This document shows, one piece after another, positions 1 through 10,997 of a stretch of 10,997 bases of DNA. Position numbers and translations under genes: made by a program. The number at the start of each line of letters is the position of its first letter. Positions within the stretch are counted from its first letter, which is position 1. The notes under the pieces are model-generated. The model did not search any database, had not been told where the DNA came from, and saw nothing but the letters and a program-made list of their open reading frames with translations. Source of the DNA: a virus; UHGV virus genome UHGV-0044850; one strand, written 5' to 3'.

Positions 1-178
1 TCCTCGTTATTGCCGGAATACCTAAGCCATTGTCTGAATGCAGCCATGCCACCGGATTCTCTTCCAGCGATGCCAGAGCAATTTCATAAGCCCGGCGCTC
101 AACATTGTCTCGCACATCCAAACTGCTGATACGCTCTTTGATTTCTTTAATCAGTTCTTTGTCGGTAAAAGTGCTCAT
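1..178 (-). CDS. hypothetical phage protein, N-terminal part only (C-terminus runs off the window start)
   Basis: ATG at 178-176 on the minus strand with GGAGA about 8 nt upstream; frame stays open to position 1 (reads MSTFTDKELIKEIKERISSLDVRDNVERRAYEIALASLEENPVAWLHSDNGLGIPAITR...). One nt separates it from the stop of the upstream Ea22-like gene. Absent from the ORF track because it is truncated. Confidence 0.45.
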   Translation of the reverse strand, partial: MSTFTDKELIKEIKERISSLDVRDNVERRAYEIALASLEENPVAWLHSDNGLGIPAITR

Positions 179-179
179 A

Positions 180-944
180 TCAATCTCCATTGGTATCAAT
201 GTTTACAGCCTGACAAGACTCTTTGAGCACCCAGTCAATAGCGTCTTTCCATGCCTCTGTTTCGACTGGTGGATTTTCACGCTTAACCTGTTCATAGAAG
301 CGCACTGCTTTAACCAGTCCTTCCGGTACTACTGGTGATGGCTGTTTAGCTTCTAAATCAGCAATTCTGTCAACCACGGCATCGACAGCATCTGAAAAGC
401 CGAACCAGTTGCTCCACTCCGGCTCATCCCCGGTTGCTGCAAAGTACATATCTGCTAAAGCAGATTCAGCATGGTCACGCTCGTTAATGAGTTGCTCTTC
501 GCTTTTCTCCAGTTCAGCAATACGCTTACCCCCATCCGAGATAACACCTTCGTAATACTCACGCTGCTCGTTGAGTTTTGATTTTGTCTCCTCAAGCTCA
601 ACTCTCAGCTTCCCAACAGTAAGAGCAATATCCTCGTTCTCCTGGTCGCGGCGTTTTATGTATTGCTGGTTTCTTTCCCGTTCATCCAGCAGTGCCAGCA
701 CAGTAGCCGGATTGGCTGCGGCGATGAATTCAGCATTGGCCTGCTGTTCCATTTGGAAATCTTCATCGAAACCGCTTTCTGGATGCGCTCCTTCAATTCT
801 GCAAATGGGAATATATCCAGCAACTTCACGATGAATTAGCGCATAATCACCATCAAATCGGCTCTCTCCATATTCGAGCGACCACTCACCACACGTTGCT
901 TTTTCTGCCGCTTCACGCAGTGCCTGATAGTTAATTTCGCTCAC
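180..944 (-). CDS. Ead/Ea22-like early protein
   Basis: 254-aa ORF. Start codon is GTG (944-942) with GAGAGG RBS about 6 nt upstream, and the GTG overlaps the TGA stop of the upstream zinc-finger gene (GTGA). Charged, coiled-coil-like middle (ELEETKSKLNEQREYYEG...ELEKSEEQLINERD). Family assignment from recollection of Ea22-like proteins and position in the operon; longer than lambda Ea22. Confidence 0.55.
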   Translation of the reverse strand: MSEINYQALREAAEKATCGEWSLEYGESRFDGDYALIHREVAGYIPICRIEGAHPESGFDEDFQMEQQANAEFIAAANPATVLALLDERERNQQYIKRRDQENEDIALTVGKLRVELEETKSKLNEQREYYEGVISDGGKRIAELEKSEEQLINERDHAESALADMYFAATGDEPEWSNWFGFSDAVDAVVDRIADLEAKQPSPVVPEGLVKAVRFYEQVKRENPPVETEAWKDAIDWVLKESCQAVNIDTNGD

Positions 945-1162
945 TTCGAACCTCTCTGTTTACTGATAAGCTCCAGATCCTCCTGGCAACTTGCACAAGT
1001 CCGACAACCCTGAACGACCAGGCGTCTTCGTTCATCTATGGGATCGCCACACTCACAACAATGAGTTGCGGATACAGTCTGGTAGTTCAGACGACGCATT
1101 TTTATTGCTGTATTGCGCTGTAATTCTTCAATTTCTGATGCTGAATCAATGATGTCCGCCAT
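941..1162 (-). CDS. TraR/DksA-family C4 zinc-finger protein (lambda Orf73-like)
   Basis: 73-aa ORF with ATG start. C-x2-C...C-x2-C motif (CCECGDPIDERRRLVVQGCRTCASC) typical of phage and conjugative-plasmid TraR/DksA-type zinc fingers. Confidence 0.7.
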   Translation of the reverse strand: MADIIDSASEIEELQRNTAIKMRRLNYQTVSATHCCECGDPIDERRRLVVQGCRTCASCQEDLELISKQRGSK

Positions 1163-1260
1163 CTTTCATTAATCCCTGAATTGTTGGTTAATACGCTTGA
1201 GGGTAAATGCGAATAATAAAAAAGGAGCCTGTAGCTCCCTGATGATTTTGCTTTTCATGT

Positions 1261-1542
1261 TCACCGTTCCTTAAAGACGCCGTTTAACATGCCGATCGCC
1301 AGGCTTAAATGAGTCGGTGTGAATCCCATCAGCGTTACCGTTTCGCGGTGCTTCTTTAGTACGCTACGGCAAATGTCATCGACGTTTTTATCCGGAAAAT
1401 GCTGTCTGGCTTTTTTGATTTCAGAATTAGCCTGACGGGCAATGCTGCGAAGGGCGTTTTCTTGCTGAGGTGTCATTGAACAAGCCCCATGTCGGCAAGC
1501 ATAAGCACACAGAATATGAAGCCCGCTGCCAGAAAAATGCAT
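1261..1542 (-). CDS. hypothetical small early protein with Cys/His-rich N-terminus (alternative start ATG at 1476 gives 71 aa)
   Basis: 93-aa ORF with ATG at 1542, directly preceded in frame by TGA. An internal ATG at 1476 has a GGGG stretch 9-12 nt upstream. No strong RBS for either start. N-terminal 22 residues carry C12, C16, H18, C21. Confidence 0.45.
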   Translation of the reverse strand: MHFSGSGLHILCAYACRHGACSMTPQQENALRSIARQANSEIKKARQHFPDKNVDDICRSVLKKHRETVTLMGFTPTHLSLAIGMLNGVFKER

Positions 1543-1552
1543 TCAGTGGTTG

Positions 1553-1744
1553 TCATACCTGGTCTCTCTCATCTGCTTCTGCTTTCGCCACCATCATTTC
1601 CAGCTTTTGTGAAAGGGATGTGGCTAACGTATGAAATTCTTCGTCTGTTTCTACTGGTATTGGCACAAACCTGACTCCAATTTGAGCAAGGCTATGTGCC
1701 ATCTCAATACTCGTTCTTAACTCAACAGGAGATGCTTTGTGCAT
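1553..1744 (-). CDS. small early protein, lambda orf63-like
   Basis: 63-aa ORF, ATG at 1744 with GGGAGG RBS. Length (192 nt) and the 28-nt overlap with the next gene match the lambda orf63/orf60a arrangement as I recall it. Confidence 0.6.
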   Translation of the reverse strand: MHKASPVELRTSIEMAHSLAQIGVRFVPIPVETDEEFHTLATSLSQKLEMMVAKAEADERDQV

Positions 1745-1899
1745 ACCGCCTCCCGTTTATTATTTATCTTCTCAGCCAGCCGCTGTGCTTTCAGTGGATT
1801 TCTGATAACAGAAAGGCCGGGAAATACCCAGCCTCGCTTTGTAACGGAGTAGACGAAAGTGATCGCGCCTACCCGGATATTATCGTGAGGATGCGTCAT
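1717..1899 (-). CDS. small early protein, lambda orf60a-like
   Basis: The track ORF begins at ATG 1905, but the second ATG at 1899 has GGGGAG about 8 nt upstream and gives 60 aa. This ATG overlaps the exo stop codon (ATGA). Confidence 0.6.
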
Positions 1900-2576
1900 C
1901 GCCATTGCTCCCCAAATACAAAACTAATTTCAGCCAGTGCCTCGTCCATTTTTTCGATGAACTCCGGCACCATCTCGTCAAAACTCGCCATGTACTTTTC
2001 ATTCCGCTCAATCACGACATAATGCAGGCCTTCACGCTTCATGCGCGGGTCATAGTTGGCAAAGTACCAGGCATCTTTTCGCGTCACCCACATGCTGTAC
2101 TGCACCTGGGCCATGTAAGCCGATTTTATTGCCTCGAAACCACCGAGCCGGAATTTCATGAAATCCCGGGAGGTAAACGGGCATTTCAGTTCAAGGCCGT
2201 TGCCGTCACTGCATAAACCATCGGGAGAGCAGGCGGTGCGCATACTTTCGTCGCGATAGATGATCGGGGATTCAGTAATATTCACGCCGGAAGTGAATTC
2301 AAACAGGGTTCTGGCGTCGTTCTCGTACTGTTTTCCCCAGGCCAGCGCCTTAGCATTAACTTCCGGAGCCACACCGGTGCAAACCTCAGCCAGCAGGGTG
2401 TGGAAGTAGGACATTTTCATGTCAGGCCACTTCTTTCCTGAGCGGGGCTTTGCTATCACGTTGTGAACTTCTGAAGCGGTGATGACGCCGAGCCGTAATT
2501 TGTGCCATGCATCATCCCCCTGTTCGACAGCTCTCACGTCGATCCCGGTACGCTGCAGGATAATGTCCGGTATCAT
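1896..2576 (-). CDS. exo: lambda-type 5'-3' exonuclease (Red alpha, YqaJ-type)
   Basis: 226-aa ORF ([40 protein letters not shown]...FVFGEQWR), essentially lambda Exo from memory with a few substitutions. Its stop overlaps the bet start. Confidence 0.95.
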
Positions 2577-3358
2577 GCTGCCACCTTCTGCTCAGTGGCT
2601 TTCTGTTTCAGGAATCCAAGAGCTTTCACTGCTTCGGCCTGTGTCAGTTCTGACGATGCGCGAATGTCGCGGCGAAATATCTGGGAACAGAGCGGCAATA
2701 AGTCGTCATCCCATGTTTTATCCAGGGCGATCAGCAGAGTGTTAATCTCCTGCATGGTTTCATCGTTAACCGGAGTGATGTCGCGTTCCGGCTGACGTTC
2801 TGCAGTGTATGCAGTATTTTCGACAATGCGCTCGGCTTCATCCTTGTCATAGATACCAGCAAATCCGAAGGCCAGACGGGCACACTGAATCATGGCTTTA
2901 TGCCGTAACATCCGTTTGGGATGCGACTGCCACGGCCCCGTGATTTCTCTGCCTTCGCGAGTTTTGAATGGTTCGCGGCGGCATTCATCCATCCATTCGG
3001 TAACGCAGATCGGATGATTGCGGTCTTTGCGGTAAATCCGGCATGTACATGATTCATTGTCCTGCTCAAAGTCCATACCATCAAACTGCTGGTTTTCATT
3101 GATGATGCGGGACCAGCCATCAACGCCCACCACCGGAACAATGCCGTTCTGCTTATCAGGGAAGGCGTAAATTTCTTTCGTCCACGGATTAAGGCCGTAC
3201 TGGTTGGCGACGATCAACAATGCGATGAACTGCGCATCGCTGGCATCACCTTTAAATGCCGTCTGGCGAAGAGTGGTGATCAGTTCCTGTGGGTCGACAG
3301 AATCCATGCCGACACGTTCAGCCAGCTTCCCTGCCAGCGTTGCGAGTGCTGTACTCAT
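2573..3358 (-). CDS. bet: single-strand annealing protein Bet (Red beta)
   Basis: 261-aa ORF ([72 protein letters not shown]...) matching lambda Bet. ATG start; 4-nt overlap with exo. Confidence 0.95.
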
Positions 3359-3363
3359 CCGTT

Positions 3364-3660
3364 TTATACCTCTGAATCAATATCAGCCTGATGGTGAGCA
3401 ATGGTTTCAACTATGTACCGGATGTGTTCTGCCATGCGCTCCTGAAACTCAACATCGTCATCAAACGCACGGGTAATGGCTTTTTTGCTGGCCCCGTGGC
3501 GTTGCAAATGATCGATGCATAGCGATTCAAACAGGTGCTGGGGCAGGCCTTTTTCCATGTCGTCTGCCAGTTCTGCCTCTTTCTCTTCACGGGCGATCTG
3601 CTGGTAGTGACGCGCCCAGCTCTGAGCCTCAAGACGATCCTGAATGTAATAAGCGTTCAT
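3364..3660 (-). CDS. gam: Gam, short form (GamS), RecBCD inhibitor
   Basis: 98-aa ORF ([60 protein letters not shown]...IDSEV) matching lambda GamS. AGGAG RBS about 8 nt upstream of the ATG at 3660. The upstream ATG at 3781 that would give the long form is out of frame here (see findings). Confidence 0.9.
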
Positions 3661-3735
3661 GGCTGAACTCCTGAAAATGGCTGTGAAAATATCGCCCGCG
3701 AAATGCCAGGCTGATTAGGAAAACAGGAAAGGGGG

Positions 3736-3879
3736 TTAGTGAATGCTTTTGCTTGATCTCAGTTTCAGTATTAATATCCATTTTTTATAAGCGTCGACGG
3801 CCTCACGAAACATCTTTTCATCGCCAATAAAAGTGGCGATAGTGAATTTAGTCTGGATAGCCATAATTGTTTGATCCAT
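3736..3879 (-). CDS. kil: Kil (host cell-division inhibitor, FtsZ-targeting)
   Basis: 47-aa reading frame ([47 protein letters not shown]) inside the longer 3736..4005 track ORF. ATG at 3879 with AGGAG about 9 nt upstream. Overlaps the cIII 3' end by 32 nt as in lambda. Confidence 0.85.
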
Positions 3880-4012
3880 TTTTTGGGACTCCTGGCTGAT
3901 TAAGTATGTCGATAAGGCGTTTCCATCCGTCACGTAATTTACGGGTGATTCGTTCAAGTAAAGATTCGGAAGGGCAGCCAGCAACAGGCCACCCTGCAAT
4001 GGCATATTGCAT
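3848..4012 (-). CDS. cIII: cIII (FtsH/HflB protease inhibitor, stabilises cII)
   Basis: Hand translation of the minus strand gives [54 protein letters not shown] (54 aa), matching lambda cIII. ATG at 4012 with GGAG about 8 nt upstream. Below the ORF-track size cutoff. Confidence 0.9.
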   Translation of the reverse strand: MQYAIAGWPVAGCPSESLLERITRKLRDGWKRLIDILNQPGVPKNGSNNYGYPD

Positions 4013-4084
4013 GGTGTGCTCCTTATTTATACATAACGAAAAACGCCTCGAGTGAAGCGTAATTGGTATGCGGTAACGCCGCGC

Positions 4085-4453
4085 TCAGGCGGCCTTGATA
4101 GTCATATCATCTGAATCAAATATTCCTGATGTATCGATATCGGTAATTCTTATTCCTTCACTACCATCCATTGGAGGCCATCCTTCCTGACCATTTCCAT
4201 CATTCCAGTCGAACTCACACACAACACCATATGCATTTAAGTCGCTTGAAATTGCTATAAGCAGAGCATGTTGCGCCAGCATGATTAATACAGCATTTAA
4301 TACAGAGCCGTGTTTATTGAGTCGGTATTCAGAGTCTGACCAGAAATTATTAATCTGGTGAAGTTTTTCCTCTGTCATTACGTCATGGTCAATTTCAATT
4401 TCTATTGATGCTTTCCAGTCGTAATCAATGATGTATTTTTTGATGTTTGACAT
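4085..4453 (-). CDS. ea10: Ea10-like early protein (function unknown)
   Basis: 122-aa ORF with ATG start. Same length as lambda ea10 and the same 72-nt spacing from cIII. I do not recall the lambda Ea10 sequence, so identity is by position and size only. Confidence 0.6.
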   Translation of the reverse strand: MSNIKKYIIDYDWKASIEIEIDHDVMTEEKLHQINNFWSDSEYRLNKHGSVLNAVLIMLAQHALLIAISSDLNAYGVVCEFDWNDGNGQEGWPPMDGSEGIRITDIDTSGIFDSDDMTIKAA

Positions 4454-4609
4454 CTATTCATATCCTCATAGATAAAAAATCGCCCTCACACTGGAGGGCA
4501 AAGAAGATTTCCAATAATCAGAACAAGTCGGCTCCTGTTTAGTTACGAGCGACATTGCTCCGTGTATTCACTCGTTGGAATGAATACACAGTGCAGTGTT
4601 TATTCTGTT

Positions 4610-5787
<1,178 letters not shown>

Positions 5788-5823
5788 TATGGCACCTGTG
5801 TTGTTCTGAGGTGAGCATATCAC

Positions 5824-5859
5824 CTCTGTTCAGGTGGCCAAATTCAGTAAACCACTTCA
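5824..5859. repeat. IS911 terminal inverted repeat (end proximal to orfA)
   Basis: Reverse complement begins TGAAGTGG and has the shared core TGGCCACC. IS3-family 5'-TG...CA-3' termini. Confidence 0.7.
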
Positions 5860-5888
5860 GTTATTTATGCCAAAAATAAAGGCCACTA

Positions 5889-6089
5889 TCAGGCAGCTTT
5901 GTTGTTCTGTTTACCAAGTTCTCTGGCAATCATTGCCGTCGTTCGTATTGCCCATTTATCGACATATTTCCCATCTTCCATTACAGGAAACATTTCTTCA
6001 GGCTTAACCATGCATTCCGATTGCAGCTTGCATCCATTGCATCGTTTGAATTGTCCACACCATTGATTTGTATCAATAGTCGTAGTCAT
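5889..6089 (-). CDS. ral: Ral (restriction alleviation, modulates type I restriction-modification)
   Basis: 66-aa ORF MTTTIDTNQWCGQFKRCNGCKLQSECMVKPEEMFPVMEDGKYVDKWAIRTTAMIARELGKQNNKAA, near-identical to lambda Ral from memory. Confidence 0.9.
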   Translation of the reverse strand: MTTTIDTNQWCGQFKRCNGCKLQSECMVKPEEMFPVMEDGKYVDKWAIRTTAMIARELGKQNNKAA

Positions 6090-6159
6090 ACGGATAGTCC
6101 TGGTATTGTTCCATCACATCTTGAGGATGCTCTTCGAACTCTTCAAATTCTTCTTCCAT
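6073..6159 (-). CDS. orf28-like acidic microprotein (28 aa)
   Basis: Hand translation MEEEFEEFEEHPQDVMEQYQDYPYDYDY. ATG at 6159 with AAGGTGA RBS. Overlaps the ral start by 17 nt, as lambda orf28 does. Below the ORF-track cutoff. Confidence 0.55.
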   Translation of the reverse strand: MEEEFEEFEEHPQDVMEQYQDYPYDYDY

Positions 6160-6302
6160 ATATCACCTTAAATAGTGGATTGCGGTAGTAAAGATTGTGC
6201 CTGTCTTTTAACCACATCAGGCTCGGTGGTTCTCGTGTACCCCTACAACGAGAAATCGGATAAACTCTATTCACCCCTACAGAGAGCAAAAGAGAAACGC
6301 CG

Positions 6303-6884
6303 ATGAACAACTCATGGTGGCAGGAACTAATGCATTTTTTCCTGCAAGGAATGACACTTAAACAGTTGATTCATATGCTAATCATCCTGATCATATTGAT
6401 TATTGTTATGCCGGTAAGCGTAAAAGAATGGATAAACCTGCATAGTCCAGAAATCCTTCCTCATTACTGGATGTATTACATCCTGTTGTTTTGCGTTAGC
6501 TATGTGCTTAACGGCGTTGTTAATTCCGCTTATCACGCTGTGACTGAAAGAATTGAGGTATTCGCTGCTCAGAAGCGCAAATCTAAAGAAGAAAAATATG
6601 TGCAAGATTTGTTTGATTCGTTAACTCTTGGAGAAAGAGCGTATTTGGCATTCGCTGTAGCCGCTAATAACCAGCTACAAACGGAAAAGGGCGCTCATGA
6701 ATCAATTTCATTGCTCAAAAAAGGACTCCTCGTTCGAAGGCCTCCTGCTGTTGGATATCCTGATACCGACCGTTTCGTTATCCCTGAAAGCTATAGACAT
6801 GAGTGCTACATTAGGTTTGCCGGGAAGGCAGACAGCCTTATGGATGAACTTATCGCTCAGGATAAGCATGGCAAAAACAAGTAA
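6303..6884 (+). CDS. sieB: SieB-like superinfection exclusion membrane protein
   Basis: 193-aa ORF on the opposite strand to the pL operon. Two strongly hydrophobic segments (LIHMLIILIILIIVMPV and YWMYYILLFCVSYVLNGVV). Position between ral/orf28 and N matches lambda sieB; sequence identity to lambda SieB is recalled only loosely. Confidence 0.65.
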   Translation: MNNSWWQELMHFFLQGMTLKQLIHMLIILIILIIVMPVSVKEWINLHSPEILPHYWMYYILLFCVSYVLNGVVNSAYHAVTERIEVFAAQKRKSKEEKYVQDLFDSLTLGERAYLAFAVAANNQLQTEKGAHESISLLKKGLLVRRPPAVGYPDTDRFVIPESYRHECYIRFAGKADSLMDELIAQDKHGKNK

Positions 6885-6900
6885 TTAGCAAATGAATTTA

Positions 6901-7173
6901 TCATCTCGCCGTCAGTTGTTTTGATTTCCGGTAGCCTGCCGCGTAAAGAGCTACGTTCGGAAGACAAGTTGAACCTTCATATTTTCTGGTCAACGTTGTC
7001 AGAGTTATCACTTCTGCTCTCATTGCTGGTTTGAGCTTGCATTGCAAGACCACTCGTGAAGGGGTTGGCCTGTGTAGCTTGTCGGAGCTGATCGCCTCCT
7101 GACTTTGCAGATTTGCGCGACGAGCTCTACGGCGAGAAGCTGCGGTGCCTTTAAATTCTGTTTTTCTGGACAT
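6901..7173 (-). CDS. N: N-like transcription antiterminator (non-lambda specificity)
   Basis: 90 aa from the ATG at 7173, which has GGGAGGAA RBS about 5 nt upstream; the track ORF begins at an upstream ATG (7245) with no RBS. Arginine-rich motif near the N-terminus (GTAASRRRARRANLQ). Sits immediately downstream of the nutL-like element. Sequence differs from lambda N. Confidence 0.7.
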   Translation of the reverse strand: MSRKTEFKGTAASRRRARRANLQSQEAISSDKLHRPTPSRVVLQCKLKPAMRAEVITLTTLTRKYEGSTCLPNVALYAAGYRKSKQLTAR

Positions 7174-7271
7174 GGATTCCTCCCGAATAAACTTTGGCGA
7201 TGCAATCTCGAAGCTCCTCCTGAGACGGTTGCTTCGGCATTGCATCCCACAGCTTATGTGGTTGGGTGATC

Positions 7272-7316
7272 TGGCTTTTCAGCCACGTAGTCGAGAGTCG
7301 ACGTTGTTTAAAGAGC
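7272..7316 (-). promoter_or_regulatory. nutL-like site: boxA, spacer hairpin, boxB
   Basis: Minus-strand RNA GCUCUUUAAACAACGUCGACUCUCGACUACGUGGCUGAAAAGCCA. The boxA-like GCUCUUUAAA is followed by hairpin GUCGA-CUC-UCGAC and then boxB-like UGGC-UGAAAA-GCCA. Closely parallels the element after cro (9952..9997). Confidence 0.55.
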
Positions 7317-7362
7317 CTGCCAGTCTGTTCCATTTGGCTTCCAGCGTCCTGCTGACGGTTAA

Positions 7363-7391
7363 ATAGTACGATATGTACTTTACAAGATCAA
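7363..7391 (-). promoter_or_regulatory. candidate pL promoter with overlapping operator (oL)
   Basis: Minus strand: -35 TTGATC (7391..7386), 17-nt spacer, -10 TACTAT (7368..7363). The spacer holds the 11-mer AAAGTACATAT also found in the pR spacer. 15-bp palindrome AGTACGATATGTACT at 7365..7379. Confidence 0.4.
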
Positions 7392-7578
7392 TACAATTTG
7401 TTGTAAGTTGGCGTGGTTTTTTATAACGCTTTGTATTTAATAGTGTTGTTTTTTAGCGTGGATGTATTGCCTCGGCGATGTAAGGAGAGATCAGAATTGC
7501 GTGGTTTAGTGGGTTGCATCTATTTATTTTTCAATAAATATAATTGGTTATGTGTTTTTAGGTGGGCGAACGTGAGGC

Positions 7579-7604
7579 AAAGAAAACCCGGCGCTGAGGC
7601 CGGG
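7579..7604 (-). terminator. intrinsic terminator after the two-gene cassette
   Basis: Minus strand CCCGGCCUCAGCGCCGGG (6-bp GC stem) followed by UUUUCUUU, starting 6 nt after the stop of the 250-aa gene. Confidence 0.55.
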
Positions 7605-7609
7605 TTGTA

Positions 7610-8362
7610 TTATGCTGCAAGTCTCTTAACCCAAGTCTCTCTTTTGGAGAATGGTAGAACTTGGCTTGATTCATGGAAGAGTAAGGAGAGTTGTTGCATT
7701 TGATCACCAATTGCTTCGCTGTCTATAACAACAAATCTGTTGTTATACTCCTCACTTGAAGCTTTAAGATCAATTAGTTTCCCAAGCAATGAGTAAGCAC
7801 TATTCCAGCTTCCTCCGTGTTTCACGCTTGATGTAAAAACGTATTTAGGTATGTCGGTTTTTATTGTTACAGGGACGGTAATTTGATGTCCACTCAAGCC
7901 ATATACGTTTTCACGAAGAGAAAGTGCGTCTCTAAGCTCTGTGTGATATAGATAATCAATAACCATACTTTCAAACTTTTCAGCTTGAACTGGCTGATAC
8001 CAGTCTAACGACAAAGTTGATGCGAGTATACCAGCTCTAATTATGTTCGATGTAATCGCACCGACATCCTTTTCTGTTGCCCAAGCAATGATTTCTCCTC
8101 GAGCATTGAGTTCTGCGCCTTCTTTAAGCAGTAATTGTCGTATCTCATCAAGTCGTTTTTTGGTAAGCGAGATCCCTCTTGCCTCCATATTCATTAAGGC
8201 ATCGCATCTGTCACTAACTAAATACCTACCATTGACTTCACGGATAAAGGCACCGACATGCTCTCCATCATCACAGTAAGTGAATGGACTGATAATTCTC
8301 AAGGTCTTGCCTATTGGATGGCATTCGAAACCTAGTTGTGAGATCACTGTTGAGCACATCAT
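7610..8362 (-). CDS. hypothetical protein, second gene of cassette in the rex position (250 aa)
   Basis: ATG at 8362 overlaps the TGA stop of the upstream gene (ATGA). No transmembrane segment obvious. No similarity to RexA/RexB or other proteins I can recall. AT-rich coding sequence. Confidence 0.7.
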   Translation of the reverse strand: MMCSTVISQLGFECHPIGKTLRIISPFTYCDDGEHVGAFIREVNGRYLVSDRCDALMNMEARGISLTKKRLDEIRQLLLKEGAELNARGEIIAWATEKDVGAITSNIIRAGILASTLSLDWYQPVQAEKFESMVIDYLYHTELRDALSLRENVYGLSGHQITVPVTIKTDIPKYVFTSSVKHGGSWNSAYSLLGKLIDLKASSEEYNNRFVVIDSEAIGDQMQQLSLLFHESSQVLPFSKRETWVKRLAA

Positions 8363-8916
8363 ATTCCAAACCCCATTTGCCCCGACTCATCTTCAAGCGG
8401 TAAAGGTATTCTCCCAGAGTAAGTTATGTTCAGATGTTTACAGAAGTAATTCCAATACCCTACCAGGTCATCTGGGTTTATGTCATCTTCGATTGGAAAC
8501 GCTATTCTATCACTATAGTATCCAGCTTCTTCATAGTATACATGGTAGTGAGCACCGTAAATGATATCTTGGTACTTCGGATGATCGACCTTGTAACTAT
8601 TCGTGTGTTTGTCAAAGTGATAGGTATCTACCGCGAAAACCCTCTTGTTATGATAGAAAGCAATAATATTTATTTTAGGGTAAGAAATCGGGTCATCAGG
8701 TTCTGAATCCTGATCTGGTTTCCATTTCAGTTCAAACTTTAGCCCTTGTATAGGTATACAATCCTCATCCAAGGGGATGATATGGGCTTGTAGCCACATA
8801 TCAGAGCGACTTGGTTTCTGTTTCCATTTAACGCCAGAAAAGTTAACTATTTTTTTACAATAAAGTACTTTATCAACTTCTACTTGGCTTGGCTGATAAT
8901 CATCTATTTTTGCCAA
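8359..8916 (-). CDS. hypothetical protein, first gene of cassette in the rex position (185 aa if TTG start)
   Basis: The frame opens right after a TAA stop. The first start-like codon is TTG at 8916 with AGGGCGG 7-13 nt upstream; the first in-frame ATG (8799) has no RBS. Begins 39 nt downstream of the cI stop on the same strand. His/Tyr/Asp-rich (HYHVYYEEAGYY). Confidence 0.6.
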   Translation of the reverse strand: MAKIDDYQPSQVEVDKVLYCKKIVNFSGVKWKQKPSRSDMWLQAHIIPLDEDCIPIQGLKFELKWKPDQDSEPDDPISYPKINIIAFYHNKRVFAVDTYHFDKHTNSYKVDHPKYQDIIYGAHYHVYYEEAGYYSDRIAFPIEDDINPDDLVGYWNYFCKHLNITYSGRIPLPLEDESGQMGFGI

Positions 8917-8955
8917 TGTTTACCGCCCTGTAAATTGTAGATAAAAGTGGTTTCA

Positions 8956-9609
8956 TCACCCAAACGTCTCTTCAGGCCATTGGCTGGCGATAACTTTCCC
9001 CACAACGGAACAACTCTCATTGCATGGGATCATTGGGTATTGTGGGTTTAGTGGCTGTAGAAACACCTGACCGCTATCCCTGATCAGTTTCTTGAAGGTA
9101 AATTCATCACCACCAAGTCTGGCTATGCAGAAATCGCCGGGCTCAACAGCTTGCTCAGGGTCAACCAGAATTAACATCCCGTCAGGAAAGCTGGGTTTGG
9201 AACCTGTTGGTGCGGTCATTGAGTTACCTTCAACCTCAAGCCAGAATGCAGAGTCACTGGCTTTTTTGGTTGTGCTTACCAATCTCTCCGCATCGCCTTT
9301 GGTAAAGGTTCTGAGTTCTGGAGAGAACATCCCAGCCTGAACATGAGAAAAAACAGGGTACTCATATTGTTTTTTAACTGGGGCCGATGAGTATTCGCCA
9401 ACAGGTGAAAATGTCCCGTCGTGGTTGAATGATATGTTATCAATACCAAGGTATTTAAACACCACACCAATATCACTAAGAGATGGATGACGAGATCCGC
9501 GCAACCAGTGTCCAATCCCACCCTGCGTCATACCTAGCTCTTCGGCTAACTTCTCTTGAGTTATGCCGAGCTCTTTCATTCTGGATCTAGCCAGTTCATA
9601 CCATTTCAT
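8956..9609 (-). CDS. cI: CI-type prophage repressor: HTH N-terminal domain plus lambda-type LexA-like (S24) C-terminal domain
   Basis: C-terminal about 130 aa ([28 protein letters not shown]...[12 protein letters not shown]) match lambda cI, including the VQAG cleavage region and the GNSM serine and FKK lysine motifs. N-terminal domain ([38 protein letters not shown]) is a different helix-turn-helix. Start taken as the ATG at 9609 with AAGGA 7 nt upstream; in-frame ATGs at 9615 and 9651 and a TTG at 9657 are alternatives. Confidence 0.85.
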
Positions 9610-9726
9610 TTTCATGTCCTTATTATTACGCTCTGTACTGGAACCATCCATGCACAATGTGTATTTTTACTTGTATTCGCAAAGTACATATTGTATTTTT
9701 TTATTCGTGTTTACTATGGAGGGCAT
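9610..9726. promoter_or_regulatory. oR region with divergent pR/pRM (operator sites not resolved)
   Basis: 117-bp AT-rich intergenic region between divergent cI and cro. Candidate pR: -35 TTGTAT (9671..9676), 17-nt spacer, -10 TATTTT (9694..9699). The spacer contains AAAGTACATAT (9681..9691), the same 11-mer as in the pL spacer. Repeated TGTATT motifs. Confidence 0.45.
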
Positions 9727-9942
9727 ATGAGCAACCTACGAAAATATCGAGAGTCACTGAATATCTCTCAAACAACACTTGCTAAGGCAGTTGGATGCAC
9801 ACAGGGAGCTATCGGACATTGGGAATCTGGTCGTCGCTTCCCAGACCTTAAAACATGCCGTGCTCTTGTTGCGTGCCTAAACAAGTTAGGCGCAAAAGTC
9901 AGTCTTGATGACGTGTTCCCGCCGGAACACAAAGCCGCTTAA
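9727..9942 (+). CDS. cro: Cro-type repressor (helical HTH type, not lambda Cro)
   Basis: 71 aa (MSNLRKYRESLNISQTTLAKAVGCTQGAIGHWESGRRFPDLKTCRALVACLNKLGAKVSLDDVFPPEHKAA). ATG at 9727 with GGAGGG RBS. HTH segment paralogous to the cI N-terminal domain. Confidence 0.85.
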   Translation: MSNLRKYRESLNISQTTLAKAVGCTQGAIGHWESGRRFPDLKTCRALVACLNKLGAKVSLDDVFPPEHKAA

Positions 9943-9951
9943 TAAGCGGAT

Positions 9952-9997
9952 CCGCTCTTTGTAACAACGGACATTCGTCCTACGTCGCTGAAAAGCG
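9952..9997 (+). promoter_or_regulatory. nutR-like site: boxA, spacer hairpin, boxB
   Basis: CGCTCTTTGTAACAACG (boxA-like), then hairpin GGAC-ATTC-GTCC (9968..9979), TACGT, then boxB-like TCGC-TGAAAA-GCGA (9984..9997). Lies just after the cro stop. Confidence 0.55.
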
Positions 9998-10027
9998 AGT
10001 TCCAAGATATCTGACCAACTAAGGCCA

Positions 10028-10045
10028 TATGCGTTTCCACGCATA
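10028..10045 (+). terminator. hairpin between nutR and cII (possible tR1-associated structure)
   Basis: TATGCGT-TTCC-ACGCATA, a 7-bp stem, followed by CCTTTCAAC, which is only weakly U-rich. Lambda tR1 is Rho-dependent, so this is tentative. Confidence 0.25.
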
Positions 10046-10083
10046 CCTTTCAACTAACTATTCACTATTGGAAATCTTAAGAA

Positions 10084-10380
10084 ATGGAAAGAACAAGTTA
10101 CAGCAAACTATCACAGCGTGACGTTGATCGCGCAGAAACAGATTTACTTATCAATCTGTCAGCTATTACCCAGCGCGGTCTGGCAAAGATGATTGGCTGT
10201 CATGAATCGAAGATAAGCAGAACGGACTGGAGATTTATTGCTTCGGTCTTGTGTGCTTTCGGAATGGCATCAGACATCAGTCCGATTAGCAGGGCTTTTA
10301 AGTATGCGCTTGATGGACTCACCAATAAAAAACGCCCGGCGGCAACCGAGCGTTCTGAACAAATCCAGATGGAATTCTGA
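10084..10380 (+). CDS. cII: CII transcriptional activator (chimeric: lambda-type C-terminus)
   Basis: 98-aa ORF. C-terminal TNKKRPAATERSEQIQMEF matches lambda cII. Central HTH region (RGLAKMIGCHESKISRTDWRF) and N-terminus differ from lambda. Confidence 0.85.
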   Translation: MERTSYSKLSQRDVDRAETDLLINLSAITQRGLAKMIGCHESKISRTDWRFIASVLCAFGMASDISPISRAFKYALDGLTNKKRPAATERSEQIQMEF

Positions 10381-10400
10381 GGTCATTACTGGATCAATCC
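10324..10400 (-). ncRNA. oop: oop antisense RNA (overlaps the cII 3' end)
   Basis: Minus strand matches my recollection of lambda oop: ...CUGAGGUCAUUACUGGAUC...GAUUUGUUCAGAACGCUCGGUUGCCGCCGGGCGUUUUUUAUU, ending in a stem plus U6 terminator (+ strand 10325..10352). 5' end is approximate. Confidence 0.6.
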
Positions 10401-10412
10401 ACAGGAGTCATT

Positions 10413-10997
10413 ATGACAAATACAGCAAAAATACTCAACTTCTGCAGAGGTAACTTTGCCAAACAGGAGCGTAATGTGGCAGATCTCGATGATGGTTACG
10501 CCAGACTATCAAATATGCTGCTTGAGGCTTATTCAGGCGCAGATCTGACCAAGCGACAGTTTAAAGTGCTGCTTGCCATTCTGCGTAAAACCTATGGATG
10601 GAATAAACCAATGGACAGAATCACCGATTCTCAACTTAGCGAGATTACAAAGTTACCCGTCAAACGGTGCAATGAAGCCAAGTTAGAACTCGTCAGAATG
10701 AATATTATCAAGCAGCAAGGCGGCATGTTTGGACCAAATAAAAACATCTCAGAATGGTGTATCCCTCAAAACGAGGGAAAATCCCCTAAAACGAGGGATA
10801 AAACATCCCTCAAATTGGGGGATTGCTATCCCTCAAAACAGGGGGACACAAAAGACACTATTACAAAAGAAAAAAGAAAAGATTATTCGTCAGAGAATTC
10901 TGGCGAATCCTCTGACCAGCCAGAAAACGACCTTTCTGTGGTGAAACCGGATGCTGCAATTCAGAGCGGCAGCAAGTGGGGGACAGCAGAAGACCTG
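10413..10997 (+). CDS. O: replication initiator O, N-terminal 195 codons (continues past window end)
   Basis: ATG at 10413 with AGGAG RBS; open to the window end. Reads MTNTAKILNF...RNVADLDDGYARLSNMLLEAYSGADLTKRQFKVLLAILRKTYGWNKPMDRITDSQLSEITKLPVKRCNEAKLELVRMNIIKQQGGMFGPNKNISEWCIPQNEGKSPKTRDK..., matching lambda O. Contains the ori iterons. Confidence 0.9.
   Translation, partial: MTNTAKILNFCRGNFAKQERNVADLDDGYARLSNMLLEAYSGADLTKRQFKVLLAILRKTYGWNKPMDRITDSQLSEITKLPVKRCNEAKLELVRMNIIKQQGGMFGPNKNISEWCIPQNEGKSPKTRDKTSLKLGDCYPSKQGDTKDTITKEKRKDYSSENSGESSDQPENDLSVVKPDAAIQSGSKWGTAEDL
10761..10846 (+). repeat. ori-lambda iterons (four ~18-bp O-binding repeats) with adjacent AT-rich region
   Basis: ATCCCTCAAAACGAGGGA (10761), ATCCCCTAAAACGAGGGA (10781), ATCCCTCAAATTGGGGGA (about 10806), ATCCCTCAAAACAGGGGGA (10828), followed by the A-rich stretch ACAAAAGAAAAAAGAAAAGATTATTC (about 10851-10890). 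Confidence 0.85.

Follow-up and report, generated by a model that had tools for sequence, protein, structure and literature searches.

The gam gene analysed here is very probably the ordinary Red-operon gam of a lambdoid prophage, in a common haplotype that encodes only the short form of Gam (GamS). The allele is expected to be fully Gam-positive, and the presence or absence of the 40-codon extension that makes the long form (GamL) would be neutral. Full activity is expected because GamS is both the conserved unit of the family and the form for which binding to RecBCD and blockage of its DNA entry site have been shown. The window, by which we mean the whole stretch of DNA that was analysed (10,997 nt of UHGV virus genome UHGV-0044850), is the early-left arm of a lambdoid prophage (Table 1). 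The kil-gam spacer, one base longer than that of lambda, places the ATG inside kil out of frame with GamS. In the explanation proposed here, Gam would be made solely as the 98-residue GamS, from an internal ATG that has its own Shine-Dalgarno sequence, and neutral length changes in short runs of T and C would decide whether the 40-codon extension is present or absent.

Table 1. Features of the window discussed in the text
Feature	Position	Strand	Remarks
exo	1896-2576	minus	
bet	2573-3358	minus	
gam, short form only (GamS, 98 aa)	3364..3660	minus	RecBCD inhibitor family; ORF and PF06064
Remnant ORF of the 'GamL' ATG	3629..3781	minus	50 codons, out of frame with GamS
Spacer from kil stop to GamS ATG, 75 nt	3661..3735	minus	read by lambda as GamL codons 16-40; behaves as non-coding
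GamS Shine-Dalgarno AGGAG	3668..3672	minus	7 nt before ATG; same as that of lambda
Polymorphic site	3674..3679	minus	T4 run 3677-3674 (T3 in lambda) and C at 3679 (T in lambda); from lambda alignment
TAA in GamS frame	3715..3717	minus	19 codons before GamS ATG; shuts off any N-terminal extension
C5 run	3731..3735	minus	directly after kil stop; another hot spot for indels in relatives (119-nt spacing with C4)
kil, 47 aa	3736..3879	minus	Pfam PF06301, E 3e-19; stop TAA 3738-3736
cIII	3848-4012		
ea10-like gene (DUF2528)	4085-4453		
IS3-family element	about 4607-5859	minus	orfA 5485-5823, orfB 4640-5458
ral	5889-6089		
sieB	6303-6884		
N	6901-7245	minus	PF25694, E 1e-32
Two genes in rexAB position	8359-8916, 7610-8362	minus	
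cI-like repressor	8956-9657		

On the minus strand, the ATG inside kil (3781-3779) lies 121 nt upstream of the GamS ATG (3660-3658), a distance that is not a multiple of three. The same ATG-to-ATG spacing in lambda (NC_001416) is 120 nt, and the frame is kept in the 138-aa gam CDS (32816..33232), which overlaps kil. An alignment of 537 nt contains a single length difference, where lambda reads AGCTA-TTTCAGGAG and the window reads AGCCATTTTCAGGAG. The extra T belongs to the run at 3677-3674 and is linked to a T-to-C change, relative to lambda, at 3679. Both distances had been given in the original prediction. The first is borne out by the minus-strand sequence, and the second proved right in the alignment with the lambda reference, which had been named there as the check.

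The ORF opened at 3781 has 50 codons and stops at 3629. Its translation is identical to the predicted 50 residues followed by a stop, and it has no Pfam match. Upstream of the GamS ATG, the GamS frame continues for 18 sense codons up to a TAA (3717-3715), and no ATG, GTG or TTG was found among these 18 codons. GamL needs an ATG 40 codons before that of GamS, in frame and with no stop between the two, and the window lacks such an arrangement. Since the frame from 3781 stops at 50 codons and the GamS frame, closed by the TAA, has no in-frame start upstream, the 98-aa Gam is the sole encoded form, and the earlier claim that only this form can be made holds. The 'GamL' ATG itself arises from the kil codons AAA-TGG (Lys-Trp), so that its conservation is explained by kil coding. 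No Shine-Dalgarno sequence was found before this ATG (upstream context GCTTATAAAAAATG).

The locus belongs to the lambda Gam family on all sequence criteria that were tested. GamS matches Pfam PF06064 (Gam) with residues 1-98 on positions 1-98 of 98 (E 1.4e-63, 211.7 bits with a curated cut-off of 25), and the 138-aa protein of lambda matches the same family at residues 41-138 only. It also aligns end to end and without gaps with the PDB entries 5mbv_A and 2uuz_A (E about 3.5e-60); the solved crystal and cryo-EM structures (2uuz, 5mbv) are of the GamS form. Four of the 98 residues differ from lambda GamS, and all four changes are conservative (L22I, S61A, M84I, and V92A). The order of the Red module, kil, gam, bet, and exo, is kept, with all genes on the minus strand. 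Gam is a DNA mimic that binds as a dimer at the DNA entry site of RecBCD and shields linear phage DNA. The activity of GamS and its complex with RecBCD have been published; GamS alone is active in vivo and binds RecBCD, and both the structure and the in vivo quinolone-potentiation data come from this form (PMC5218532). GamL and GamS were described as two isoforms of lambda Gam, and both are active when expressed from a plasmid (PMC5218532). The 'GamL' of a 2025 Genome Research paper is an unrelated, Gam-like protein of phi80. From its 96% identity to lambda GamS, the GamS of the window would be expected to inhibit the nuclease/helicase RecBCD, and a fully functional Gam would be produced from the internal start.

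Across the family, the GamL extension is not conserved as coding sequence. In a large protein collection, nearly all Gam clusters at 72-90% identity (from E. coli, Salmonella, Citrobacter, and Raoultella) have 97-99 aa, and forms of 138 aa appear only among clusters of at least 96% identity. Diverged Gam DNA was represented by six loci from three such proteins. Stops in frame with Gam are present 2-30 codons upstream of its ATG in all six loci, and the 40-codon extension was found in none of them. TTCAGGAGTTCAGCC-ATG is exactly kept in four of the six, although the sequence farther upstream diverges, and the motif is present even in Gam genes whose proteins have only 73-75% identity. A different module arrangement is seen in some E. 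coli prophages (loci L127 and L128), in which a Gam 81% identical to that of the window directly follows a RecE-type (Exonuc_VIII) gene and is itself followed by bet and exo-like genes. In these two loci gam overlaps the end of the RecE-type gene, leaving no kil and no spacer, and the protein has the same length as GamS.

The 121-nt form is a fixed haplotype shared by numerous phages and E. coli genomes rather than an error of sequencing, and the allele of the window is one of the two major natural haplotypes of lambdoid gam. The region is carried by 180 GenBank phage records. An 80-nt query across the site (window 3636-3715) is found exactly in 68 of them, published Stx and environmental lambdoid phages among these (including Min27, VT1-Sakai, Stx2 phage I, P27, ST2-8624, ev017, and PhiR phages). 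The lambda 79-mer is exact in 78 of the same records, many of which are lambda laboratory derivatives. The longer spacing is present in 30 of 60 rows sampled at even intervals from the ranked 180 records. About 3,120 of 5,426 complete E. coli genomes carry this gam region, at roughly 3,900 places in all, and exact matches were found in 1373 genome records for the window 80-mer and in 635 for the lambda 79-mer. The original prediction had implied an unusual departure from a lambda 'norm'. This implication does not stand, because the haplotype is about as common as that of lambda in phage records and roughly twice as common in complete E. coli genomes, where the RefSeq Gam is 98 aa. Many phage records and RefSeq genomes already contain the allele, correctly annotated as 98 aa; a literature search for an earlier published notice of the frameshift in Stx phages gave nothing specific.

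A pattern scan of IMG/VR that allowed any spacing between both ATGs yielded at least 120 loci. Of the 123 copies fetched (120 IMG/VR loci and three GenBank phages), 67 have a spacing of 120 nt, 50 of 121 nt, and 6 of 119 nt, and the long Gam is out of frame in 56 (about 45%). These proportions are approximate, since the IMG/VR sample comprises the first 120 loci matched and the scan demanded an exact ATGGATATTAAT anchor. All 50 copies with 121-nt spacing have CCATTTT. The 120-nt class has CTATTT in 65 of its 67 copies, and in the other two, L038 and L056, CCATTTT is combined with the loss of one C from the C run. The extra T is thus accompanied by the T-to-C substitution two bases away in all 52 fetched carriers.

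As judged from its pattern of variation, the 75-nt spacer evolves like non-coding DNA. Among 76 distinct haplotypes, no indel upstream of GamS falls outside this spacer and its junction with the kil stop codon. The affected sites are the T run, the C run that follows the stop and, in the alignment of two haplotypes, the last base of the stop itself, beside the C run. The deletion in the C run is found on more than one background, and in L038 and L056 it is joined with the T insertion, which gives a spacing of 120 nt with a shifted middle. The density of variable sites is highest in the spacer (0.30 per nt), followed by GamS (0.20) and kil (0.12-0.13). Counted over the three codon positions, variable sites number 6, 7, and 9 in the spacer (GamL frame) and 16, 15, and 29 in GamS. 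The usual third-position excess is present in GamS and absent from the spacer, a result that is supporting rather than decisive because it rests on 22 variable sites. GamS is kept as an intact 98-codon frame in 49 of 49 copies of the 121-nt class, 6 of 6 of the 119-nt class, and 57 of 59 of the 120-nt class. Since the extension sits in a spacer that evolves in this manner, its presence or absence would reflect neutral indels.

In the 121-nt haplotype, kil and GamS share a reading frame (219 nt apart), with two TAA stops between them. The kil stop is lost (TAA to TAC) in several relatives, such as the IMG/VR loci L010, L015, L018, L011, and L079, and the Kil of stop-lost relatives is 54 aa long and ends in YPPFLFS or YPPSLFS. 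Rare kil-gam fusion proteins of 171 aa are predicted from raw assemblies (P0002, P0009, and P0010, each with 2-10 member sequences). The point at which the kil frame passes into the GamL frame differs between them, and they are most likely homopolymer errors or sporadic indels.

The original prediction also held that the change, falling in the ribosome-binding region, could alter GamS translation. This suggestion finds no support. AGGAG (3672-3668) and the 7-nt spacer that follows are the same as those of lambda. The extra T is located 2-5 nt 5' of the Shine-Dalgarno sequence and is predicted to be unpaired, and its removal in silico shifts the opening energy from the Shine-Dalgarno sequence to the AUG by at most 0.3 kcal/mol. 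About 105 nt around the site are predicted to fold into a weak structure that is the same for both alleles, and no significant RNA structure was detected at the site (z -0.6 and -1.4). The linked C/T substitution shifts the same opening energy by 0 to 1.3 kcal/mol, varying with the segment that is folded. A small quantitative effect of the linked substitution on GamS yield is possible, but nothing suggests one.

Several other readings of the one-base difference have to be weighed. Errors of sequencing and assembly are common in T runs such as this one, and the rare 171-aa kil-gam fusions in raw assemblies look like errors of this kind, so the extra T might be an artefact that conceals the in-frame 120 nt of lambda. 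However, records with the exact 80-mer (1373 from E. coli and 68 from phages) come from many laboratories and platforms, and the T-to-C change goes with the extra T in every fetched carrier. The number of independent records and the accompanying substitution exclude such an error, and we put its chance at next to nil. Decay of gam in a defective prophage, with the frameshift as the first step of pseudogenisation, is very unlikely. Damage to the prophage is conceivable in view of the IS3-family insertion that shares the pL operon with gam, but the ORFs of GamS, kil, bet, and exo and the Shine-Dalgarno sequence are all intact. Moreover, published genomes recorded as free phages have the identical haplotype, and every examined copy of the 121-nt class has a whole GamS. 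A programmed +1 frameshift at the U run (CAU UUU CAG), through which ribosomes starting at the ATG at 3781 would still produce the long Gam, is also hardly credible. The tRNA-Phe could re-pair from UUU to UUC and restore the GamS frame, but neither a slow codon nor a stop codon occupies the A site, and no SD-like stimulator is present upstream at a prfB-type distance, as AGGAG comes after the run. A Shine-Dalgarno sequence is also missing before the initiating ATG, and the existence of a 119-nt class, like the double shift in L038 and L056, shows that the frame is not maintained.

The haplotype might instead tune the output of GamS, through the change adjacent to the Shine-Dalgarno sequence or through the loss of read-through ribosomes, with the alleles differing quantitatively in RecBCD inhibition. 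The site is 2-7 nt 5' of the Shine-Dalgarno sequence, for some folded segments the predicted opening energy moves by as much as 1.3 kcal/mol with the linked substitution, and in lambda, any ribosomes translating GamL would traverse the initiation region of GamS. Such tuning is nevertheless improbable. The Shine-Dalgarno sequence, spacer, and start codon are identical between the alleles, the extra T alone has no predicted effect (at most 0.3 kcal/mol), and the region lacks significant structure. In addition, the upstream ATG has no Shine-Dalgarno sequence, and both alleles are at high frequency, as neutral variants would be. The T3/T4 and C4/C5/C6 runs could also be seen as switching a long Gam isoform with a function of its own on and off in a heritable manner. 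If so, lambdoid phage populations would be polymorphic for GamL on purpose, but we give this reading only a slim chance. A role of the extension specific to lambda is possible, since two isoforms are described and GamL is active from a plasmid (PMC5218532). The comparative data argue rather that lambda GamL would be a lineage-specific, unselected reading frame and not a conserved isoform, which is better supported than the on/off switch. With the extension neutral, as preferred here, GamS would be expressed normally and the loss of GamL would be without phenotype.

For the locus of the window, the consequences are small, as its gam is standard and intact. What bears on annotation and on the reading of the lambda literature is that the conserved product, by the comparative data, is the 98-aa GamS with its own Shine-Dalgarno sequence. 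Calls of a 'frameshifted gam' or a split gam (e.g., the record of Stx2 phage 86) are artefacts of using the long CDS of lambda as the template.

 The IS3-family element is ISEc52-like and 99.8-99.9% identical to copies in E. coli ATCC 25922. It separates the ea10-like DUF2528 gene from ral and lies inside the pL operon, upstream of cIII-kil-gam-bet-exo and in the same orientation. A polar effect of the element on gam expression is possible, and its insertion is a more plausible influence on Gam output in this prophage than the one-base difference. The pair of genes in the rexAB position, immediately downstream of the cI-like repressor (7610-8362 and 8359-8916), matches the PADLOC candidate defence system PDC-M24, with component B at full length (E 4.7e-10) and component A at E 4.8e-4. 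In Pfam, the pair matches DUF1828 and, weakly and below the cut-off, DUF6978. It is probably a prophage-encoded exclusion or defence pair. With an upstream ATG as its start, the N ORF would be 114 aa long. Its start codon is uncertain because the Pfam match begins at residue 23 and the PGAP annotation in the ATCC 25922 relative is 90 aa.

Among known systems, the gam of lambda (GamL 138 aa, GamS 98 aa) resembles that of the window in its position between kil and bet, in the Shine-Dalgarno sequence and ATG of GamS, and in the overlap of the upstream ATG with kil. They differ in spacing: the 120 nt of lambda give a 138-codon frame, whereas with the 121 nt of the window GamS alone is encoded. The window belongs to a group of Stx and lambdoid phages, including Stx2 phage 86, BP-4795, Min27, VT1-Sakai, Stx2 phage I, ev017, and PhiR57_1, which have the identical haplotype over 3636-3715 and are 98.7-99.8% identical to the window over 537 nt. 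Gam is annotated as 98 aa in this group, and the record of Stx2 phage 86 lists a 50-aa 'gam', the equivalent of the remnant ORF, followed by a 98-aa 'gam'. Of the genomic relatives found, the E. coli ATCC 25922 prophage is the nearest (99.7% identity), and PGAP annotates its Gam as 98 aa. Its IS positions differ from that of the window, with two copies elsewhere, one in a DUF1382 gene and one on the opposite side of ral. Within PF06064, the RefSeq 'host-nuclease inhibitor Gam family protein', the Gam of the window is a full-length match, and the members from Salmonella, Citrobacter, and Raoultella are 97-99 aa long.

What the first reader, a model, noticed from the sequence alone, without database searches (positions are those of the whole stretch)
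7272..7316. nutL and nutR both carry two hairpins, each with compensatory stem changes
nutL (minus strand) reads GCUCUUUAAACAACG-[GUCGA CUC UCGAC]-UACGU-[UGGC UGAAAA GCCA]. nutR (9952..9997) reads CGCUCUUUGUAACAACG-[GGAC AUUC GUCC]-UACGU-[UCGC UGAAAA GCGA]. The boxA-like sequence, CAACG, UACGU and the UGAAAA loop are conserved. Both stems differ in sequence but preserve pairing: G to C in the second stem, and a wholly different first stem. That covariation argues both hairpins are functional RNA structures. Lambda nut sites have a single boxB hairpin, so the extra hairpin between boxA and boxB may reflect the specificity of this N-like protein or an additional factor binding site.
Basis: partly seen in the sequence, partly recalled or inferred. 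Interest (0 to 1): 0.5.

Follow-up and report, generated by a model that had tools for sequence, protein, structure and literature searches.

The report
Known-type two-hairpin phage nut sites
The two sites are the N-antitermination signals (nutL and nutR) of a lambda-like E. coli phage, and the extra hairpin between boxA and boxB is real and conserved, but it is the same spacer stem-loop already described and mutated in Shiga-toxin phage H-19B, so this is a confirmation and not a discovery.

Summary
nutL (7272-7317, minus strand) and nutR (9953-9998, plus strand) each read boxA, CAAC, hairpin 1, UACG, hairpin 2. They lie just after pL and just after cro, next to a Pfam N_peptide gene.

Across 42 distinct homologous sites, hairpin 1 is 99.5% paired. 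Four of its five pairs change on both sides. Stem sequences fall into at least six unrelated families, and loops run 3-6 nt. Hairpin 2 is boxB. It is better read as a 5-bp stem with a GNRA tetraloop (GAAA) than as 4 bp with a UGAAAA loop.

The feature is not new. The nutR spacer hairpin GGACAUUCGUCC is identical to the one in H-19B, 933W and HK97 nutR. A published paper describes H-19B nutR as having "two hairpins" and probed it with RNase T1 and RNase H. Neely and Friedman (2000) analysed the H-19B spacer dyad by compensatory mutation and called it the "reducer" (contents recalled from memory).

The same hairpin-1 families occur with two different classes of N arginine-rich motif and boxB, so hairpin 1 is not an N-specificity determinant.

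Verdict: a new member of a known kind, of low interest. One small new point: no natural GAAA-type nut site without the hairpin was found.

The parts
7304..7317 (-). nutL boxA, rrn-like (GGCUCUUUAAACAA)
   Evidence: Sequence. It matches the lambda and P22 boxA core CGCUCUU(U)A read. It carries the extra U typical of rrn boxA (PMC2724277).
7290..7302 (-). nutL spacer hairpin (hairpin 1): GUCGA-CUC-UCGAC, 5 bp
   Evidence: -3.5 kcal/mol alone; pair probabilities 0.74-0.98 in context. Family covariation.
7286..7289 (-). conserved single-stranded linker UACG between hairpin 1 and boxB
   Evidence: It is also invariant in loci sampled through the N protein.
7272..7285 (-). nutL boxB: UGGCU-GAAA-AGCCA, 5-bp stem with a GNRA tetraloop; inferred binding site of the N arginine-rich motif
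9953..9967 (+). nutR boxA, rrn-like (CGCUCUUUGUAACAA)
   Evidence: Alignment with H-19B, HK97 and POCJ13 nutR.
9969..9980 (+). nutR spacer hairpin (hairpin 1): GGAC-AUUC-GUCC, 4 bp; identical to the H-19B, 933W and HK97 nutR spacer hairpin
   Evidence: The oligo RS663, 'antisense to nutR spacer of H-19B', covers this exact sequence.
9981..9984 (+). conserved linker UACG
9985..9998 (+). nutR boxB: UCGCU-GAAA-AGCGA. It differs from H-19B and HK97 boxB (UCGCU-GACAA-AGCGA) by one C
6901..7173 (-). N antiterminator gene, 90 aa from ATG 7173 (Shine-Dalgarno GGGAGG). Arginine-rich motif SRRRARRANLQSQ
   Evidence: Pfam N_peptide at 9.7e-33. Alignment. Start site and the POCJ13 annotation.
7344..7355 (-). 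conserved start-of-pL-transcript motif UCAGCAGGACGC (inferred), about 30 nt upstream of nutL boxA
   Evidence: Sequence. The motif is conserved in H-19B, g341c, POCJ13 and Tatumella leaders. Its role as the pL transcript start is inferred by analogy with lambda and P22.

Best explanation
These are the leftward and rightward N-utilisation (nut) sites of a lambdoid phage. The window is 100% identical to Escherichia phages ev207 and ev017. The sites belong to the H-19B/933W/HK97 architectural class: boxA, CAAC, spacer stem-loop, UACG, boxB.

Hairpin 2 is boxB. It has a 5-bp stem capped by a GNRA tetraloop and is bound by the arginine-rich N-terminus of the phage N protein (inferred from homology and from the co-variation of motif and loop).

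Hairpin 1 is a sequence-independent structural element of the spacer. Only its ability to pair is conserved. Folding 10-16 nt into a helix keeps the single-stranded boxA/CAAC and UACG/boxB segments a fixed short distance apart. This lets the N, NusA and (NusB-S10) complex assemble on the RNA and load onto RNA polymerase. This is the 'reducer' model proposed for H-19B, and it is inferred here, not shown.

Shown here: position, sequence, pairing, covariation, and identity of the nutR hairpin to the experimentally probed H-19B one. Inferred: N binding, involvement of Nus factors, and the distance-keeping role.
For: Identity and context:
- The window is 100% identical to phages ev207 and ev017.
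- The adjacent gene is Pfam N_peptide. It is 99% identical to the Nil2, 2851 and 1717 N proteins and 40% identical to H-19B N.
- The region has cI, cro and cII homologues in lambda order.
- nutL lies after the pL leader motif and nutR lies directly after the cro stop codon.

Structure:
- In 42 distinct sites (alignment A3), hairpin 1 is 99.5% paired.
- Four of its five pairs change on both sides, with 2-4 pair types each and one G-U. Versions with the partner slid by 1-3 columns are 19-54% paired, and 0 of 500 shuffles reach the observed covariation score.
- The 30 distinct inserts fall into at least six stem families: GUCGA, GGAC, GGCC, GAUUC, GGUGA and GAAGA. Twenty-nine have an end-anchored stem of 4-6 bp and one has 3 bp (GGC-CCCC-GCC). 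Shuffled inserts reach 4 bp 2% of the time.
- Insert length varies from 10 to 16 nt while the flanks stay fixed.
- Pattern matches inside coding regions have no hairpin.
- No hairpin-less natural site of this boxB type turned up in a complete scan of the viral collection.

boxB and N:
- The motif class RRRxRRAxLQ goes with the GAAA loop and RRRERLKAKALANG goes with GACAA. Among the N-linked sites there is one exception, phage Oslo nutL.
- A compensatory closing pair (C-G in Tatumella, U-G in Oslo) and GCAA in POCJ13 support the GNRA tetraloop reading.

Prior experiments:
[quoted passage not shown] N with NusA and NusG protects the spacer and boxB.
- Their spacer oligo covers CACAAUGGACAUUCGUCCUACG, which includes the window's nutR hairpin.
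Against: - No experiment exists for this phage's N protein or nut sites.
- ViennaRNA's minimum-free-energy fold of the isolated nut RNA keeps hairpin 1 but pairs boxA with the 3' half of boxB. boxB pair probability is 0.03 in nutL and 0.33 in nutR. boxB formation must therefore rely on co-transcriptional folding or on N binding.
- The 64-nt segments do not fold better than shuffles (z about -1).
- As I recall it, Neely and Friedman found that deleting the H-19B dyad had little effect. That fits a passive spacer but sits awkwardly with the strict natural conservation found here.
- Most sites were collected with DNA patterns that fix the flanks and the boxB loop, so the invariance of those parts is partly built in. 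Many sequences are also closely related, so cell counts overstate the number of independent events.
Confidence: 0.85

Rival explanations
1. Hairpin 1 is a docking site for a protein that recognises its shape and not its sequence, for example the NusA S1/KH domains, or N itself through a second contact. On this view it is an active part of the antitermination complex and not a passive distance-keeper.
For: In H-19B nutR the spacer is protected from RNase H and RNase T1 by N with NusA and NusG (PMC3526286). NusA binds the nut spacer in lambda (PMC2724277). The hairpin is kept in every natural site examined.
Against: Stem sequence, stem length (3-6 bp), loop length (3-6 nt) and loop sequence all vary freely. 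This leaves little for a protein to read. The protected G residues may lie in the conserved single-stranded flanks. From memory, deleting the H-19B dyad had little effect (Neely and Friedman 2000).
Confidence: 0.12
2. Hairpin 1 mainly manages RNA folding or access by Rho. It could guide co-transcriptional folding so that boxA and boxB do not mispair. It could also mask part of the spacer that otherwise serves as a Rho loading (rut) site for tR1 and tL1.
For: boxA (C/G)GCUCUUU is complementary to the boxB loop plus 3' arm GAAAAGC(G/C), and the computed minimum-free-energy fold uses that pairing. Rho alone protects the H-19B nutR spacer (PMC3526286).
Against: In the alternative fold hairpin 1 sits at the tip and would help the mispairing, not prevent it. 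The first base of boxA does not co-vary with boxB across the family: 38 sites are compatible and 16 are not, and the compatible ones are close relatives. H-19B-type nutL sites keep the hairpin although they have no boxA.
Confidence: 0.08
3. Hairpin 1 determines which N protein the site responds to.
For: It is absent from lambda and P22 nut sites and present with all N proteins of this Pfam N_peptide clade that were examined.
Against: The identical nutR hairpin occurs with N proteins of both motif and boxB classes. GAUUC/GAAUC stems occur with both classes. Within one N class, four different stem families are used. The boxB loop tracks the N motif class closely (one exception, phage Oslo nutL), and hairpin 1 does not.
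Confidence: 0.03
4. The dyads are chance palindromes or act at the DNA level, for example as an operator, or as a terminator for antisense transcription. The nutL dyad followed by GTTGTTT was flagged as terminator-like on the plus strand.
For: The terminator-like scan flagged 7290-7302 on the plus strand. Stems of 4-5 bp are common by chance anywhere in a genome.
Against: The dyad always sits in the same frame between conserved flanks, on the transcribed strand, in both operons. Compensated stems fall into at least six families. One variant has a G-U pair that would be a C-A mismatch on the other strand. The stem is short and the antisense T-run is poor.
Confidence: 0.02

Closest known systems
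H-19B / 933W / HK97 nut sites with the spacer stem-loop ('reducer'; Neely and Friedman, Mol Microbiol 2000, PMID 11123680; Sen laboratory, PMC3526286)
   Same: The layout is the same: (boxA), CAA(C/U)G, dyad, CUACG, boxB, in both nutL and nutR. The window's nutR hairpin GGACAUUCGUCC and the whole nutR-tR1 module are nearly identical to H-19B and HK97. The N proteins are homologous.
   Different: N is only 37-40% identical. It has a different, more lambda-like arginine-rich motif (RRRARRANLQ against RRRERLKAKALANG). The boxB loop is a GAAA tetraloop and not the P22-like GACAA pentaloop. The nutL stem is a different family (GUCGA against GAUUC). Both window sites carry a good rrn-like boxA, whereas H-19B nutL has none and H-19B nutR has a degenerate one.
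Phage lambda nutL and nutR
   Same: Same genomic positions, the same boxA core and a boxB hairpin with a GA-rich GNRA-type loop. The N arginine-rich motif is similar (RRRxRRA). The C-terminal 24 residues of N are 92-96% identical to lambda-type N proteins.
   Different: The lambda spacer is 8-9 unstructured nt with no hairpin. The lambda boxB loop is a pentaloop (GAAAA or GAAGA). Here the distance from the boxA core to boxB is 24 nt, of which 12-13 nt are folded. This N has no Trp at the position of lambda N Trp18 (alignment against lambda N from memory).
Phage P22 nutL and nutR
   Same: boxA CGCUCUUUA carries the extra U. The P22 nutL boxB GCGCUGACAAAGCGC equals the H-19B-type boxB.
   Different: The spacer is 8-10 unstructured nt. 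P22 gp24 was not picked up as a relative of this N by tblastn.
E. coli rrn antitermination boxA (UGCUCUUUAACAA)
   Same: The window's boxA sequences (GCUCUUUAAACAA and GCUCUUUGUAACAA) resemble the extended rrn boxA, including the extra U that lets rrn boxA bind NusA without a spacer (PMC2724277).
   Different: In rrn leaders boxB precedes boxA and no N protein is involved (PMC8632103).

Membership tests
H-19B-type nut site (boxA, spacer stem-loop, boxB) | Located in the early transcripts: between pL and N (nutL) and between cro and cII (nutR) | tested here: met
   Gene identities from Pfam. nutL is 99 nt upstream of the N ATG and nutR starts 11 nt after the cro stop codon. The tImm-like terminator and the pL leader motif are in place.
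H-19B-type nut site (boxA, spacer stem-loop, boxB) | Dyad symmetry (stem-loop) in the spacer between boxA and boxB, in both nut sites | tested here: met
   The flanks CAACG and CUACG are the same as in H-19B nutL, and CAAUG and CUACG as in H-19B nutR.
H-19B-type nut site (boxA, spacer stem-loop, boxB) | Pairing, not sequence, of the dyad is what matters (compensatory changes tolerated) | tested here: met
   Natural covariation: 99.5% of cells paired, four of five pairs changed on both sides, at least six stem families. The mutational version of this test was done on H-19B by Neely and Friedman (recalled from memory) and not on this phage.
H-19B-type nut site (boxA, spacer stem-loop, boxB) | boxB hairpin immediately 3' of the UACG linker, matched to the arginine-rich motif of a homologous N protein | tested here: met
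   boxB is present when sites are anchored only on hairpin 1 and its flanks. Motif class and loop class co-vary with one exception, phage Oslo nutL. N homology is shown. The loop class differs from H-19B (GAAA against GACAA).
H-19B-type nut site (boxA, spacer stem-loop, boxB) | N-dependent antitermination with reduced host-factor needs (independent of NusB and S10, boxA dispensable) | not testable with these tools
   This needs genetics. The good rrn-like boxA in both window sites hints that this phage may still use NusB and S10, unlike H-19B (inference).
Canonical lambda-type nut site | Short (8-9 nt) unstructured spacer between boxA and boxB | tested here: not met
   Lambda spacers are AAAAUUAA and CACAUUCCA. 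Here the spacer is 24 nt and includes a 12-13-nt hairpin.
Canonical lambda-type nut site | boxB with a 5-nt GNRA-like pentaloop (GAAAA or GAAGA) | tested here: not met
   The loop is GAAA, closed by U-A. The closing pair is compensated to C-G in L216.
Rfam-curated RNA family | Match to any Rfam covariance model at the nut sites | tested here: not met
   No Rfam hit at either site, even at E up to 10. Only the Lambda_thermo (cIII) element at 3967-4025 passes its threshold.

The most novel reading that the evidence does not exclude
The spacer hairpin may be more than a dispensable 'reducer'. It is kept in every natural site examined, through at least six independently compensated stem families, and no hairpin-less variant was found. 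This suggests a selected function that reporter assays missed, such as shape-specific docking of NusA, exclusion of Rho, or kinetic guidance of boxB folding against the competing boxA:boxB pairing. In this clade the hairpin is combined with a true GNRA-tetraloop boxB and a Trp-less, lambda-like arginine-rich motif. That combination would be a third, minimal mode of N-boxB recognition. It lies one nucleotide from the P22/H-19B pentaloop and one from the lambda pentaloop.
Probability: 0.25. Interest if true: 0.4.

Novelty: new member of a known kind. Interest (0 to 1): 0.18.

Why it matters
The finding matters little as a discovery. The two-hairpin nut architecture has been in the literature since 2000, and the nutR hairpin here is identical in sequence to the one already probed in H-19B.

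It is useful as annotation. It places nutL and nutR precisely in a widespread group of E. coli and Shigella prophages, including the Stx2 phages 1717, 2851 and Nil2, whose N protein is 99% identical to this one.

It also gives comparative support for the idea that the spacer needs structure and not sequence.

Two modest leads come out of the work:
- Natural sites never lose the hairpin, although laboratory deletion was reportedly tolerated.
- N specificity in this family appears to switch through a single-nucleotide change in the boxB loop (GACAA to GAAA), matched to the class of arginine-rich motif.

Tried and rejected
- Rfam at E up to 10 has no nut or boxB family. The only real hit is the cIII thermoregulator.
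- Neely and Friedman 2000 is not held in the paper library. Weisberg and Gottesman 1999 is not held either. Searches for 'reducer' and for Nil2 nut sites found nothing relevant. I therefore cite the 2000 paper's contents from memory. Its existence and title come from reference lists.
- The search for related loci with the N alignment returned the same close relatives from viral contigs and only 12 loci from genome contigs. Diversity therefore came mostly from DNA-pattern scans.
- A scan for stems starting with C gave 10 matches, none of them nut sites. They served as a negative control.
- Two scans looked for hairpin-less sites. The first was swamped by chance matches. The second, more specific scan was complete and found none. 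Its four matches with a genuine boxB turned out to have a GGAC-AACCU-GUCC hairpin with CAAC inside the loop.
- I considered an alternative conserved pairing of boxA with the 3' half of boxB, because nutL has GGCU...AGCC and nutR has CGCU...AGCG. I rejected it as a conserved structure because the first boxA base does not track boxB across the family.
- I excluded five distinct flank-matching sequences without hairpins (nine occurrences). All lie inside stop-free frames of 163-393 aa and have aberrant 'boxB' sequences.
- I did not build a covariance model, because anchored parsing plus MAFFT already aligned the helices cleanly.

Full report
**What the window is**

The region 6800-10400 is 100% identical to Escherichia phages ev207 and ev017, and about 96% identical in parts to the Stx2 phages 1717, 2851 and Nil2. 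Pfam identifies these genes:
- an N antiterminator, 6901-7245 as an ORF, N_peptide at E = 1e-32;
- a cI-type repressor, 8956-9657 on the minus strand;
- a Cro-like helix-turn-helix protein ending at 9942;
- cII, 10084-10380.

The real N start is ATG 7173, preceded by GGGAGG. This gives a 90-aa protein, as annotated in phage POCJ13. One is between the pL leader and N. The other is directly after cro.

**Checking the observation**

The sequences are as described.
- nutL, minus strand: GGCUCUUUAAACAAC [GUCGA CUC UCGAC] UACG [UGGCU GAAA AGCCA], 7317-7272.
- nutR, plus strand: CGCUCUUUGUAACAAC [GGAC AUUC GUCC] UACG [UCGCU GAAA AGCGA], 9953-9998.

The frame CAACG-N8-20-CUACG occurs only at these two places in the window. 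0.1 matches are expected by chance. End-anchored stems of this length in random inserts have a joint probability of about 1.6e-4.

Folding energy alone is not significant, with z of about -1. The isolated RNAs have a slightly more stable computed alternative fold in which boxA pairs with the 3' half of boxB. Hairpin 1 is predicted with probability 0.74-0.98 in either fold.

**Comparative evidence**

I collected related sites in three ways:
- through the N protein;
- through DNA patterns that fix only the flanks and the boxB loop;
- by parsing every locus between the anchors CAAY and UACG.

Thirty distinct inserts were found. Twenty-nine form an end-anchored stem of 4-6 bp and one forms a 3-bp stem (GGC-CCCC-GCC). 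Shuffled inserts reach 4 bp 2% of the time. The stems fall into at least six unrelated families: GUCGA/UCGAC, GGAC/GUCC, GGCC/GGCC, GAUUC/GAAUC, GGUGA/UCACC and GAAGA/UCUUC. Loops run 3-6 nt with many different sequences. One variant has a G-U pair (GGGCAUUCGUCC).

On the 42-sequence alignment A3, hairpin 1 is 99.5% paired. Four of its five pairs change on both sides. Registers slid by 1-3 columns give 19-54% pairing, and no shuffle reaches the observed covariation score.

The boxB helix in that count is partly circular, because I had required boxB complementarity when picking sites. When sites are instead anchored only on hairpin 1 and its flanks, every nut site still has a boxB hairpin; the one sequence without one, in L109, lies inside a long coding frame.

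Flank matches that lack the hairpin all lie inside long coding frames and are chance hits.

A complete scan of the viral collection for GAAA-type sites with 0-7 nt in place of the hairpin found none.

**Refining hairpin 2**

boxB is better described as a 5-bp stem closed by U-A with a GAAA tetraloop.
- POCJ13 nutL has GCAA, which is still GNRA.
- A Tatumella prophage has UGGCC GAAA GGCCA, which compensates the closing pair.
- Phage Oslo nutR has a U-G closing pair.

The loop class tracks the N arginine-rich motif. RRRxRRAxLQ goes with GAAA, and RRRERLKAKALANG goes with the P22-like GACAA. The one exception among the N-linked sites is phage Oslo nutL. The window's nutR module is otherwise almost the same DNA as the H-19B and HK97 nutR-tR1 module. 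It differs in boxB by a single C.

**What hairpin 1 is**

H-19B, 933W, HK97, Salmonella phages g341c and Oslo, and Shigella phage POCJ13 all share the layout CAA(C/U)G, dyad, CUACG, boxB. H-19B, 933W and HK97 nutR carry exactly the window's nutR hairpin, GGACAUUCGUCC.

Lambda and P22 have 8-10 unstructured nt instead.

The architecture is published.
- PMC3526286 states that H-19B nutR has "two hairpins". It shows that N with NusA and NusG, and Rho alone, protect the spacer.
- Its oligo 'antisense to nutR spacer of H-19B' is the reverse complement of CACAAUGGACAUUCGUCCUACG.
- The original analysis is Neely and Friedman 2000. The title and PMID are confirmed, but the paper is not held.

From memory, that paper reported several things. 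H-19B nut sites have spacer dyads that other nut sites lack. Mutating one arm inactivates the site, and compensatory changes restore it. Deleting the dyad has little effect. The stem-loop, named the 'reducer', was proposed to bring the flanking elements together. H-19B N also needs NusA but not NusB or S10, and it does not need boxA.

The hairpin does not follow N specificity. The same nutR hairpin, and the GAUUC family, occur with both classes of N and boxB. Four stem families occur within the window's own N class.

Free replacement of stem and loop argues against sequence-specific recognition.

Variable insert length (10-16 nt) between fixed flanks fits an element whose job is to keep the ends together.

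Shape-specific docking (for example of NusA), or a role in folding or in Rho access, cannot be excluded. Strict natural retention of the hairpin is a mild argument that it does more than the reported deletion result suggests.

**Differences from H-19B**

- N is 40% identical to H-19B N.
- The arginine-rich motif is lambda-like but has no Trp at the position of lambda N Trp18 (alignment against lambda N from memory).
- boxB is a true tetraloop.
- Both sites carry an rrn-like boxA with the extra U (GCUCUUUAAACAA and GCUCUUUGUAACAA). According to PMC2724277, that extra U lets rrn boxA bind NusA without a spacer.

Whether this phage needs NusB and S10 is unknown.

**Verdict**

The RNA-structure interpretation is supported by strong covariation. 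The specificity idea is not supported. The feature is a new member of a known, experimentally characterised kind, and interest is low.

Noticed in passing
window 7610-8362 (-) and 8359-8916 (-): Two overlapping genes (DUF1828, 250 aa; DUF6978-like, 185 aa) occupy the rexA/rexB slot between cI and a tImm-like terminator (7606..7585, minus strand). They hit the PADLOC candidate defence system PDC-M24, with M24B at 4.7e-10 and M24A at 4.8e-4. This is probably a prophage-expressed anti-phage module.
   Followed up: partly
window 4640-5823 (-): An IS3-family insertion sequence sits inside the pL early-left operon. OrfA carries HTH_Tnp_1 (5485-5823) and orfB carries the rve integrase core (4640-5458). 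Its ends, and its effect on N-antiterminated transcription of the downstream kil, cIII and recombination genes, were not examined.
   Followed up: no
window 7165-7352 (-), especially 7200-7214 / 7231-7245: The N leader downstream of nutL forms a long, very stable stem. The whole leader folds at -68.3 kcal/mol with z = -4.05, and it contains a 15-nt inverted repeat. It resembles the RNase III-processed N-leader structure of lambda (recalled from memory). The first ATG of the 114-aa ORF (7245) lies in this stem. The real N start is ATG 7173.
   Followed up: partly
window 7272-7317 (-) and 9953-9998 (+): boxA (C/G)GCUCUUU is complementary to the boxB loop plus 3' arm GAAAAGC(G/C). The computed minimum-free-energy fold of free nut RNA pairs them, with hairpin 1 at the tip. 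The apparent G/C co-variation between nutL and nutR is not upheld across the family.
   Followed up: yes
window 9985-9998 (+) compared with L001, L201: The window's nutR-tR1 module is nearly identical to that of H-19B and HK97, except for one C in the boxB loop (GACAA against GAAA). The loop class co-varies with the class of N arginine-rich motif, with one exception (phage Oslo nutL). This suggests that a one-nucleotide change switches N specificity.
   Followed up: partly
window 6901-6975 (-): The C-terminal 24 residues of this N protein are 92-96% identical to lambda-type N proteins, while the rest is unrelated to lambda N at the tblastn level. The N gene is mosaic and shares the C-terminal, RNAP-binding end.
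   Followed up: no
window 6303-6884 (+): A SieB superinfection-exclusion gene lies on the opposite strand immediately downstream of N (Pfam SieB, 9e-22). The arrangement matches P22.
   Followed up: no
window 3967-4025 (-): A lambda cIII thermoregulator RNA element is present (Rfam RF01804, 88.5 bits, E = 5e-21).
   Followed up: no
L001 3832-3856, L201, L202, L203 (H-19B-type nutL): H-19B, 933W, HK97 and g341c nutL sites have no boxA. In its place they have another conserved hairpin (UCACC-AGGRY-GGUGA) just upstream of CAACG.
   Followed up: no
L204 (Salmonella phage Oslo), nutL about 4366-4395 and nutR: Within one phage, the nutL boxB (GCUCCGUCAACGAGC) is a different type from the nutR boxB (UCGCUGACAAGGCGA), although both follow the same spacer-hairpin frame.
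   Followed up: no

What the first reader, a model, noticed from the sequence alone, without database searches (positions are those of the whole stretch)
7579..8955. Uncharacterised two-gene cassette in the rexAB slot, co-oriented with cI
Two overlapping ORFs (185 aa at 8359..8916, 250 aa at 7610..8362, ATGA stop/start overlap) start 39 nt after the cI stop on the same strand and end at a GC-stem/U-tract terminator (7579..7604) just before pL. This is where lambda carries rexA-rexB, and where lambdoid phages are known to carry varied lysogen-expressed exclusion or defence cargo. Neither protein resembles RexA, RexB or any family I recognise, and no transmembrane segment is evident (RexB is a membrane protein). 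Two hand-counted 60-nt samples inside the cassette are about 37% GC against roughly 45-50% in the flanking Red genes, consistent with horizontally acquired cargo. The first gene appears to start with TTG. Placement implies expression from pRM/pRE together with the repressor in lysogens, as expected for an anti-phage or lysogenic-conversion module.
Basis: partly seen in the sequence, partly recalled or inferred. Interest (0 to 1): 0.8.

Follow-up and report, generated by a model that had tools for sequence, protein, structure and literature searches.

The report
Unstudied gene pair replacing lambda rexAB
A conserved, uncharacterised pair of overlapping genes sits exactly where phage lambda carries its rexA-rexB exclusion genes; it follows the repressor gene in temperate phages from E. 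coli to Pseudomonas, is more common in E. coli genomes than rexAB, and is most likely a lysogen-expressed anti-phage system of unknown mechanism.

Summary
Two overlapping ORFs (geneA 8359-8916, 185 aa, TTG start; geneB 7610-8362, 250 aa) begin 39 nt after the cI stop and end at a strong hairpin/U-tract terminator. Alignment with lambda shows homology stopping at the cI stop and resuming at the rexB stop, so the cassette replaces rexA-rexB precisely.

The A-B pair was intact in all 20 distinct relatives examined (Enterobacterales, Aeromonas, Pasteurellaceae, a Pseudomonas phage, metagenomes). In most it lies just downstream of an S24-type repressor, co-oriented with it.

GeneB is a DUF1828 protein. 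Its N-domain resembles type III secretion chaperones and its C-domain has a restriction-endonuclease-like fold without the canonical catalytic motif. GeneA is a beta-rich protein with an invariant D/H-x-N/G-x-H-x-H constellation and no structural match. Both are distant relatives of PADLOC's untested candidate PDC-M24.

Neither protein resembles RexA or RexB, and neither has a membrane segment.

Best reading (about 0.55): a prophage defence module expressed with the repressor. No experiment or transcript data supports function, and the mechanism is inferred. One likely relevant paper (Brenes and Laub 2025) could not be read.

The parts
8956..9657 (-). cI-type repressor (HTH plus S24 peptidase) that heads the operon. 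Its C-terminal domain is lambda-like and its N-terminal domain is a different immunity type.
   Evidence: Pfam Peptidase_S24 1e-28 and HTH_3 2e-10. The DNA of 8955-9366 is 93% identical to the lambda cI 3' half. The protein is 71% identical to lambda cI over residues 26-233.
8917..8955 (-). 39-nt spacer between cI and geneA, with no terminator. This is the right-hand junction of the cargo.
   Evidence: Fold energy -5.7 kcal/mol, z = 0.02. Lambda homology ends at 8955.
8359..8916 (-). geneA: 185 aa, TTG start, acidic (pI 5.3), soluble, beta-rich. It belongs to a small family with invariant K22, W31, R92, D97, N106, G121, H123, H125, F158 and P173, and nearly invariant H104.
7610..8362 (-). geneB: 250 aa, ATG start overlapping the geneA stop. 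The N-domain is DUF1828 with a type III secretion chaperone/YbjN-like fold. The C-domain has a restriction-endonuclease-like fold with an invariant G-x-S-G-H loop, D198, R209 and D214.
7585..7606 (-). Intrinsic terminator closing the cI-geneA-geneB unit. It corresponds in position and sequence to the lambda region just downstream of rexB.
   Evidence: Window 7485-7606 is 90% identical to lambda 35708-35826. The same 45 nt are annotated 'terminator' in phage 933W and are shared by many Stx phages.
7485..7584 (-). Conserved left flank of the slot, lambda-like, lying between the terminator and the oL/pL region.
7365..7385 (.). Operator-like sequence (AGTACGATATGTACTTTAC) shared in inverted orientation with 9677-9697 between cI and cro. 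It marks the probable oL/pL.
   Evidence: Inferred from repeat sharing only.

Best explanation
The cassette is a self-contained two-protein module carried as lysogen-expressed cargo in the repressor operon of temperate phages. Its most likely role is to protect the lysogen against other phages (superinfection exclusion or abortive infection).

Shown:
- It replaces rexA-rexB base for base.
- It has no promoter or terminator of its own between cI and its end.
- The A-B pair is kept together, usually with overlapping stop and start codons, from E. coli to Pasteurellaceae and a Pseudomonas phage.
- GeneA nearly always starts with GTG or TTG, while geneB starts with ATG.

Inferred:
- The pair is transcribed from pRM/pRE with cI and translated as a coupled pair, with A limiting.
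- A and B form a complex.
- The chaperone-like DUF1828 domain of B acts as a protein-binding sensor or regulator, recognising either A or a phage protein.
- On infection, the restriction-endonuclease-fold domain of B and/or the His/Asp-centred site of A is unleashed on nucleic acid, blocking the invader or killing the cell.

The mechanism cannot be Rex-like, because there is no membrane component.
For: Position: exact replacement of rexAB between the cI stop and the terminator. The spacer has no structure and the terminator is strong.

Unit conservation: A lies immediately upstream of B in all 8 genome loci. The same holds in E. coli allele-2 prophages, Aeromonas, Pseudomonas phage phPA-G, Rodentibacter and metagenomic contigs. 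A free-standing chromosomal copy also keeps the pair.

Repressor adjacency occurs across unrelated immunity types.

Defence association: both proteins hit the two halves of PADLOC candidate PDC-M24, in the same gene order. That candidate was defined by embedding in BREX, DISARM or type I RM loci. Other cargo in the same slot includes PDC-S43/DUF3024 (1e-38) and a weak PDC-S48 match, and rexAB itself in lambda.

Two diverged alleles (41% and 51% identity) sit on one 96%-identical immunity backbone, with recombination junctions inside the cassette ends. This is typical of diversifying defence cargo.

Folds: sensor-like plus nuclease-like domains in B. A has an invariant potential metal-binding constellation.

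The non-ATG start of A in 10 of 12 loci suggests tightly limited expression.
Against: There is no experimental phenotype and no transcript evidence. PDC-M24 itself is only a prediction.

The geneA match to PDC-M24A/DUF6978 is weak (18-22 bits, below Pfam's cut-off) and covers only its C-terminal third.

The nuclease-like domain of B lacks the canonical D...(D/E)xK residues. H159 sits where the Asp should be, and no conserved acidic-x-Lys exists. It may be catalytically dead or do something else.

Repressor adjacency could reflect a functional tie to the repressor rather than shared expression. Low GC is shared with other early-left genes.
Confidence: 0.55

Rival explanations
1. The pair modulates the prophage's own lysis-lysogeny switch. 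It could act on repressor cleavage, on induction, or on commitment to lytic growth, as lambda RexA does when it biases the bistable switch towards the lytic state.
For: The pair almost always follows an S24 autocleaving repressor, across immunity types that share little sequence. Lambda RexA, at the same slot, has such a second role (abstract of PMC11077077; PMC12315714).
Against: One copy stands alone between housekeeping genes with no repressor nearby, and another has no annotated S24 neighbour. Other unrelated cargo can be inserted between the repressor and the pair. The proteins have no DNA-binding HTH and no resemblance to RexA.
Confidence: 0.15
2. The pair is a toxin-antitoxin-like addiction module that stabilises the prophage. 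One protein (perhaps A, kept low by its weak start codon) is toxic, and the other (B, with its chaperone-like domain) neutralises it.
For: There are two small, translationally coupled genes. A has a conserved non-ATG start and B an ATG start. B's N-domain has a fold used by chaperones that hold effectors inactive. A free-standing chromosomal copy exists.
Against: No match to any toxin or antitoxin family in Pfam, NCBIfam or PADLOC. No autoregulatory DNA-binding domain is present. The pair has no promoter of its own in the window. Many toxin-antitoxin pairs act as abortive-infection systems anyway, so this overlaps with the main explanation rather than excluding it.
Confidence: 0.12
3. The pair is lysogenic-conversion cargo unrelated to phages, providing a host-fitness or virulence function. 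This would fit its frequency in extraintestinal pathogenic strains and in Nissle 1917.
For: The listed carriers include UPEC, APEC and probiotic strains (NU14, APEC O18, Nissle 1917, ATCC 25922). Morons at this slot are not all defence genes.
Against: The pair is spread across prophages of hosts with very different lifestyles (Aeromonas, Xenorhabdus, Thorsellia, Pasteurellaceae, a Pseudomonas phage). Both proteins are cytoplasmic, with no transmembrane segment. The only family links are to a defence candidate.
Confidence: 0.1

Closest known systems
Lambda RexA-RexB exclusion system
   Same: Exactly the same genomic slot and orientation. Both are two genes, co-oriented with and downstream of cI, closed by the homologous terminator region and upstream of oL/pL. 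Expression in the lysogen with the repressor is presumed for both.
   Different: No sequence similarity. No membrane protein, whereas RexB is polytopic (hydropathy 2.39 against 1.19 or less). RexA is not among the 60 best fold matches listed for either protein. The ion-channel/depolarisation model for Rex therefore cannot apply.
PADLOC phage defence candidate PDC-M24 (Payne et al. 2024 preprint, cassette CAS_00098, FAM_00129>>FAM_00065)
   Same: Two adjacent co-oriented genes in the same order. GeneB matches PDC-M24B over its full length (4.7e-10). Relatives of geneB match at 1e-5 to 2e-15. GeneA and its relatives repeatedly give weak matches to PDC-M24A over the same C-terminal region.
   Different: The matches are remote: geneA scores 18 bits. 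PDC-M24 was defined from cassettes embedded in BREX, DISARM or type I RM loci, whereas this clade lives behind prophage repressors. PDC-M24 has no experimental validation that I could find.
Sensor-plus-PD-(D/E)xK-nuclease defence effectors (for example Can2/Card1 CARF nucleases)
   Different: The N-domain is a secretion-chaperone/YbjN-like fold, not CARF. The canonical catalytic residues are missing. A second obligatory protein (A) of unknown fold is present.
Type III secretion chaperones / YbjN / DUF2170 family proteins
   Different: The resemblance is in fold only (5-13% identity). No secretion system is involved, and here the domain is fused to a nuclease-like domain.

Membership tests
Lambda RexAB | RexA homologue | tested here: not met
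Lambda RexAB | RexB-type polytopic membrane protein | tested here: not met
   No 19-residue window exceeds 1.6 on the Kyte-Doolittle scale in either protein, whereas RexB has 51 such windows.
Lambda RexAB | Location downstream of cI, co-oriented with it, and upstream of oL/pL | tested here: met
   Exact replacement of lambda 35827-37225.
Lambda RexAB | Exclusion of T4 rII and other phages in lysogens | not testable with these tools
   Requires plating assays.
PADLOC PDC-M24 (candidate) | Protein matching the PDC-M24B profile | tested here: met
   PDLC04540, E 4.7e-10, residues 2-249 against profile positions 4-254 of 256.
PADLOC PDC-M24 (candidate) | Protein matching the PDC-M24A profile | tested here: inconclusive
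   PDLC04536, E 4.8e-4, 18 bits, residues 104-163 only. Eight of ten relatives give similarly weak matches.
PADLOC PDC-M24 (candidate) | A then B, adjacent on one strand | tested here: met
PADLOC PDC-M24 (candidate) | Demonstrated anti-phage activity | not testable with these tools
   None is reported in the preprint text or supplements that I could read.
Pfam DUF1828 (PF08861) | Score above the gathering threshold | tested here: met
   33.5 bits against a cut-off of 22, residues 26-110 of geneB.
Pfam DUF6978 (PF22398) | Score above the gathering threshold | tested here: not met
   22.0 bits against a cut-off of 29.6, covering only the C-terminal part of the profile. Eight of 15 family members hit it weakly, which suggests remote kinship rather than membership.
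PD-(D/E)xK nucleases | Restriction-endonuclease-like alpha/beta core | tested here: met
PD-(D/E)xK nucleases | Catalytic Asp at the start of strand 2 and (D/E)-x-K on strand 3 | tested here: not met
   The invariant residues are S157-G158-H159 at the strand 1-2 turn, K173, T177, D198, N208-R209 and D214. No conserved acidic-x-Lys is present. K173 may not be kept in the Pseudomonas homologue (by eye).
Type II toxin-antitoxin systems | Recognisable toxin or antitoxin domain and an autoregulatory DNA-binding antitoxin | tested here: not met
   No such family in Pfam, NCBIfam or PADLOC.

The most novel reading that the evidence does not exclude
The cassette is the founding characterisable member of a new anti-phage system, widespread in temperate phages of Gammaproteobacteria, whose parts have no studied counterpart. 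One part is a protein of novel fold with a His/Asp metal-type site. The other is a secretion-chaperone-like sensor fused to a non-canonical endonuclease-fold domain. It works without any membrane component at the very locus where the Rex paradigm was defined. If the chaperone-like domain directly recognises a phage protein, that would be a new sensing module for bacterial immunity.
Probability: 0.3. Interest if true: 0.75.

Novelty: new variant of a known kind. Interest (0 to 1): 0.58.

Why it matters
The cI-to-pL slot of lambda is where phage exclusion was first defined genetically (rex). This work shows that a different, uncharacterised gene pair occupies that slot far more often in nature.

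In 5426 complete E. coli genomes, 239 carry this allele and 61 carry a second allele, against 99 with rexAB, several of which are K-12-type laboratory strains. Carriers include Nissle 1917, ATCC 25922, the species type strain, uropathogenic and avian pathogenic strains, O104:H4 and an Stx1a phage.

If the pair is a defence system, it affects phage-therapy host range and the phage resistance of a licensed probiotic. It would also add two unstudied protein families to bacterial immunity. It is directly testable because natural inducible phages carrying it exist (ev017, ev207, PhiR57_1, PhiR63_2).

Tried and rejected
- **Sequence searches of solved structures.** Profiles of A, B and the B C-domain gave nothing below E = 0.2.
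- **NCBIfam.** No family for either protein.
- **Pfam on the isolated B C-domain.** Ten homologues gave no consistent family, and DUF1829 was not detected.
- **afdb50.** Not available on the machine.
- **A second profile search for geneB.** It reached no further than about 47% identity.
- **Scans of viral contigs with distant geneA relatives.** These found nothing or could not be run.
- **Plasmids.** No geneB relative by tblastn.
- **Literature.** No paper in the library mentions PDC-M24, the two RefSeq accessions, or DUF1828/DUF6978 in a phage context. The DefensePredictor preprint has no supplements held. Brenes and Laub 2025 is not held, so prior testing there cannot be excluded.
- **The Nissle 1917 'phage repressor pr' gene.** I considered that this gene, reported to protect K-12, might be the cI of this operon or the cassette. 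Its primers map to cII instead.
- **An internal promoter for geneB (a pLIT analogue).** Promoter-like sites were not more frequent than in shuffles: 5 found against 6.2 expected.

Full report
**1. What the window is**

The 10,997-bp window is the early-left and immunity region of a lambdoid prophage, read mostly on the minus strand. The genes are:
- exo (1896-2576), bet (2573-3358) and gam (3364-3660);
- ea10 (4085-4453);
- an IS3-family element (about 4610-5860);
- ral (5889-6089);
- sieB on the plus strand (6303-6884, Pfam SieB 9e-22);
- N (6901-7245, N_peptide 1e-32);
- the two ORFs of the finding;
- a cI-type repressor (8956-9657; S24 peptidase 1e-28 plus HTH);
- cro, and cII (10084-10380).

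**2.

GeneA (8359-8916, 185 aa, TTG start) and geneB (7610-8362, 250 aa) overlap by the 4 nt ATGA. They start 39 nt after the cI stop.

They end 3 nt before an 8-bp, GC-rich hairpin followed by a U-tract (7606-7585). The hairpin folds at -14.6 kcal/mol, z = -3.6. The cI-geneA spacer is unstructured.

GC is 38% and 41% for the two genes, against 52% in exo/bet. Other early-left morons (sieB, ea10) are just as AT-rich.

Neither protein has a membrane segment or any BLASTP similarity to lambda RexA or RexB.

**3. It is literally the rex slot**

I aligned the window with lambda 34500-38500. Only two segments match in this region.
- Window 8955-9366 matches lambda 37226-37637 (93%). This is the 3' half of cI, ending one base beyond the stop.
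- Window 7485-7606 matches lambda 35708-35826 (90%). This begins at the base after the rexB stop and includes the terminator.

The 1348 bp between them replace the 1399 bp of rexA-rexB. The first 45 nt downstream of geneB are identical in 933W and many Stx phages, where they are annotated as a terminator. The flanks are therefore a conserved frame and the content is exchangeable.

Operator-like 14-mers shared between about 7365-7385 and the cI-cro spacer place oL/pL some 200 nt beyond the terminator, as in lambda.

**4. The pair is a conserved unit**

The cassette is 100% identical in phages ev017, ev207, PhiR57_1 and PhiR63_2, and 99.6% identical in an Stx1a phage. It is present in full in 239 of 5426 complete E. 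coli genomes, including Nissle 1917, ATCC 25922, DSM 30083T, NU14 and APEC O18.

GeneB has homologues down to 47% identity in Salmonella, Yersinia, Klebsiella, Erwinia, Serratia, Photorhabdus, Providencia, Pectobacterium, Edwardsiella, Aeromonas and Thorsellia. GeneA has a parallel but faster-diverging set.

In all eight loci recovered from the species-representative genome set, a geneA homologue (41-65% identity) lies directly upstream of the geneB homologue (47-82%). In seven of them an HTH repressor ORF lies upstream of the pair and co-oriented with it, with divergent cro/cII/replication genes beyond. tblastn confirmed a cI homologue in four of these. The eighth locus is a 518-bp contig.

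The same order, repressor then A then B, recurs in:
- a second E. coli allele (180 aa and 258 aa; 41% and 51% identity) behind two different cI types;
- Aeromonas prophages;
- the D3-like Pseudomonas phage phPA-G, where the A homologue is unannotated but present and overlaps B by ATGA;
- a Rodentibacter prophage;
- a metagenomic contig.

There are two exceptions. One pair has no annotated S24 neighbour. One stands alone between housekeeping genes. So the pair is self-contained and not obligatorily tied to a repressor.

Allele 2 sits on an immunity backbone 96% identical to the window's. Homology breaks 44 nt inside geneA and 135 nt before the end of geneB. This indicates allelic exchange by recombination within the cassette ends.

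Allele 2 occurs in 61 complete genomes, including O104:H4. Lambda rexAB occurs in 99, several of them K-12-type laboratory strains.

**5. What the proteins are**

*GeneB.* It scores above threshold for DUF1828 (residues 26-110) and matches PHROG 1960, a family of unknown function.

Its AlphaFold model (pLDDT 81) has two domains.

The canonical D...(D/E)xK signature is absent. The invariant residues are a G-x-S-G-H loop at the strand 1-2 turn (H159 where the Asp would be), K173, T177, D198, N208-R209 and D214. S-G-H, D198, R209 and an acidic residue at 214 persist in the 30%-identical Pseudomonas protein (by eye). The C-domain has no Pfam family and no relative by sequence among solved structures.

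*GeneA.* It matches PHROG 2017, a family of unknown function. It is rare: an exhaustive HMMER search of 1.84 billion cluster representatives found only 20 clusters at E of 0.001 or less.

Across members down to 21% identity, the invariant residues are K22, W31, R92, D97, N106, G121, H123, H125, F158 and P173, with H104 nearly invariant. This forms an R-x4-D ... H-x-N ... G-x-H-x-H constellation that looks like a metal or catalytic site.

*Start codons.* GeneA starts with GTG or TTG in 10 of 12 loci examined, whereas geneB starts with ATG. This points to deliberately low or coupled expression of A.

**6. Link to known systems**

The only system-level match is PADLOC's PDC-M24. GeneB hits PDC-M24B over its full length (4.7e-10). 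GeneA hits PDC-M24A weakly (4.8e-4). Relatives behave the same way: B at 1e-5 to 2e-15, A weakly or not at all.

PDC-M24 is cassette CAS_00098 of Payne et al. 2024. It was nominated because such cassettes occur embedded in BREX, DISARM or type I RM loci, and it has not been tested. The window's cassette is best described as a diverged, prophage-borne sister clade of that candidate.

The slot also collects other candidates. A DUF3024 gene lies between cI and the pair in Izhakiella and Providencia, and it is PDC-S43 (1e-38). The extra gene in the Pseudomonas phage weakly matches PDC-S48.

**7. Mechanism**

Shown: position, operon-like layout, translational coupling, unit conservation, allelic diversification, domain folds, and absence of a membrane component.

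Inferred: co-transcription with cI; an A-B complex; a sensing or regulatory role for the chaperone-like domain; and a nucleic-acid-directed effector activity in the endonuclease-fold domain and/or the His/Asp site of A.

I put 0.55 on 'lysogen-expressed anti-phage module'. I put much less, about 0.2-0.25, on the specific sensor-nuclease scheme.

The rivals are:
- a modulator of the prophage's own switch, by analogy with RexA's second role (0.15);
- an addiction or toxin-antitoxin module, which overlaps with abortive infection (0.12);
- phage-unrelated lysogenic conversion (0.10).

**8. Novelty and limits**

The kind of thing is well known: exchangeable, repressor-co-expressed cargo at the rex slot. 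These particular proteins are unstudied in everything I could search. The geneB family is annotated only as 'DUF1828 domain-containing' and geneA as 'hypothetical'.

I could not read Brenes and Laub 2025 or the DefensePredictor supplements. Either may have tested E. coli prophage cassettes of this type. The full AlphaFold database could not be searched. There is no expression or phenotype evidence at all.

Noticed in passing
window 10038-10387 (cII, 10084-10380): The 'phage repressor (pr)' gene of E. coli Nissle 1917 prophage 3 was reported to reduce lambda and Stx-phage plating about 200-fold when cloned in K-12 (Bury et al. 2018, PMC5987069). Its published cloning and qPCR primers map to the cII homologue of this immunity region, not to cI or to the cassette. 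The published name appears to be a misannotation. The cassette, 1.1 kb away in the same prophage, was not tested there.
   Followed up: partly
window about 4610-5860: An IS3-family element (orfA 5485-5823, orfB 4640-5458, minus strand) is inserted between ea10 and ral. Related phages (PhiR57_1, L011) are contiguous across this point. In Nissle 1917 an IS3-like element (ISEc52 family) abuts a truncated integrase, and the whole Red/ea region is missing.
   Followed up: partly
window 8955-9657: The repressor is a natural hybrid. Its C-terminal (S24) half is 93% identical in DNA to lambda cI, while the N-terminal DNA-binding part and the operators are of a different immunity type, annotated CP-933H-like in ev017.
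   Followed up: partly
L003 7044-7385; L005 7053-7394; L006 7052-7393: In Izhakiella and Providencia prophages a 113-aa DUF3024 protein lies between the repressor and the A-B pair. It matches another PADLOC candidate, PDC-S43, at 1e-38. The slot stacks candidate defence genes.
   Followed up: partly
L011-L016 (E. coli), 6471-7777 in locus coordinates: A second allele of the pair (180 aa and 258 aa; 41% and 51% identity) sits at the same slot. It follows either the window's cI type or a 237-aa cI paired with a lambda-type Cro, and is found in 61 complete genomes including O104:H4 strains.
   Followed up: yes
L022 4420-5004 (Pseudomonas phage VB_PaD_phPA-G, PP083311): An unannotated ORF fills the gap between CDS0028 and CDS0029. 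It is a geneA-family protein, carrying RVVAIDD...HMNK...HPHLH...YAEPL, and it overlaps the DUF1828 gene by ATGA. The deposited annotation misses it.
   Followed up: yes
geneA start codons: window 8914-8916; L003-L009, L011, L013, L017, L022: GeneA begins with GTG (8 loci) or TTG (2 loci) and with ATG in only 2 of the 12 loci checked, while geneB begins with ATG. This is a conserved weak start on the upstream gene of the pair.
   Followed up: partly
L010 (Actinomadura rugatobispora JCM 3366, 518-bp contig): A 518-bp contig in an actinomycete assembly encodes the geneA/geneB junction at 64% and 82% identity to the E. coli proteins. This is most likely enterobacterial contamination of that assembly.
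   Followed up: no
window 6303-6884 (+): A SieB homologue (PHROG 1301, 1e-121) lies on the opposite strand just beyond N. The prophage therefore carries at least one recognised exclusion gene in addition to the cassette.
   Followed up: no

Follow-up and report, generated by a model that had tools for sequence, protein, structure and literature searches.

Gene content of the locus

The repressor gene analysed here belongs to UHGV virus genome UHGV-0044850 and is read on the minus strand of the stretch under study (10,997 nt in all, hereafter the window). Together with its surroundings it makes up the immunity region of a lambdoid prophage, where the following genes and features are found:

6303-6884: SieB homologue, in the leftward operon
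6901-7245: N homologue, in the leftward operon
7585-7606, minus strand: terminator-like hairpin that closes the cassette slot on its far side and lies within DNA homologous to lambda (7485-7606)
7610-8916, minus strand: two-gene cassette (ORFs of 185 aa and 250 aa), downstream of cI and on the same strand
8956-9615, minus strand: cI repressor gene in the preferred reading, from ATG 9615 to the stop codon TGA 8958-8956 (219 aa; HTH_3 and Peptidase_S24)
9727-9942, plus strand: cro, encoding an HTH_3-type Cro of 71 aa (Pfam HTH_3, 46 bits), a paralogue of the cI N-terminal domain
10084-10380: cII (ORF list and Pfam)

Compared with lambda by blastn, the window is a mosaic: positions 896-4609 and 5856-6282 match at 97.5-97.7% and positions 10318-10997 at 98.5%, the first two segments being split by an IS3-family element (4610-5855). 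The stretch 7485-7606 is 90% identical to lambda 35708-35826, which lies just beyond rexB. Lambda carries rexA-rexB downstream of cI, whereas here these genes are replaced by the two-gene cassette, whose domains are DUF1828 and a weak match to DUF6978 (Pfam) and whose PADLOC candidates are PDC-M24B (4.7e-10) and PDC-M24A (4.8e-4). The same cassette also sits behind an unrelated repressor in strain CFSAN018748.

Judged from its domains, the repressor is a LexA/cI-type two-domain protein, composed of an N-terminal HTH and a C-terminal S24 half of the self-cleavage type. Counting residues from ATG 9615, Pfam places HTH_3 (PF01381) at residues 11-58, with 41 bits against a cut-off of 23, and Peptidase_S24 (PF00717) at residues 87-209, with 99.7 bits against a cut-off of 23.3. 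The Ala-Gly scissile bond and the Ser/Lys pair of S24 repressors are both present in the alignment to lambda cI, as Ala94-Gly95, Ser132 and Lys175. Taking together the evidence given below, we regard the gene with high confidence as an intact maintenance repressor of a lambdoid prophage, of the catalogued immunity type cI2c / CI Clade I, that is built in two modules and has arisen by module exchange.

The two halves of the repressor and the border between them

The two halves of the gene, and the codons that matter for their comparison with lambda, are located as follows:

8955-9366, minus strand: lambda-type block, composed of the cleavage-site region and the S24 catalytic/oligomerisation domain (residues 84-219), the stop codon and one more base
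9091-9093, minus strand: codon of Lys175, equivalent to lambda Lys192 and partner of Ser132 (invariant alignment column)
9220-9222, minus strand: codon of Ser132, equivalent to the lambda catalytic Ser149 (invariant alignment column, in a stretch identical to lambda)
9280-9282, minus strand: TTG codon of Leu112 where lambda has Trp129, the sole amino-acid difference in the shared block (codon comparison)
9331-9336, minus strand: codons of Ala94-Gly95, equivalent to Ala111-Gly112, the self-cleavage site of lambda cI (alignments to lambda cI)
9367-9615, minus strand: non-lambda N-terminal HTH domain and linker (residues 1-83), predicted to set immunity specificity (chance-level DNA identity to lambda; HTH_3)

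According to the original prediction, the protein matches lambda cI up to its C-terminus with one visible difference, and this is what BLASTP against lambda cI (NC_001416 37227-37940) returns, with no more than weak and scattered similarity in the N-terminal part. Residues 84-219 are identical to lambda cI 101-236 (NP_040628; PDB 3BDN, 1F39, 2HO0, 8GMU) at 135 of 136 positions, and the exception is a replacement of Trp by Leu (W129L in lambda numbering), which gives AERLVST in place of AERWVST. At the DNA level, blastn aligns 8955-9366 with lambda 37226-37637 at 93.4% identity over 412 nt; all but one of the 27 mismatches are synonymous, the single replacement being TGG to TTG at 9282-9280.

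The border of this block had been placed in the linker near the cleavage site, and it does fall there, at 9366/9367, ten codons upstream of the Ala94-Gly95 codons (9336-9331). When the DNA is aligned without gaps from the stop codon onwards, there are 25-29 matches out of 30 in every bin across 8956-9375 and 2-11 out of 30 further upstream. All the lambda-immunity alleles that were found, both in phages and in E. coli genomes, start matching at the same base, 9366. On the 3' side the similarity to lambda ends after the T that directly follows the stop codon. Pairwise alignment to lambda cI, of the protein as well as of the DNA, thus meets a sharp change of identity at both edges of the block, far from the uniform divergence that would speak against a chimera. 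The two flanks also differ from each other and from lambda as anticipated, with the N-terminal domain, the operators and cro on one side and the two-gene cassette on the other.

The expectation for the N-terminal half, a different HTH domain of roughly 90 residues, was right about the different DNA-binding domain, since its DNA is at chance identity to lambda, and has to be corrected in its length, which is 81-83 residues, and in any suggestion that the fold is unrelated to lambda's. In fact, a PDB sequence search distantly matches this domain with the lambda N-terminal domain (1lli, E=4.5e-4); looking there for a nearer structural relative yielded distant HTH matches alone, the best at E=2.4e-4. 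In the alignment the domain is about 20 residues shorter than lambda's at the N-terminus and is devoid of lambda's N-terminal arm. It is about 52% identical to the corresponding domain of the cI of Salmonella phage SPN9CC.

Sequence matches in the PDB extend to all 136 residues of the shared block, which are covered by the lambda cI 101-236 chains 8gmu_A and 3bdn_A. Because the block begins at the same residue as 8gmu_A 101-236 and is fully covered, residues 84-219 move as a single lambda-type unit, which includes the strand with the cleavage site, the catalytic pair Ser132/Lys175 and all the surfaces for dimer and dimer-dimer contacts. From such a unit lambda-like dimerisation, cooperativity and RecA-stimulated cleavage would be expected: the protein would form dimers, bind cooperatively and be inactivated by RecA-stimulated self-cleavage in the same way as lambda cI, with an immunity different from lambda's. 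We thus infer lambda-like induction.

The single replacement may qualify this expectation. Of 120 aligned sequences (those of the window and of lambda, and 118 representatives of homologue clusters), 115 have Trp in the column of Leu112; Leu is also found in the allele of the Stx1-phage AP005153, and the allele of phage 720R6 has Trp. Given a substitution at a Trp so widely conserved, cleavage or oligomerisation may not be exactly lambda-like. A literature search on lambda Trp129 returned nothing relevant.

Start codon, promoter and operators

On the minus strand, positions 8956-9657 form one long ORF with four in-frame candidate starts: ATG 9609, ATG 9615, ATG 9651 and TTG 9657. The start had been described as ambiguous, and public records are indeed divided, with annotations of 231, 217 and 219 aa existing side by side; the 231-aa form is that of RefSeq and the 217-aa form that of the SPN9CC and 720R6 records. 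Inconsistent start annotations of this cI were already remarked on by Smith et al. 2012 (PMC3430580). The control elements upstream of the gene, and those upstream of N, are predicted as follows:

9622-9627, minus strand: probable PRM -10 hexamer AATAAT, separated from ATG 9615 by 6 nt (geometry common to nine loci; a putative PRM is annotated in AP005153)
9645-9650, minus strand: probable weak PRM -35 (TGGATG), upstream of the -10 hexamer
9624-9640, unstranded: putative operator OR3, TATTACGCTCTGTACTG, centred 17 bp upstream of ATG 9615 (putative annotation in AP005153; pattern and weight-matrix scans)
9650-9666, unstranded: putative operator OR2, ATGCACAATGTGTATTT, centred 43 bp upstream of ATG 9615 (AP005153 annotation; pattern and weight-matrix scans)
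9682-9698, unstranded: putative operator OR1, AAGTACATATTGTATTT, with the highest score of all sites in the window (AP005153 annotation; both scans)
7364-7438, unstranded: putative OL cluster upstream of N, with OL1 at 7364-7380, OL2 at 7389-7405 and OL3 at 7422-7438 (pattern and weight-matrix scans)

Comparison with homologues points to ATG 9615 (219 aa) as most likely the true start, being the best supported of the four. Homologues with the N-termini MKTE-WYEL, MKTH-WYEL, MKTT-WHEI and MNKA-WFEL have a Met at the position of ATG 9615 and none at that of ATG 9609. The longer N-terminal extensions present in some records are unrelated to one another, and in SPN9CC the frame is closed by an in-frame TAA. 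ATG 9615 is favoured because of these homologues without a second Met, because of the unrelated extensions and because ATG 9651 and TTG 9657 lie inside the putative OR2. The readings of 231 aa and 233 aa, which begin at the latter two codons, were discarded: besides lying within OR2, both codons are upstream of the PRM -10 hexamer, the extension is not conserved and SPN9CC has a stop.

The position of this hexamer is shared by diverged phages. Nine loci were compared: the window, 720R6, SPN9CC, S137, lambda and prophages of Enterobacter, Edwardsiella, Pantoea and Serratia. In each of them a hexamer that agrees with TATAAT at 4-6 of its 6 positions is separated from the conserved ATG by 6 or 7 nt. 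For every one of the seven diverged loci other than lambda, shuffling gives p values between 0.015 and 0.043 for agreement at 5 or more positions at this offset, and such hexamers are nearly absent at other offsets. SPN9CC has TATAAT 6 nt before its ATG, like AATAAT here, and lambda PRM has TAGATT followed by 6 nt and then the ATG, the same distance as in the window. The lambda PRM transcript starts at the A of the cI ATG. Operator distances are also close: the centres of lambda OR2 and OR3 are 42 and 19 bp from the cI ATG, against 43 and 17 bp from ATG 9615. Moreover, Glu21 and Glu25 align with the acidic residues Glu34 and Asp38 of lambda, the patch that activates PRM. Because a -10-like hexamer stands 6-7 nt before the ATG in nine of nine loci and the operator distances are near lambda's, PRM likely gives a leaderless transcript that starts at the A of ATG 9615.

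A generic scan of 7250-9800 for sigma-70 promoters and terminators called none of PRM, PR and PL, and its total was no better than that of shuffled sequences, so the promoter argument is one of comparative geometry. Promoters with weak -35 elements are expected to escape a scan of this kind, yet the outcome does not lend support either.

A second arrangement may exist on longer transcripts. The motif AAGGA, at 9620-9616, lies upstream of the predicted transcript start and 6 nt before ATG 9609; with a start at 9615, transcripts would have to be longer to contain it, as those of a PRE-like promoter would be. A TTGC-N6-TTGT box is found on the minus strand at 10106-10093, just inside cII. It may be speculated that AAGGA serves ATG 9609 on PRE-like transcripts.

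Six putative operators of 17 bp, with the half-site consensus AAaTACA, are distributed in two groups of three, one between cI and cro and the other upstream of N. All of them are within the top 7 sites of the whole window, a ranking that is partly circular because the weight matrix was built from these sites. Three OR sites are annotated in AP005153, and their counterparts in the window fall at 9624-9698. In the proposed mechanism residues 1-83 would read all six sites. Centre to centre, the predicted spacings are 32 and 26 bp in OR and 25 and 33 bp in OL, compared with 24 and 23 bp in OR and 24 and 20 bp in OL of lambda; with 32 bp between OR1 and OR2 against 24 bp in lambda, pairwise cooperativity of the lambda style is not assured there.

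Cro and the cI N-terminal domain of this phage are 35% identical, and both contain the recognition helix TQG-IGHW (TQGGIGHW in cI). Lambda Cro, unlike the HTH-type Cro found here, is not known to be a paralogue of the N-terminal domain of lambda's own repressor. In phages 434 and P22 the repressor and Cro read the same operator sites, and the shared recognition helix would fit a cI and a Cro that do so here.

An immunity specificity different from that of lambda, as originally predicted, is consistent with these data: the half-site is another one, Cro is of the HTH type, and the lambda operator TATCACCGCCAGTGGTA has no match within 3 mismatches anywhere in the window. Membership of the lambda immunity group would imply a lambda-type N-terminal domain and lambda operators in OR and OL, and sequence comparison finds neither. 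In published gel shifts lambda CI had an apparent affinity of 3.7-6.4 uM for VT2-Sa operators versus 0.2-0.35 uM for lambda OR1/OL1 (PMC10742460), a difference that fits distinct specificities. The same article, in its summary of Fattah et al. 2000, mentions cross-immunity; if the report as summarised there is correct, the immunity conferred by this repressor would not be fully distinct.

Distribution and origin of the repressor

This repressor is widespread. Its gene occurs with 100% identity in phages ev207, ev017, PhiR57_1 and PhiR63_2, and with 99% nucleotide identity in Nil2, YYZ-2008, 1717, 2851, Stx2 II, AP005153, the PA series and VT2-Sakai. AP005153, a Stx1-converting phage, encodes a CI with no amino-acid difference, the Leu included, from a gene that differs at 8 of 660 nucleotides; Stx2 II and other Stx phages match 9730-8958, that is the gene, OR and the start of cro, at about 98.6%. 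Among 5426 complete E. coli genomes, 776 carry the entire gene, including that of the type strain ATCC 11775 at 100%, and 618 carry the lambda-type N-terminal domain. In VT2-Sakai the gene is interrupted by a nonsense codon at Gln31, whereas the copy described here is intact. Stx phages of the same cI type (AP005153, Stx2 II, 1717, 2851, YYZ-2008, Nil2 and VT2-Sakai) differ from this prophage in having other ORFs downstream in place of the 185-aa/250-aa cassette; the present prophage has a lambda-like recombination region and no stx gene within the window.

With the same repressor protein and the same operator region and cro, the locus belongs to the Stx-phage type cI2c/Clade I. The variant was named cI2c by Smith et al. 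2012, who also remarked on its lambda-identical C-terminus (PMC3430580), and Fagerlund et al. 2022 placed it together with lambda CI in Clade I of the Stx-phage CIs (PMC8951638). This architecture was also described by Fattah et al. 2000, according to the summary given in PMC10742460. The architecture of this repressor is already published and widespread, hence not new, and its finding confirms known biology and opens no new question. The present analysis adds the most likely start at ATG 9615, the geometry of a probable leaderless PRM transcript, the six putative operators and an estimate of about 180 genomes with both repressor types.

The way in which the two halves came together can be approached through relatives of the protein. 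We took 120 homologues from a large protein collection and split them at the conserved junction motif. C-terminal domains that share 79% identity or more with the present one occur together with N-terminal domains of three families: the lambda type, the WYEL..GHWLRG type to which this repressor belongs, and the GNYELG type, as in Salmonella phage S137. Each family includes graded relatives from Citrobacter, Salmonella, Enterobacter and other genera. In a neighbour-joining tree of the C-terminal domains the three N-terminal families are mixed throughout, and the tree groups in places by source genus, for example with Salmonella proteins of two N-terminal types together; it gave no polarity, so that it does not indicate which partner is the recombinant one. 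The cI of SPN9CC (a P22-like Salmonella phage) and repressors of Enterobacter, Kluyvera and Citrobacter prophages are full-length homologues that agree with it in the order of the domains, in the junction motif (F/Y-E-Y-P) and in the N-terminus (MKMNWYD); compared with the present repressor, SPN9CC and its relatives are about 52% identical in the N-terminal domain and about 80-86% in the C-terminal one. Within E. coli, the allele of 720R6 combines this N-terminal domain (94.5% nucleotide identity) with a C-terminal block in which 16 informative sites agree with lambda and 7 with the window, the lambda-like ones being concentrated in the 5' two-thirds.

Repeated homologous exchange is the simplest reading of these patterns, and the gene would be a chimera of lambda only in a loose sense. 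The conserved DNA coding for the C-terminal domain would offer the shared stretch in which phages recombine, the exchanged block would be composed of the N-terminal domain, the operators and cro, and such swapping would be recurrent in enterobacterial prophages. The same kind of movement is known from the laboratory hybrid lambda imm434 and phage 434, where the immunity block (N-terminal domain, operators and cro) likewise moves by crossovers in short shared stretches. The cI of 434 shares its last 43 nt with this gene at 90.7%, a similarity that concerns the extreme 3' end and not the whole C-terminal domain. The locus is a textbook-clean example of how new immunity types come about, with the DNA-recognition block swapped and the damage-sensing and oligomerising block kept in common, and it is the kind of product to be expected when lambdoid phages exchange modules.

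The direction of the exchange could also be the opposite one. Lambda itself may be the recombinant, with its N-terminal domain grafted onto an older pairing of WYEL-type N-terminal domain and C-terminal clade, a scenario that we consider possible although on balance unlikely. WYEL-type N-terminal domains are in fact associated with this C-terminal clade across a wide range of divergence and of host genera, and the WYEL-type gene is slightly commoner than the lambda type in the E. coli genomes (776 vs 618). However, the same C-terminal clade, at 79-85% identity, is found joined to lambda-type N-terminal domains of 63-70% identity as well, and the C-terminal tree has no polarity. If swapping has been repeated, neither this gene nor that of lambda can be called the original.

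A much more recent event, in which a lambda phage donated the C-terminal half to a heteroimmune phage through a single crossover, appears very improbable. The 135 of 136 identical residues, the border that is sharp to within one codon and the lambda-like character (97.5-98.5%) of much of the remaining window would all be explained by it, but the DNA of the block tells otherwise: at 93.4% identity it is 6.6% diverged from lambda, against 1.5-2.5% for the neighbouring lambda-like segments, which argues against a recent cross and for a history of its own. Nor does any lambda-immunity allele that was found come nearer than about 95% to the C-terminal block. Moreover, the same pairing of domains occurs in a diverged allele (91-92%) of E. 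coli phages and genomes, phage 720R6 included, and graded full-length homologues exist in Citrobacter, Salmonella and Enterobacter.

That no recombination took place at all, an ancestral gene having evolved quickly in its DNA-binding half under diversifying selection while its C-terminal half was held constant, is hardly credible: the N-terminal domains of the two proteins do share a fold and are distantly homologous, and the 26 synonymous changes against one replacement reveal purifying selection on the C-terminal half, but a pure difference of rate does not fit an abrupt change of synonymous identity (about 6% difference at synonymous sites of the C-terminal block, and beyond a switch located within one codon an N-terminal DNA at chance identity and 20 codons shorter) nor a C-terminal tree incongruent with the N-terminal families, and the flanking operators and cro are unrelated to those of lambda too.

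Repressors of different type with a common C-terminal domain also appear to occur in the same hosts. The C-terminal block occurs at 1437 places in 1212 genomes, and the two N-terminal types at 802 and 633 places in 776 and 618 genomes, respectively. Since the places of the C-terminal block are approximately the sum of those of the two N-terminal types, about 182 of the 5426 genomes must carry both repressor types, and mixed oligomers of heteroimmune repressors may therefore form in natural polylysogens. A more elaborate proposal can be derived from this, and its parts taken jointly seem rather improbable to us: mixed oligomers of two co-resident repressors, with 99% amino-acid identity in the C-terminal domain, would couple the switches of the two prophages, the replacement of Trp by Leu would adapt the cleavage rate or the choice of partner, and ATG 9615 and ATG 9609 would serve leaderless PRM transcripts and Shine-Dalgarno-led PRE transcripts, respectively. 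If this were true, mixed oligomers would couple the stability and the induction of two prophage switches that are otherwise independent. Many Shiga-toxin prophages are controlled by this repressor type, and for this reason the start codon, the promoter layout and the Trp to Leu replacement bear on induction and toxin release.

Alleles of the repressor C-terminal block

In the cI gene of the window, a Leu codon (9280-9282) takes the place of lambda Trp129, a residue that is kept in 115 of the 120 aligned sequences of the family. The Leu allele is that of Stx phages; Trp is retained in the diverged allele of phage vB_EcoP-720R6. When the cI of 720R6 was compared with window 8956-9366, its C-terminal block had a mosaic appearance, since most of the informative sites from 9319 to 9103 are lambda-like and those from 9060 to 8983 are window-like. 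This pattern suggests that exchange has taken place within the C-terminal domain of the 720R6 allele.

Repressors of the lambda type and of the window type, which carry different N-terminal domains and near-identical C-terminal domains, would, by inclusion-exclusion from the totals, occur together in about 182 complete E. coli genomes.

The 3' end of cI and the adjoining cassette

The slot that is occupied by rexA-rexB in lambda is filled in the window by a different pair of genes, bounded by the cI stop codon and a lambda-like terminator region:
7610-8916, minus strand, two-gene cassette encoding proteins of 185 aa and 250 aa

Of the two products, the larger (250 aa) contains a DUF1828 domain and has a match (4.7e-10) to PDC-M24B, a candidate defence protein in PADLOC, and the smaller (185 aa) has a weak match (4.8e-4) to PDC-M24A. 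In E. coli CFSAN018748 (L013 2440-2600, compared with window 8900-8983) this cassette is also present, and there it follows an unrelated S24 repressor. The stretch that separates the stop codon of that repressor from the cassette holds a relic of 28 nt, which matches the final codons of lambda-type cI (..QWPEETFG stop) without a difference. The extreme 3' end of cI has thus been used as a recombination joint as well. Similarly, in phage 434 only the last 43 nt of cI are in common.

Start codon and predicted operators

The RefSeq repressor WP_001302016.1 of E. coli ATCC 11775 (L012 9580-10275) is annotated with 231 aa, and its start is an ATG located inside putative OR2; comparative evidence favours a form of 219 aa over this one. 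The predicted operators are spaced, centre to centre, by 32 and 26 bp in OR (9624-9698) and by 25 and 33 bp in OL (7364-7438), and they differ in this from those of lambda (24/23 and 24/20). A further operator-like 17-mer, TATTACATCCTGTTGTT, is found at 6474-6490 within the sieB homologue; in the half-site scan it scores as the weaker true operator candidates do, and it may be a chance occurrence.

An insertion sequence between ea10 and ral

The ea10-ral segment is lambda-like (97.5%) except for one element that splits it and that is missing from the copy of this prophage in ATCC 11775:
4610-5855, IS3-family insertion sequence, ORFs at 5485-5823 and 4640-5458 (NCBIfam transpos_IS3)

Follow-up and report, generated by a model that had tools for sequence, protein, structure and literature searches.

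Cro and the cI N-terminal domain of a lambdoid immunity region: probable sister HTH_3 lineages with near-identical recognition helices and an old split

The Cro protein and the cI repressor's N-terminal domain encoded in a lambdoid immunity region are, with a probability that we put at about 0.85, sister HTH_3 lineages that separated long ago, that carry near-identical recognition helices and that most likely read the same operators. The region lies in a stretch of 10,997 nucleotides of the virus genome UHGV-0044850, referred to here as the window, which covers the early-left and immunity regions of a lambdoid prophage. It comprises exo, bet, gam, an IS3-family insertion, sieB and N, two genes that take up the rexAB position, and then cI, cro, cII and the beginning of O. 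Prophages of E. coli ATCC 25922 and related strains match the window over its whole length at 99.7%. The layout is that of a lambdoid switch: divergent cI and cro genes flank three related dyads, a second set of dyads is located upstream of N and cI carries an S24 self-cleaving C-terminal domain. The cII gene that follows cro confirms the lambdoid context of the immunity region. The features on which the analysis draws are collected in Table 1.

Table 1. Features of the immunity region and its surroundings, with positions in the window.
Feature	Position	Strand	Remarks
OL1 candidate AGTACGATATGTACT	7365..7379	.	Perfectly symmetric 5-bp arms; equivalents upstream of N in L001-L003 and phage 2851
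OL2 candidate AATACAATTTGTTGT	7390..7404	.	From pattern search
OL3 candidate ATAACGCTTTGTATT	7423..7437	.	From pattern search
Intrinsic terminator	7585-7606	-	After the gene pair at the rexA/rexB position
Genes at the rexA/rexB position	7610-8362 and 8359-8916	-	Co-transcribed; between cI and OL
cI (219 aa from MKMKW; start 9615)	8956..9615	-	N-terminal HTH_3 and C-terminal S24 autopeptidase
cI TQGGIGHW codons, residues 30-37	9505..9528	-	Most of the predicted recognition helix (31-39); aligns with Cro 25-32
OR3 candidate ATTACGCTCTGTACT	9625..9639	.	Overlaps putative PRM -10 (ATTATT 9622-9627; minus strand AATAAT)
OR2 candidate TGCACAATGTGTATT	9651..9665	.	(T/C)GCAC-N5-GTATT block conserved in relatives; its centre ~43 bp upstream of the cI ATG
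PR promoter, inferred	9671..9699	+	-35 TTGTAT 9671-9676, 17-bp spacer, -10 TATTTT 9694-9699
OR1 candidate AGTACATATTGTATT	9683..9697	.	One mismatch to AGTAC-N5-GTACT; overlaps putative PR -10; conserved in L001-L003
Shine-Dalgarno GGAGGG of cro	9718-9723	+	Read from the sequence
cro (71 aa; HTH_3/XRE-type lytic repressor)	9727..9942	+	ATG 9727, TAA 9940-9942
Cro TQGAIGHW codons, residues 25-32	9799..9822	+	Cover most of helix 3 (26-34), the predicted recognition helix
cII	10084..10380	+	Downstream of cro; Pfam Phage_CII E 7e-34

The interval to which the initial annotation assigned Cro is exactly the cro open reading frame, and the two peptides quoted there for the comparison are both present, as Cro residues 13-41 and cI residues 18-46 in the numbering from MKMKW. 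Cro passes the Pfam HTH_3 (PF01381) threshold with 46.4 bits against a cut-off of 23 (E 4.2e-12), and it has no Pfam match at E <= 0.01 to the true Cro lineage, that is, to lambda Cro (PF09048) or P22_Cro. Phages 2851 and PhiR57_1 have the gene annotated as Cro. That it encodes an antitoxin or a generic XRE regulator instead was rejected, as the cI-cro-cII synteny is conserved in all related loci. Among 1.8 billion representatives, in a search that was dominated by multi-repeat HTH proteins and is informative only on the nearest single-domain relatives, the nearest relatives of Cro are other Cro-like proteins of about 70 aa with 45-57% identity. TQGAIGHW is nearly invariant across the Cro family, which also has a conserved tail, LDDVFPP, that is missing from cI. 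The closest solved relative is the PDB entry 28tn, with 50% identity, an E of 4.5e-17 and TM scores of 0.87-0.93.

The similarity between Cro and the cI N-terminal domain is direct. BLASTP aligned Cro residues 5-66 with cI residues 10-71 without a single gap, 22 of the 62 positions being identical (35%, E 8e-11), and the comparison by hhalign of a profile of 22 Cro homologues with a profile of 16 cI N-terminal domains gave a probability of 99% and an E of 8e-18 over 60 columns. Like Cro, cI belongs to Pfam HTH_3 (E 1.9e-10, 41.0 bits against a cut-off of 23) and it also contains Peptidase_S24 (E 1.1e-28). Membership of the same family and the profile E value bear out the paralogy, or homology, that had been proposed for the two domains. 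The shared motif TQG(A/G)IGHW..G.R.P described at the outset is also real. Taken together, helix 2, turn, helix 3 and next loop are identical at 16 of 30 positions, well beyond chance. Helix 3 itself reaches 7/10. Elsewhere the identity amounts to only 6/36, so that common descent of the whole domain rests on the Pfam family, the topology and the profile alignment rather than on a strong signal in the sequence.

Pairwise phmmer comparisons placed window Cro among its relatives. It scored 60-125 bits with Cro orthologues, 30.6 bits with the N-terminal domain of its own cI and 18-37 bits with the cI N-terminal domains of related phages. The scores with 434 Cro and P22 Cro, whose sequences were verified against the PDB, were 9.4 and 8.9 bits. 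Those with P22 c2 (19.2 bits), the 434 repressor (14.7 bits), the lambda cI N-terminal domain (8.0 bits) and lambda Cro (5.5 bits) were obtained with reference sequences that were only partly checked against sequence matches.

AlphaFold2, applied with the family alignment, modelled Cro as five helices (4-10, 15-22, 26-34, 41-54 and 60-63) and no strands, with a pLDDT of 87.5. The model of the cI N-terminal domain (residues 1-78, pLDDT 90.9) contains helices at 5-16, 20-27, 31-39 and 46-56, and helices 1-4 of the two models coincide at the 5-residue offset of the BLAST alignment. Both predicted models are compact and show the helix 2-turn-helix 3 arrangement of the HTH_3 fold, and the Cro model does not have the lambda-type alpha+beta fold with its beta-sheet dimer. 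Foldseek searches of the PDB matched the Cro model to 28tn, CylR2, P22 c2 (N-terminal domain, TM 0.72-0.77), controller proteins of restriction-modification systems and the 434 repressor domain; lambda Cro was absent among the 50 matches listed. The matches of the cI N-terminal domain model included P22 c2, 28tn, C-proteins and lambda cI (1lli). The claim of the initial annotation that Cro is helical and does not adopt the beta-sheet fold of lambda Cro, an outcome named as speaking against it, thus withstood both AlphaFold2 and Foldseek. The wider statement that both domains are helical stands for Cro, which is predicted to be all-alpha, but has to be amended for the cI N-terminal domain, which is predicted to consist of four helices and a hairpin. 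This beta hairpin (61-63 and 69-71) ends the model where lambda cI has helix 5, and cI residues 61-71 (window 9405-9435) carry a conserved FNxDGTF motif. In lambda cI, helix 5 mediates contacts between N-terminal domains.

Candidate operators emerged from a dyad scan combined with pattern searches; generic repeat finding in the window did not delineate them. There are three per side, and their consensus is AGTAC-N5-GTAYT. Sites with at most one mismatch to AGTACGATATGTACT occur four times in the window, three of them in the two regulatory regions (P ~1e-4). The pattern ACNNNNTGTAYT occurs 10 times in the window, against 0.48 expected, and seven of these 10 matches are located in OR and OL, which make up 3% of the window. 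Because this pattern had been derived from the window, it was tested on independent loci. In prophages of Citrobacter, Cronobacter and Serratia (L001-L003), whose Cro proteins are 72-80% identical, all pattern matches fall either between cI and cro or a short way upstream of N, and each cI-cro spacer contains three sites that are 26 and 32-34 bp apart. A four-spacer alignment (A4) keeps little beyond the three operator cores, a TTG, a TATTnT and the ATTATT beside the cI ATG. The left fragment that had been suggested for binding experiments, 7340-7420, cuts off the OL3 candidate (7423-7437).

Putative promoters were placed relative to these sites. A sigma-70 consensus scan of the window called neither PR nor PRM nor PL, and a weak match of the scan inside cro was disregarded. 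As the scan was silent, the positions of PR and PRM were inferred from conservation in A4, where the TTG of the putative PR -35 and the TATTnT of its -10 are conserved and the -10 overlaps OR1. On the cI strand, the cI ATG is located 7 nt downstream of AATAAT, which suggests, by analogy with lambda, a leaderless PRM transcript for cI, with OR3 over the -10. In OR, the centres of the candidate operators are 26 and 32 bp apart, and in OL 25 and 33 bp, with the order reversed relative to the gene-proximal site. Operators in lambda are spaced by 23-24 bp. Because the spacings in the window differ from these, cooperativity of the lambda type cannot be taken for granted. The cooperativity domain itself is that of lambda.

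The relation between recognition helix and half-site could be followed across relatives. In loci from Erwinia, Rahnella, Pantoea, Thorsellia and Avibacterium, a Cro with TQGAIGH(Y/W) is always paired with a cI with TQGAIGHW, a pairing that holds with Cro identities to window Cro down to 45%, and A(T/G/A)TAC-N5-GTATT sites are present in the loci of these five genera wherever the spacer was recovered. The operators are conserved in the relatives from other genera and always occur beside a TQG(A/G)IGH(W/Y) helix in both proteins. In more distant relatives, cI has K at position 2 of helix 3 and Cro has K, R or P (cI/Cro pairs TKGAVSHW/TRGAVCHY, SKGAVGHW/TKGNISHY and TKGAVSHW/TPGAIGHY) and the sites are of the TATAC-N5-GTATA type. 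Further, one locus with the pair SQGALSHW/SQGSICHY has ATTAC-N5-GTAAT sites. Within this small covariation sample of 14 loci, the last six of which were selected by the QGAIGH pattern in Cro, the coupling between helix and half-site supports, but does not prove, the notion that Cro and cI read the same half-sites via homologous helices. The initial annotation had predicted shared half-sites from the paralogy of the two proteins. Lambda Cro and cI share their operators despite having different folds, and operator sharing is general in lambdoid phages. Since it also occurs in lambda with different folds, reading of the same operators does not follow from Cro/cI paralogy. The prediction itself is consistent with the candidate operators found and with their conservation in relatives.

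Taken as a switch, the region would function as follows. The cI and cro genes, on the minus and plus strands respectively, would be transcribed divergently from a 111-bp region carrying the three 15-bp dyad operators. Cro, with TQGAIGHW, and cI, with TQGGIGHW, most likely read a half-site of approximately A-(G/T)-T-A-C at OR1-3 and OL1-3. Dimers of cI would contact both OR and OL with the N-terminal HTH_3 domain, and the C-terminal domain would supply dimerisation, cooperativity and RecA-stimulated self-cleavage. Cro, a bare DNA-binding domain devoid of a C-terminal module, would compete with cI for the same sites. Residues 84-219 of cI (8956-9366) show two substitutions with respect to residues 101-236 of lambda cI in PDB 3bdn. 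Compared with the wild-type lambda cI sequence, 135/136 residues are identical, and the 3bdn substitution aligned to cI residue 180 is absent. At the level of the sequence, the C-terminal domain of cI is virtually identical to that of lambda, and cI is a mosaic of a lambda-type C-terminal domain and an N-terminal domain that differs in specificity. Because of this C-terminal domain, cI may form mixed oligomers with lambda cI.

Several observations concern the genes around the switch. The IS3-family element in the early-left operon (4640-5823) contains orfA at 5485-5823 and orfB at 4640-5458, both on the minus strand, and is annotated as ISEc52 in matching genomes; in Nissle 1917, where the exo-bet-gam region is absent, ISEc52 adjoins a truncated integrase. 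The products of the two genes at the rexA/rexB position are a 250-aa DUF1828 protein (phrog_1960) and a 185-aa protein (phrog_2017). The pair weakly matches the PADLOC candidate defences PDC-M24B (E 4.7e-10) and PDC-M24A (E 4.8e-4), and it may constitute a defence system of the prophage that is expressed in the lysogen. The CII protein of the window ends in TNKKRPAATERSEQIQMEF, which matches the C-terminus of lambda CII, and the N-terminal DNA-binding part differs; this would make another mosaic junction within a regulator gene. Bury et al. (2018) cloned from Nissle 1917 a 'phage repressor (pr)' gene that lowered the plating of lambda and stx phages (PMC5987069). The forward cloning primer for 'pr' corresponds to 10038-10056 and the forward qPCR primer to 10281-10298, both within 10038-10407 in the cII region and not in cI, and the full reverse cloning primer has no exact match, only its 3' part fitting by eye. 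According to the location of the primers, 'pr' appears to be the CII homologue.

The age of the Cro/cI split was addressed with an 8 x 8 matrix of Cro and cI helix-turn-helix segments from related loci, in which no own-partner enrichment was found. None of the Cro proteins resembles its own cI more than the other cIs of the clade, and therefore the split is old. On this evidence, together with Cro-Cro scores (60-125 bits) above the Cro-cI scores (18-37 bits) and with nearest relatives that are themselves Cro-like, it predates the radiation of the immunity clade and is not a recent copy of the 434 style. The alternative that survives best is that distant HTH_3 domains were driven to one recognition helix by the same operators, mainly by convergence or co-evolution or by gene conversion limited to the helix-turn-helix, without a specific duplication. 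The concentration of identity in the helix-turn-helix (16/30 vs 6/36 elsewhere) would be expected from such a history, but both domains score above the Pfam HTH_3 threshold in one register and with one order of helices, and the profile alignment, at 99% probability, extends over 60 columns. The residue at helix-3 position 2 varies in step between the partners from locus to locus (Q/Q, K/R, K/K), and helix 3 stays the same in Cro and cI though the rest of each protein goes down to about 45%; against this, Cro exceeds its scores with P22 c2 and the 434 repressor with all cI N-terminal domains of the clade but one, and the own-partner enrichment expected from recent gene conversion is absent. On balance, this alternative is unlikely, and it overlaps with the preferred reading because common ancestry and co-evolution can both hold. 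Far less probable still is a recent displacement in which cro was replaced by a duplicated copy of the DNA-binding domain of its own cI, the mechanism described for 434 (PMC6649833): the direct and significant Cro-cI similarity is as in 434, but the identity is 35% vs 52%, the closest relatives of Cro form a widespread family of about 70 aa with 45-80% identity and an LDDVFPP tail lacking in cI, and the cI that matches Cro best is not its own.

A more general proposal can be formulated, although we consider it doubtful. The Cro family could represent a second capture of a cI-type HTH_3 domain at the cro position, independent of that in 434, much older and far more widespread, in which the paired helices follow a simple code: Q at helix-3 position 2 goes with A(G/T)TAC, and K or R with TATAC. 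If this were true, immunity groups could be predicted from sequence, or orthogonal switches engineered, with the help of the helix-3 code.

The distribution of the region defines its immunity group. Between 8900 and 10400, the DNA shows 100% identity to that of phages ev017, ev207, PhiR57_1 and PhiR63_2 as well as that of prophages in E. coli Nissle 1917, ATCC 11775, NU14 and others, and ~97% identity to that of the Stx phages Nil2, 2851, 1717 and Stx2a_WGPS. For cI and Cro, identity to the proteins of the Stx2c phage 2851 is 100%, and the five base differences between the OR regions of the window and phage 2851 are all outside the 15-bp cores. As had been suggested, the immunity group was assigned by database search, and it is that of the Stx phages 2851, Nil2 and 1717 and the Nissle 1917 prophage. 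The flanking modules (stx cargo, replication genes, window IS) differ between the window and 2851, Nil2, 1717, ev017, ev207, PhiR57_1 and the prophages of Nissle 1917 and ATCC 25922; the switch itself does not. Sequenced phage records already annotate the identical genes as cI and cro, and no account of the switch, its operators or the Cro-cI relationship was found in the literature on Nil2, phage 2851 and the operators of this immunity type. Given that the genes are already annotated and that 434 shows the same arrangement, the resemblance between Cro and cI is real but ordinary; its practical value is modest and no concept is changed. The shared cI, Cro and operators predict that certain Shiga-toxin phages and these prophages are cross-immune, candidate operator sequences are supplied for a switch for which no footprint was found in the literature, and the pair provides the study of Cro/cI/operator co-evolution with a second and older example of a cI-like Cro.

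Comparison with known systems puts these results in context. The cro gene of 434 arose from a duplicated cI DNA-binding domain, and P22 Cro belongs to the true Cro lineage (PMC6649833). 434 Cro and the 434 repressor domain are 52% identical, with an E of 2e-21 and, in a second comparison, of 2e-14 (56 bits), and the direct similarity of P22 Cro to c2 is not significant (E 0.36-0.47). The arrangement 'seen in the 434 and P22 immunity types', to which the window had been assigned, is therefore an imprecise grouping: 434 Cro is a cI-derived paralogue, and P22 Cro is helical without significant direct similarity to c2. Judged by sequence comparison, the Cro/cI pair of the window is intermediate between the pairs of 434 and P22. 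As in 434, Cro is a cI-like HTH_3 protein with direct similarity to the N-terminal domain of its own repressor and a near-identical recognition helix, and divergent genes flank a tripartite operator. Contrary to 434, where 52% identity covers the whole domain, the 35% identity in the window is concentrated in the helix-turn-helix, and the whole-domain similarity of a recent copy of the partner cI is not observed. Neither are the window proteins closely related to those of 434 (9.4 and 14.7 bits), the split predating the clade, and the candidate operator is the 15-bp AGTAC-N5-GTAYT, whereas the operator of 434 is the 14-bp ACAA-N6-TTGT. The similarities with P22 are the helical Cro and the match to P22 c2 (33% identity), which is the best phage repressor match after 28tn, CylR2 and 9k3w among the matches listed; in contrast, window Cro scores only 8.9 bits with P22 Cro. 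The protein in 28tn, described as a 'lambda repressor-like protein from Escherichia coli', has the same DDVFPP tail as window Cro but is not the same protein and presumably comes from another prophage, and its recognition helix, TAGAICHY, probably confers another specificity. With lambda, the window shares the order cI, three operators, cro and cII, an OL upstream of N and the C-terminal domain of cI. It departs from lambda in the fold of Cro, alpha+beta in lambda and predicted to be all-alpha in the window, and in the specificity of the cI N-terminal domain and the operators.
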